Source: Vitrella brassicaformis CCMP3155 (lineage: Eukaryota > Protista > Chromerida). Taken from it: DNA of 64,000 nt. Position numbers and translations under genes: made by a program. Location: assembly GCA_001179505.1 (NCBI GenBank), contig CDMY01000358.1:39162-103161 (forward strand), written 5' to 3'. The notes beneath the pieces were generated by a model that had not been told where the DNA came from, did no database searches, and saw nothing but the letters and a program-made list of their open reading frames with translations. Numbering within the stretch: the first letter of the stretch is position 1; the number at the start of each line of letters is the position of its first letter. Of the stretch, positions 1 to 64,000 are shown one piece after another.

Positions 1-494
1 CCAGCTGCCAGAGAGCGTTGCGGAGCTGGCTGTCACCACGACACCCTCCAGGCCGCGCACGCCGCCGCCAAGCAGAGAAGAGATGCCGTCCCGGATGCTC
101 ACGGCAACGGCAGGGATGTCCTCCAAACCATCGGGTGGTACTGAGTGAACACACACAGATACACGGCAGCAAGCAATGCACACACACGAGGCATCCATCA
201 ATCGGCCGGCAGGCCACTGCACTCACTGCATACCTTTGAGGCACACGTCTATCTTGCGAATCTCTGCAGCCGTCAAACACACTCGGGCTGAGGGCTGAAC
301 ACCTCCGGATCGCTGCAGCTGCCGACGGCGACCAGAGACACACCCCCTTCTGTCGGTCGATAGGCCGCCGAAGCGTACCGCCCTCACGTCGTGGGCATCT
401 TGTCCGGAAGACGACCAGTGCAGTGCATCGCCGGAGGCTGCCCGTGGTGTGGCCAGCTGATCAGCCCATTCCCATCTGCCGGCACGTCGAGCAC
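1..494 (-). CDS. Hypothetical protein, partial (runs off the window start; 5' end unresolved)
   Basis: Two open segments (~494-234 and ~144-1) join in frame across a GTATGC...CAG intron, giving ...AEIRKIDVCLK-VPPDGLEDIPAVAVSIRDGISSLLGGGVRGLEGVV.... No family motif recognised. Confidence 0.3.
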
Positions 495-1134
495 CTGGGC
501 GACGGACTCACACTCACACTCGAACCGGCACCAGCAGAACCACCAAGACACACCTGACACACGGCACACAACACAGCACAACAGATGGATGTACAGTACA
601 CGTAACCAGAAAGGATGAGTGTTGTGTGGACATTGTATGATCGTACAGCCCTCTCTCAATGCATTGCGTGGGTGGAGTGACGGATGGACAAGGATTCACC
701 ATTCAACCAACTGAGAAGGACGGAATCCTCCTGAGGCCGCAAACAAGACTGCCGATCCGGACGACACGACAGCGTAGCAATGAATCCGTGGATCAATGAA
801 TACGTCCACTGGTTATCAAACCATCACACAAGTGGTTCCTCGCATTCACAGTCAGTCAGTCAGTCAAGAAATGTCTCTCTCCTCTCCACTCAACACACGT
901 GCTGCCTGTCTGTCTGTCACGCACATGTCCGTCCGTAATTCACCCACCACACATATCATATCGACACAGAAGGACACGATTCGTAGACCAAACCACTGCA
1001 TGCCATGGCATGCAGTGAGTGCACCGGCCGGCATGCGCGTACCGTCTTAGCTGTCCAATGCAATGGTGGGTGGTCAATGCAATCAATGGTGGGTGGTCCG
1101 ACCCGACTCGACCCCACTCACACGCGTGTACGAC

Positions 1135-2858
1135 TCAAATGCCCCCGGGGGGAAGTACTTTGAACACGGCCTTGGCCTGCATACACACACATACCGACAC
1201 ACCAGTTGTGTTACACACGGCTGGCTGCACGCCCACACCGTACGTACCCCATCCCATCCACCCCACCCACCCGTAGTGCGTCAAGCGGGACGAATCCGTA
1301 GTTGTGGCTGTCGATGCTCTCATTCATATTGTCTCCAAGCAGAAACACACAGCCATTGGGGACGACCTCAGGGCCAAAGCTATACATTGGTGGTGACGAC
1401 GACATCATCTTGTACCGCCCCCGCACATCCACACCGTTCACAAGCACCCCATCCGGCGAAATCGCAACGGTGTCGCCCTGTCCAAACAAACAGGCAGGCA
1501 GGCAGGACACAAACACACATTTCACGCATGTCTATCTGCGTCCATGCCTCTCCCCCCACGCAGGTGTGTGCATGAGAGCCCATGAGGGTCACCTCCTTAG
1601 CGATGATGCGTCTGAATGCGATGGCCCTGCCGCCCGCCAGCCGCCAGATCTCGTCGTCTCTGCTCGGGTCGCCAGTGGCAGCAATCTGACGCTTCACATA
1701 TTGCTGACACGGACACAAGAAACACAAAACAGATAGTTCATGTCTTTTGGCACTTGTTGGTTGTACACGCACGCACCTTTACGAAATCTGGTTGTGACAT
1801 CTCAACCACGTCCCCGACTTGGAAGGCGTCCCTGGAATAACCGCAACCAAAGTTTACCACCAAGCCTCTTGGTGTGATTGCTGGCTCTCTGCCTTACTGT
1901 TTGATGAGCTTGTTGACCACGACCAGGGACTGCGATTCAAGGACCGGCTGCATGCTCTGGGATGCGTTGATAACCGTGTCAAAAACAAAGAAGCGCAGCA
2001 GTAGGATGGGCAGGACGACTATGCCGATGGCCAGGGCGTCCCACTTGCCGCTCGTCAGCTCCTTCAGTGCCTTTGCCACACCAGTCGGCTCGCTCTGCAC
2101 ATACACACATACAGAAGAGACAGGCAGGCAGGCAGGCAGGCCGCCACTCAGACGGACTACATATGTCTGCAGTGCATGTCAGGGAACCCTGGGTGGGTAC
2201 CTACCTGTTGTTGCATCCTGCGCGCCTCCTCTTCTTGCTTCCTTCTCCTGACGAACTCGGCGATCATGCTGTCGCTGGGAGCCGAAGACAGGTCGTCGTT
2301 GTCTAACCCGGGGATAACAACCACCTTGTCCCCATTCACACCACCCTGATAGACCCACCAGCACACGGCCACACGGCACGACACGATCAATCATCAGCTT
2401 GTGCAGTGTGTCGTGATGGCACCCATCCCACCCACCCACCCACCCACCTGTTTCTTGGCTTCCCGCGGTATCACCATCAGCTCTCCGCCAGGCTGCCGGG
2501 ATGCTCTGTCAGTGGGCTGAGCTGGCGCCTGGGCTCGCTCCTCAAGGCCCTCAATCACCCGCAAGCCCAGCTCTTTCATCTGGTCACGTGCCGCAGTGTT
2601 GTCATCGAACCGCCCACTCTGGATCTGCTGAATGAGACTCTCGCTCCTGACCTCGTCACCCTCATCCTTCGGAGCCGATGCCTTGCCATCCGCCTGCATG
2701 TGCAGAGATCTGTGAAGCCTTCGCCGCCTGACATGCAGCGGCTGCCAATGGTGATGCCACAATGATGGAGCAGGGCCGACAAATGCTGACGAGATGAGGG
2801 CGGCGTGCACTGCAATCCCCATGGTGAACAAAGAAGAGATCAGGACGCTTCGCTGCAT
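1135..2858 (-). CDS. Type I signal peptidase (S26), plastid/thylakoidal processing peptidase-like, multi-exon, with bipartite leader
   Basis: Spliced protein has a hydrophobic leader ending SSA-FVG, an R/H-rich transit region, a TM segment (WDALAIGIVVLPILLLRFFVF), box B ASQSMQPVL, box C GDVVEMSQP, box D-like FRRIIAKEGDTV and box E GDNMNESIDSHNYGFVP. The C-terminal exon crosses a C/G homopolymer, so the stop at 1135 is less certain. Confidence 0.85.
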
Positions 2859-2947
2859 TCTTGTAAGCTAAGCTCGCAGAACGTTCCGTGAAACCGCTCG
2901 TCCCTCGAAAGCTCGCACCTCAAGATCTGCCGTCGTTTGGAAGAACG

Positions 2948-3959
2948 ATGAAGTTCTCGACGACTGTGAGCTCAGACCGGCGAAAATCGCGTAAGGCTCA
3001 CTTCCAGGCCTCCTCGTCGGAGCGCCGGAAGATCATGTCGGCGCCGCTCAGCAAGGACCTCCGCACCAAATACAACGTACGTACACACAAGACACACAAG
3101 GGGGGAGGGGTGGCAGGCGTCGTGTCACTGACGGGAGAGATCTGTCCTCGCCTATATCGGTATGTACTGGCACTTGTGTTGTGTGGGTGCAGGTGCGGAG
3201 TCTGCCCATCCGTAAGGATGACGAGGTCATGATAGTGCGAGGCCACTGCCACGACCGTGAGGGCAAGGTCACCCAGGTGTACCGCAAGAAGTGGGTCATC
3301 CACGTCGAGCGAGTCACACGCGACAAGGCCAACGGTACAGACAGACAGACACCCAAACAGCCCATCCCCCCCCCCCCCCCCCNNNNNNNNNNNNNNNNNN
3401 NNNNNNNNNNNNNNNNNNNNNNNNNNNNNNNNNNNNNNNNNNNNNNNNNNNNNNNNNNNNNNNNNNNNNNNNNNNNNNNNNNNNNNNNNNNNNNNNNNNN
3501 NNNNNNNNNNNNNNNNNNNNNNNNNNNNNNNNNNNNNNNNNNNNNNNNNNNNNNNNNNNNNNNNNNNNNNNNNNNNNNNNNNNNNNNNNNNNNNNNNNNN
3601 NNNNNNNNNNNNNNNNNNNNNNNNNNNNNNNNNNNNNNNNNNNNNNNNNNNNNNNNNNNNNNNNNNNNNNNNNNNNNNNNNNCCCCCCCCCCCCCCCCCC
3701 CCCCCCACACACACACACGCGGCGTCGGTTCGGTTGGCTCACTGGGTGTCCTGTCTGTCTGTCTGTCTGTCTGTCTGTGTCGGCACGTGTGCGTGACCGA
3801 CCAGGTTCGAGTGTGCCGATCGGTATTCACCCTTCAAAGGTGGTCATCACGAAGCTGAAGCTGGACAAGGACCGCAAGGCGCTGCTGGACCGCAAGAACC
3901 GGGAGACCAGGAAGGGCGGCAAATACGACAGGGACGTGCACATGTCCAGAGTCGATTGA
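2948..3959 (+). CDS. RPL26: 60S ribosomal protein L26 (uL24); exons 2948-3076, 3193-3334, 3805-3959
   Basis: [43 protein letters not shown] / [17 protein letters not shown]...[24 protein letters not shown] / [30 protein letters not shown], joined by GT-AG introns. Confidence 0.97.
3383..3681. other. Assembly gap (299 N) flanked by poly-C runs, inside RPL26 intron 2
   Basis: Run of N bases seen directly. Confidence 0.99.
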
Positions 3960-4570
3960 GGAGACAGACAAGACACACAGGGTGGCACAACGGTGCTTGC
4001 CTGGTTCTGTGTCGTGCGTTCTGCTCGTGGGCCGGGCCGCAGCCTTTGTGGCTGGCTGTCTGCTGATGGATGGGAGTGAGTGATGCGCTGAATGACTGGA
4101 TGCGTGTAAGACATGGATGCGCCTTGTGTGTTGACTGACGATGGACAGACAAATTTCCCCCTTTAACAGCTAGCATGCCATACATGTCAGTCACGACCCG
4201 CCCAGAGAGTGAGATAGTGAGGGAGGGCTGCTCGACCAGGCTGCTCCACAGGTAAGCCTACCGCTCCTGTCTATCCTATCCATCCATGTCAAAAGATAGA
4301 TGATTCATCCATGTACAAATCGGATCGGATGCAGTCAACCATGAGTTCGCCCATCAGCCACGTCCATCCGAATGCATGCCCTTATCTACACATCCACGAA
4401 TTCCATCCAAGTGTCTGCCTGCCTGCCTGCCTGTCTGCACACCCCTCATCTAGCCCCTCGCCAACCCCCGTCAGTCAGCCAGCCAGCCAGCCAGCCAGCG
4501 GCAGTATGTATGGCTACTATCTATCTACGAGTCCAGATCAGATTGCCACCCGCTGCCTGTCCCTCCCCCG

Positions 4571-5174
4571 TCACCCGTCAATGTGCATGTCGTCCCCCTC
4601 CTCCTCTTTGATCTCCACCTTGGGCTGCTTGGCGGACCGGTCCTCCTCCTCTAGGGGCTCGCTCTTCACATCCTGATTATTGATGGATGCCAACCAACAC
4701 CACACAACGAACGACCCGTGTGGACAGGCGTGTCTCTCTTGTAGACGTGCTCAGAGAGATACATACATACATATGCATACTCTTTTGACGCCCTGCTGCA
4801 GCACGGGTCTGGCAGCCGTCAGGCTCTCAGGCGGCAGCTGCAGTGCACCACACGACACACACCAATCCATGCATGAGAAGTGGGTGGGTGGGTGTGCCTC
4901 CCTCCTCCCTCCTGTAGCCAGGTGTCTGCATGTAAGTTGTGTGGGGCGTCCGTACGTATTTGTGGACGTCCTCTATCATGTGTGTGGCCTCAGCCTTGAA
5001 GTCGATGGGGTCTGCGTTCTGTATGTAGCCCTTGGGACGCACTTCGCCTTGGTACAACTCGGGCTTGCAACGAAGAACCACCGTGTACTCCTGATGGATG
5101 GATGGATTGATATATCGACACACAAACGAGTGACGGGACACGACATACCACGATTGAAGATGCGAGTGCGTGTC

Positions 5175-5207
<33 letters not shown>

Positions 5208-7964
5208 GTGTATACCTCATAGGTGGCAGTTCCGAGTGCGCCAATGTGTTTGTCTATGTCCTCTGTCCTGCCCTCCTCCTCCAGCTTCTTGTACGTACTA
5301 GCCTCCATGCACAACAACTTCTCACCTTAATCAATCAATAGACCGATGGATGGATGGACATACCGACACGCATACATACATACATACAAGACACCCCACC
5401 CGGGGGCAGTTTGATGTGTATGTAAGTCAGTATGGATGGCTGGCAGGCATGTGCCACCTACGTACGTACCGATTTCGTGTGTGATGGTGACGAGGCCGCT
5501 GTGGGTGGTGTCGTTGATGGACGCAGGGAAAATGAACCTGCACGTCACATACCATGCACGCCAAACAAGGGAGGGACGAGCTCTCTCTGGCGATTTGAAT
5601 GAATGTGTCAAAGAAGGTGAGGTACTGTCTTACTTGGGTTCGGGGAGGACGGCCTTGTCACATGTGATGCAGCGATAGGCGGAGTTCTCCTCAACGCACT
5701 TCTTGCGACACGCAGGGCACGCCTGAAGGAAGGCACGCACCAAACATACACCATAACACACACACACACAGGTGCATCCACCCGTCCCACACATGTGTGT
5801 CTCTCGTCGGTCTGTCTGTCTGTCTGTCTGCCCGTCCCTTAGGTCCGTCGTGCGTACCGTAGCGTACCATGTATGTGAGTGGTATCTGGTTGGACCCGCC
5901 CTCCTTCTTTTGCATCTCACGCCGGACCACAGCCAGACGGGCAAACGCGCGGTAATACGATAACTGCAGTAACCATGAAGGATGAATGGCGGGAGGGTGG
6001 GCGGGGGGGATGGATGGTTGTTAATGTGATGGAGCACACATGCAGAGGTCTGTCTGTCTGTCCTGCCTTGGTTCTCTCTCTCCAGGTGTAGGCAGGTACG
6101 TACCTGATCTACCTCCCAGGTGTCCTCCTCCTCCATTATCTGCCGCAGCGTCTGCAACCACACACACACACACAGCACAGCACAGTACCAGCTGTGTGTA
6201 CAGTGAGATGGTTAGCTTGCATGCTCACGGCGTCTTTGATTTCCCTTCGTCTGCCCGTCCCGCCCTCCCCGCCCCCCGGACCAACCATCATGCCCGCATA
6301 ACGGGCACTGCTACCGTGCTGAACACGCCATGACATGACACACACGCAGGGGGACAGGCACACACAGACAGACACCACACAATACATTACACACTAAAAG
6401 TTGGATTTGGCAGGCAGTCCCTAGTTGGCGTTGGTGGGCTGCCTGCCTGCCTGCCTGGCTGGCTGGCTGACTGACCTGTGTGTACCATTCCCTGAGTTGT
6501 TTGGCCTTTGGGTCATCGCAGCCCTCGTACACCACACGACTGCTGCGCGTCGAACTACCGGACAACATACCTGCACACACACACACACGTATCCACCCAG
6601 GTGATTCGCCGGGATGTCTTTGTGGGGGGGTCGGTCGATATGGGTGCATTGCATTGCATTGCATGTAAGTGTGTGGGTGGGTGTGTGTGTGTGTGGGTGT
6701 CCTTCCTTCGTGGTGTGTGTGACCTTGGTATTCCTTCATGAGTACGTCTTTGAAGGCCACGACAGGGTTGTTCTTGAGCTTCTCCTCCGACACCTCAGCC
6801 TACATGTAATCGTGGAAGCCAAGCCAACACACTTCCCATATATCCACACATGCACAGTGTACGTACGTATGTATATCCCTTCTCCTCCCCTCCCCAGGGT
6901 GGGTGTGCGGGTGTGTGTGTGTGTGTGTCGGGGGGCTGGAAGGGTTCCTCCCTCCCTCCCTCTAGGCCTACCTCTTTGCCGATCAGTGCGAGGTCGATTT
7001 GGTGTTCGCTGTCGTCGACGAGTGTGAGTGCACGTTTGGCGAGGGATATGGTCTTGTTATCGCGTGTGAATGTGATGGTCTCGGGCGGGCGGAAGGTCTT
7101 GACGACGGCTATCAGGTCCACGGGGAACGGACCGTTGTGCTTCTTGGCCTTGGCCCTGATCTCACGCAAATCCATAAACGAAAACCTGCACACAACACAC
7201 ACACCCATAAATGAGGACACACGGAGGCAAACATGCACGCGTATATGGGGAATGGGGGGGGATGCAAGGGTGCGGTGCGGGCGGCATCGTGCCCATCCAT
7301 ATGTGTGTGTGTGTGTGGCTCTAGGCCTAGAGGCAGGGTGGCTGGCTGGCTGACCGTGGTGCGGTAGAGATTCTCCTGTCATCGGTGCAGTGCTGGATGC
7401 TGGCGGCGCCGTCGAAGTGGATCTCATAGGCGTGCTGGGTCCTGTTGTAGCGCGAATTCGCTATCCGCACCGTGCCCTGGCTGAACGTGTACACCTGCAC
7501 CGCATCCAGCATTGAGAGAGAGAACCACCTTTGACACACGTAAGTACCCTCACCCCTTGCCACACCATCCCCCATCCATCCATCGACTCAGGTCTCCACC
7601 TCACCTCTCCCTCTACGATTTTGTCATGCCACTGCTCGGCAGCAGTGCCCCAGAACTGAGCCCTGATCTCGTCATCCTGCACACAACACATATAAGCACA
7701 CACCGCACCGTATGCATATATCGCCTCTCCGGCGTTCTCTCAATCTACAGACGTCATGGATCCATCCATCCATCCATCCATGCGTACATCTTTGTCGATG
7801 AGTGTGACGCTGAAGACGGCGCCTTCGCCGACGGCGGGGGGTTTGCGTTTGAATCGGTTGAGCTCCGACTTCTGCGTCACGCGGGCCTTGATGGTCCACC
7901 GGGCGAAGTGGGTGCTCAACTCACGCACGGGGAAGTACTCAGTCGGATCCGCATCACCCGACAT
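4571..7964 (-). CDS. RPA1: Replication protein A large subunit, short form (DBD-A/B/C with C4 zinc finger, no RPA70N domain)
   Basis: EYFPVRELSTHFARWTIKARVTQKSELNRF...AVFSVTLIDKD-DEIRAQFWGTAAEQWHDKIVEGE-VYTFSQGTVRIANSRYN...YEIHFD (DBD-A); VDLIAVVK...KRALTLVDDSEHQIDLAL (DBD-B); ACPACRKKC...YRCITCDK zinc finger (DBD-C). First ATG at 7964, stop at 4571. Confidence 0.9.
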
Positions 7965-8256
7965 CCCTCGCGGATGTCGCCTGAGCCCTCTGCGCGTGTG
8001 TTTGGTTCCATACAAACTCCAACTCCCAGAACCCTGGGCGTAAATTGACACGCACGATTCGTCAACTCAGTCTCATCCTACATCTACACCAAGCCACCCA
8101 GCTAGCTACATCACACACATGCCTCCTCCCTCGCCCGCTACTAGCCCACCCAAGGCATTGCGAGCTGCACTACCCGACCGCCCGCCTCAGTCAGGTCACC
8201 TCACTCACTCCATGCTTCACTCATGACTTGAGTCGGTCGGCCAGCCAGCCAGTGGG

Positions 8257-11200
8257 TCAGTCGAGGACCACACAGTCGGGCTGCTCCTTGTCCTTGGCTG
8301 GTGGTGCATCCCTCTGTGCTGCACCGAGGGCAGAGCCCTTGAAGCCACAGCGCTCGGCAGCGGGTTTCGGGGGCTCCGGAGGCACACCGCTGCCGTCATC
8401 CAACTCTGATCGATCACACAGAACACCACACGCACATTCACAGGGGGGTCGATGGACGGATGACGCATGGATCGGATGGATGGATGGATGACGGATGGAT
8501 GGATGGGTGCATGATATGATGCGTGTAGCCCGGCCTGCCTGCCTGCCTGCCTGCCTGTGTGGGTGGGTGGGTGGGTGGCTCTGCTGCCACCTGACCTGAG
8601 AAGTCCAATATGTAGTTGGGTAGGTTGTCGTCGCTGCCGAGTGGGTGGTCGGTGGACACCTCGTACTGGAAGGTCGAGTGCTCCGTCGCACCCAGGTGAT
8701 GCAGCGTGTAGGAGGCCGTGGTAGGCGTCATCTTCACCAGGCCCTTGGGCGTCGTCAGCCACAGACGAAACTTGTAGAAACCCGCATCCGCTGGGCAAGC
8801 AAGGAAGGGAGGGAGGGAGGGATATAAAAGAAAGAGCGAGGCGCACACACACATACGGATGACAGACAGACAGACAGACAGACAGCCAGACAGACAGACA
8901 GATATAGAGAGATAGACACACAGATAGGGAGCCTGTCTGCCTGCCTGTCTGTCTGTCTGTCTGGCCGTGAGCAGCGGGTGTGTGCGTTTGGTGTGTGTCC
9001 TGTCTGTCCGTCCCCGCGATGCACTGCACTGCATATGTATGGCTTACTCATGACGGCGTCGAAGACCTTGGACCATGCGTCCTGGAAGGAGTCGGTGCTG
9101 GCGACATTGATGGTCTTGTTGGCCCCGCCCGCACGGGTGCGTGGGCCGGCCCTCGGGGCCGCACCCTCAGTGTGTTTGTTGTGGATGGCCAAGTCACGCG
9201 AGTCGAAGTTGCGGCTCTCCTCGGCTATCTCGTCCGCCTTCTCCTTCAAACAACTCGCACACGGCTCCTCGGTCCACAGCAAACCGATGCTCAACACAGA
9301 CCTGAACACACACACACACACACGCACACACACACGCACACGCACACGCACACGCACACACACACATATACCTTGACAAACAATGTCACATCTTCCCTCC
9401 CTCCCTCTCTCTCCCGCTGTCCGTCCGTCCGTCCGTCCGTCCGTCCCTTGCACGCAACGCCACGGCCACTTGTCTGGCCCCGCCCATCTACCTACCTTTT
9501 GGGATTGTCTGTAGTGTCTTGAAGTGAGCCAATGTCGTGGAACCTCCGGCCACCGTGGGTGGTGCCGCCCCCGACCACCTCGCCATCCAGCTGCTGCTGG
9601 CCACCGCCCTCACGTGGCTGCCAGATGAGCTGGAAGCCCGGCCAGGTGTCCTTGTCGCAGTCCGGGGCCTTGGGGAACAGGTCGCTGCTCATGAGGTAGT
9701 CGAACTCCTCCTCTGTCGCTATCATGTATCGCCGGCTCACCGTCTGTGGCAGCACGAACTGGTGCCGCGAGACGCCCTTGTCGCCCTTGACAGGGGCGAC
9801 GTGGCCATTGGCGCCCGCCTTGGTGCTGCTGCTCGACTGTCGCTTCTCGACGTCGTTGAGGAGGTGTGTGGGGTCGTAGCAGGGCCTGGGGTGGGTGCAC
9901 TTGCACAGCAATGGAGTGGGGTCGAGGGGGTCGGGGGTGACGGCCACCTCCTGCTTCTCGGCGCGTATGTACTCGATGTACTGGGTGAACCACTTGCCGT
10001 CGAGCAGGAAGTACTTGCCCTGGACGGGGACCTTGGGGTGGCCGCGGGGCACCTTGCCGTAGTGGTGGATGTCCTGCTGGTCGGGCACGTCGACGGGAAT
10101 GGCCCCACTGCTGAGGTACAACAGCTCCGCCGTCAGCTCCTCCACCGTCTTCTTCCACTCGGCCCTCTCGCTGTGCTCGGTCTGGAGCCGGTCCTTGCAC
10201 TCGGGGCAGGGCTCGTTGGTGGCCCACAGCGGCTCCCCTCCGTGGCTGGTGCAGTACTCGATCACAGGCGCCTTGGCCACGCCCAGCAGCTTCTCGAGCA
10301 CCTCCCTCTGCTTGCCGTTGTTGGCAATCAGACGGTGGATGTAGTCGACCCTCACCTCAGCCTTGGTGGCGCCCTTGGCCTGCTTCACACCGGGGCCCTT
10401 GAGCGTAGGCAGCAGCCGACCGTGCTCGCAGATGATGTTCTCGTGCAAGATCTTGTCCTTGCTCTTCATCGGACCTGCCGCTGGGGGTGGTGCTCCTCCC
10501 GCCTTGCCACCCGCTGCAGCACCACCGCCCTCGTCGCCTGCGGTGGCACCCCTGCCACCCTCACCGCCATCCCCGTTTGCCTGCTCGGCCTCAGGACCAC
10601 CACCCTCACCACCACCAGCACCACCGTCCGCCGGCTGATCGTCCGTGTCGAGTTCGATGGGGTCGTCGTTGGACGCCCCGTCAGCTTCAGCAGCGCCGCC
10701 GTCTGGCTTGTCTCCTCCTCCTTTGTCGTTTGCCGCCACTGGGTCGTCTCCCAAGCCACTCTGCATGGGCTGGTCGTCGTCCTCGACGTCGATGACCATC
10801 TCATCGGCCGCGCCGCCCTCGTTGTCGGCTTTCTTGGCCTTGTCTGTGTGGTCAAGGTTGGCTGTGGTAGCGGCGTCCTTGAGCTGGTCGGGCCGTGGCT
10901 GCTCCTGCTCCTTTCGCAGGGCGGCCACGAGCTTGCGTGCCTCGTCGTGGAGCTGCTGGTGGGAGAATGTGGGTTTGGGTGGGTCCTTGGTCTTGGCGTT
11001 CTTGTTGCCCCTGACGTCTGTCTTGACGCCGACCTTCTGGGCCCACTCGTTGACGGGCTTCTTGTTGATCCACACGTTGCGGCTGTCGGCGGCTGTCCTC
11101 TTGGTGGTGGCGGCATTCTTCCTCACGTCCATGGCAATGAGGTAGAAGAGCTCCCGCTCCTCACGGATGAGCTGCGCCAACCGCCACAGGCCCCACGTGC

Positions 11201-14200
11201 AGGGCAGGCACATGGCAGCCTTGGCCGACACGCCCTCTATCGCCTTGGGACGCACCAGCGGGGGCTCACCGTTGAAGATGATGGACAGGACTGACTTGGG
11301 CAGCAGCTTGGTGCGACCGTCAGACACGCTCAGGGGGTCGATGCCGCCCTCCCAGCTGCCGAAGCCATTCAGCTGCCGAGACATACTCCTCTTCCAATCC
11401 TGAATGAAAGCCGACAGAGGAGGGGGGAGNNNNNNNNNNNNNNNNNNNNNNNNNNNNNNNNNNNNNNNNNNNNNNNNNNNNNNNNNNNNNNNNNNNNNNN
11501 NNNNNNNNNNNNNNNNNNNNNNNNNNNNNNNNNNNNNNNNNNNNNNNNNNNNNNNNNNNNNNNNNNNNNNNNNNNNNNNNNNNNNNNNNNNNNNNNNNNN
11601 NNNNNNNNNNNNNNNNNNNNNNNNNNNNNNNNNNNNNNNNNNNNNNNNNNNNNNNNNNNNNNNNNNNNNNNNNNNNNNNNNNNNNNNNNNNNNNNNNNNN
11701 NNNNNNNNNNNNNNNNNNNNNNNNNNNNNGAGGGTGGAGGCGGCACACACATACAGCCATGGAAGTGAGTGAATGAGTGATGCCCGTCTGTCTGTCTGTC
11801 TGTCTGTCTGCGCCTCCCTCACTGTGCCGTGCAGTGCAGTGCAGTGCCTGTGTGTGGTGGTGACTGTGCTGTGTCTGTCGTTATGCCTGTGTGTTTGACC
11901 CACCTGGAATTGGCTGAGCTCCGACTCATCGACGGCCCGACTGCCGGATATGCCTCCCCTGGGCGCCGCAGCCTCCGCCCTGCCCCACGGGCGCTGGCCG
12001 ACCCCATTGACGCCCTCGTGTGTGTGGTGTTGGTTGGTGGTGGTGGTGTCATCGCCGTCCTTGAGGGGCGCGTTGAGGCTGGCCATGACGGGGTGATGGT
12101 GGCACAAGATGGTCGTGTAGTCGATGGCCTTGGGACGCACACACGTCAGGTCGTCATGATCCATCGACACACACTCCACCTCAGGATGGTCACCCACATC
12201 GCCGTTCAGCACCGCCGCACCGGCGGGGCCGCATCCCTCGCCCTCTAGCGCACTCTGGCCACCCATGGCCCCTCCTGGCTGCTCACCACCACCACTACCA
12301 CCAGCGGCAGCGGCAGCGGCAGACTCGGACACATCCATTGGGCGAGGGGCGGGGGATGCCGCTAGATCCGCACCGTTGGCAGGGTGGTCGTTGGGTGGTG
12401 GTTGGGGCGGTATTGGTTGTTGGTTGTGGGTGGTGGGTTTGCGGAGGGAGAGTGCCTTGTGTCGTCCGATGGCATCCTCGCCGTTGCACCAGTCTTGGAA
12501 CCACGTGAAGGGCACCCATGTCCTGTCGTCAAGCATCTCGGAGATGAAGTCCTCCCTCTTCTTGACCAGGGCCGGCCGCCTGACGTCGGGGTCCTCCAGC
12601 CGCAAGGTGACATCCTTGTCGCGCAGCTTGCGGCCCAGGCTGCCAATGGCCTTGTCAATGGCCTCGTCCACACTGTTCACCTCACTCTTGCGGTGCTCGA
12701 CAAATGCCTCCGCCTTGACCTTCTGACGGTTGTACTCCTCCTGTGAGTAGACAACACACACAGCAGACAGGCAGACAGCCAAATGAGAGGACGAAGGTGC
12801 AATGCAAACGGTGCCTCCCTCCCTCCCTGCCTGCCTGCCTGCCCGCCTGCCTCCCTCCGACATGCATGTATGTATGTATGTATGTATGTGGGTTGTCGGA
12901 TACATACAGATGTACACACACACCTATACGTACGGTACGTATACACATCCAATAAATACCTGGTCCCTGACGAGTATGCCGTTCTTTTCCTGGACGACCT
13001 CCTGCACCTCTGGCGGCAGCTCAGCCTTGTCCATCGGCTGCCAGTCGCGACGCTTATACAGGATGAGATAGGCCTTCTGGCTCGAGTTGAAGCGCCGCTT
13101 GGCCGCAGTGGGATGGTCGTCGGACACGACGTCCTTGCGCTGTTTGTTGCGTGGCGGGTTGCGCCGCGGCCGGGGCCCGCCTGGTGGACCACCACCACCA
13201 CCACCGTCACCTCCACCTCCCTCGACGGGTGGGGCCTCCTCGTCCATCGGTAAGGGGTCCGACGGCTGGTCAGGGTCAGAGGCGATCGGCCCGGGCGGCC
13301 CATCATCGCCGTCCACACCTCCTGGCTGGTGGTCCACGTCTCCATCACCACCACCATCAGCAGCAGCGGCAGCGGCAGCGGCAGCGGCAGGTTCGGTGTC
13401 AGGGAGGGTGACGTTCTGTGCGACCTCCTCGTTGGATCGGAAGCAAAGCTTCTTCTCCTTGACGGTTGTGTCGTCATACTCGACCCACTTCCAGGGACCA
13501 GTGTACTTGACTGGCCGGTCCAGCGGGGCGTCCTCGCTGGCCATCTCGTCGTCTCCTCCCCCCGCCTTGTCCTTCTCGGCCTTCGCCCTGCCCTTCTTGC
13601 CTCGCCCGTTGCCGGCGGGGGGTGGGGGGGGGGGTGGAGGCGGTGGGAGGGCAGCCTCTTGCTCCTTCTTGTCCACCTCAGCCTGCTTGCGCTTCTTCTG
13701 ACGGTCGCTCTGGCGCATGCCGGGCATGGCCTCCTGCAGGCCCTCTCCAGGATCGGGCGCATCGGGCTTGACATGCTCATCGATGCCATTGACCTGTTGG
13801 TCGAGGCCGTCTGCACCATCCCCCTCGACGACATCCATGTCGTCTGGCTCCTCCTTGGCCGCCACCGCATCAACGTCCATCTTGACGCCAGCTTCGTGAC
13901 GATCTGCCCCCTCGGCTGGCGGGTGGGTGGGCTGCCCGTCAGCCATGTCATCATCATGGGGCTGGGTGCCACCCTTGTGGCCTCCGTCGGCCCCTCCTCT
14001 GCCTCCCTTGGGCGGGGCACCACCCTTGAGGCCCTGTCCAGGCATGACCGCACGTGCGGGCTGCGGTGCCTCGTCCACCTCGGCCTCGAGGTCGATGACC
14101 GGTGGCTGCCGAGGGGGCCGGTGTGGCGAAGAGGGCGAGAAGAAGTCTTGAATGGTGGGTTGGCCGGGGGAGCGCTCGTCGGAGTCCCTGGCCTTCTTCT

Positions 14201-16589
14201 TCTTGCCCGCCCCCCGCCCCCCGGCCCCACCACCCCCCTTGGCACGCCCCTTGGCGGCTCCCTTCCGCTTGGCCTTGGCCTTGGCCTTGCGACCTCTCTG
14301 CCCCCCCGCAGGTCGGTAGTCGGGGTCGTCATGGCCCTCGCTGTCATCATCGTCCAGACGGATGCAGCCGTCACCACCCTCAGCCGCTCGCACCCCCTGC
14401 CGCTTGCGGCCGCGGCGAGGAGCGGGAGCGCCGTCGAGGTCGAGCGGTGCGTTGTCCTTGACCTTGCGTCGCTTGGGGCCCTTGGCACCGTCGGGGTGGT
14501 CATCGGCGTCATCGTCGGCATCAGCGTCGGCATCATGATCATCATCTCCCTCAGGGTCGTAGTCCTCCTCGTCAACATCTATGTCGATGCCGCCGCCCCG
14601 TTTGTTGCCGCCCTTGTTGCCGCCCTTGGCACCCCGCCTGTTGTCGCCGGGTGGGAGGTTGTCACGTGGGGCGTCCGGGTCGTCTGGCTCGCTGGCAGCG
14701 GCCTTGTCCTTGTCGTAGTGGAGGTCCTTGAGGATGGCGGTGTAGTGTCCATGCTGTGCCGACTGGCCATGGTGCTCGAGTACGCCAATGAGGTCGTACT
14801 CGTACATGCGGTCGTCGGTGACGGGGACAGTCACCGGCGGGCCGCTGACCTCCCCGTCGGCGAGGACGACGGTGCCGTTGTAGGGCATGACGGCCCGCAC
14901 GACGCCCAGCTTGTTGACGTAGGGCTTGACGTTGATGTACTCGGGGTACTCGACGGAGGTGTTGACCTTCTTGCGCTGCAGCGTCTGGGGGTCGTAGGCG
15001 TACCGCTCCAGACAGACGTGCAGGTACGGCGGCAACACCGTCAGCTGGTTGTACCGGTCGGCGTCCTGCTTGCCCTCGCAGCTACCGCACTCGTACTGGT
15101 TGTCACCCTCCAACGCCTCCTTGTCGAAGATGCGATTCAAACCCACCTCCACCTGGAACGGGGAAGACTTGGCCGCCGCCCCACCACCACCACCCGCCTT
15201 GCCCTCACCAGCAGCAGCTGCAGCAGGGGCCTCCTTGGCCGCCGCCTTGTTGGCCTTCATACGCTTCAAACGGCCGGTGCGATTGGCCATGCCGTTAGCC
15301 AGCTGCTGCGCGTCGAGGTCATCGGCGGCCATGACAGCGGCCTCGCCACCCTCGTGCTGGCCGCCCTTGGCCCCACACTCACCCCCGCCGCCCCCCTGCG
15401 GTCTTTCCCCATCCGTGGGCTGTTGTTGGCCACCCTTGTCGCCACCCTGCTTCCTGGCATTGGCTCGCTTGTCTTGTGCGGGTACGGAGACGCGTAGCTC
15501 CGAGAAGTCCTCCTCTCGGTGTGAGCTGGTCTTGCATCCGCGGCAGGTCGTGACGCGCTGCATGGTGCCCTTGAAGAGGTCCGGGACGATGTTGCGGTGG
15601 CGGGCCTTGCGGAGATCCTCCTCCAGATGGGTCAACAGCAGAGTCGCAAACTCGGTCGCGTCCTCCTGGTTCCCCGTCTCGATCTTGAGCGCCTCAGCCA
15701 CCTCACTCGGGTCAGTACTCGACGCGTGACCTGGGACGTACAGACCACGGCAACACACACACACACACACACACGTATGTATAGGCGACACACGATCTGC
15801 GATCCGTCTGTTTGTTTTGTTGCCTGCGATGCGCAGCGCACGTACCGTCCTGGAGCAGCCCAAACAAATTCTGGAGTGGTATGAGCACATCTCGCTGCTT
15901 GTCAACGTCCGTCCATGTCGTTCGGTCCCGAGGCACACGCAGCAACCGGACGGAGAAATCGGTATTCTGACACGACACACATACGCACACTCGTATGCAC
16001 CAACAGCCCCGGAGGGCATCAATCGGATGTATGTATGTATGTATGTATGCGTGTGAGGGGCATCCCACCCTCCCACCCACCCACCATATGCAGGTATTGC
16101 AGGAACGAGTTCATGTAGCAGGTGGCGCCAAGATTGCGCAGACCAACATACCTGCACACAACCACACAGACAGACACACAGTGGCTGGCTGGCTGGCTGC
16201 ATGGCCCCGAGCCACCCACCCACATAGATACAGCCGACACCGGCCACCCACCACAGCCACCCACCAGTGGGTGCCCTCCCTGCCCACCCCACCTTCGCTC
16301 CGTCGTACCTACCTGCATCTTCGGATGGAGTTGGTAGGATCATTGCCGACGAGCTCCTTCAGGATGCCATTCTTCTTCCACAACTTGCCCTTCTTGTCGT
16401 AACGCAGGCTCAGCGGATTCTGGCTGTCCTTCCGAGCCTTGCTCGTCGACGGCAACTCACTGCCACACACACGCACACATCAACAAACCCGTCAGTGCGC
16501 ATCCCGTGCACCTCCCTCGCCGTCTGTAGCCACCTGTTGAGGTTGTACGCGTCGATGACGGCTGACGTCGTCGCCAACTCACGAGCCAT
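8257..16589 (-). CDS. USP48: Ubiquitin-specific protease (C19), USP48/UBP26-like, with DUSP-like segments and a C-terminal UBL-like region
   Basis: Cys box YVGLRNLGATCYMNSFLQYL, QEDATEFATLLL, zinc fingers TCRGC and YECGSC, His box GVLEHHGQSAQHGHYTAILKD, WVEYDDTTV, KAYLILYKR, DUSP-like WVPFTWFQDW, IICEHG and YFLLDGKWF, and a terminal GFKGSAL resembling the USP48 GFKGTGL tail. Start codon is approximate; one N-gap lies inside the gene. Confidence 0.88.
11430..11729. other. Assembly gap (300 N) within the USP48-like gene
   Basis: Run of N bases seen directly. Confidence 0.99.
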
Positions 16590-17135
16590 CGGCGGCGCCG
16601 GGACGTGCACACTCAAACAAAGGCGCTACGGGATGTCAGCATGTCGCATAGAGGCGTTTCAACACAGATCTCTGTCATTCACTATCCGCAAGGGATGATC
16701 GATCTCCACTTTTTGGTGCTTCCGCGAAACCAGTTCGGTGTTCCAGTGTGTTAAGTCATTGATTGATTGGATGACAACAAGGACGGCAAAACGGGACATA
16801 CATACATGAACACGAGTGCACAGGGGTCGATGCAGAGTAGATAGATGAGATGCTCCCTCAGGAAAAAACCAACCATATGAATGGGTCTGACTCAACACTC
16901 ACGCACACGCGCACGGACCATTTCTGTCTGGTGGAGGCATTTCGTCCCCCCATCCATCCATCCATCCATCCACCCACACAGTCCGTCGACGAACCAGCCA
17001 TGCACCGAGCCGAACCACCAACACGACGGTACGGACGTCCCCTACCCAACCAACGCATGACAGACAACTGACTGACCTGTACGTATGTATGTATGTATGT
17101 GCGCATCTCCTCACCTCATCGTTGTCTATATGTAT

Positions 17136-18120
17136 CTAGTCGGATGTCTGTTCTTCTCTACCCCGCGCCTCACTATCGGAAATCCCTGTGCTGCCCCCTT
17201 TCTCCTGTCCACCCTCTCCTCCCTCGTCCCCGTCCTTTTCCCCCTTGTCTGGGTCCTGAGACCCTGCCGTAGCCGACCTTAGCGCCAAAGGCAGGGGACA
17301 CAGCAGCCACAACAGGAACAGCGCAGCCAAAGCTACTGCTTTGTTCGTCACCCCTCTCCGCCCTTGCCGCTTGTCCCGGCCTCTCAAGACGGCTATCCAC
17401 ACCGCAGCCAAGCCAGTCCACGCAGCGTGAATGACGGCAGAGGTCGCCGAGGACGTCAGCCGCACTGCCAGCGACGAGCAACTTACGGGGGAACGGGTGC
17501 TGCTCGAGGGGGACGGGGACGACGACGGGCAAGAACGGTTTAACGCACGGCCCTCGTACGTCTGATTGAATGAACCGACAGACCAACAACAACACACGCA
17601 CAGACGCAGGCAGGGACCACACACCAACACACGCACAGTGAGAGTACGGGTGGGTGCGGCGCACTAGCCCCCCCGTTCTTTCTGTCTGTATCCGTGTATG
17701 CATATGGTTGGTCCTACGTACGTACCTGGTCTGTGCAAGTCGAGTTGTCCCTGTCTGTCTGTCTGTCTGTCTGTGTGTGTGTATGTATGTGTGTGTGTGT
17801 ATGTATGTGGTTTGGGTGCGGCTGTGCGTCCCTTAGTTTGTACGTACCTGGACGAGAAAGGTGACGGTTCGGCTTTGGCCGATGGCCTGTCGGGCATTGA
17901 AGAGCCAGCTCTTTCTTGCGTTTGCTTCGGCGGGCTGTTCATGGGCGCTGGTGGTGGCCGTGCTGCTAGTAGCTTTGTCGCGATGTCGGGTGAAGAGGGC
18001 GAGTGTGTGTCCCCCCCTTTGCCGCGTGTCCCAGTACCCCTCTCTGCCCTCTCTTTGTCTCCATGACGGCAGCTCCTCGATGCTCAGCTCCTTGTGCTCG
18101 TCGATGGGCGGGAGGGCCAT
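17136..18120 (-). CDS. Hypothetical protein, possibly a small membrane protein
   Basis: [23 protein letters not shown]...TFLVQ ends at a GTACGT donor. The downstream exon (~17573-17136) in the same phase has two hydrophobic stretches ([38 protein letters not shown]). A possible 25-nt exon near 17725-17749 would change the frame. Confidence 0.4.
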
Positions 18121-18275
18121 ATGTATTGCCGGGGATAGATAGATAGAACCGTGGGTGGGATGGGCTGCCCGCTCGATGAGCTGTCCTCTCCTCTCCTTCC
18201 CCTCCTCGCTTCTTTACCACTCTCACTCACAACCAAAAACAAACAACACCATACACCCTCCCATTTCGTCCCGAA

Positions 18276-21200
18276 ATGCGCGCTCAAAGGCTCGCCAACC
18301 ACCGTGGCATGAAAAGATTGTGGGTTGTGTGTTGTTTGTGTGTGGGTGTTGAAGCACGAGAGTTGCTCAAGCTGAACAGGAAGGTGAGGGATCATCCGGT
18401 CCATCCACAGACAGATCACGACAGACATGGCATCTGTCAGCATGTCTGGTCGCATTCATCCAGACCGGCACGACACATGCGAATGAGCCTCTTTGCTCCA
18501 TCGAGTATCGGATCTGCATCTGATCTACCTTGTCGCCGCGTCTGCATGTCTTGTGTGTGCAGCTCACCAGCTTCGTTGTGTCTGGGCTGAGGACCTCTGG
18601 TGGGCCTCTGCGGATACGCCGCCACTTCAAAAGTAGACCAGGTATGCCAGCCAGCCAGTGCACATGACGAATCGACCGACCGTCGGACAGCGAGCACGAC
18701 ACTCCACTCGCTCACAGCGAGTGGCCCGCCACATGCACATGACATGACGTACTCGCGTGTGGGTGTGTGGTGTGTGGGTGTGTGGTGTGGTGTGCAGGTG
18801 CGAGTGTGTCAGGGCGACCCCCTGTCGCAGATATGTCGAGGAGCCTGCTCGACTACGGCTTCACTGCCCAATCGAAAGGTACATACATCCACAGCCACCC
18901 GTCCGAGTGTTTGGTTTCCCGACCACCAATTGCTGGTGTGTCGTGTGGTGTCGTGTGGTGCACCCATATGCACTCAGGTGGTGGCGCGTCGTCGTCGCAG
19001 CAAGCTGGCGACGCAGATGGACAAGACAAGGCGTCCAAGAAAGGTAAATCAAGAAGTGGTGCATACATACATGTAACACGACACCACCCCCTGCCGCTCA
19101 TGCAAGGCGTTCGTTACGTCAGGTGTGGCGAAGGGTAGCAGTGCAGCGGCGGCGGCAGCGGCGCCACCCAAAGGCAAGAAGCGCGCCAAGCCTCAAGGTC
19201 GAAAATGCTGGGAGGGAGGGAGGGAGGCAGGCAGGCAGGGAGGGAAACACATAACAAACACCCACTCGCCCAGTGCAGGAAGGACAGGCAGACTGCCTGT
19301 CTGTCTGTCTGTCTGTCTGTCTGTCACAAGTAGAGCGCTGGATGGATGCAACTGTCTGTCTGTGCAATGTGTTTGGTGTGTTGTTTGTGTTGATGCCCAT
19401 CCCATCCCATCCCTCAGTGTCTGAGGAGGATGAAGCCGACGTGACCCCCGAGCACAAGGGCAAGGACGACCAGGACATGGACCAGTCAGATGACATGCAG
19501 GTGGGGAGGGAGCCAAGTCGATACACACAGACATACTGAGCGGGGGAAGTTGTGCACCTCGCATGGCGGGACCTGATGGATGCCGTCCTCTTTATCCTCC
19601 CCATGTGTGTCCCGTGCGTGTGTATCAATCAGGATGAAGGCGAGGATGGTGACATGTTGGCTGGATCGGGTGGTGTGGCATGTGTGGTGGCATCCATTGT
19701 CTATCTGCATCCATCGATTGCATATGCGTGTTTGGTCAGATGAGGTCGAGGACGACTCGGAACGCGAGGGCGACAACGAAGGTGGGTGGCGGGGCAGGGC
19801 TGTGATGGATGGATGCATGGATAGATGGATGGAACAGCCGACTGTCGTGTGGGTGTGGGTGTGTGTGTGTGTGTGTGCAGAGGTTGAGGATGCGTCTGAG
19901 GAGGACAAGGAGGAGCAAGCAGCCAAACGCATCAAAGGTAGGCAGGCAGGCAGGCAAGGGAGGGGGAGACAGATATATATCTATCTGTCTTGTCTGTCTC
20001 CCATCCATCCATCCATCCATACATACATACAGAATCCATCCATCCATCCATCCATCCATATGTATGTATGTATGTATGTATACCCTTGTCTGTCCCCCAC
20101 CGCACGTGCGGTGTGTGCGTCCCTTGATTGCTTATTAGTGTCAGGAGATTCGAAGCAGGGCAAGGCGGTGCTGAAGAAGGCCAAGGCTTCGGCCAAGAAG
20201 AAGGGCACCAAGAAGGCAGCGGGTGGCAGCGGGGCGCAGTCAGTCTTCGCCATCAACGTCACCAAGACACTCGACAAGGACCAGGACGCTGCTGACGCAA
20301 AGGACATCCAATCTCCCAAATTCGACCCCTCGCACTTCAATGTCGACGACTACAAGCACAAAAAGGACGGAAAGGGACTCAAGTAAGGAAACCCACCCAC
20401 TGGCCAGCGGGGAAGGAAGAGGTGGAAGGAAGTGGAGAGAGGTGGCAGTGAGCGACGGACGCACAGATGGACAGGCAGACAGACACACGCACAGACAGAG
20501 AGACAGAGAGACAGAGAGACAGCACCTCGACGGCGAGTAGAATGGGAAGGAGAAGAGGCCACAAGAGAAGGGCTCTCGGTCACCTTGGGTTTGGCCACGT
20601 TGTATAAATCAATGTGTGTAGGTATTGTCTGATAGCCGAAGCCTTCGACAAGATTGACGCGCTGAAAGGCAGCGGTTCGTCATCCAAGAAGATGTCAAAC
20701 GCCATACTCACAAACCTATTCAGGTGAATGTCATCAAACAAATCAAATCGGGTCGGAACCCTTCGATCGACATAAATGTAGAGTAGACAGCCAGAAATAT
20801 AGGGAGGGAGGGAGGGAGGGAGGGCTCACAAGCTCCGCCTCTGCCAGCACGAAGCATTGAGTGTATGACTCAAATCGGCCGTGTGGTTCTTCTTTGTATG
20901 TGATTGTCAGGATCTTCATAGTGCACTGCCCCGGAGAGCTCAACGATGCTGTGTACCTCTGCATGAACAAGTACACACCACCCACTGAATGAATGCACCA
21001 TCCACCCACCGCTTGTATCCGCCTGAGCCCGCCAATTGTCTCTCTGTGTGTGCCATCCATCCATCTACTCACCCCAATGATTGAATCAAGAGTTGCCCCG
21101 GACTACGAGGTACGCACGTGCATTGCATGCGTCCTGCCGAGCTGCCACCCTCCCTCCCGTATGGCTGCCACATCTGTGTGTCAATATATTGTGTGTATCA

Positions 21201-24200
21201 GGGGATCGAGCTGGGTGTTGGTGACTCACTCATCATCAAGGCTATATCGGAAATGAGCGGGCGGACAGAAGCACACATCAAGAAAGGTATGCCACCACTC
21301 GACACGCGCTCTATCCATTGATTGACACACGAGAGCTCTTGTGTGGGCCCAAACGTCTGGGCATCCCTTTCTGCCTGCCTGCCTGCCTGTGCCGTGTGTC
21401 CAGACGCAGAAGCGCTAGCTGATTTGGGTCAGCTGGCAGTCACGTCCCGCCAGACGCAGCGCATGCTCTTTCAGCCCGAACCCCTCGCCGTCCGCAAAGT
21501 GCTCGAGAGCTTCCGGGCCATCGCCAAAATCAGCGGAAACGATGCCCAAAAGCGAAAGAAGGACAAGGTAGGTAGGGCAGCTGAGCTGGGTGGGTGGGCC
21601 TCCTGAAGCCACATACACGTGGTTGTCACACATGTGTGTTTGCGTCTGTGTGTACATGTGGGTGTCAGGTCAAAGGTTTGCTGGTAGCTTCGAAGGGCAG
21701 CGAAGCCAAGTATATCGTCCGCCACCTTCAAGGCAGGCTCCGGATTGGCGTTCAAGCCGCATCCATCTTCTCGGTATGTCTGACATCAACCAAACCCACA
21801 CGACACAACACAACACAGTCACTCACAACGCAGTGGGTGCGTATGTCGTCTGTCTGTTACTTATGCGCACATCCATCTATCCGTCCGTCCGTCCGTCCAT
21901 GTGTGTATTGCAGTGTCTCGGCCAGGCCTTCGCCCTGACATGCCCAGCTGTGTCAGACGAGGACGCTGTGGGCGATGTCCGACGCAAGAGCCGCACGGAC
22001 ACCAAGGTGAGAGAGACGTTGTGTCTGTCTGCGTGTAGCGCGGCCATTCATTCCGTGGTCGATGTCTGTGTCTATCGCCCACAGGAGCTGAACCAGCGGC
22101 TGACGGCCTATGACGATGCGGTCCGAGCAGCAGCGTGCGAGTGCCCAAACATAGACATCATCGTCGATCACCTGATCCAAGGTATGTACGTACGTACGTA
22201 CGTACGCAGGCGTTGACAAATTCTCAACACACACTCTGTGCGTGGATCTACCGGGCTGCACAACAGGGACGGACGCGAGCGAGCTGCCCGACAAGTGCCA
22301 AGTCCAGCCAGGCCTCCCCGTCAAACCAATGCTGGCCAAACCCACGAAAGGTGCAAGCGCACTTGTGCCACTGGCCTCCGGTAACTCACACTCGATAGGT
22401 AACGATTGCTCCTGCCTGTCTCAGGCATATCTGAGGTGCTGGATCGTTTCTCGGAGTGCAATTTCACGTGCGAATACAAGTACGACGGAGAGCGGCTGCA
22501 GGTGCATGTGGTTGACAGAGGAAATGACCTACCGGATATCAGGTGCAAGTGACAGCTTTCGTTGACAAAGGCGCCGGCGGAAAGGCTTCTTTCTTTCGAC
22601 AGGTTCTTCTCTCGGAGCTCGGAGGACCTCACCACCAAGTACCCGGATGTAAGCACTCGTGCTGCCGTGAAGCCCCATCAACCCTCTATGCACATTCCAC
22701 CTCCTGCGTGCAGGTCGAGTCCGCTGTTCGCGAACTGCTGAAAGAGGTACGGATGGGTACGGATGGTGCGAGAGGTCGCATACAGCGGCAGTCTCGCAGT
22801 CTCTCATCTGTGGCTGCATCCCGCAGGAGACGAAGTGTTGCATACTGGACTGCGAGGTGACATGTCGGACACATGCGAAAGGCTGGAATGAGGGACGGCG
22901 ACACGAGAGTTTGCATGCCCCGTGTGTATAAGGTTACCGCGTTTGATGTCGAATCGAAGACCATCCTGCCATTTCAGCATCTCGCCACCCGCAAGCGCAA
23001 GGATGTGAATGAAGAGGTGAGGTCAGGGTGTGAATCAGGACGTAGATGGCTGTCTCCTCATCTCCCATCTACCCCCCACAGAACATCACAGTCAAGACCA
23101 AGATTCACCCATTTGACTGTATCTACTACAACGGGCAATCTCTGGTCCGGCATCAATTCAAAGAAAGGTGAGGACACAAGAGGGGTGGTGCTCAGCCTTG
23201 CGGTGGCTGCGTGTCGTGCAGGCGCGAGTGCATGTGGAAGTGTCTCACTGAAGACCCTAACAGAGCGGAATACGCAAAGTAAACAAGGGCCTTGAACACC
23301 GAGGCCCACTCGGTAGTGATGTGCATGTGTCCACTTTTGGGTGTGCATCCTGTCATCAGGTTCAAAGACCTTGATTCAATGGAGGATGTTCAAGCCTTCC
23401 TCGACGAAGCAGTCCGAAGTGAGCCGCGTCTCTGCACTCTCTTCCTTCGTGCCCGGACGGCGTGGCCTCTATGAATTGTGTCTTCGCCTGTACTCCCAGA
23501 CCACTGTGAAGGATTGATGGTGAAGTCACTGGATGATCATGCGACATATGAGCCCTCAAAGCGATCCCTCAATTGGCTGAAGATCAAAAAAGACTACATA
23601 GAGGTGGGTTGAACGATACTTCACGTTACCACATGGTGGTTCTCTCTCCATCGGCCTTTTCCCTGATCCAGGGGATGACGGACTCGATCGACGTTATCCC
23701 TATTGGGGCCTTCCACGGGAAAGGCAAACGACAGGTACGTTATTCATCGGGCCATCCCGACCTTCTGGGTATCCCCTGCCATCTTTCTCGCAGGGAGTGT
23801 TTGGAGCCTACCTTCTCGGTAACCCGCAGACTGCCGATGTCGAACAGCATCAATGTGTCTCTATGTGTGTGGTTCAGCCGTGTACGATGCACAAGGCGAT
23901 CAATACGAGACCATATGCAAAGCAGGGACTGGCTTCTCTGACGAGGCCCTCGAGAAGCATTCGCAAACGCTGAAAGAGCACATCGTCGACCAGAAACCCA
24001 CATACTACAAGGTCAGCCAATCAATAGACGCATCTGTGCATTATGTGCCTTGTCCAAATTGGATTCAGGTGACGGACAAGCAGCCGTGCGACGTGTGGTT
24101 CAAACCTGTGGAGGTAACCGCACCCGACGACTACAATGCAAATGTAGCATGCGACAGTTGAATGCGGCAGGTATGGGAGATCAAAGGAGCCGATATGACC

Positions 24201-24482
24201 CTCTCGACGGCCCACACAGCTGCCTCGGAACTGAGAAGCGACTCAAAGGTGAATGAACGAGCAAACATCTCGTCCAGTTCATACCGCCTATGACAGGGGA
24301 TTGGGCTCCGGTTTCCTCGCTTTCTCCGAATCCGAGACGACAAGAATCCGGATGACGCAACAACTTCCGAACAGGTGAGGCAGAAGCTTCTGCACCATTA
24401 CGGACAACCAATTCTTCCGCTTCTTCCGTTAAAGATCCTCGAACTTTACGACGCCCAGTTCACCAAGAAGAAGAAAGAGTGA
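18276..24482 (+). CDS. LIG1: DNA ligase I (ATP-dependent, LIG1/CDC9), many exons; internal Met at 18833 (probable nuclear start) plus an upstream in-frame leader
   Basis: [44 protein letters not shown], adenylation motif [80 protein letters not shown]; stop TGA at 24480-24482. Confidence 0.96.
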
Positions 24483-24506
24483 TCATAATTGTAGTGTTGT
24501 GGGGCC

Positions 24507-24548
24507 AGTGTAAGTAGCATGTCGAGGAGTGTAAGTAGCATGCCGAGG
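24507..24548. repeat. Two tandem 21-bp copies (AGTGTAAGTAGCATGYCGAGG) in the LIG1/ASCC3 tail-to-tail spacer
   Basis: Direct reading; the copies differ at one base. Confidence 0.8.
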
Positions 24549-24665
24549 TGTAGAAACTTCACACTGATTCTGTACTGTATAATCTTACTGTATACTCCTA
24601 TGTACAATCACTGGAACGAGGGTCTCGTCAGTTAGGAAAGACACGAATGGAATGAATGGAAAGTC

Positions 24666-27600
24666 TCAACAGACGTGAATGGAAAGTGGGACTGTTTGGT
24701 CCAATCCGACATATGTATCAGACAAAACATAGATGGTCAGCTGGAATTGCGTTTGGCTTGCGCCTTCATCCGCTTCGGGTGCTGAAAACTTGAACACCGC
24801 AGAAGATGTCTTGCCTCGCAGACTCACCCGCTTGAGACCAATCAGCTCATCGACCTGCCACGGCAGGCAATACATATGCGAGACGAGACACGCACAAATT
24901 CCTGTCACCTACCTCCTCATCGCCGAGCAGGACCATCCAACTGTGCGTTTTCGATTGCTTGCTCAATGCAGTGAGAGCCATCTTCGTCGGTCGGTTTGCG
25001 TATTCGAGCCGGACTTTGATTTCGAGCGACGAATCTGGAGAGACGTGGTACGGAGGCCTCGAGAGCTGGCCCTCGCAAAACAACTCAACGTGAACTCGAA
25101 GCCGCGGTAGCTGCCCTATGCCCTGAAAAGACTCAACAGTGTGCCGTGCCACCAAAGAGGACATGCACTTTGAGTGAGTGACCTTGCAAGCATCTGTGAC
25201 TTGCTCCGAAGTTAGCCCCGGACGTAATGTCTGGAGTGCTTCACGTTGCTGTTTTTGCTCCATCTCAACCATCTATATAGATGACAAAAACAGAGGGGCA
25301 GTGAATTAGTTGTTAACCGTGTCAATTTGCTCGCCTTGGCAAGACTGATTCCTCCTGCGTCGAGCTGCCGGATGTGCTCCTGTCGCAGGTGGGGAAATGT
25401 ATAAAGAGAGGACCGCGCCGGAGTGGTTGCTTGCATGAGGCATTGAAGGGCCAGAATGATGTTGAGGGAAGAGGTCAGATGGCCTTCTTCAGCAGCGACG
25501 TCCGACATTCCCTGCATAATCCTGAGAGATTGGTCAAGAAGGTCCGCTAGATCCGTGTTGTAATCGGAAATCGGAAGCAACTCGCAGAAGTTAAAGACAT
25601 GCGCCTGAACGAGAAGGAAAGCCTTCAGGTGAGGCGAGTCAGCTGCAGATAGGTCGGCGTCAAGAGGACATAGCTCAGCGAGGTCAAAGTTCAGCTTGTC
25701 CTCGTTGTGACGCACAGGAAGCTCGGAGTACTCGGCACAGTCGCAAAGGAGCTTCAGAACGTCAGCCCAGCCAAGTCTCTCCTTTCTCCTCATGCTTCGC
25801 TGAAAGAGGGACACGGTCTCATGCTTCAGATAATGAAGCGAAGCAGTTCGGCCGAGTCGTGTCGCCTCAATCCTCAACTCCGTCCCGTCCTCGGCAAAAC
25901 TGACGCAGCCGGCATTCGTCAAGTTGGAAAGACACCCTTCGACGATGCGCTCAAGGTAGTCAAAGACATGCTGGCGCAGTGCCCTGCAAAACACGTGTGC
26001 TCACGTCATGACATGAGTCAGCCCTACCTACAAAACATTGAATACCTGGGGTCATTGCGATGCTTCTCCATTTCAATCGAAGCTTGCGGATCGTAGTACG
26101 CGCTGAAGAAAAGAAGAGACACGAGTTTGACACTTCCCTCAAACACAAAAAGTGTTTTCCTTGCCTGTTTGCCCATAGACGCCTGAAGAAGTACGTCCAT
26201 CTCAGGTACTCCAGCGCTGAGGCCTTCGACGTCACCGTCCCGGCCGCAATCTCAGCATTCAGGTGATCTACAGTGGAAAATGTGAAGGATGCGGATGAAT
26301 CGCGTATTGAGTCTCTTCTATTACCGGTAAGATGATCTGCAAGAGAGGACTCGACCGGAAAGGGTTCATGCAGAAACTTCCTGCAGAATCGACAAGGAAA
26401 CAAGTTCACAGCGCTTTCCAGTCACTTCCGAACAAATTTCACTTGTAGAAACTTTTCTTTGGTTGGTGGACGAATATGCACGCTTGGCCGCTTGTGTCGA
26501 ACTAAAAGACCGAAAAAACATATCGCTGCCGGTGCAGAAGCGCATGCAATAACCCAATCCCTGTGTACCTGAGGTCTTCCGGCGCGTCCGATCATTTGCA
26601 GGATATCGGTGATTGGCATGTCGACGTAGCGTTTGAGTTTTCCATCGTAGTACTCGGTGCCCTTAATGATGACCTGCGATACATTAGTACAGTAGATGAG
26701 TTGCGAAATGGCATGCGCTGACCAGGTGAGCAGGGAAGTTCACGCCTACAAAGACAGCAAAGCCGTATTTTAGTAATCGTGCGAACCTTCTCTGGTATTG
26801 GCCTACCCCATGCCAATGTCGCGGTTGTCACAAGAATCTGGATCTTCTTGTCGGTGAACAGCTCTTCAACAACCTTCCTATCTTTCTCACTTAACCCTGC
26901 GTGGTGTATTCCTGTGTGAGACGAGAGAAGCGCTTAGCTTTCGACCACGATAGTTTGATCATTCCTACCTATGCCATGCTCCAATGCCTTCTGCAAGCTC
27001 TCGTCACGTACCTGGAAATCACGAGGGAAAACAAATTTCATTGCCGTAACCGTTCTTTTCCCTACTCTCGCCCGGTGATAGTTGTATTCTTCGTCACTCA
27101 TCCACCGGAAGCGGAAGAAGTTCCTCTCGTCGTCAGACCCACACAATCCAACCAAATCCAATGCTGTTATCCGAGTCTGCCGACGTGACGAGACAAAGAT
27201 CAGCACCTGACCAACAAAAGCGGAACATGACGGTGACGAAATGATAACAGTGATAACGGGGACAACTGGTGCAACATTACTGGTCGGTCAGGGCTGAGTT
27301 CTTTGATTCGTTGGTAGCATGGCTTGTTCATTGTTGCCTGAAAGCAAAGGCAGATTGAATAAGTCGCAGTAATTAGATCATTCGCAACCATTCGTGGACA
27401 GTAGTGTTTCTCGCTGAAACCGTCGATGTGGGTAATCTGAGGAACAAACGTTGGCAGAGGATTGCCTGCTGGGTGTTGCCTTTGGAGCTGTGTGTGGAGC
27501 TGTACACAGGGAACCGGCCGAACTTCGGATGGAAAATTGAACAATCCAACCGTGCCAATTCCCAGCCTTTCCAACCAATAGGGTGAATTTCACGGAAAAC

Positions 27601-28360
27601 ATCAAGGAAAAGTATGTGGTCATCCACCTACCAGTCTGCAATGTCTTCGGCATTTGCAAGAGCGGTGGACAGGCCCACGAAACGAATTGCGTTGTCAGTT
27701 TGAGTTGATATATATCGCATTCGCGAAACAATGACCTGTCAAAAAAAGCCGAAAAGCAAAAGCGAACGCCGTCCGTTTTGGCCAGTCTACCTCGAGAACG
27801 GGTCCTCGGTCTTGCATGAAAAAGAAAAGACGCAGAAGCGGCGATGAAAGGCACCAGTAGGCATCCATACGCATGGCTTCTTAGCCCGTCAAAAAGTTGT
27901 TTGCCCACCTTGACCAAGAAGATGGATTTCATCGATGACGACCAAGCTAACCCTGAAACGACGAAGAACGAAATGTGCGGTTTTCGAATGCTCTAGTTCT
28001 GAGCAACCTCTGAACGTAGTCGCGATGTTGCCATTGTCTGCTGATGCCGTCCCACTTCTAAAGCCGAAGAAGAAACCTTGCGGAAGGGAAAACGGTTGCG
28101 ATGTTGTATGTTTACTTCTGGTGTCGTGACCACGACGTCGGCCTTGTCGAGTATACTTATGTCCGGAGTAAAATCACCGGTCAACTCGTGGACCTTTTTA
28201 CCGAGTTGACGATCGATTCGTTCGCTCCTGATAGAAAAAGCAGAATGTTCACATGTTGGTCAATCTTTCAGTCAGCAGACCAGTCCTTCATGCGCTCTCG
28301 TGCAAGAGCCTTTAACGGCGAAACGTAAACGACCTGCGGGAAAGAACAAGATAGGGAGAA

Positions 28361-28401
<41 letters not shown>

Positions 28402-31400
28402 GAGAAAGAAAAGAAAAGAAAGAAAGAAGAAGACGATACTGTGGAAGCTGCAATAAAGCACTGACCAGGGCCTTTGGATTGCGCGAAAACACGCGAAACA
28501 TTGCGAGCTCTGCCACGATGGTTTTGCCGCTGCCGGTCGGCGCGCCCAGGAGGATATTGTTATCACTGACGGGATGAATACATCAATGAGGAAGTACATC
28601 GCTGCTCCCGGTTCTTTGCTCACGTATGATACACTGCGTGGAAGACCTGTGACTGGATCGGGTTAAACGTCGGAAATCGGAAAAGGCTCTCGTATGCAGA
28701 GTGGTTGAGCGCCGTCACCGGCAATGGAGTTAAGGGCAACAAAGTCGTCTTGTGACCGATGCGCGATGTATTCGACCGTGGCAGTGTAAAGGTCTTCTCA
28801 AACGATAGGCCCACCCATCTGAAGGTAAGGCACAACAGACAATGAGTCAACAAAAAGAAGACCGCATTTCCTTTTGACCTGTCCGAGACGACTTTGAGTG
28901 TGTACTGGAGGGCTTTGTTGTCGGGAACAGGCACTGCAAAACTCAGGCTTTGTTGTTCACTCCTTCCAATCAAAAAAGAGCACAATCAATCAAAAAAGAG
29001 CACGTCAAGAAGACACCTTTTTCTCTTACCTATCCTTCTTCAGCAGAGTGAAATCCTCTGAATGCAACCTCTGCGTGCAGCCACCCTCTGCGTCCCAATA
29101 CTCAACCCAGACTTTAAAAGGCTCGGCGACGCCACTCCAAGTATCGGTCCACTTGAAGTCTGCCGTAATCGTGGCAGTGATGCGCACGATGGTCATCGCG
29201 ATTGGTTGCAACTTGACGTCAATGTTCAGACTGGGAATCCTGCAGGACAAGACCAACTGCAATTCGTGTCAGAAACCAACACGGCTGCTGTACCTCCGGG
29301 CATAGTCAAAGACGACTTTCCCAGCTGCAGGAAGAGACAGAACGTTGCCCAGCTCTCCAGCAGTCATGTCATGGATTCTGCGCAGACAGAGCCGCTTCTC
29401 TTACAAGAGCAATCTGTGCCGTTGGTTTCAAACTGACCGGTCAAGGTCTAGTCGCCGGTGCTCAATCTTATGGACGAGCTCGTGCTTTAGCAGACCACGC
29501 ACATCTTGGAAGGCAGCCATGCGTGAGTGGTGAGGGTCGATTGTCGACGGCGAGCAGAAATGGTGCAAGATGTGTCTCTCGACCGAAAGGCGCCTTACGG
29601 GGAAAGGAACAGAATTCACGTTGAGATGATTGACAGGCTCCCTGGTTCACCTGTCAATCATCTTGCACCATTCCAGGAGCCTCGGGGCAACATCAAAGTT
29701 CTGGACATTCTCTGTCAGGGTGATCTCGAACATAGCTCTCATCACTCTGCTTGCACTCTGAGGACCGACATTAGCAAAGAGTAGCAATGCAAAGACAAAG
29801 ACAGTAACCGCTGATGTCCTTGATCTTTTCCTTCTACGAGAACCTGCTGAACAAAATTCAAGTCTGAAACGAGACTAGAGGAGGAAACTGCTATCCTGCA
29901 CGATAATTCGAATGTCATCGGTTTGCGGCTCCGGAGCTTCGTGTTCTACCTGTTGATATAAGCTTGAAGGAGGAGACCAACTTTCCCGTGGGTGTGTTCA
30001 GGGCCACCACGCACTCTTACAGGGCAGCTTTCTGCGATGTCGCCAAGCTCTTGTTGCTCCTCCTCCCTGACCTGCATTGTTTGTTTCGAGATTCTCATTC
30101 AGTTTCCAAACACCTGTACCTTGAGCTGAGCGAACTCTTCAGCCGTGCCAAATAACTCTAGCAGCTCGGCGTCTGTCATCTCCTTACGTGCCGCCAGCAA
30201 TTCCACAAACTTTCCCCTTGAGACGGTCAGACAAGACGGGCAGACAAGACGGGCAGACAAAACAAACACACCATTGTAGGTTGAGAAGGACGGCACGACG
30301 TTGTCGCGACTCACGAACTCACGTCGTTTCGTAATCGATGTAGTATCGCGCGGCAATTCTTCCGATGGCTGTGGGCGCCAGCTGTTGATTGGAGAGCCGC
30401 AGTAACTTGTTCGCGTCCAGCTTCTTGACAGCCTGGGATGCAAGTAGAAGTGAAGAGCGTTTTTCGGCTGCAGGCTTCTTACCGATGTCACAATGTCCCG
30501 TCGCTTTGCAATGAGATGAGGATCGTGAAGAAGCTCCTCTGGTTTGATGCCATACACGTGCGGGCTTCTGGACAAAATGGAAACGGGCGATGATGAAATA
30601 ATGTATTTACGCCACAGTGACATCTACGGCACCTGGCCATTCTGACGAAGAGGTACGTATACCCCAAATAGTCAATGGCATCGTTGATGTCTGCGATGTT
30701 GTTCATTGCGATTTCGGCGTTGAGGGCGTTGCACATGTTGTCAAGCATCTTGCTCTCGATGGGAATCTACAGATACTGGATGAGAGGCTGAAGTCAACGC
30801 CATCCGACTCACTTGGTTGTTTATCTTCATGAGATAGCTGTCCAACTTGTCGTGAGATGTAATGAGGACGGCATGGCCGAGGTCGTCGAACTGCGGGCGG
30901 CCAGCCCTCCCGAAAACTGAGCCAGTCGACGATCAAGACACTGTACAAATGTAAATGTAGACTGTATATACCTTGAAGAATGTCCAGAACATCTGCATCA
31001 AAACCCAACATTAAGCCACTTCAATGACTTCTCTCCTTTTTTGACCTATGTCTCGGAAGCCTCCGTGCTTGGAGTCGAAAATAGAAGAACCACGAATGAC
31101 GACGGTCCGCGCCGGCAGGTTAACTTTTGAGGAAACAAAAAACATGCGAACAAAAAGGCCTGCGCGTCGGTCGTGAAAGCTTGTGCGTACCTCCCCACTT
31201 CAAGCAAAAAGTGAGAAAAGTGATACAGAAGAAAAACAAACTCTGTTTCACTGTTCTTACCGCCAGGGTCGCCGTGCAGCACAGGACCTTGATACAGCCC
31301 GTCATAAAGAGCCTGACGGGGACCAACGTTTCTGCCTCCTGTGTCTAGCCGACCCTATCCTTGCACCTTTCGACGTTTGAGCGATCACTCCTCAACATGC

Positions 31401-34400
31401 CTGCGTGATGCATTGCGAAACCGCTCGGGACTAGCTCTAAAACCTGAGGAGAGCGGATGCGACGAACGATGTCAGCCCGATTCTAAACAAAAGCATGTGA
31501 ATGGTAGCAAGAATGTTAAATGTGACATTGGTCTAGTGCACACATGCCTCGTGGTCAAGGAATCGTTCGAGGTCGCCTTTTGCCGACGCAATCTCCATTA
31601 ACGCTTTCGCTGCTGTGTATGTGTCTCCTCGCGAGTGGACAAAGACCATTGCCTGATGTCCGCTGGAAATCGCAGCCTGTACGGCGACACAAAGGATCAA
31701 AATGAAAGATTGGACGGTGCTCAACGACCTTGATCTTCTCATAGCAGAGCTCGTTCATCCGGTGAAGACGCTGCAGAAGCACAGAGCAAGAAAATGTCAA
31801 CAAAGGGATCCAGATAAACGAAAGGGATGCAGACGAACGCACCCTTTGTGGATCCTTTTCAGCAACGCTGCAGACAGCACAGAGCAAGAAAATGTCAACA
31901 AAGGGATCCAGACGAACGAAAGGGATGCAGACGAACGCACCCGATGAATGTCTGCTGCAATGGAATGGGTCTGATCAACGGACACGACAAAAGCACAGAA
32001 CGAATCAGCTCCTTTGGGTCGATCTATCTATCCTTCTTCATCGATCCTTTAACCTGTAGGACGAGTCGAAATGGAATGCATGATCGGCCGGAACGTGGAA
32101 GAACTGAGCAACGTCGGTCCTGGATCCTCAAGGCACACAGGCTTGTCGTGTCGTACCCATCCATTCGTCGGAATCGGCCCCTACCAGTTAGGAAGTGTTG
32201 CCGATATGGCGACGAGCCGAATGAAAGCGCCCGAGGTCTCCATGTATCTCTTTGCTCGAGCGACGATGGACTCGATGACCGGCCCACGGTCGTCATTCAG
32301 CAGATGCACCTCGTCAATGATGATCAAAGCAACCTGCAGATGTCTCCCAGGTACTGATTGCGGAGAGTGATCCGTGTAACATCATGTGTCGACCTTACCT
32401 TGCTCATCAAGCTCGAATCCTCCCGACCAGCCCCTGTGGCCGTGTTCCGAGTAAGTATATCCTGTGTGCACACACACGCCATCCACTCGGAGGGCTTCCA
32501 TGAAAGGGTGATGCTTACAAACTTCTCCGGGACTGTCACGATGAGATGGACTCGTTCCAGCTCCTGGCGAGTGAGTTGCATGTCTCCAGTCATCTCTTTG
32601 ACCTCGATGCCTGATACAGCCACGGAGACACACCACGTGTACCCGAGACACCAGATGGGCCCCGATGCTGATATGGTGAACTGCCTTCCAACCAAGCGGT
32701 GCAAGGCGGGATGAGAACTTCTCGACCACCTCGGCAACCAGGGCCTTCATGGGAGCAATGTAGACCATCTTGAACTCCTTGGGTGATAGGACAGCACCGA
32801 ATGCATCCCTGTTCGCCTCAATCGCTTGAAGGATTGTCAGCATCGCTACATTGGTCTTGCCAGCCCCAGTAGGCGCGGAAACCAAGAGGTTCGAGGTGCT
32901 CCCGAATGCCTTGTTGAACACGATCGACTGCACGGTGTTGAGGTGTGTTGTCCCCTCAAAGGCCATTTGGGCCCACTCAGGCAAACTCCCGACAGGCACA
33001 AGCTTGCCTCTCGGTGCCTGGTACAGAGGCGCGCAGATGTACGAGGGTGGAGGGCGATTAACAGTGACCTGCCTTCACCTCAGATTTTCTCGGAGCAGGA
33101 ACGTCTATTTCTTCGTACTTAAACCTTTTCGGAGACATCGCACATTCACCAGGGGGTGTATCACGCGTGCGAGGACGTATACTGAAGAGACACGACTTCA
33201 TACCCTTGTGTCCGTTTTGTTCCTTCTGGCAAGACCATCCTCAGTCCCGCTCCCCGTCCAGCATCTGAGCCACAGTGATGACAGGCGTCGACAGCAACAG
33301 GAGGGATCGTTACAAGCGCTTCGGATGGCTTCTCACCCCTGGCTGAGGCAGGCGGGCCGACGGCCTTTAGAGTTTGCGACAGCATCTTGAGTCCACCTCT
33401 CGCACTGCCCAGAGTCTGTTCAGCGAGGTACTGTTGATCGAAGCCTGAAACCCACCGCAAGCCGGGTGTTGTCGTTTGTGGTTGATGACGGCTGACCTGT
33501 GGCTTCGAGGATCTCTAGCGAGGACAGATGCGGTCTCGTCCCTGACGCAAGTAGCAAGTATGGAGCCGTCGTTGTGGTCCTTTAGGTCAGGTCAGCTCAC
33601 CCCTTCCTTTCCTTTCTTGCTTCATCCTTCGCAAGTCGGACTCCGAACGGATTGAGAACTGCAGAGCAGGCCCACAGGGAGGCAGGCAGTTGGTGCTGGG
33701 GTGGAGAGTGCGATGAGAGCTCTCAGCACGTATTCAGCGCTCACCTGTGGCGTTTGTGTGATGGGCTTCCGGTTTGTCTTTCTGTCTTGCGGCAGCCTGC
33801 TGATCGCCTGTTCCCGGAGTGCGTCAACCATGACCAGCATCACGGGCCGCTTCTGCAAAATGTCAGCCGCTGTCTCTATGCCCTCGATACCCAGAAGGTC
33901 CAACATGGTGCCCTACAGATGGCGTCAGACAGCGAGGAAGGGATGCATTCCCCATGGCGCGCATTGGGCTACCTGCAATGCTTCATCGGCCATGTCACTG
34001 CAGAGAACCTCGATGATCCTTGACACTAAATCTGACAGAATGCATGCAGAATTGGTACACAGCAGGGACCAGCCAAATGGGTCAGTCTGTCTTCGGCGGT
34101 AGCCTCCGCGGGTGAGTCATTCACCGACCTTTGACTTGTGCCAGAGCGGGCTCGTTGCCAGCTCCGCGCTGCTTCAGATGGTGAGTGACAGTCTGGCGTA
34201 GCCAACGCATCTGACCGGCGGTGGATTCCATATCAGCCGCGTCGCTGGGCACAGGGCTGGCCTCGGCAGGACATCTCAACAGAGCCTCATAGCCAGCAAC
34301 ACCTGCAGCCAGCAAACGGACAGGAGTATCTGCAGAACAGCCAACTACAGCTATCTCCGCGTGGTGCCTCGTTCCCTGTTTGTTTCCCCTCCCCCGCCCT

Positions 34401-34752
34401 CTATCCAGCTCAGCTCACCACTCTGCGCTGGGACCCTCTCTGGCAGGTCTCCCTCGTCGCGGTCACGGCGACGCCCGTCGGCCCAAACACTCGCCAGGCC
34501 CGACACCAGCCGATCTGCCAATGGATCAGCTAGTTGACCGTCATCACGGGTCGCCACTTGTTCCTTGACCAGCATGCGCTCCAGCACGGCCCTCTTGGAT
34601 GGGTCGTCGGGCTGGCCCACCCTCCCGTCAATACCGTTACTGACGCCATTCTGTACCGCAGTGCCTCTTCTCCGCACGAGCAGCTCATCAGCGTCATAAG
34701 CCCGCATAGTCAGCCTCGGCGCCTGCCTCGTGTGCAGGCACAGGTGCTCCAT
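24666..34752 (-). CDS. ASCC3: Ski2-like double-cassette helicase ASCC3/Slh1 (two DEAD/DEAH + HelicC + Sec63 cassettes)
   Basis: Cassette 1: [57 protein letters not shown]. Cassette 2: [54 protein letters not shown] (closer to ASCC3 YCPRMASMNKP than to Brr2), [10 protein letters not shown], Sec63 [17 protein letters not shown]. The 5' end is uncertain because an acceptor lies just upstream of the ATG at 34752. Confidence 0.9.
31771..31940 (-). repeat. Two near-identical spliceosomal introns (31771-31842, 72 nt; 31868-31940, 73 nt) flanking a 25-nt exon of ASCC3
   Basis: Sense sequences gtgcgttcgtctgcatccctttcgtt(cg/ta)tctggatccctttgttgacattttcttgctctgtgct(g/-)tctgcag differ by 2 substitutions and 1 indel. 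Confidence 0.92.
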
Positions 34753-35102
34753 CAGACAAGCATGACAGCCGTCAGCTGAGTGTCAAGCCAAACTAGAGAA
34801 AGGCACAGACAACAGACAACGTCCAGTGGTGGATCTATCTGTGTCTGTGCCTACCGTCCCTTACTCCTACAGATCCAGCGTCGCACACCCTGTTGTGTCC
34901 GCAAATCACTCGCGTGTTTGTTCCCACTAGCTCGCACTGGGCTCCTCCCCCCCAAACACATGGGTGCTTACAGGTCCAGTGTTGGCTGCTCTCTACCCGG
35001 GGACAGCGGCCTCCATCCGCTGGAACAAGATCTATTCGATCCCCTTCCAGATCTGCGAGCTTAGCCAGGTGGAGAAAGTGGACATTTTTCCTGACCAGGG
35101 CG

Positions 35103-38100
35103 ATGCATCCTCTGCCCGGTGGGTGCGCTGAGATAGCTACACGAGATGATCATAATCACGTGTAGTATAGTGTTTGTTGTTGTGTGTCAGGCCCGCATCC
35201 CTACACCCTGACACCCACCCAGATGGCCCCTTCCCCTCCCGCCGGCGGCCCCTGGACGCACCAGCCCCCCCCTGCGCCAAGATCCTCCCGCGCAGCAAGG
35301 CACGAGCCATCCCAGCCCTCGCCTACAGCAAGGCAAGGGGCGGACAGGCAAGCAGGCATCACTCGGGCGCCCACCACACTCACCAGACACCAGTCTAGCA
35401 GAATTGGTAGGTAAGATGGATGAATGAATGGAACCGGGAATGCCATCCAACAACACCACACACTGGGGAGGTTGTCCATGTAATTGTCACATGGTCCGAA
35501 CTTGTTCTTTGCTTGTGCTCTCGCGACAGATCCCGAGCAGATTCCCAGGCCCACAGGTCCAAGTGACTTACCCGTGGAGGGAGGCAAAAGGTACGGAGTA
35601 TGGACTCGGGCGCCACAGCCTACAGACATCAGTACTTGCGAATCGGAGCTCACCTCACCGATGGCCGTTCCCATCGAGATACAAACATGTAACTGTCTGT
35701 CTGTCTACATCCGTCTGCGTGTAGGTACGAGACGGACAAGTACACCTTACCTCCTCCCGCCACGAGCAGCTACACAGTCATTGACAGGGGTAGGGTAGGG
35801 CGTCGCTCACAGCCACACATGACTCAGGGAGGGAGGCGGGTAGCCACACAGACAGACAGACAGCAATCGGCCGACCGGTGGATTGCCATTCATTCCTTGC
35901 TTTGCTACTGCCTTCCTTTGTTCTCTCTCAGGGTCGGCATCCTGTCGTTTCATACGGCTGACCACCAACCAGGCAGGTGTCCGCACAGCACAGTCTGGAG
36001 CAACATCGCTGCTTGCGTGTCAACCTGCCCGTCTTGTCGTCCTGTCGTTGATACATTTGTGCAGATCCCGGCACTTTCCCAGACGGCTGCAACATCGCAC
36101 ATACCCATAGGTGGGCGACCGAGGCAGTCAGTCAGTCCCTGCGTATGATAGATACATACATCACAGGCAGACAGGCAGGCAGGCAGGCAGGCAAGACAGG
36201 CAGACAGGCAGATGGACGACTGCGCACCGGTCTTCGGGTGTGCGTCTACTGTCCTGGGTGGCACGCTGTCTGTTGGGGTGTGTTTGTTTTTCAGGGTGTG
36301 TGGTTCAGCCGTTTGCCGAGCTGGCCCCGACAGAAGAGCAGATACCAGTGGTCAGGCACCAACAACGGACAGGCAGGGCCCTGCTTGCAGGGCAGCCAAC
36401 GACGAAGGAATGAACGGATGGCGTTTCTTGTATGTATGCGTGGCATGTGTGTCTTGTGTCTGGATGGGATGGTACCCATATATCTATCTGTGGATGAATG
36501 GATGTGATGTATCCTCAAAGGTAGACTTCAGTGCATCATCATCCGAAGGTCTGGGCAACAACACAACCACGAGCAGCGGTGCACCAGGTCCCGTGAGGTG
36601 TCCCCGGTGTCGGGCGTACGTCAACCCCTTCATGGCCAGCTCGGCAGGTGGCAGGGAGTGCAGCTGCAACCTCTGCGGACATGTCTTCCAGGTACCTCAA
36701 CTAGAAAGCCAGACCGAGACGTGCGCAGGCATCTATCTAATGTTTCCGTCCGTCCGTCCGTCTCTCTGTTTGTGTGTACTCTGCTTGTCGACCACCCGAC
36801 AGTTGCCACAGTGGTATTCCTGCGTGCTCGACGAGTTTGGGAGGCGACGGGACATCATGGAAAGACCCGAACTGCTCAAGGTATACATACACAAACCCTA
36901 TGGGCATGGACGTACGCACGTTGATGTGTCTGTGTGTCTGTCGGTACGCCCATCTGCCTGGGTGTGGTGTGGTGTGGGTGTCGCACTCACAGGGTACCGT
37001 TGATTTTGTGGCCCCAGCTGAGTACTCGGATGGCATCCCCCAGCCCCCTGCATTCTGCTTCGTCATTGAAACCACATTCATGTCAGCTGTCACAGGCAAG
37101 TCACACACATGACCTCATCAATCAATCAATCAAAGCAGCACACGGCAGGTGAGGTGCCTGCCACAGATATTCTAACCGTGTCGGTTTCCATGCAGGTTTC
37201 CTTCACCAGGCCATCGAGAGCGTCAAATGTGCCCTTGAGCACATGCCCGCCGTCACATCAGAGGTAAGGTCGCAGACGTAGACAGACAGATGCACACACA
37301 CGTACGTACGTACATGTCCTGCTGCCTGCCTGCCTGCCTGCCTTGTTCCTCATTGGTCCATCCATTCGTCCATTCACCGATATCCCTCCCTTCCGTGTCT
37401 GTGTGTATGGCGTTGGTTGATTTGCTGGTTGGTTGGTTGTTTCAGGTGGCGGTAGTGACGTTCGACCACTGCCTGACGTTTTATCCACTGGACCGTCTGT
37501 TCACGGCCAAGAATCAGATGATGTGCGTGGGGGACGTCGAAGATGACCCATTCTTCCCCGCACCCACAGATGTGCTATGCGTCAACGTGCAGGAGAACCA
37601 TGACAAGGTGGGTGATTCACAAATGAATGAAGGACCCATCGGGCCGTCCAGCCAGCCACCCAGCCAGCCAGCCAGCCATCGATCCATTCCTCCCTCCCAC
37701 CTGGTGTGGTGTGGTGTACGACGGACGGCACCCTTGCTTTTGTTGTTGTGGTGGCATGCATCCCATCCACCAGATTGTGGAGGTGTTGGATTCCGTGTTG
37801 GAGCGCGCTCAGGATTCCAAAGCCTCTCACTCAGCGGGCAACGCTGCACTCAAGGTGGGTGGCTGGGTGGTCGGGGGGATGCAATGCAATCGATGCGATG
37901 CGATGCGCATCGATGGAACTATGTTACTTGTATGTATATATATACGTGTGTGTGATTGATTTTTGTGGCTGGTGTCGTGTCTCCCTCCCTCCCTCCCTCT
38001 CTCCGTCTGTCGATCCTATCGATCCAAGGCCGCAGTGGATCTGCTGGCAGCGCGAGGCGGGGGGGTGGTGATGCAGTACTATTGCTCCGTCCCAGACGTC

Positions 38101-41100
38101 GGTACGCATACGCATGCACATATGCACGCGCGTCGACTTCTGTACATACGTACGATGAGTGCAGCCCACCCCTGTCTGTCTGTTCGTTTGTCCCTCGCCC
38201 TCTTTGTCTCGGACTGTGTGTGTACGCAGGTGTGGGTGCGTTGAACAAGCGTGAGGACTTCAAGCACATCCATGCCTTCAGCAGCAGTGGCAGCTCATCG
38301 GCGGTCTCGGGAGCCACATCCGCCCCCACCAGTGGGTCGGCCCCGCCGCCATCAAGCGCAGCAGGGACTTCTACCGAACACGGATCGCAGAAGCTCGATA
38401 AAGTCATGTTCCAACCACAACAGGCAAGTGAGAGAGCAACTAAAGAGCGAGGGACACTGCATAATCCAGCCAGCCATCGACCGCTGGTTTTATGTGAATC
38501 TCTCCCCTGCTTGAATTGCATTTTTTCTTTGGTTCGTTCCTTCCTTTTTTCCTTCCGTGCTGGTTTATTGGTTGGTTTGTTGGTTGGTCGGTTCAGGCAG
38601 CGTTTTACGACAAGCTTGCGAAGCACTGCTATGAGACGGGTGTGGGAGTGGAGGTGTTTTGTCAGCCGCCGTCGAATGCCTTCATCGACCTGGCCAGCCT
38701 GGGCCACATAGCGCATGTGACGGGCGGCCACATCCACCTGTACACCCAGACCTCCACCGACAGGGACCCTGAGAGGATCAAGAGGGACGTCATACGCACA
38801 CTCGCTCCCTCTGGCTTCAACTGCATCTTCAAGCTCAGGACCAGCAAAGGACTCGCCGTGTCTAAGTTCTACGGCCCATGGAGTGCCAAACATGGCCTTG
38901 ATGCATCTTCATTCGCAATACCCCGCCTTCACCCCGACACCGCCGTCGCATTCCTCCTCAAACACGACGACAGGTAGGCCAGGTGACAAGGCGACTGACA
39001 CCGACGGACCGACGGACGGACGACGCAGCTAGCTACGACCATCTATCCATCCGTGCTATGCTGGACTGTGCTGTGCTGTGCTTTACTGTGCTGTGGTGTG
39101 TGTAGGCTTGATCAGCAGAAGCATGTGTACCTCCAATGCGCTTGTAGGTCGCTGATAGGGAGCGCTGTGTGTCACATACATCGCATAGCGAGTGAATCGG
39201 CTGTGTGTATGTGTATGTGTGACATGATCAGGCCTGTACACCAACATGAAGGGGCAGCGAATGATCCGAGTCATCACCCTGGCCACACCCACAACGTCCT
39301 CGCTAAGTACCTCACGGCCACACACGGACCGGACCTATGAGAGACAGACAGACAATGAATGCAATGAATGCACCGGTTCACCTCATGTGAACGGACTGGA
39401 CTCCTTTCCTGCCTTCCTTCTTGGGGGGGTCACCGGTGGGTGGTTTGCGTTGCCTTAGGCTCGGTGTTTCGGTACACGGAGATCGACTGCTTGATCAACG
39501 TACTCACCAGGTAGGTACATACACGCATACACACATAGCTACAGTGACGGAGACGAGCAAGTATGATTGACTGCATCCCATCCCCACAGACAGCACAAGC
39601 GAAGCAAGGAGAGCAGATGGCCTGCCTATTCGGCGTCTATACATGTGTCTGTGTGTGTTTCTTTGGTGTGTAGGATGTCGGCTCACGGCGTGATGCACGG
39701 TGTGGGTCACTACCGTGAAGATCTGCTGAACATGTGTGTGGACATGCTGCTGAGCTACCGGCTGCACTGCGCCACGTCCACTACGGCCGGCCAGCTCATA
39801 CTCCCAGAGTCACTCAAACTCTTGCCCCTTTACGTCATGGCTCTCTTCAAACACGCTGTACGGTGCACACGCAAAAGGGATTGCATTGCACTGCAGGGAC
39901 TGACTGACTGACTGACTCCTGGGCGGGCGTTCTTCTCTCCCTGCCTGCGAATGTGTGTTGTGTGGTGGGTGCTGCAGGCGTTCAGGGGCAAGAGCGAGGT
40001 GCGAGCCGACGAAAGGGTACGCTGCAACACGCTCATTGACCACTCCACATTCCTTCCACCCGCCGGCTGACCGCCTGGCTGCTTTGTTGCGTCTATGATA
40101 AATCGTGTCTGACTGACTCATGACGTGTGTGTTTCCTTCAGGTGTACTTTCTGATGCGGTTCGAGCGTCTGCCCGTGTCGATGTCGTCTCTGTCGCTCTA
40201 TCCGGCCCTGAGGTGTCTGCACCGCAGCCTCACAAACGACAGAAAACTCGAGGCAGCCATCAAGGTACTGAATTGATTCACGAATCAACCAACCACATAC
40301 ATACATACATCCATCCGTGTGTGTCGTCGATTGGTCTGCGTGCCACCCACCAGGCGAGCTCGCTGTTGCCGCCCACGATAGCATCGACGGGGGAGAAGGT
40401 CTCATCTGACGGTCAGACGCACTCAGACGCGAGGGAGGGACACACTAATCCAAGCAGCTCAGCTCGCATTCTGCGTGGCTGTGTGTACGGGATGTGTCGG
40501 CCAGGTGTGTATTTGATGGATGATGATGAGCACTTCCTCATCTACGTCGGATGCGATGTCAGGCCCTCCTACGTCACACACGTAAGCACCACACACGGAC
40601 GGCACATAGTCGTCTCCATCCACTTGCCGGCCGATTTGTCATCTATCCATCTATGGGTCGGTCAGTTTTTGGGTCTTGAGGTGGAGGAGCCCGTGTACTG
40701 GAGTGTGGGTGTCGATGGTGAGGCGTCACCTCTGTACAGCAACGGCATGGCTGCTGCTGGTGGCAAAGACTGCATCGAGAGGCGCATTGTGCAGCACCTC
40801 AGAGCCCTCAAGGGCAGCCACCCACATGTACCTGTACGCATCATCCCAGCAAGGTAGGTACGGTACCTAGACACTCTCACACACATCGACAGACAGACAG
40901 ACACCATACATCGCCCCCCCGGCATTGATCGACTGACACACACATCCATGCCATCGGTTGCCATGCAGGTCAGGTGAGGAGGGTCGGTTCAGCTGCCGCT
41001 TGGTGGAGGACCCTGTGTCAGGGGAGGCCAGCTATGTCGACTTCCTCTGCCAGGTCAGCTCGCACAACACACACACACACGGCCACAGCCAGACACACAT

Positions 41101-41181
41101 AACCATCAACGCATCTTGGTTATACTGGCCGATTTGTTTCTTGATCAGATCCATCGTCTGGTGAACGCCAAACTGGATTGA
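35103..41181 (+). CDS. SEC24: COPII coat cargo adaptor Sec24 (Sec24C/D-like), many exons
   Basis: Pro-rich N-terminus; zinc finger GPVRCPRCRAYVNPF...CSCNLCGHVFQVP; RPELLKGTVDFVAPAEY; VAVVTFD; FYDKLAKHC; FIDLASLGHIAHVTGG; GFNCIFKLRTSKGL; LPESLKLLPLY; gelsolin-like VYLMDDDEHFLIYVG; C-terminus SYVDFLCQIHRLVNAKLD*. Confidence 0.95.
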
Positions 41182-41877
41182 GCGAGCAAGACGCCCCACA
41201 AGGCATTCGATGGAGTCACCCGTACACACGCACACTCGTGGCCTGCAGGCAAGGCATATGATCGATGAGGGAATGAGTGCAAAGCGATGGATGGATGGAT
41301 GGATGCTCCATCGCTTTTTGAGATGAGCATATGAGTTGGACGATGAGTTGGACTCATGGATGGATGTGCGTATGCTGGATGAGTTGGACAATGGACGAGG
41401 TGCGTTTTTGAGTTGGGTAGGGGGTGTGACATACACACACACATACATACATACATGGCTTCCGTCCTTCCCCTCTGTGTGTCTGTCTGCATGCCTGTGA
41501 CTGACTGACGTTGTCTGTAGCATCCATCCATCAATGGCTGGTCGGTGGGCCAACATATGATGCGCATGCATTGATTCAGTCATTAACCTAACTGCCTTGA
41601 CGCATCCTTCATTGGCCAGAGAGGGACACATTGTCAATCAATCAAGACCCTTTGACACACCCTGTCTCACTCAAATGGACTGCCGGCCGGCCTCATCCAG
41701 CCAAGATACATGACATACACCACATGCATCGATCCATCCCCCCCTCCCTCCCTCCCTCCCTGGCCTCCTGCCTGCCCGCCGTCTCGATCCATCCACGGCT
41801 AAGCCGGGTGTATCGTTCGTTGGTTGTATCTCTCTATTATACGCCTGTCTGTCTGTTCTGTCTGTGTGTCTCACTAC

Positions 41878-44800
41878 TCATCTGGCACCAGCGTGTGAGG
41901 TGTCTTGGGCACCACTAGATGTGTCCGAGATGAGCCGTGACTCCTCCGCGAAGAGGTCGGGCAGGTCGATGTAGTGGGACGGCGGCAGCGTCGGACGCAG
42001 ATACTTGCCACCCAAGGAAAAGTGCAGGAACCAGTCGAACAACCAGGAATTCAACGCAGCTGGCGTCGCCAGAAATATCGAATTCCTGCAGCAATCAATC
42101 CATGCCACACACACGGTGGACCCACACAGACAGACAGACAGATAGACAAGCAGTTAATCACAGGAAGGGCCAGGCGAGTGTGTGTAACATGAGACATCGT
42201 GTTCGCAGAGTGGTGGGGCAGCCGGTGGGCGGATGAGCTATCTCCGTCCATCTATGTGTGTACCTGATAGTTTCCCATCCTGGTATGAATGGCATGTGGC
42301 TGATGAGCTTGGTGATCATCGTCATGCGACTGTGGCGAAATATCCGTTGCTGAGGAAAGACGGGCCAGTCAATCAGTCAACACACACAGGACATGGGCGG
42401 CTGGTCGTGTGTGTGCACTATAGATTGCTATGTATGGGGTCCCTCCCTCCCTCCCTCCCTCCCTACCCTTCTCATTTCGTTGAATTCCAGGAGGCAGTTT
42501 TCGACGGTAAGGTATCGATACTCAGTCTTCTTGTGCCGCCCTGATTTCATGATGATCTTGGACGTCTTGTCCATCCACACAGGAATGGCTGTCGCGTTGC
42601 GGTAACTCTTGGAAATGATGATCTGAGCCCGCGTGTGGTCCTGCACACACAGTTATGTATGGTACGTACGTACAGCCATACAGACAAAAGGTCGGTCAGG
42701 TGGCGGTGGTGGTTGGCTGACTGGCTCCTTGCTGCCTCGTGTGTCTGTCTGTCTCACGAGGTCACTCACTCACCCCTGTGCCCACAGGTACGGAGACTTT
42801 TCGTCCTTTGAGGCTGAGCCTGCCCTCAGATCGCCTGAAGGGCAGCGGCATCTTGCCGCTGCCACCCGCACTCCCGTCAGCCTGGATCCTGGGCTTGGTG
42901 TACCGCCAATCTACAACCAACCCCAGACAGACAGACAGACAGAGAGACACCCAGTGACCCGAGTTGGTGTGTTATGTATGTATGTATGCTGTGTCATTTC
43001 CGCCCGTACCGACAGACATGATGTGTGAGAATCGTACGCCGGGTTTCCACACGGTTCGTCTTCTGATTTCCTCCTGCGCTCTGAGGTCGTCAGGTGCAGG
43101 TATGTCGGTCATGCTCTTGGCGAACCACCGGGGGGCCCGGTAGATCATGTTGGGACCCGCCGACTCGGCTATCACACTATCCGGGTCAGTGGGCGGCTGG
43201 GACAGCTGCTCCGACAAACCATCAGATGGGGCTGCTGTGGGCGTCAGTGCGGACTCCGATGACGACACGTCGGACACACCATCCGCCGATGACTCGAGCT
43301 GGTGCAAGGCCGCCTCCTCGCCGCTCAGCAAGCTCGCTCTCTCCGGAGTCACTCCGTGTTGTTGCATGATCTTCTGCATTTTCTCCCTGGTGGATGGGGT
43401 GACGGCTGCCTGCAGCTCCTCCAGGAGCCTGTGGTGGGCCTCCAGGTCGAAGTCATCCTCCTTGCCTCCCCCAGAGGCACCAAGGCGCTGGCCGACTTCG
43501 GCCTGTTGGTCGGCTGTGATCATGGGGAACTGCTTCTTCTGAAGCATCTTGAGGTTGTCGGGTGCAGTGAGCTTGGAGAGGCACATGGCGCACTCCCAGG
43601 CGTCCTCGATGCCGAGGCTCGCCCCCTGGGCCAGGTTGGGCGTCACGGTGTGGGCCGCGTCGCCGATGAGGGCTATCCGACCCTTCTGGTACTTGAAATT
43701 CCAATCCTCGAAGTGAAAATTGCCTGAGTGATAGACAGAAGCGATTAATTCGATTCACCGACACACATGACAGACAAAGACAGACAAAGACAGACAGACA
43801 GACAGGCAGAGGGAAGGCAGCGGTGGGGTAGGTAGGTGGGGTAGGCGGGCGTGTGTGTAGGGGGGAGTCTCGGTTGTCTGTTTGTGTGTGTCCCCTCCCT
43901 TACTCACTCCAGATGGGCAGCTTCTCCCCCAGGTGTTTGTCGATGATTTGGGGGATGGGCTGGTGGAAGCCCTGGTACTCGTCGCGCAAGGACCGATAGA
44001 AATCATCTGTGTCACACACACACACGGGACGGGTGGTTGTGCACTGTTGATATGCTGTAGTGTAGTGTCGTGTTGTTTGTTCGTCGCGCACTCACCGTCG
44101 CAGGTGCCCCACATAGAAGGGTTTCTGATGTAATGGCCGCCCCTTGGGGGCTCGGGGAAGCTGGCGAACCAAAAGACTGCACGACCCGGCAAAGGGATGA
44201 CCGCAAACCTGACCAACCCACACACTCACTCTCTTCCTATCCCTCTGTCTGGGCAGGGAAGGGAAGGCAGGGGGGACAGACAGTGGTGTCGGACTGTCAG
44301 TCAGTCAGGCCGACCTTTTTCCGGCGTGCAGCGTTTCGTATGGCGGGTCGACGACGGCGTCTTCGCTGTCGTAAAAGTTCTCCAAAATGCCAGAAATGGA
44401 CCGGTATCCTGCACAGACGCACACGCACACATACAGGCACAACACTGCTGGCGTGCTTCAGCGCAGGCGACACACGCCCCATTCATGCATCCATCGATCC
44501 CCCCATCTGTCTGTCTGTCTGTCTGTGTAGGCCGGCCTGCGTGTGTTGCTGACATACCGTGGTAGTGGATGAAACCTCGACGTGACCCAGGGGCGATGAT
44601 CCTGATGGATGGATGGATGGATGACAGGGTGGTTGATGGGCCCACACATTCTTTGTTTCCGGCCTCCCTCTCCCTTAGCTTGTTCCCTAGCAACTGCTCG
44701 CTTCATTCATTCATTCTGCCTACCTCCTGACTGTTGAGAACATTCCATCAGCTGCAATGAGGAAGTCGCCCTCGACAGCGTATCCATCGCGGAACTCCAG

Positions 44801-45759
44801 CTTCATGGGCACATTGCCGGGGGCCCCTGGCACCGCAGCACCCTCCAGGAAGGACACCTCACGACCATACTCCACCTACACAATGTATGTATGTACGGAT
44901 GTACGGGCGACGCGACACATACGTACGGCGAGTGGAGTGAGTGGGATGGATGTGCACGCCTTGCTCCCTCCCTCCCTCCCTCCCTCCCTCCCTCGGTCCT
45001 TCATTCCTTCCGTCCCCCGTGCTGGCTGCCTGCCTGCCTCACCCACCTCGAGTGTGTGTGGGTGTAGGTTGTCTTCTTTAAGCATCGACAGCAGGTGGGA
45101 CTGCCGCAGCGCCGCCACACGACGGTTGTACAGCGGGTCATTGGTGTTGCCGCGAGACAGCCACAAACCCTTAACACACACACACATCACATGTGTGTAT
45201 ATGTAGGTGCACACCTGTCGGTCGGCCTGCCTGCGCACCGTTTTGTCTCTGTAGGCTGCAGATGGGACGAATCGTGCGGCGTGCTCGAGCTCAGGGGCCA
45301 GCCCCAGGAAGCCCAACACTCGCTGGGCGTTGGGCCATATGCCTGAACGGAAGAAAGGAACGATCCATCCATCCATCCATTCATCACACAATCGCGCTTT
45401 GTGCGGGGTGCTTACCAAGCCCCCTGTCTCGCTCCAGGCAGGCCTCGAATGATGCGGCCTTCTCAAACACACGAACGTCATAACCTACCCTCTGCAGCAG
45501 CCAGCACACACACACACACACGGGACGTTCGTACGTACATCCATCCATGGGGATAGCGACGGGTCACACATACATACATACATACCTGCAGGCAGCGAGC
45601 TGCAGTGAGGCCACTGACCCCTGCCCCAGGGAGAGAAAGAGTGATGCATAACATACATAACGCGGCCGGCATCTCTCCCTTACTCCCCAACACAGTCACG
45701 CTGTTCGTGTGTGTGTGGAACCTACCTGCACCGACCACCAGGGCCGTCCTGGGACGCAT
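41878..45759 (-). CDS. FAD-dependent monooxygenase (group A; salicylate hydroxylase/zeaxanthin epoxidase superfamily), substrate unknown
   Basis: Rossmann motif ALVVGAGVSGLTAA, split by an intron; GIWPNAQRVL; VFWFASF; GD motif ALIGDAAHTVTPNLAQGASLGIEDAWECA. No targeting leader, so not called ZEP. Confidence 0.85.
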
Positions 45760-46249
45760 CGCTTTGTCGACAACGAGCCAGCCTCAGCACACGTCAGGGC
45801 AGCTCAACACACTCGGGCGAGCGCCCTTTGACCGATTGATCAGACGAAAAGGGAGCGATGCAAACACCAGAAAAAGACGCTGGGAGTTCACACCTTCAGT
45901 GTGCAATCAGCCACATCGTTCTTGGCGACAAGATCTCCCGCACTGCGAATTAGCTCGCAATACTCCAGGCTCGCACGATGGGAAAGTGAGGAAACGACGT
46001 TTTCCAGCCGTAGGAGCAGGGCACTGTGGTTAGCGGTTGTGAAAGGTGATGAAACGCCGTGAGAAAATGGATGGAAAGAGGTACGGCGGAGGCACGCACC
46101 TGTAGACCTTCGATCGGCGCATGTTCCACACTGACAGCGCATCAGATGGACTCGACTGATCTCTTCTCACGCAAGCACACAGGTTCGGTGCTCTCTTTGT
46201 TGAATCAATTCTTGAGTATTCGATTGCAGGTGAGGAGTGTGTGTGAGTA

Positions 46250-46789
46250 ATGGCAAGCGGATCGTACTCCACAGAGTTCGGCGGCGGACTGTGGCGCGGC
46301 CATGGCGACTACATGCGCGACAAGAACGACAAGATCAAGGCGCAGCTGGACCAAAGATACGCCGGCGACATGAAGAGCAACATCTTCCAGGTCGGTGCTG
46401 TGCTGGATGCGCGGACAGACAGGCAGACAGACAGACAGATGGCATGCACAGCACCCTTACCGACAGGCAGATAGATGCAATCAATACACTCGACCGCAAG
46501 TGCGGGGCTGCATCGTCCGCACCACGGAGTCGGTGTAGGGGGTGTCGGTTGTTGTGTGTGCTAAGGGTGTGATTGCCCGCATTGATGGCCACACGGAGCT
46601 GAATGATTTCGAAATCAAGAGACTCATCACACAACACGGTGGACAAATGGTAGGCAGGCACCAGAGCAGCCCTGGCTGACGGACTTCTTCTGTCTGTCTG
46701 TCCTTCAGGAGCAGTACGACGTAAGGATGTTTCCTTCAGTTCAGCCGATGTCATGTGGTCTGTACATCGATGTGTGTACCGTACGTACG

Positions 46790-46821
<32 letters not shown>

Positions 46822-49800
46822 GCGGTGTAATGGTTGTCTTGCAGGAGAAGCGCGTGACTCACCTCGTAGCTGACAACCTGGCGATGGGTAAGACAACAGC
46901 CTGGTCCTTCCTTCTTGCTCACTTATTCCTGTTCACTGACTGACACTTTCTCTGGTTGCTGTCTGTCCTGGATTGGATGTCCACGCAGGCAATCAGCGTT
47001 GGCGTCACTACCGCGACAAGCCCACCTCCAAGTTTGTGGTGGTCAAGTCGTCATGGGTGGCAGAGTCAGTGGCGGCCGGCAGGCGGCTGAGGGAGGCAGA
47101 CTTCAAGCCCGATATCCTCCATCATCAGGGCCAGGGCAGCCTCAAGGGGTTCCTCCAGCTACCCAAAGCACAACCACAACCACAACCGCCCCCAGTCGTC
47201 AAGGACAATCCCCCTGGTGGTGCCGCCGGTGGTGGTGTGGAGGAGGATGGTTCAGCGCGCATAGAGATAGACGATGATGCGGCACCGCCAGTTCCACCGC
47301 CACCAGCTGCTGCTGCTGCTGCTGGTGCTGGTGCTGGTGCTGGTGCTGGTGCTGCCGGTGCGAGTCGTGCAGTGAAGCCCCGGCCGTCGAGGGGCCGGCT
47401 TGACGCTACTGATCCAGGTTTTGTCGATAACTTTTTCAAATCATCGCGATTGCACTTCATCGGGTAGTCCGTCCGTCCGTCATAGTGTACGTATTGTGGG
47501 TGTGCGGCAGGCTCTCCTCTCCGTCCATGTGTGTATGTGCTGTGCAGGACCTTTCGGAATCGTGTGAAGGCCAAGTACACGTTCGACGCCTTTGTTCCCG
47601 TGCCGCCTCCGTCGCAGCTGAGTTTGCTGAGCATGAGCACCGCACGCAGGACCATCCTGTACCTTCACGTTGACTTCGACGCATTCTTCACCAGCGTTGC
47701 GCTCAGAAGACACCCCGAATTCAGAAACGAGCCTGTAAGTCAAATCGGGAGGGCCCGCACAGCATTAACATACATACCCATACGTACGGAGCCAGATGCG
47801 GCATGCAGTGTGGTGTGTGTGGGGGGGGATGTGTGTGCGGTGCCTGCCAGGTGGCGATAGCTCATGGCAGCGCGCGGCCGAACAGCTCCAGCGAGATATC
47901 ATCATGCAACTACATAGCCAGACAGGTCAGTCAACAAACACCACTCTGTTTGGGAGGGAGGGCACGAGGGACCGGATGGATGGATGGATGGATGATGCCT
48001 TTCCTGGCTTGTGTGGTGTGGGTGCATACTTGCAGCGGGGCGTGACCAAGGGCAGCTTCATGTCGTCGGCACTGGAGAAGTGTGAGCGACACACGCACAC
48101 ACACACACACGCCCCGACGACCGACAGGCGGCCATCTATCCTTTCCTCCCTCCCCCTGTGTGTGCCGTGCAATATGCAGGTCCCGAGTTGAAGGTGTTGC
48201 CGTATTACTTTGATGACTTCGAGTCGACGAGCGAGGTGCTGTTCGAACACCTGATGCAGCTCTCGAGGAGAATACAGCCACTATCATGTACGCACACACC
48301 TGCAGTGGGGGGCGGGGGGGTTGGCGATATGAACGAATGACTGTCTGTCTTTCTCCCTGTCTGTCTATCTGTCTGTCTGTTTGCAGGTGACGAGGTGCGT
48401 GATTGATGCGGTGCAATCCACCCCCATTCTATGTGATTGGATGCAGGCGGTGGTGCAGCTTGTGGGCGACGACGAATGCGCCGACGTGCAGCAGAAAGCC
48501 AAGCAACTCCGTGAGCGCGAGGCACAGCACGCCTCTCGCTGACCGTGTCGGTCGCATCTTGGTGTGTGTGTGTGTGTAGGTGATTCTGTGCACAGCAAGA
48601 CCGAGTGCTGGGTGTCGATTGGGATCGGCGACAGCCCACTCATCGCCAGGTAGGTAGGTACCCATCGATGGACGGACGTGATGTCGGCAACATACCAACC
48701 AACAAACTCACACACGCATAGCTATGCATGCACTGTCCATCGACACACAAATCTGATCTATCTGCCTGTGTGTTTCGCTCCCTGTGTGTGTGTCAGGGTA
48801 GCCGCGAGTTACGCCAAGCCCGACAAGGGGTCGTCGGGTGTGGTGTTGGTGGAGCCCAAACAGTCCAAGGACTTCATGGCTACCGTCCCACTGAAGGCCA
48901 TCCCGGGCATCGGTAGGTACATGCCCGTGCATTGACTACACCTGACAGCCCAATGCCTCCCTCCCTCCCTCCTTCCTTATCCTGCTGTGCGTGGCGTGCT
49001 ATCGTATTTCTTTCTTTGCAGGTCCTGTGATGCTGGAGAAGCTGCAGAGTCTCGGCTGCAACACATGTGAGCGCAAAGGGAGCAAGGGAGGGAGGGAGAC
49101 ACACGGACGGACGGACGGACGGACGGTAGGGAACAAAGACAGACAGACAGACAGACATGACACGACCTGTTGTTTGTTGTGGTGGATCAGGCGAGGACGT
49201 GCGGCGACAGCGGACAGAAACCGACCTAGTGACCACCCTAGGTAGGTAGGTCGGCCAACAGATGGAACAGCAGACAGACAGACAAACAGAGAGGTAGAAG
49301 GGCCGTCTGGGTAGCTGGCCGGCCGACACTGGTGGGTATGTTGTGTCTGTCGTGTTTGTGTCTTGTAGGCAAGGTGATGGGTTCCCGTGTGTGGGCAGCG
49401 GCTCATGGCATCGACAACCGACAGATAGGCAGCACAGGTCGGGTCGGTGCATGGGCGGGTGGGTACACAGGCAGAATACAGACAGACAGACAGGCAGCTA
49501 TCATTCTGTGTCGTGTCGTGTCATTTTGTGTGGTCCAGAGGCCTCCGGTGCTGGCACTGGCGCGCAGAAGTCGATCTCTGTGGCCGTCAACTGGGTGAGG
49601 GAGACAGACCCACACACAGCTCGACGGACAGACCCATGCTCGACCTGTGTGTGTGTGTGTGCCGCCGACACCCTCAGGGTGTGCGTCTGAGTACGGATAC
49701 CGACCTGGATAAGTTTCTGGCGAGCATCGCGGCGGATGCGAGCAAGCGGCTGGAGGAGAGGGGCTTCCTGACGCAGGCTGTTACCTTCAAGCTCATGCAG

Positions 49801-50703
49801 CGACACCCTGAGGCACCCGTAGAGCCCCCAAAGGTATGCAAATACATCACTTCCATGTAGGTGTGTGTGTGTGAATGCGTGTGTGTATGTCTGCCTGAAG
49901 TTCCTGGGTCATGGGATGTGCAACGAGCTCACCAAGCGGCATGTGCTGCCCGAGTCCACTGCGTCGGCCCACCGCATCCAGATGGCCCTCCGCACCATCT
50001 GGGACGACGAATTCGCCAAGAAATGCCCCATACACGAGATTCGAGGCCTCACGGCCATGCTGGGGAAGCTCAAACGCAAGACCTCCCCAGCACCAGCACC
50101 AGCACCAGCACCAGCACCAGCACCAGCAGCAGCCAGGGGAGGCGGTGGTGGTCGTGGGCCGCCGATGCTCACAGACCTCCAGGAGGGCTTCTTACGCAAC
50201 ACAAGGCGCAAGGTCAACATGCAGCAGGGCAGCAAAGGTGCCCACATCGGCGGCCCTCGTGACGTGGAGTCAATCGATCTGGCTGCGGAAGAGGTTCGCA
50301 TAGCACCCCTACGTGAATGAACACACCACGGGAGCCCAGCCCAGTAAGTATCATCCATCTGTGTTGGCTTCCTTCATTTGGCATCCATGTACAGGATGCT
50401 GAGTGCGCGCCTGCCGTCCCACCCAGTGCCTTCAGCCCGCGTGTGTCTGTTGCTGCTGGTGCTACTGCTGGTGGTAGTGGTGGTGCGGCATGCGCCCAGC
50501 CGTCCGTCCCCCCGGCCCGTCGGTACCACCACCTCGTTGACGTCTATGTCAAACAGGGAAGCTCGGCCCTGCGGTTCCAGACGGCTGCAGAGGAGGCGAT
50601 CATGGGCTGCGAGACGCTCGACGACATCCGGCGGGACATGCCGTATGATGACGATGTCTGGCGGGCGGTGCTCAGCCTCGCCAAACGACTCGGGCGCTCG
50701 TAG
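46250..50703 (+). CDS. REV1: REV1 deoxycytidyl transferase (Y-family translesion polymerase) with N-terminal BRCT
   Basis: GDYMRDKNDKIKAQ; BRCT (VTHLVADNL, KSSWVAES); FVDNFFKSSRLHFIG; LHVDFDAFFTSV; SEISSCNYIARQRGV; PLSCDEAVV; PDKG; KSISVAVNWGVRL; KFLGHGMCN. Confidence 0.95.
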
Positions 50704-50922
50704 CCTGCCTGCCTTCATGGCTAGTTGTACAGCTGCATGCCGGTGGACCATCGTGGCACTGATACGTGGCCTGCATGCTCATGCACGTTGGATCTCTGCG
50801 GGGTCCCTCGCAATATATGTGTGGTGCAAACAACGGTCGAACCGGTCGCCCGCCCCAAGTCGGTTGTGATCCGGAAATTCAAATATGTATTATATCATCG
50901 CCTCCCTCCCTGCATTTCTCAC

Positions 50923-53900
50923 ATGCGTTTGTCCTCCTCGAGCACAGAGAAAGAGAAGGCTGACAGCTCTCCGCTCCGAGGGATGGCGTCATATGCACTG
51001 GTATCAAAGGCCAAGAACAAGCGAAACTGGGCGCTCGCCTCACTGATACCACTGTCACGTGGTGTCGTGCCTTTGTAATTGTGTGTGTGATGTCTGTGCA
51101 TTCTTCATTCAGGGCCCCACGAGTGAGATAACGAGCCCATTCAGAAGGAGGAATCCAGGCAGCAGCCAATTCCCCTCCGTGACCGTAACCCCGCCTGCCA
51201 CATCAGCACACCCAGATGAGGCGCAAGATGACGACCAGCCAAGCGAGAGACCATGGCGGCCGAGGTACAGCATTCGCTCACCCATTCGCTCGTCCGAGAG
51301 CGACCCTGACACCAAGGGGTGGGGCTGGGAGGGGGCCAGCCCAGACATCGGTCCGCGGCCTCCGCACCAGGACGGTCAGAAGCTGAAGCGGATAGGCAAC
51401 AAGAGGGAGAGCGTGGAAGTCGCCGTTCACTGGCGTGGCAAGAGAAGCTCTACGCTGACCGGAGGCTTGGGGCTGGACACAGATGAGGGAAGGACCATGT
51501 GCCCGCCGCGACCCCTACCAAAGGCGTTCAAGACAGAGGCGGAGCGCAAGGCAGAGGCCTCAAACAGGCACGCACGCACGCACGCACGGCCACATGGGTG
51601 TACGGATGCGTACATGGGCAGTGTTTGAAAGGCATGGCATGCTGTGCTATGCTGTGGTCCATTATATCAGGTTTCCCTCCTCAGTAACGAGCATGCGGCA
51701 GTCCTCTCCCTCACCCACCACCTCCCCTGTGGCACTCAAGCGGGCCTTCACGGACTTGGGGCCCAGATACCTCACTTTCAGGTCAGTCAGTCAGTCAAAG
51801 GCCTCATTAATCCACCTGGGCACGTCACCGTACGTGTAAGTGTGCCCCTTGGTGCGCTTTGAGCAGGTATCGGTTTGGTCAGGTGCGTCGCATCGACACA
51901 GTGGGGCAGACATATTATCTGCAAGGCGAGCTCAGGTGGGTCTCTGATGCTGAACGAACACGTCTCTACTCCTATTCCACACATGGTTGTGTCTGCGTCA
52001 CGTCAGGTTCCAGTGGATTGACCCGCTGGCTGTGGGTGCCGAGCTTGTACCACCAGACATCTTTGTGCCGATGATTGAGGTGGGGGGGCATGATATGAGG
52101 CTGCCAACGTTGACGGACTGTGCGATGTGTGTATGTGTGTATGTATGTGTGTAGGTCAAGAATGCGGAGCAGCTGCTGATATACAACAAGGTGGTGGAGG
52201 TGGTCGACCCGGCAGTGGGCTTGCTGCAGAAGACACAACGATTCCACGCCACAGTCAGTAATCAATCACACACAGGAGCATGCAGAAAGGAGATAGAGTT
52301 CTGGTTCCTGTGCTGTGCTGCCCCCTATCTATGATATGAGTGCCTCCGTTTTCCTTTGGCTGAAATCTGTGTGTGTCAGATATACCACTGTTTCCAGCTG
52401 AAGCAGTTCCCCTTTGACGTCCAGCATTTCTGCTTTGAGTTCGTTCTCCTGTACGCAACCACACATCCGGAGGGCTTGTGACACAGCCAGGTGACATACA
52501 TGTCTCTGTACTGCTTGATTGTTTGCAGTGACGACACGAATATAGCCAAGATCAAGGAGGAGCGAGACAAGAAGTTCTGGCAAAGGTCCGCATGCATCCA
52601 TGTCCTCCCATCCCTCTCTATGCGATAATTTATCGACTGCATGCCCTTTCGTCTGATTCTTGTCCGTCCGTCTGTCCATCCATCCATGCATGGCCATGAA
52701 TCGATGTCTCTGTGTGTATGCAGCGCGTCTCGCAACGACAGTCTGGAGAAGCTGTTGGGCGACAGCGGCAACGCGTCCTTCTTCCGCAAGCGGGCGGGTC
52801 GGCGCTCATCTGAGCTGCTGCGTGACCGTCTGTCTAAGTGCCGCGGTCGTCTGCAGCACATCGACCAGTCCGAGTGGACGCCCCTCAGTCAGATCAACGA
52901 CGTTTGCATTCCCATTGAGGAGGTTTGGTCGGCTTGTGGCGACGACGGACTCAGTCGAAGCCACGTACGCATCTGGTTCCCAATGGTCAGCCAGTCTCTC
53001 TCTCTCAGTCCCTTATGGGGGGAGAAACGAGGGTCATTCGTGTGGTCATTCTTGTGTGTCTTGTTATGGTCTTGGTGTCCAAAGGCGAGGAGATGGTCTT
53101 TCTATTTCTGGTGTGTGAGACATGCATGGCAGGCATGCCTGCAGACAGACATCACACATACCAGCTAGTGTCTCATGTACATATGTTGTTTTGCTGTCTT
53201 GATCTCAATTTGTCGTCAGGAAGGTGTATTTCATTTTGTTCACACTGACCTCTGCCTGCTTCGCAGCCAACTTCATACCATATGAAGAGGTGCTCGACCA
53301 CGCTGGCTGCACAATGAATGAGTTGGCTGGCTGATGTCTCGGGGTGGGGGGTCTGTTGTGCAGGGTGTGGGAGTGCGTCTGCAGACATTGGTGACTCTCG
53401 AGGTGGCCATGACGGCCTTCATGCAGTCTGTGGCCAACCTGCTGCCGAGATCATCCGTATTCACTAAGGTCAGGCAGACAGACAGGCAGTCGGCCAGGCC
53501 ATGTGCGACATCACATTATTGCAATGTACATGTCTTCATCAGGTGGACATGTACAGCGTGTTTTGTTTCCTTGTAATCCTGGTGGTGGTCCTCAGCAACG
53601 TCATGACCACTGACGAAGACATTCTCGCAGTACGCTACGCTGGCCCTGCACACGACATGGCTGCTCTCTCACACCAGCCAAAGCCCGCTGTGTCTCTGTC
53701 GTTCAGAACTTCACGATTGTGGTGGCTTCTGCGTGGGGCGGCTTCCATGTGATATATCTTCTCAACGTCTTCTGGATCGGGTGCTCACACCGACTCCTCC
53801 GGGCCACCCAGGAGAGGCTCAAGTCGATATCGGCGGCAATCTACCTGACGTACGCCACTCAGATGGGATCGCCCACGCCACCCACGCCCTCCAGCCCCTC

Positions 53901-54594
53901 AAACCTCAAGACACAGCAGGAGGGGCCGCACCAGCCCCCCAGGCAGACACAGACTGTACTGGGGAGGCTCATCAAGGGCAGCCACCCGCCTGCGCCGTCC
54001 ACCCCTCAGAACACCAACACGTAGGAAGACAGACAGACAGACAGACAGATAAAGGAGACTCCTGCGTGTGGTGTTGATCCATTCAGGCCTTCGAGGATCC
54101 AGACGGCACCTTCGTGGTGGCGGTTCGGCCGCAGCTCCCTACAAGCCCGACCGACCACAGTTCAGACGACGAGCAGCCCTCCCTCCGCTCCACCGCTTTC
54201 GGAGTCACAGCTGTTCCAGCCGGTTGGCCCCAGTGACAGGGACACTCTCTCCCCCGCACCCACAGCAGCACCCCCCATGCCATCCGAGGGTGACAGGGAG
54301 GGCCAGGAGTATTTGGCCTCGCCCAAGTCCCCAGATGTGTCCCCGGCGCACGGGAGGTGCGCCGGTCGGGGCAGCGTATCGCATTCCTTCCGCGCCGGGG
54401 CCGCCACTCTGAGTTACCCCAAGTCACCTCTTCGTGGGAGCGGGGCGTCGGTGGCCATGACCAGCGGCGTGGAACACGATGATTCTCGCATGCAGCAGCA
54501 GGTGCTGGAGGAGAGTGACAGCAGCGTCAAGCGATACAGCAGCATGCGCTTCAAGGACAGAGACGATACCAACCTCCGCTTCAACGTCATGTAA
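50923..54594 (+). CDS. Pentameric ligand-gated ion channel (Cys-loop/Pro-loop superfamily, ELIC/GLIC-like) with long disordered N- and C-tails
   Basis: Spliced ECD YLTFRYRFGQVRRIDTVGQTYYLQGELRFQWIDP...IFVPMIEVKN...IYHCFQLKQFPFDVQHFCFEF...SEW; pre-M1 ARRWSFYF; M1 WKVYFILFTLTSACFAANFIP; M2 VRLQTLVTLEVAMTAFMQSVANLLPR; M3 VDMYSVFCFLVILVVVLSNV; M4 FTIVVASAWGGFHVIYLLNVFWIG. Start is 50923 or 50983. Confidence 0.88.
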
Positions 54595-55057
54595 ACCGCA
54601 GCTGGTGTGGCTGTGTCTCTGCTGGCCAGTCAGACAGACAGACAGACAGAAGGGACAAATATGGCTTGTGTGTATGTGTGTGTGTGTGTGTGTGTGTGTT
54701 GCTCACTCGCTGTGGGGCTTACTGCGTGTGTCTGTGGCGATCCGCGTTGGAACGATTCATTGTCAAGTCAGCATTTGTTCCAATCAATCATCAATCAATC
54801 ATTCATTCAGCCACAGTAGTCTTTCACGCATGCATTGATTACATGTCCATGCCCACACCCCTCGTGTACGAGAGGGACCCATTCGCGGGTCGGTTGACCG
54901 GTCATCCATCACCCTTTGTCACCCCGCCCGCTTCTTTCGCTTTGTGACGCCCACCCCACCCCACCCCCCCACTGGGGCTATCGTATCTATCACATCCCTC
55001 ATGCAGGCCTGCCTGCATCACTTGCAAGCATTGGGTGCATTCATTCATTCAGGAGCC

Positions 55058-57638
55058 CTATCTTCTCACTTCTCGCGCTTTCTTATTGAGGGCAAAGACG
55101 ACGGGATGGAGTCCCCCCATGCTGATGGCACTGTCACGAACGCACACCCACGGGTGTGTCGCCTCTGCACCCAGCTGCCCCTGGCGATCGATCTCGCGAC
55201 GGATGAGCCGATAAGCTGCTCCTGTCAGCAGCACGGCACGGCCCTCTACGCTGAGCGATCGGTGGAACTCCTTGAGGCAGCGGGGGTACACCGTCCGCAG
55301 CTGGTCAGCACAAGACAGGCGCTTCCTGACAAAAAGGAGACAGACAGACAGACAGACAATTTTAGGTACGCGTGCGTGATTGAACTATTAGATATCGGTT
55401 GGCTGACCCGAAAGGCATGTCAGTGACGATGACATCGAGAACATCAGACCGCAAAGGAAGACGCTCTCAACAAGCCACAAACCACACACCCACATACACA
55501 TACAGCTGGTCGTCTGGTGCAGTCTTGCTTAGCCCTCTGGCCCTTCCTACCGGCAGTCCATCGAACGACATCGATTCGCGCCCGGCGCGCGGGCAGCCTC
55601 TGCAAGTTGGCGTATGTCTTGTCGATGGGCACGCTCTGGCTGTCCCCCGCAATGAAGAAGCACCGCCGCAGAATCGGCTCCTCGGCTGTAGCAACTGCAC
55701 ACCGACATCAGAAAGGCAGACAAGCAAATTAGGTCAATCAGCCCCTCTTTGGTGAGTGGGTCTCTCGCCCACCAATTCACCACCCACCTTCGATGATAGT
55801 GTTGGATCCACACATGGGGTCTGCCGCGAGGGTGCCTGCGGGGGCTTCGTGGAGCCCGGCAGTGAGAGTCAGGCAGTAGGCCACAGCAGGCCGAAGGTTA
55901 GTACACGACCTCTCCCTGCAGCACAAGGACAAGGACACACCCACACACAGACATAGCCGTGCTGCATGAATGGTCGTGCCGATGTCGCTCCTCTCACCTT
56001 TTCGCTGGGTCCAGGAGGGACAGGCTGTTGGTGCTATCATCGATTATCTTCCGCCTCTTCCAGCCCCTCGACGGCTGGCCGCCAGCAGGTGCGTCTTGGG
56101 CCCCATCGTCGATTGCTGCCGAGACAAGCTGGTCGGGTTGGTCGTCTTGAGCAGCCTGCTGCTCAGTTGCTCGGACGGACGAGTCGTTGATGGACTTGCG
56201 CGTCAAGGGGATGCCCACAGTGAGCGTCTACACACGTCGAAAGGAGCCACCCAGCCAACAACATGGCGTCACAGGACGTTGCAAAGGTCTACCCACGTCA
56301 TAACGAAGGTGGGCGTAGATCTCAAACTGACTCGGGAAGGAGAGCGAAAAGGAGGAAATGCGTAAGGCTTCTCTTGAACTGCTCGCTGAGATCGGCCTAC
56401 GTCGTAATTCTTGAGATCGGCAGGCCAGCCCAGATGCCCTGCGATGCCAGCGGCCATCGCCTGACACACACATGTCTACAGGCGTACAAACACCTACCTA
56501 CTCATGCCGTCGTGGGGTTGTACGCCACGCCCGGCCTGGCTGCGCACCTGTCCGATGTCTGTGCTGTGAAATTCGTGCTTGCCACTGTGGGCGGCCGTCA
56601 CGCGAAATACAGGCACAGCCTGGCCTCTCACGGCAGGGGCATCGTCACCTGCAGACAGACAGTGAATGAAACAGGCAGCCAAGGCACTGACTGATTGAAC
56701 GCAACGAAGGTCTCACATCATCGCCTTCCTACCACATTCTCTCCGCCACCTGCGCCACACATCGAGTGCTCTCGACCTGAAGGATAGGAACTGACTCATT
56801 CACTCCGGGACGTCAAGAGCGCCATTAACGTACCATGCCTCCGTGCCGCCTGCATGTCTGGGCAGATCCGCCATGCGAGATAATGCCTCCTTGCCTGCAC
56901 AAACAAGGGCTCATAAGTGAAGTGCAAAGGTCCTTGGAACGGGACAAACATTGCGATCAGGCGTCTTCTTTACTCGGTGGATAGTTGCTTTCGATGAAGA
57001 TGGCAACCATCATCTGCTGCACCGAATAGAGCCTCTTCAACCTGCACTTGGGAAGCAGAAGCAGCACACACCCATTGCTGCGAAATCAAGATTGATCGGT
57101 CGGCTTCACACCTGTTCAGCGTTTCGCCTGACGGCCGGCTCTCCTCGATAAAGAATATCACTGACACACCATAAATGAATCCACTGCCCTTCCTTCAGTC
57201 GACTGCCTTCTTCTTACCTTTGCCTGGCGCGTCTTCGTGGCCAAAGCGGACCTGCATCGCATCGCAAACGACCCAATCATGAGACTCTGCCTCTGAAACC
57301 TTTTTGCGTCTTTTACCTCCATTGCAGATCCTTCCTCCCATCTCTGCAGCTTCCAAATGATCTCTGATCTGCACAGTCAACACCCATTCGGTGATGATTC
57401 TGATCTGCAGCAGGCTGCGTGTTCCAGGAGGTCACCTGGCTATTGATTCGAATCCAGTGGTCACGGTGGCCCAGAATGTGGTCCATCTTTGCTGATCAGC
57501 CTTCTGAATGAAGAGCAACGCAGCGATGAGCGCAGCACACGAACCAGCATTCATTGCATAGATACCTTTCTTTTTCGTCTGTGGAGGATATACCCCAGCA
57601 GTAGCACTGATGCCAATATGGAGCCCGGGATCACCCAT
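55058..57638 (-). CDS. THUMP domain + SAM-dependent RNA methyltransferase (THUMPD3/Trm14-like tRNA m2G methyltransferase family)
   Basis: FWATVTTGFESIA; THUMP FRVTAAHSGKHEFHSTDIGQAMAAGIAGHLGWPADLKNYD; GIPLTRKS; LRPAVAYCL; DPMCGSNTIIE; LDVIVTDMPFG-KR; VYPRCLKEFHRSLSVEGRAVLLT. Confidence 0.82.
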
Positions 57639-57914
57639 CTATTCATCATCTCACTCTTCCGCTCCAACCCTTTCGGGATCTGCGAAACCCTGGGACTGAG
57701 AAACCCTGAGGGTTCATAGCGGCGGCTGCTGCCAAAGTGAAGCGTTCACGTACGAACCAAGTCCTTCCGTGTCTATACACAACAGCCACTCACAAACGCT
57801 ATACCGTGGCCAATGCCCTAATCGGCCACGCCACGCACACAGCAAACACCCGCCCGCCCCTCACTCCTTTCCTATCCCCTCTATCCCTTGATCTGTTGTC
57901 CTGCATCCACACCG

Positions 57915-58655
57915 CTAGTCGTCATCCATCTCCCCGCCTTCTGCCGCATCGTCGTCCATATCCTGCTCCTCACTGTCTTGGTCGTCATCGGCCACCACGG
58001 CCGTAAACTGGCCCTCCTGCCTGGCCCAGTAGGAGTTGATGTACATCTCGAACCGAGCCATCTTGATGCCCAGCTGCTTGAGCAGCTGCGCCTGCTCCGG
58101 TGTCAGCGGCTGGCCCTCCCGGCACACCGTGTAGCTGCCCATCAGATGAATCACACCGTCTTTGAGCAGAGTCGGCAGACCCAGGGCGCGCAAGTGAGGC
58201 TCCACCGAGTGAGGGAACTTAGACAGAGCATCCGTGCCTTCGGGCAGCACGATGGTCTCGGTCGCAGTGAAGCCAGAGCGGGCAAACTCCTCTGGCCGGA
58301 AGTCAGCACAGAAGCGCTCGATGTCGTCCGGCCGCTTGTCAGTGATGAGAAGAGCCCTCTCCCCCCGCAGCCTGCGAGCGATGTGGTGTATGTTGTCCTG
58401 GCACTCGGTCTCTGGCGTGAGGCCGAGGGCCACCTGCATGAGCTTGTTCTTGCCGCAGAACACCCGGCCGGGCTTCATCTTCTCCCGCACCATCTTCTGG
58501 TAGACATTCCTCTGGTTGTCGAGATCCAGCAAGTAGACGTACTGGAACTTGTCAGTGGCTTGGCGCAGCTCCTCGATGAGTTTCTCCTTCCGCGCGGGAT
58601 CCTTCCGTTTCACCTTGGTCAGCGCAATGGGCCGATCTCGCTTGGACTTGGGCAT
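57915..58655 (-). CDS. MRT4: Ribosome biogenesis factor Mrt4 (uL10 paralog), single exon
   Basis: MPKSKRDRPIALTKVKRK, FCGKNKLMQVALG, FARSGFTA, FPHSVEPHLRALGLPTLLKDG, GQPLTPEQAQLLKQLG, acidic tail. Confidence 0.96.
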   Translation of the reverse strand: MPKSKRDRPIALTKVKRKDPARKEKLIEELRQATDKFQYVYLLDLDNQRNVYQKMVREKMKPGRVFCGKNKLMQVALGLTPETECQDNIHHIARRLRGERALLITDKRPDDIERFCADFRPEEFARSGFTATETIVLPEGTDALSKFPHSVEPHLRALGLPTLLKDGVIHLMGSYTVCREGQPLTPEQAQLLKQLGIKMARFEMYINSYWARQEGQFTAVVADDDQDSEEQDMDDDAAEGGEMDDD

Positions 58656-58833
58656 CGTCGCTTCCTCTTCGCCCTGAAGAGCAGTTTCGCCTGCGAGCTT
58701 CGCATCGGCGAGCTTAGCGCACTCTCCTTCCTTTCCCCTTCTTTTCTCCCTCTCCTTCTGAAAGGCTGCTTAGCTTTCTCGCTTTCTTTCCCCATCTGTT
58801 CCACGCACTTTCGCTCACAGCAGCGGCATCACG

Positions 58834-60631
58834 ATGAAGCATCTCCGTCGAGGGCCCAGCCAGGGGCGTCGGCATCTAAGCTCTCGGCACTTATGGCCTC
58901 TACTCGCCTTTGCCATTGGTACTGTTGTTATTCCGCCGGTGTGTGGGCTCAACAATGGTTTGGCGAGGCAGCCGCCGATGGGGTGGAGCAGCTGGAATGC
59001 GTACAAGTGCGACATCAGTGAGGACATCATCAAGGGCAATGCCGACAGGCTCATTGAGCTGGGGCTCAGGGACCTGGGATACCAGTATGTGGTCGTCGAT
59101 GACTGCTGGCAGGTACAATCGTGGGTGGGGTGGGCCACTGCACTGCACATTGGTCTGCACTGCATCACTCTCATGATGCCAGCCATTCATTGGTCCCTCT
59201 CTGTCCGTGGCTTTCCGTCTGCAGGAGAGGAACGGCCGCGACGAGAGTGGCAGGATCATCACTAACAACAAGACCTTCCCCAGCGGCATCAAGCCCCTCT
59301 CGCACTACATGCACTCCCATGGTCTCCGGTTCGGCATCTACTCGGACGCCGGCAAGCAGACGTGTCAGGGGAGGCCGGGGGGCCTGGGCTACGAGGACAT
59401 CGATGCCCGCACGTATGCCCAGTGGGGAGTGGACTTCGTTAAGTATGACAACTGCTGGAACGGATTCCTGCCCTATCTCGATAGGTGAGCGGTGGAATGG
59501 AGGGGGCAGTGGTGATGCACGGCCATGTGGATGGTTCCCTTTATCTGTTGCCTCCCCAGGTATGGTGCGATGCGTGACGCGTTGAATCGCACTGGTCGTT
59601 TGATGGTGTACTCGACGTGTGAGAAGCACAGCAATCCCTGGGAGTGGGGGGCCGACATGTCCAACCAGTGGAGAATCGGTGTGGACTTGTTCGACACATG
59701 GGAGTCACTTGTGAGAGTGGCTGACGATGGAATAGGCATCGCACACTTCTCAGGTCAGCCAGCCAGTGAACACACACACACAGCATCTGCCACTCACTGG
59801 CATGTGTGTGTGTGTGTGTGTGCTGTTCCTTCCTTGATCAGGTCCTGGGGGCTGGAACGACTTTGACCTGCTGCAGGTGGGCAACGGCGGCATGCAGTTC
59901 CAGGAGTACCGTGCCCAGTTTGCCGTGTGGTCCATCGTCAAGTCGCCCCTCATGATATCCACCGACCTGTTCAAGATCTCCCCCCGAGACCTCTCCACAC
60001 TCAAGGCGCGCGAGCTGATTGCCGTCAACCAGGACCCTCTCGCCATCGCCGGCGATGTCGTGAGGCAGCAGGGGCCCGACATCGTCTACGGCGGCCCCCT
60101 CGCCGACGGCAGCCGTGCGGCCGTCATGTGGAACCGTCGGTGGCACTTCAACTGGCCGCTGAATGACTGCGAGCACCCGAGTGGCAACGGCACCAGCTCC
60201 ACCCCGGGGCTCTGTGGACCGCTATCGGTGGGCCGCAACATGACGCTCAGGTTTGAGTGGCTGGGCGGGGGGAGCGAGAACAGATGGCCCAACGCTGAGC
60301 ACTTCCACAGCGACACCAGGGCTCTGGTGCGCGACCTGTACGAGGAAGGAGACCTCGGCATATTCACAGGTGGGCGACCTGGAGGACAAAACAATAATAT
60401 AATGCTCACTACTCGCGTGTCGGCCGTCGTCATGGTGGCTCGGTGTGCGTACGGTATGTTTGTGTGCATACGGTATATTCAGGTGAGGTCACGCTGTTGG
60501 TGCCCAATCGAGGCGTGAGGGCCCTGCGAGTCACACCTGTCCATCAAGTGCAGCACGCCAGCAGCACCAGCACCAGCAATCGGTCGTTCAGGCAGCAAGC
60601 GTCCAGAGAGACGACAGAAATCATGATGTGA
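58834..60631 (+). CDS. Alpha-galactosidase, glycoside hydrolase family 27, with signal peptide
   Basis: [50 protein letters not shown], nucleophile motif [64 protein letters not shown]. Confidence 0.95.
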
Positions 60632-61484
60632 ATGGGCGCTGAGTAGTAGCTGGCTGGCGGGCCGTGTGTGATTCGACTGGCTGGGTGATGCCTGAGCGAC
60701 GATAATGCCTTCCCTTCTGTCAAATGAAGCTTTCTGTTGTTGAGAGTTGAGATGGCAGGTAGCAGCTGTTCTCTTTATTTAGGTGCCTGCTGCAGCGTGT
60801 GTCTATGTGTATGTGTCAGTGTATGTCTCATCTCTGTTTCTGTCTGCAGAGAGACATGCGTGCACCTGATCAGATCAGCTAGTTGCCGACGCCTGAGACC
60901 ATCAAGTGTGCAGGAGATGCCTTCGCCCGCCATGTCGTGGACCGAGCGAGGTCGTCTTGTTGCAGTCTTGATCGTGTCAGGCGTAGGGTTCTGCAGACAA
61001 AACGCGCGCAGAAAGGGCCAACTTGCATCTCTCTTCCCCTAGTCGTGTCATTAATGCCTTCAGGCTCGTCAGATGATTCTGGACGTCTGACATGACATCG
61101 TGACTGGTGTTTCGATCAGATACGATGTGATGTCAGACGTCATGAACCATCTGACGAGCCTGACCACGCTGTATGTATCTGGTCGACGCAGATACAGCGT
61201 CAAAGATAGCCGAGTAACATGCCTGGCCGAACGTTGCTTGTGCGATGCCGTCCTTCGCCAGTGAAAGGGCCTTGTTCGAGATATCTCACTCATTCCAAGG
61301 ACGTCGCTGCTATGTGTTTCTTCCTTCCTGGTATGCTATCAGCTGCTGTCACTGTGTATCGTTTGGGTCTCTCCTTCTTGTCGTGGGGAGACCCATTCGT
61401 TCCCCACAAACATGATTGAGAGGGCAGCCGGCCCGTGCGCAAGATTGAACATCAATATGTTAACGCATCAATCCATTCATTCAT

Positions 61485-63738
61485 TCATTCATCGCTGCGG
61501 TTTGTCCATCCATCCCCCCGACGGAAGCCGACGAGCACGTCCCATCCCTGCGTATGTACGTATAGACAGGCGCTGCATGCACGGCACAGATGCAGTCAGT
61601 CAGTCATTCTATCGATCCGATCCCCACTCACTCACTCGCCGCCCTCCCACCCACCCACCCGGCCGACCACCTGCCTGATCGACTCCTGCGTCCGTCCTAC
61701 ATGCCTACTGGCGGTTTCTTTTGTCGACCATTCTCGCATCGTGCGGCAGCCTCCGGCTCTGGTCGTCCCACAGCGTCCTGTCCGGTCCCAGGTATGCGCT
61801 AATGAAGGCCAGCTGCAGGCAGTGCAGGAATCGACACATACACACAGGCCTGGACCATCCATTCCAAGAACACGTCTGTCTGTCTGTCTGTGTGTCTGCG
61901 TACCAGGCCAGAGTCAACGTAGACGCTGATGCAGTTGGGATCGATGCGCCTCTGCTTGGCGATGGGGACCGCGTAGTCCTCGTCTGGCTGTAGTGCGCGT
62001 CTGTCGGTGGTCGCAGGGAAGTCGGAGGGCACACGGCCGTTCTTGGCGTACAGGTACAGCACGACGTGCGGCTTCTCGAGGGCCTCCAGACGCTTCACAC
62101 TGGCCTGGGTGAACCACCTGCACACACACGTAAATACTCGCGCGTGGATCACAACGGTGTCGTGTATTTTGTTGTTCACTTGGTGCAGTGGGCCGTGAGC
62201 AACTGCCCCAGCTCGCGGAATGCCTTGTCGACCATGTCGCGCGTCATGACACTCCGGTCGTGCTTGAGGCCGAAATGGAATGGCACCTCGAACGTCTATG
62301 TATGCGAGAGAGGATACAGACATACATACATACACACAGACAGACACACAGACAGACAGACACCAACCACACACAGTAAAATGCACTCATTCTGCCTCTC
62401 CATCCCTATCTATCGGTCCGTCTCTCTCTGTGTTGGTCGCTTACAAAGTGGCGGTGTGTGGCATTGTGGGCATTGTGTGTTGTGGTGGTCATGGTCATGG
62501 CGGCGTACTCGGCCTGTGACTTGTTAGTCCCCCGGTCGCCGATGCGCCTCGACCTGCCACACAGCACACAGGTGGGTGGATCTATGTCTGCCTGCTGTTG
62601 ATTGGCTGGCTTACAAAAAGCTGGAAACGGTGAAGGTGAGCTTCGTCTCGCCTGGCCCGGCCGTCTCGCCTGGCTGTGGTTGTGATTGTGGTGGTGGTGG
62701 TGGTGGTGGTGCCGGCGGCTGTTGCTGTGGTGCGGCCCCCAAATGGACGGGCATGTACGGGCACAACACCTGGGGGGCGTCAGCCAGCTTCCACACCTGG
62801 CCGACACGCCATGCCACACCACAGCACCATCAAACAAACACATATAGGTGTAGATGTCATGTCCGTCGTTCTGTATTCCTGCGTACGAAGATCGATGGCG
62901 CTCCCAGTATCGACTTGATGAGAATGTACGCCCGCTCCGCACCAAACGCCTCCTCGGGAAACACAGCCGCCTCCTCGCCTGATGGATGATACACACCACA
63001 CCACACCCCAGTGCACACACACATACACACAGACATGACCCATGTGCTCCCCGTACGCAGGATTGTGACGTCGGTTTCCTGGTCGTTGACCCACATGCGC
63101 ACCGCCTGCCGCATCAGGCGCGGCACTGCGCTGACGGGGAACTCGTTCACAGCAGACGGTGGCCGGTCGGGCAAGCTCTTGGGTTGCTGCCGGCGGATGC
63201 GCTGCTCCTTGTGCTTCGGCTGTATGTGACACAAAGTGAAGACGAACGTTCCTGCCTCTGGTTGCCTCCTTTTGCACCACTTTGCGTACCACTTTGCGGC
63301 GAGCATCGCTATCCTGATAACACAACAGAACCCACCAAGGACAGATGTGCTGTGCTGTGCTGTACTGTCCTGTGGGTGGCCTGCTGCTGGCCACAGGCCA
63401 CAGCCAGCACGTACCTCGTCTATGTCGTCGGCGTCGGCCTGCATCTCTCCCCCACCCTCAGCTACACCATGACTATCATCAACACCAGACGCCGCCTGAC
63501 ATCCAGGTGTGCATGCATGCCGTGACCATCACAATACATCACAAAGTGCACTATTGGGCATACTGTATTTCCGTACCTGCTCGTGATCTGCACCATCATC
63601 CCTTGCGATGGTGCCGCCCGACTCGTCGTGGCCGTCTGCTGTGGTGGTGGGCTGGGGCGCCGCACTCGCGCTGCTGGCAGGCTCAGACTGCTGCGTCACC
63701 TGCGCCATGGTAGGGGGACGCACGGGCGACTGGGCCAC
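61485..63738 (-). CDS. Hypothetical multi-exon protein
   Basis: Exons from ~63320 down splice in consistent phase (IAMLAAKWYAKW...VTIL-REEAAVFPEE...APSIF-VWKLADAPQ...TFEVPFHFGLKHDRSV...VYVDSGL-LAFISAYLGP...GWDVLVGFRRGDGW...*). The link to the 5' exons near 63738/63708 is unresolved. Confidence 0.55.
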
Positions 63739-64000
63739 GAGCTGAACAGGCGACGAGGTGCCAACACACCACTATGATATGAAATGGGCGACACCCCTCA
63801 ATACGCCCTCCGACTCGAAAGCGGATCGCGGATTCGAGTGGGCTAGAAAGAGCCCCCAGGCTGTGCGCGTCTCACAATTGGGAAGCGAGAATGTTTTGTA
63901 AGAATAGGTGGGAGAGAGTCGGGGAGAATGGTGAAGAGAGGATCTGCCGGGCGGTCAGTCCCGGATAAAGGATTAAGTCAATGCAACGTAAGGTCTGTGG

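Follow-up and report, generated by a model that had tools for sequence, protein, structure and literature searches.

A signal-plus-transit-like leader in frame with DNA ligase I of Vitrella brassicaformis, and a plausible plastid isoform from a single gene

Every plastid genome needs an enzyme that seals nicks in its DNA. For complex plastids, to our knowledge, all that is known of this ligase comes from indirect studies in Plasmodium. Vitrella brassicaformis is a photosynthetic alga related to malaria parasites, and the DNA ligase I (LIG1) gene of strain CCMP3155 raises the question of whether one gene could supply both the nucleus and the plastid. The gene is located on contig C358, within the 64,000-nt stretch of DNA that was analyzed (the window). 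The original prediction, made from the letters of the window, held that LIG1 carries a spliced leader upstream of its nuclear start and may be dually targeted. We favor, with a probability of roughly 0.55, the reading that this one gene gives two protein forms that differ at the N-terminus only and that the long form is plastid-bound.

The LIG1 coding sequence, from the first ATG to the stop codon, spans 18276..24482 on the forward strand, where all LIG1 features given below also lie. Its exon chain was built from RNA joints and the public protein CEM05464.1: the joints resolved at least 24 small exons as far as 23016, and the 3' part beyond this position was taken from the protein. Sequence and transcript contigs place two in-frame ATGs, a signal-peptide-like segment running to V-E-A, and the beginning of a basic segment in exon 1 (18276..18383). 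Exon 2 (18563..18641) encodes an R/K/S-rich, acid-poor, transit-like segment. Exon 3 (18798..18878) encodes the end of the leader, then a third ATG and a PIP-like N-terminus, as judged by comparison with other alveolate N-termini. Intron 1 (18384..18562) is 179 nt long and in phase 0, and intron 2 (18642..18797) is 156 nt long and in phase 1. All leader introns are GT–AG, and the 3' end of intron 2 is a GT-only tract (18757-18794).

The joint of exons 1 and 2 (18383/18563) was observed directly in spliced contigs of four runs (X1, X2, X7, and X8). The joint of exons 2 and 3 (18641/18798) was not directly among the joints displayed, where a neighboring repeat was skipped, and was placed by GT–AG inference and an exact fit to the length arithmetic of the X7 contig. 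The JGI transcript contig L016 contained the exact strings of both junctions and also of 18878/18978. These contigs confirmed that the three exons are joined as predicted, that the leader is in frame with LIG1, and that its exons are part of the mature mRNA. The predicted splice structure was right and only its end needed correction: exon 3 ends at 18878, and the two further nucleotides up to 18880 are the GT of the next intron. The predicted 74-residue translation was identical on re-reading, and the same leader is present in CEM05464.1 (A0A0G4F180, 915 aa). The public gene model and MMETSP transcript ORFs gave the same 915-aa protein. The Vitrella model including the leader is already public, so the gene model itself is not new.

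The 915-aa protein contains the three-domain core DNA_ligase_A_N, DNA_ligase_A_M, and DNA_ligase_A_C, with Pfam matches to PF04675 (1e-41 range), PF01068 (1.4e-59), and PF04679 (1.2e-23) that were all above the cut-off. The adenylation motif K-x-D-G-x-R, with the catalytic lysine, is present as E-Y-K-Y-D-G-E-R in the exon at 22425..22542. Exon 5 (19123..19197) encodes P-K-G-K-K-R-A-K-P, a basic motif that reads by eye like a nuclear localization signal. Upstream, a neighbor gene is arranged head-to-head with LIG1; its first coding exon is at 17848..18122 on the reverse strand with the ATG at 18122, as indicated by sequence and a transcript contig. Its 232-aa product had no Pfam match, and its transcript contig extends to 18266 in run X1.

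Three in-frame ATGs are present in the 5' region of LIG1: ATG1 at 18276, ATG2 at 18309..18311 (Met12), and ATG3 at 18833 (Met75). After the upstream stop at 18177, the spliced 5' region has no other ATG in any frame. Only frame 0 is open, and frames 1 and 2 contain stops. From ATG2, 63 in-frame codons stay open across two introns. The contigs were colinear from 17900 to 18381 in runs X2, X7, and X8, and from 18306 in X1. The shortest assembled 5' ends (run X1 and contigs L017 and L018), which include contigs of an independent sample, were at 18306, 3 nt upstream of ATG2. Thus, the assembled transcripts do not start downstream of 18309, which would have left the signal-like start out of the message; ATG2 is part of the mRNA and was found in every transcript contig. 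ATG1 falls in a 39-nt stretch that one sample left without contigs; the leader isoform therefore most likely starts at ATG2, with ATG1 a less certain start. AUG2 and AUG3 occur together on spliced contigs, separated by the presequence, which contains no stop and no further AUG. Position -3 is G for each of the three AUGs, so that none stands out as a weak start. The AUG-free stretch between AUG2 and AUG3 was considered as evidence of leaky scanning and was dropped: in a codon permutation that kept the amino-acid composition, it was not significant (P = 0.29).

The leader ahead of Met75 was then described by crude measures. ATG2 opens M-K-R, followed by an 11-residue hydrophobic core with a Kyte–Doolittle mean of 2.78 and by V-E-A at -3 to -1, the V-x-A pattern of a signal peptide. 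The 47 residues after V-E-A contain 11 K/R, 2 D/E, and 8 S/T, the net positive, Ser/Thr-rich, and acid-poor composition of a transit peptide. Among random stop-free 47-codon windows from the same 64 kb, this composition ranked in the top 1.4-3.4%, and the combination of the three counts was found in 1.4%. The residue at +1 after the predicted cleavage is Arg, where a transit peptide would have Phe, another aromatic residue, or Leu. Phe at +1 is not strictly kept in Vitrella plastid leaders (PMC6668581), so Arg is not disqualifying.

The basic segment also allows an address for the mitochondrion, or for both organelles, instead of the plastid alone, with the 47 residues serving as the kind of presequence found in yeast CDC9 and Arabidopsis LIG1. 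The excess of K/R over D/E and the lack of Phe at +1 are consistent with this, and yeast and plant LIG1 use the upstream-AUG design in exactly this way (PMC12838351). The Plasmodium enzyme was likewise found on mitochondrial DNA, and its MitoProt score is 0.66 (PMC12838351). An in-frame GT..AG pair at 18304-18354 (51 nt) would even splice out the hydrophobic core and turn the leader into a purely basic presequence. However, this splice was found in no contig. All transcript contigs retained the GT-rich tract, so that its removal as an intron, or its being UTR, is ruled out for the assembled isoforms, with the limit that contigs drop rare variants. No AUG lies between Met12 and Met75 to start a form without the core. 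ER signal peptides typically have an uncharged core such as these 11 residues straight after M-K-R, and mitochondrial presequences do not. In our LIG1 sample, leaders of this kind were also confined to plastid-bearing lineages; Cryptosporidium and gregarines, which have retained mitochondria or mitosomes, had none. We regard a mitochondrial or shared address as rather unlikely.

The signal-like core and V-E-A would suffice for ER entry, and the core could be a plain secretory signal or signal anchor that leads a ligase form to the ER, the nuclear envelope, or the outside of the cell. The secretory pathway offers no known substrate for a DNA ligase, the long basic and hydroxylated stretch behind the core is typical of transit peptides, and the orthologues point to organelles (PMC6155542, PMC12838351). 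A purely secretory role is therefore very improbable.

The hydrophobic core is encoded by a G/T-only tract of 34 nt (18318..18351). Such a tract codes for G, V, W, C, L, and F whatever the frame, so hydrophobicity alone comes cheaply. Three similar G/T tracts in the LIG1 gene are plain 3' ends of introns. At 0.59, the GC3 of the leader was nearer to that of introns (0.55) than to that of the CDS (0.71), and the synonymous-codon score per codon was -0.16 for the leader, +0.20 for coding sequence, and -0.30 for introns. Frame 0 of the leader scored no better than the other frames. With a small training set drawn from the LIG1 gene itself, these codon-usage tests gave no support for the leader having been under coding constraint for long, and it is thus of recent origin, under weak constraint, or seldom translated.

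These values agree with an extension that has no targeting function, in which exons 1 and 2 are effectively a 5' leader that is open by chance, the core is a by-product of the GT tract, and Met75 is the start of nearly all functional protein. LIG1 introns often contain G/T-only tracts, ATG1 may be untranscribed, a 3-nt leader would make AUG2 inefficient, and the gene callers behind the JGI ORFs picked Met75 as the beginning of both of their ORFs. Several observations argue against it. AUG2 is in every contig and is followed by the open codons, with the other frames closed. By the scanning rule, some ribosomes must make the long form, and an ER signal without use would do harm on an enzyme of nuclear replication. 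Few random open windows are as basic in composition. The Plasmodium and Toxoplasma orthologues are extended likewise, and Plasmodium is backed by proximity proteomics (PMC6155542). A leader without function thus seems improbable, about as much so as the mitochondrial address.

The second Met at 18833 was predicted to resemble a PIP-type nuclear start. Met75 indeed aligned with the start of other alveolate LIG1 proteins at the PIP-type motif: Lankesteria LIG1 begins M-K-E-K-S-L-L-S-F-F, and T. gondii LIG1 has an internal Met216 followed by Q-T-S-I-L-S-F-L, a canonical PIP box. In Vitrella, Met75 is followed by S-R-S-L-L-D-Y-G-F. Compared with the PIP box Q-x-x-[ILM]-x-x-[FY]-[FY], it has no Gln, and a Gly splits the aromatic pair. 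The N-terminus from Met75 resembles a degenerate PIP-like motif followed by a putative nuclear localization signal.

LIG1 proteins were compared by the presence of a hydrophobic segment with a Kyte–Doolittle value of ≥2.0 within the first 45 residues. Among 153 full-length proteins, 16 had such a segment: 12 from Plasmodium/Hepatocystis, those of T. gondii and Hammondia, and two Vitrella isoforms. No such segment was present in the dinoflagellate, Perkinsus, Cryptosporidium, gregarine, animal, fungal, or plant proteins of this set. In the sampled LIG1, leaders of this kind are restricted to plastid-bearing apicomplexans and Vitrella. Among related lineages, similar extensions were found in Plasmodium/Hepatocystis and Toxoplasma/Hammondia; a Chromera LIG1 was not among the best 120 matches to the 915-aa Vitrella protein. 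A protein search with the exon at 21406-21567 returned only distant LIG1 matches (≤57% identity) and no chromerid. In a quick maximum-likelihood tree, Vitrella LIG1 was sister to all apicomplexan LIG1 (SH-aLRT 89) and apart from the dinoflagellate/Perkinsus clade, indicating that it is orthologous to apicomplexan LIG1.

From the sequence, a plastid isoform of the single LIG1 gene is plausible, and we infer how it would be made and delivered. Translation from AUG2, or from AUG1 in any longer transcripts, would give a precursor with an ER signal peptide (M-K-R n-region, hydrophobic core, and V-E-A) and a basic, hydroxyl-rich transit peptide of ~47 residues. This bipartite signal would route the long form via the ER to the plastid with its four membranes, in which the ligase may close nicks during the replication and repair of plastid DNA. 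Translation from AUG3 would give the ordinary nuclear enzyme with its PIP-like N-terminus and nuclear localization signal. The choice between the forms may lie in the very short 5' leader: in the shortest contigs, AUG2 lies ~3 nt from the 5' end, and leaky scanning would carry some ribosomes past it to AUG3, the next AUG in any frame. Transcription start sites scattered around AUG2 could contribute as well.

Other ligases of Vitrella were also considered. A bacterial-type NAD-dependent ligase (LigA) was a candidate for an alternative plastid enzyme and was not detected in the genome: PF01653 had no match and TIGR00575 matched BRCT parts only, in a six-frame, exon-by-exon search that can miss a split gene. 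A second LIG1-like gene is present on contig C1040; it has a perfect PIP box, and a DRMBL domain lies upstream. Two further ligase matches in the genome, at the loci C283 and C518, are weak. Other ligases could therefore serve an organelle.

The plastid-bound reading also bears on history. The orthologous gene in a free-living photosynthetic sister lineage has the same design as in the parasites, with the ancestral nuclear start kept right behind the leader. Because free-living Vitrella shares this design, the comparison suggests that the sharing of one LIG1 by nucleus and plastid is old in the lineage and did not result from the genome reduction of parasites. A fuller scenario, which we offer tentatively and consider possible but doubtful, is that LIG1 was recruited as plastid ligase before parasitism, in the ancestor that chromerids share with apicomplexans, by a signal-plus-transit extension upstream of the ancestral Met–PIP start. 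Plasmodium and Toxoplasma would have kept the extension, and Cryptosporidium and gregarines would have dropped it with plastid loss. In Vitrella, the forms would be balanced by the ~3-nt 5' leader that forces leaky scanning to Met75, and the signal core may have come from an intron-type G/T tract. With its 74-residue extension, its three ATGs, and so short a 5' leader, the gene is a simple test case for two start codons splitting one enzyme between compartments. The practical gain is modest, as the gene model is public and the concept has been published for malaria parasites.

The closest known system is LIG1 of P. falciparum (PfLigI, PF3D7_1304100). The predicted leader structure holds in Vitrella, but the dual-targeting idea is not new: an apicoplast-type leader of PfLigI has been described since 2007, as reported in PMC12838351, and the Vitrella leader extends that idea. 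PfLig1 was found on apicoplast as well as mitochondrial DNA by ChIP-PCR, and PfLigI is regarded as the ligase for nucleus, apicoplast, and mitochondrion (PMC12838351). PF3D7_1304100 was also enriched in apicoplast BioID and has the PlastNN class 'Apicoplast' (PMC6155542 supplements). As in its Vitrella orthologue, a hydrophobic signal-like segment and a basic segment precede the ligase core. The differences are that the PfLigI leader is K/N-rich and not alignable with that of Vitrella, and that PfLigI is reported to have no recognizable PIP motif, whereas Vitrella has Met and a PIP-like motif directly behind the leader. PfLigI is the sole ligase of its genome, whereas Vitrella has at least one additional LIG1-like gene. 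The organellar association of PfLigI comes from experiments, whereas Vitrella LIG1 is known here from sequence and transcripts.

The LIG1 models of T. gondii and Hammondia hammondi share the layout of a hydrophobic N-terminus, an S/R/P-rich stretch, an internal Met with a PIP box, a basic/acidic linker, and the ligase core. The T. gondii extension is 215 residues long with several hydrophobic stretches, compared with 74 residues in Vitrella. Neospora and Besnoitia models begin at the internal Met, so the T. gondii-type extension may depend on annotation. No localization data for TgLIG1 were found in the literature searched.

Chromerid plastid proteins, including those of Vitrella, carry a signal peptide with a transit peptide immediately behind it (Fussy et al. 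2019, PMC6668581). The Vitrella LIG1 leader resembles these bipartite signals by crude measures, with Arg at +1. A DNA ligase entry was not found in the supplements of PMC6668581 or PMC6156079. Predictions for chromerids include single-gene enzymes that are targeted to multiple compartments (PMC6723311). One mRNA of yeast CDC9 or Arabidopsis LIG1 provides a mitochondrial presequence from the upstream AUG and a nuclear form with a PCNA-binding N-terminus from the downstream AUG, and direct evidence for chloroplast targeting of Arabidopsis LIG1 is absent (PMC12838351). Vitrella LIG1 likewise has in-frame upstream and downstream AUGs on one mRNA with a presequence between them. The difference is that the presequences of CDC9 and Arabidopsis LIG1 are mitochondrial and have no signal peptide, whereas the Vitrella extension opens with a putative ER-type signal, as a complex plastid requires.

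The window covers 39162-103161 of contig C358. Its DNA ligase I gene (LIG1; plus strand, 18276 to a stop at about 24482) is split into many small exons. RNA joints and a solver for GT-AG introns and open frames gave the exon chain, and 24 exons were fixed as far as 23016, with micro-exons of 16 and 19 nt. The encoded protein is identical to CEM05464.1 (UniRef A0A0G4F180, "DNA ligase 1, Vitrella brassicaformis CCMP3155"). It contains the three LIG1 core domains, the K-Y-D-G-E-R adenylation motif, and a basic motif of the K-K-R-A-K type in exon 5. The N-terminal linker is alternatively processed at 19649-19739 and 19633-19672. The intron after the 16-nt micro-exon was retained in RNA run X1, in JGI transcript contigs L017 and L018, and in ORFs P0249, P0251 and P0252, where it closed the upstream frame. 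A second isoform of 923 aa (P0250) uses a later donor and gains 8 residues. G/T-only tracts of 25-38 nt lie at or near intron 3' ends; those at 18757-18794 and 19847-19877 abut the acceptor, and that at 19368-19392 ends about 25 nt upstream of it. The window has nine such tracts on the plus strand and one on the minus strand, and they may substitute for the polypyrimidine tract in Vitrella.

The original prediction was that a spliced leader of 74 residues, in frame with an internal start at Met75, gives a plastid-targeted isoform. The three leader exons (18276-18383, 18563-18641 and 18798-18878) translated exactly into the predicted string. Spliced contigs from four runs, which belong to three studies, contained junction 18383/18563; these runs covered about 30% of the stretch's words, equal to its exonic share. 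Junction 18641/18798 fitted the contig arithmetic exactly. It was also found as an exact 60-mer in JGI transcript contig L016, as were 18383/18563 and 18878/18978. Frame 0 was the only open frame of the spliced 5' region. Downstream of an in-frame stop at 18177, ATGs occur only at 18276 (ATG1, Met1), 18309 (ATG2, Met12) and 18833 (ATG3, Met75), all in frame. A GT-rich tract of 34 nt (18318-18351), which might have been an intron, was kept in every contig. The leader is real, expressed, and already part of the public gene model.

A minus-strand gene (17848-18266) lies head to head with LIG1. It encodes a protein of 232 aa that has no Pfam match; its ATG is at 18122, 154 nt from that of LIG1. 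Contigs of three runs and L016 span both genes. Being chimeric products of transcripts that overlap or abut, they are uninformative on the start. Downstream of 24482, an SNRNP200/Brr2-type helicase gene lies tail to tail with LIG1. Transcript contigs of about 10 kb span the helicase gene, LIG1 and the 232-aa gene, indicating that adjacent transcripts overlap or abut. In run X1, the neighbour's contig ended at 18266 and the LIG1 contig began at 18306. L017 and L018, which come from another sample and contain LIG1 alone, started at exactly 18306, 3 nt before ATG2; contig ends are not cap sites, which limits 18306 as an estimate of the start. The prediction would have failed with transcripts beginning downstream of 18309, and the separate LIG1 contigs began upstream of it, so ATG2 was in the mRNA wherever examined. 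ATG1 is within a 39-nt stretch without a contig in one sample, and its use may be restricted to a minority of longer transcripts. MMETSP ORFs starting at Met1 may originate from contigs of the chimeric type.

Counted from Met12, the leader opens with M-K-R, followed by an uncharged core of 11 residues (mean Kyte-Doolittle value 2.78) and V-E-A; judged from its residues, this is the textbook shape of a signal peptide. The next 47 residues include 11 K/R, 2 D/E and 8 S/T. Position +1 behind the predicted cleavage site is occupied by Arg rather than Phe; Vitrella is reported not to conserve this Phe strictly (PMC6668581). The sequence after Met75 is S-R-S-L-L-D-Y-G-F. PIP-type motifs open other alveolate LIG1 proteins at this position: the N-termini are M-K-E-K-S-L-L-S-F-F in Lankesteria and ..S-I-E-A-A-F-F in dinoflagellates, and the T. 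gondii motif is Q-T-S-I-L-S-F-L. With these starts and the exon 5 motif, Met75 appears to be the ancestral nuclear start, preceded by 74 (or 63) residues that look added on. Leaky scanning would be consistent with the lack of ATGs from ATG2 to ATG3, but this lack was not significant by codon permutation. Our best reading, to which we give a probability of roughly 0.55, is a plastid-directed LIG1 isoform from Met12 beside a nuclear isoform from Met75.

A functionless leader is an unlikely alternative that draws on nucleotide composition. The hydrophobic core is encoded by the G/T-only tract, and a sequence of this kind can specify no residues other than G, V, W, C, L and F, whichever the frame. 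The gene's three other G/T-only tracts lie at or near intron 3' ends. GC3 of the leader (0.59) is close to that of the introns (0.55) and far from that of the rest of the CDS (0.71). By synonymous-codon score, the leader is near the intron distribution, and frame 0 was no better than other frames. On the other side, among random stop-free 47-codon windows from the same 64 kb, 3.4% had as high a net charge as the segment after V-E-A, and 1.4% matched its charge, acid and S/T features combined.

Six-frame searches of the 72.7-Mb, 1064-contig assembly found no NAD-dependent LigA and no plastid ligase of bacterial type. They revealed a second LIG1-like gene (G000:C1040:15900-21500; locus L011, about 1900-7450). 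Its ORFs carry DNA_ligase_A_N and DNA_ligase_A_M, and Q-A-S-I-M-S-F-F in its linker is a perfect PIP box. Just upstream on the same strand are MBL-like ORFs and, at C1040:17414-17566, a DRMBL (SNM1-type) match, a layout reminiscent of plant LIG6. This ligase may share or have taken over the PCNA-tethered nuclear role. Weak ATP-dependent ligase domain matches at G000:C283:59051-59374 (minus) and G000:C518:741-893 (plus), one of them with an in-frame TGA, are candidates for LIG4 or other ligases. With the second gene and these matches, LIG1 is not the sole ligase in Vitrella, whereas it is the only one in Plasmodium.

We compared 153 full-length LIG1 proteins, a set without the Chromera orthologue. 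An N-terminal hydrophobic segment, defined as 11 residues among the first 45 that average 2.0 or more on the Kyte-Doolittle scale, was present in 16: 12 from Plasmodium/Hepatocystis, T. gondii GT1, Hammondia, and the two Vitrella isoforms. Within this set, it was absent from dinoflagellate, Perkinsus, Cryptosporidium, gregarine, animal, fungal and plant proteins. T. gondii and Hammondia have a layout like that of Vitrella, in which about 215 residues, hydrophobic and S/R/P-rich, precede an internal Met with a canonical PIP box. Their models (P0214 and P0211, respectively) include the 215-residue extension, whereas those of Neospora and Besnoitia (P0223 and P0215) begin at the Met-PIP start, reflecting either inconsistent annotation or a true difference among close relatives. 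Another Plasmodium LIG1, P0206 (Logan contigs, 48 member sequences), has a different, shorter hydrophobic N-terminus that rejoins the common sequence immediately ahead of the basic linker; P. falciparum transcripts may have an alternative first exon or start that accounts for it. A quick maximum-likelihood tree, built from hand-picked rows of the retrieved set with most unnamed metagenomic ones omitted, placed Vitrella LIG1 as sister to all apicomplexan LIG1 (SH-aLRT 89), with dinoflagellates and Perkinsus separate from this group. The leaders could not be aligned among relatives, so a common descent of the extension is something that we infer.

A literature search found no paper on chromerid DNA ligase. 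According to PMC12838351, P. falciparum ligase I was credited with an apicoplast-type leader as early as 2007. As described in that paper, yeast CDC9 and Arabidopsis LIG1 give mitochondrial and nuclear forms via two in-frame AUGs, and Plasmodium Lig1 is mainly nuclear, with ChIP-PCR finding it on apicoplast and mitochondrial DNA. These cases are in line with a mitochondrial or dual-organelle address of the Vitrella leader, which we consider unlikely; the signal-peptide shape would fit the plastid better. In the PMC6155542 supplements (2018), the P. falciparum ligase (PF3D7_1304100) showed strong enrichment in apicoplast BioID, and the PlastNN predictor assigned it to the apicoplast. The two-form LIG1 design is already known, and Vitrella would add another case, in a free-living sister lineage of Apicomplexa, with what looks like the ancestral start still visible.

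What the first reader, a model, noticed from the sequence alone, without database searches (positions are those of the whole stretch)
31771..31940. Twin introns: two adjacent, almost identical introns around a 25-nt exon, with no duplication in the protein
Seen: the 73-nt and 72-nt introns differ by only 2 substitutions and 1 indel. The flanking exon sequences are unrelated except for the shared insertion context GG|CGT. The spliced protein [31 protein letters not shown] is collinear with the conserved Brr2/ASCC3 segment (RPVPLxQTxxG...MNExxYEK). No target-site duplication or terminal inverted repeat is visible; each intron has an internal ~19-bp tandem repeat. Inference: a recent intron gain by copying a neighbouring intron (reverse splicing or an Introner-like element), or gene conversion between introns. 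Direct source-and-copy cases of intron gain are rarely caught.
Basis: partly seen in the sequence, partly recalled or inferred. Interest (0 to 1): 0.75.

Follow-up and report, generated by a model that had tools for sequence, protein, structure and literature searches.

The report
Intron copied next door in ASCC3
In the RNA-helicase gene ASCC3 of the alga Vitrella brassicaformis, one short intron has been copied once into a matching spot 25 bases away, a clean but not unprecedented case of intron birth where source and copy can both be seen.

Summary
On the minus strand, two GT..AG introns (73 nt at 31868-31940, 72 nt at 31771-31842) differ by one CG>TA dinucleotide and one 1-nt indel. They flank a 25-nt micro-exon. 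Identity stops at GG upstream and CGT downstream.

Removing both introns gives a product exactly collinear with the genome's own uninterrupted Brr2 paralogue. It also gives the spacing found in 117 of 128 full-length ASCC3 orthologues.

The genome is the published 72,700,666-bp Vitrella brassicaformis assembly and holds only these two copies. The introns have no terminal repeats, no stable fold and no Rfam match, so this is not an Introner family.

The shared GG|CGT context is not the gene's splice consensus, which is AG|G (p about 2e-4). None of 32 informative metagenomic orthologue loci has an intron at either site.

Best reading: a one-off local copy of a whole intron into a look-alike site. 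I favour two microhomology-guided template switches over reverse splicing, but this is not settled.

Same-gene intron duplication is known in fungi, Oikopleura and C. elegans. This scan had already noted other twin-intron pairs elsewhere in this genome, and I re-verified the adenosine deaminase pair.

RNA data and the gene structures of close relatives could not be reached.

The parts
31868..31940 (-). Twin intron 1 (73 nt, GTGCGT...CTGCAG, phase 2, splits the Gly codon GG|C). It keeps CG in the second 19-nt unit, matching the first unit.
   Evidence: (recovered independently by the homology-guided spliced alignment).
31843..31867 (-). 25-nt micro-exon encoding 8 residues (VAEKDPQR after the split Gly). 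It occupies exactly the 8 residues that orthologues have at this place.
31771..31842 (-). Twin intron 2 (72 nt, phase 0). It is a multiple of 3 with no in-frame stop, so retention would add 24 residues and not break the frame.
31941..31970 (-). 30-nt exon upstream of intron 1, ending ...ATCGG.
31729..31770 (-). 42-nt exon downstream of intron 2, starting CGTCTT. The donor may lie 3 nt further on (exon 31726-31770).
31971..32053 (-). Neighbouring 83-nt intron, unrelated in sequence to the twins.
   Evidence: (z 0.34).
31677..31728 (-). Neighbouring 52-nt (or 49-nt) intron, not significantly similar to the twins.
   Evidence: (z 1.3).
24696..33007 (-). Well-supported part of the ASCC3 gene: two Ski2-like helicase cassettes with Sec63 domains, 48 modelled introns (46 besides the twins) with median length 58 nt, and median exon length 84 nt. 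The N-terminal part further upstream, to about 36450, is poorly modelled.

Best explanation
This is a single, recent, local duplication of a complete spliceosomal intron inside the ASCC3 gene of Vitrella brassicaformis. An ordinary 72-73-nt intron, already carrying an internal 19-nt tandem duplication, was copied once into a site 25 nt away. That site had the same, unusual, exon context (GG before, CGT after). The copy split off a 25-nt micro-exon and left the protein unchanged.

Shown: the two copies, their exact boundaries, their uniqueness in the genome, the collinear coding sequence and the non-consensus look-alike context.

Inferred mechanism, favoured at roughly 5:3 over reverse splicing: a polymerase made two microhomology-guided template switches during repair of a break, or a stalled fork, at GG^CGT. 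A 3' end finishing in the complement of CGT primed on the nearest upstream CGT, which is the first triplet after intron 1. It copied the intron and was resolved on the GG pair. Only such an exact copy is tolerated in a conserved helicase exon. Under this model intron 1 (upstream) is the more likely source.
For: Boundaries:
- Identity covers the intron plus GG and CGT and nothing else.

Copy number and structure:
- Only two copies exist in 72.7 Mb.
- No TIR or TSD, no stable fold (z +0.9 and +0.4) and no Rfam family.

Coding sequence:
- Splicing both introns gives exact collinearity with the uninterrupted Brr2 paralogue.
- It also gives the RPxPL-to-VFVHSR offset of 41 seen in 117 of 128 orthologues.
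- Retaining intron 1 gives a stop.

Look-alike context:
- The other 46 introns of the gene have AG|G contexts. GG before the donor occurs in 1 of 46 and CGT after the acceptor in 0 of 46, so the position-wise probability of GG|CGT is 2.2e-4.
- Intact GGCGT occurs only twice in 5,285 exonic nt.
- The only CGT in the micro-exon is its first triplet.

Neighbours and relatives:
- Introns 25 nt upstream and 42 nt downstream are both retained. This fits DNA-level copying better than recombination with a cDNA.
- None of 32 informative orthologue loci from metagenomes has an intron at either site.
- A second twin-intron pair in the same genome (adenosine deaminase, L010 660-742 and 1191-1277) was verified here.
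Against: - No RNA-seq, raw reads or gene structures of close relatives could be examined, so splicing is inferred from conservation and polarity is unknown.
- A 72-nt templated insertion is longer than the usual polymerase-theta products (my knowledge).
- No polymerase theta was found. Four of six family-A polymerase loci look like Pol I or the plastid PREX enzyme, and two were untested.
- A DNA-level process should also leave imprecise short local duplicates in neutral DNA. None was seen in 150 kb of this genome, although the expected number is small.
- The adenosine deaminase pair shares only the near-consensus GAG upstream and nothing downstream. Junction microhomology is therefore not a general rule, and exact intron boundaries there fit a spliceosome-defined process better.
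- The genome has at least 69 reverse-transcriptase matches, so RT is available.
Confidence: 0.5

Rival explanations
1. Spliceosomal reverse splicing (intron transposition). The excised lariat of one intron was reverse-spliced into the same or a sister transcript 25 nt away. The RNA was reverse-transcribed and the cDNA recombined with the gene.
For: - The copy boundaries are exactly the splice sites.
- No imprecise short local duplicates occur in 150 kb.
- The verified adenosine deaminase pair has exact ends without downstream junction identity.
- Many RT genes are present.
- This is the classical explanation for same-gene intron copies (PMC3443670, PMC3609843).
Against: - The spliceosome holds exons through invariant U5 and U1 contacts. 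It should therefore prefer consensus AG|G sites, not an intron-specific non-consensus GG|CGT.
- A cDNA from a spliced RNA would lack intron 1 and the 52-nt intron. Keeping both needs conversion-tract ends within 25 and 42 nt, or reverse transcription of unspliced pre-mRNA (inference).
- Reverse splicing has only been shown under non-physiological conditions (PMC3443670).
Confidence: 0.3
2. An older pair of paralogous introns is kept nearly identical by gene conversion. The duplication is then ancient and only the similarity is recent.
For: The two copies are 98 nt apart in direct orientation, a favourable arrangement for conversion. Other agents report homogenised introns elsewhere in this genome (note s1-239481, not tested here).
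Against: - Conversion cannot create the pair from unrelated introns, because flanking homology is only 2 and 3 nt.
- A 72-nt tract is near the lower limit for efficient conversion (my knowledge).
- No distant orthologue has an intron at either site.
Confidence: 0.1
3. A member of a mobile Introner or introner-like element family.
For: The introns are near-identical, and alveolates such as Amoebophrya are known to carry introners (PMC7789003).
Against: - Exactly two copies exist in the genome, by BLAST and by a 34-nt pattern with up to 3 mismatches.
- There is no match in JGI metagenomes.
- There is no TIR, TSD or stable structure.
- At 72-73 nt the length lies within this gene's intron range (39-132 nt; median 58).
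Confidence: 0.02
4. Assembly artefact: a short repeat wrongly expanded by the assembler.
For: The assembly is from short reads, and the repeat period (98 nt) is close to read length (PMC4501334).
Against: - The copies differ at three positions.
- The 25-nt exon between them encodes exactly the 8 residues that orthologues require, and both boundaries are canonical splice sites in the right phases. An artefact would not produce this.
Confidence: 0.03

Closest known systems
Same-gene duplications (SGD) of near-identical introns in fungi (van der Burgt/Collemare; PMC3609843); also three cases in C. elegans cited there
   Same: There are two near-identical regular introns in one gene and low copy number. 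In about half of the fungal cases the flanking exons are not duplicated, and these are read as intron transposition within a transcript.
   Different: This case is in a chromerid alga. The spacing is only 25 nt, creating a micro-exon. Both junctions share a non-consensus 5-nt context, which gives a handle on mechanism that the fungal survey did not report.
Intron transposition cases in Oikopleura dioica and Mycosphaerella graminicola (reviewed in PMC3443670)
   Same: New introns are homologous to another intron of the same genome, and this is taken as indirect evidence for copying of introns.
   Different: Those cases were assigned to reverse splicing by default. Here the retained neighbouring introns and the junction identities point at least as much to template switching.
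Introner elements and introner-like elements (Micromonas, Aureococcus, fungi, Amoebophrya; PMC3879977, PMC4540971, PMC7789003)
   Same: Near-identical introns generated recently.
   Different: Those families have hundreds to thousands of copies in unrelated genes, often with TSDs or stable folds. This case has two copies, 98 nt apart, and neither feature.
Microhomology-mediated templated insertions at DNA breaks (polymerase-theta end joining; PMC7165422, PMC4912351; Schimmel et al. 2019 as cited in PMC8469720)
   Same: A nearby sequence is copied in direct orientation. The source lies within tens of nt of the junction, with 2-3-nt identities at both junctions.
   Different: The insert is longer than usual, the copied unit is exactly an intron, and no polymerase theta gene was identified here.
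Intron gain at double-strand breaks with flanking direct repeats (Daphnia type; listed in PMC3443670)
   Same: Break repair as the source of a new intron.
   Different: There the new intron is flanked by a short duplication of the target. Here a single copy has no flanking repeat. A locus of that type was seen in passing in a metagenomic orthologue (L034).

Membership tests
Introner / introner-like element | Tens to thousands of near-identical copies in unrelated genes | tested here: not met
   Two copies in 72.7 Mb and none in metagenomes.
Introner / introner-like element | Terminal inverted repeats or target-site duplication, or unusually stable secondary structure | tested here: not met
   No inverted repeats or TSD. 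Folding z-scores are +0.91 and +0.44.
Same-gene intron duplication (intron copying without exon duplication) | Two near-identical introns in one gene | tested here: met
   96% identity over 78 nt, the only self-match in the 12-kb gene region.
Same-gene intron duplication (intron copying without exon duplication) | Flanking exon sequence not duplicated; protein collinear with orthologues | tested here: met
   (offset 41 in 117 of 128 orthologues).
Same-gene intron duplication (intron copying without exon duplication) | At least one of the two positions empty in relatives (polarity of gain) | tested here: inconclusive
   Both positions are empty in 32 distant metagenomic loci and in the Brr2 paralogue.
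Same-gene intron duplication (intron copying without exon duplication) | Both copies spliced in vivo | not testable with these tools
   Inferred from conservation, phases and intact donor, branch-like TTGAC and CAG acceptor in both copies. No RNA data were reachable.
Intron gain by tandem duplication of an exonic AGGT segment | New intron consists of duplicated exon sequence | tested here: not met
   The intron is unrelated to the surrounding exons and no exon segment is repeated.
Polymerase-theta-type templated insertion | Insert copied from nearby DNA, with microhomology at both junctions | tested here: met
   The source is 25 nt away, with GG and CGT shared and non-consensus.
Polymerase-theta-type templated insertion | A polymerase theta gene in the genome | tested here: inconclusive
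   There are six family-A polymerase loci. The four tested are Pol I-like or PREX-like, and two were untested.
ASCC3/Slh1 helicase (host gene) | Two Ski2-like helicase cassettes, each with a Sec63 unit; best matches named ASCC3 | tested here: met
   PDB 8alz_B ASCC3 at 8e-36. Full-length relatives are named ASCC3 with PF00270, PF00271 and PF02889. The Brr2 paralogue is a separate locus on C185.

The most novel reading that the evidence does not exclude
Vitrella has an ongoing, non-transposon way of multiplying introns. Ordinary introns 'bud' into nearby look-alike sites through microhomology-guided template switching. This process, not introner elements, would have built its extreme intron density: 48 modelled introns (46 besides the twins), with exons down to about 20-30 nt, in this one gene. 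The several twin-intron pairs noted across this genome would then be its youngest products, and the mechanism could be read directly from their junctions.
Probability: 0.2. Interest if true: 0.8.

Novelty: new member of a known kind. Interest (0 to 1): 0.5.

Why it matters
How new spliceosomal introns arise is still argued, and cases where both the source and the copy are visible are few. This pair is unusually clean in four respects:
- the ends are exact;
- the two copies are unique in the genome;
- the host is a conserved gene, which fixes the reading frame;
- a rare 5-nt identity at the two insertion contexts discriminates between models.

Together with other pairs in the same genome, it suggests that Vitrella could serve as a natural system for measuring local intron copying. 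By itself it is one more example of a known phenomenon in a new lineage, not a new kind of element.

Tried and rejected
1. Older copies nearby. Pairwise local alignments of nine introns against shuffles show that the neighbouring introns are not significantly similar to the twins. Self-BLAST of the 12-kb gene region finds nothing else.
2. Structured or small-RNA-bearing intron. There is no Rfam hit and no fold better than shuffles. The apparent stability of the 230-nt region is inflated by the repeat itself.
3. Introner family. Rejected.
4. Public gene model or transcripts of the N-terminal half.
   - The large protein search returned only a 731-aa C-terminal model of this gene.
   - Two word searches, built on a full-length relative with the window's exons given one by one by reference, were swamped by full-length orthologues. 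They returned no Vitrella protein covering the twin region.
   - The joined spliced model was deliberately never built for any search. Exons were handled one at a time.
6. Polymerase theta. Not found among four of six family-A polymerase loci.
7. A 1-Mb sample of the genome, to count imprecise local duplicates. The 150 kb already held was scanned instead.

Full report
What is there. The finding lies in a gene on the minus strand. Read 5' to 3' on that strand, the order is:
- a 30-nt exon (31970-31941) ending ATCGG;
- a 73-nt intron (31940-31868);
- a 25-nt exon (31867-31843);
- a 72-nt intron (31842-31771);
- a 42-nt exon (31770-31729) starting CGTCTT.

Both introns begin GTGCGT and end CTGCAG. 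Both carry a TTGAC branch-like motif about 28 nt from the acceptor. They differ only by one adjacent CG>TA change and one G indel in the pyrimidine tract. Each contains the same 19-nt unit twice in tandem, so that small duplication came before the intron was copied.

Identity extends exactly two bases upstream (GG) and three downstream (CGT), then stops. In the whole 12-kb gene region this is the only significant self-match. In the 64-kb window it is the only non-simple direct repeat of 40 nt or more within 3 kb.

Are they introns?
- Retaining intron 1 runs into a stop. Intron 2 is in frame and open, but would add 24 residues.
- Removing both gives [11 protein letters not shown], then VAEKDPQR, then [14 protein letters not shown]. 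This lines up residue for residue, without gaps, with the uninterrupted reading frame of the same genome's Brr2 paralogue on contig C185 and with full-length orthologues.
- In 117 of 128 full-length ASCC3 proteins, the distance from RPxPL to the VFVHSR motif is 41 residues. That is exactly what the two-intron model gives.
- A homology-guided spliced alignment that I wrote, using a 1,859-aa relative against 12 kb of the window, recovered the same two introns with the same phases, 2 and 0.
- The spliced model was never joined for any database search. Exons were given one by one, by reference.
- RNA evidence could not be reached.

Host gene and organism. The exons match ASCC3/Slh1 and Brr2 structures. 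Full-length relatives are named activating signal cointegrator 1 complex subunit 3. Brr2 is a separate locus.

The assembly has 72,700,666 bases in 1,064 pieces. These are the exact figures published for Vitrella brassicaformis CCMP3155 (PMC4501334).

From about 33007 to 24696 the gene carries 48 modelled introns (46 besides the twins), with a median length of 58 nt. Median exon length is 84 nt, and several exons are only 20-30 nt. The micro-exon is therefore not exceptional for this gene.

Not a mobile family.
- BLAST of the intron against the whole genome, and a 34-nt pattern with up to three mismatches, find only these two copies.
- A 24-nt core is absent from the metagenome collection.
- There are no inverted repeats and no target duplication.
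- The introns fold no better than shuffles, and no Rfam family matches.
- The neighbouring introns are not older relatives.

The informative detail. The other 46 introns of this gene sit in the usual AG|G context. GG before the donor occurs once, CGT after the acceptor never, and C at +1 three times. The position-wise probability of a GG|CGT context is about 2e-4. Intact GGCGT occurs only twice in 5.3 kb of exon. The copy therefore went into a rare look-alike of the source's own exon junction, 25 nt away.

Mechanism: template switching. Two microhomology-guided template switches explain every feature.
- They account for the direct orientation, the source within tens of bases, and the identities of 3 and 2 nt at the two junctions.
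- They leave untouched the introns lying 25 nt upstream and 42 nt downstream.
- The only CGT in the micro-exon is its first triplet. An end primed on the nearest CGT would therefore start copying exactly at the 3' end of intron 1. This mildly favours intron 1 as the source.

Mechanism: reverse splicing. It explains the exact ends by itself, but two points weigh against it.
- It does not predict an intron-specific, non-consensus context.
- The cDNA step would have to spare two very close introns.

Points against the DNA-level model.
- I found no polymerase theta among four of the six family-A polymerase loci.
- The insert is long for that pathway.
- I found no imprecise short local duplicates in 150 kb of this genome.
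- The adenosine deaminase twin pair, which I verified, shares only a near-consensus GAG upstream.

I put template switching at about 0.5, reverse splicing at 0.3, an older pair kept alike by conversion at 0.1, and artefact or Introner at a few per cent together.

Age and polarity. Among 38 metagenomic loci encoding relatives of the neighbouring exon, 32 cover the region. None has an intron at either twin position.
- Most of these loci are uninterrupted across the region.
- A group shares a conserved intron two codons upstream of Vitrella's next intron.
- One locus (L034) has an evidently independent intron one codon away from site 2.

Neither position is therefore ancient and widespread.

Context within this scan and the literature. 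Notes from this scan list other twin-intron pairs in the same genome: adenosine deaminase, a repeat protein, and a pair around a 26-nt exon. This finding is thus a further instance on different DNA. Only the adenosine deaminase pair was checked here.

Same-gene duplication of introns is described in fungi, with further cases cited for C. elegans (PMC3609843). Intron copies in Oikopleura and Mycosphaerella are reviewed in PMC3443670. Among the ten listed papers that mention two of introner, Vitrella and Chromera, none describes intron duplication in chromerids.

Verdict: a real, well-defined member of a known kind. Its main value is the junction evidence on mechanism.

Noticed in passing
L034:2290-2480 (metagenome contig Ga0115013_10032541): In an uncultured eukaryote's ASCC3-like gene, an intron lies one codon from the position of twin intron 2. 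It is flanked by a perfect 15-nt direct repeat (CAGGTGCGCAAGGAC) and filled with telomere-like CCCTAA repeats. The preceding intron also ends in CCCTAA repeats. This looks like an independent intron gain at a repaired break.
   Followed up: partly
L051, L053, L054, L056, L058, L059, L060, L061, L063 versus window 31677-31728: Nine metagenomic orthologue loci share a phase-0 intron two codons upstream of the Vitrella intron that follows the 42-nt exon. Either this is a 6-nt intron slide or the gains are independent.
   Followed up: no
window 27338-27388 (minus strand): The only retrieved protein identical to this gene (P0001, 731 aa) covers only the C-terminal third. It reads through a 51-nt in-frame stretch (17 residues, VANDL...CFQ) that orthologues lack and that my spliced alignment calls an intron. 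The gene model behind it therefore seems split and partly unspliced.
   Followed up: partly
window 24696-33007 (minus strand): Extreme intron density in ASCC3: about one intron per 110 coding nt, with exons down to about 20-25 nt. The Brr2 paralogue (G000:C185, L008), by contrast, has a 343-aa open frame spanning the matched N-terminal exon, and its stretch equivalent to the twin region is uninterrupted.
   Followed up: partly
window 61060-61163: A 104-nt imperfect palindrome (self inverted match, 81%).
   Followed up: no
L011:1-811 and 2390-3204 (G000:C275:60123-63482): An 817-nt direct repeat at 96.8% identity, 2.39 kb apart, at an adenosine/AMP deaminase-family locus. This is a recent segmental duplication.
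   Followed up: no
window 31842-31771: Twin intron 2 is 72 nt and open in frame. Retention would not trigger a premature stop but would insert 24 residues into the first helicase cassette. Skipping the 25-nt exon would shift the frame.
   Followed up: no
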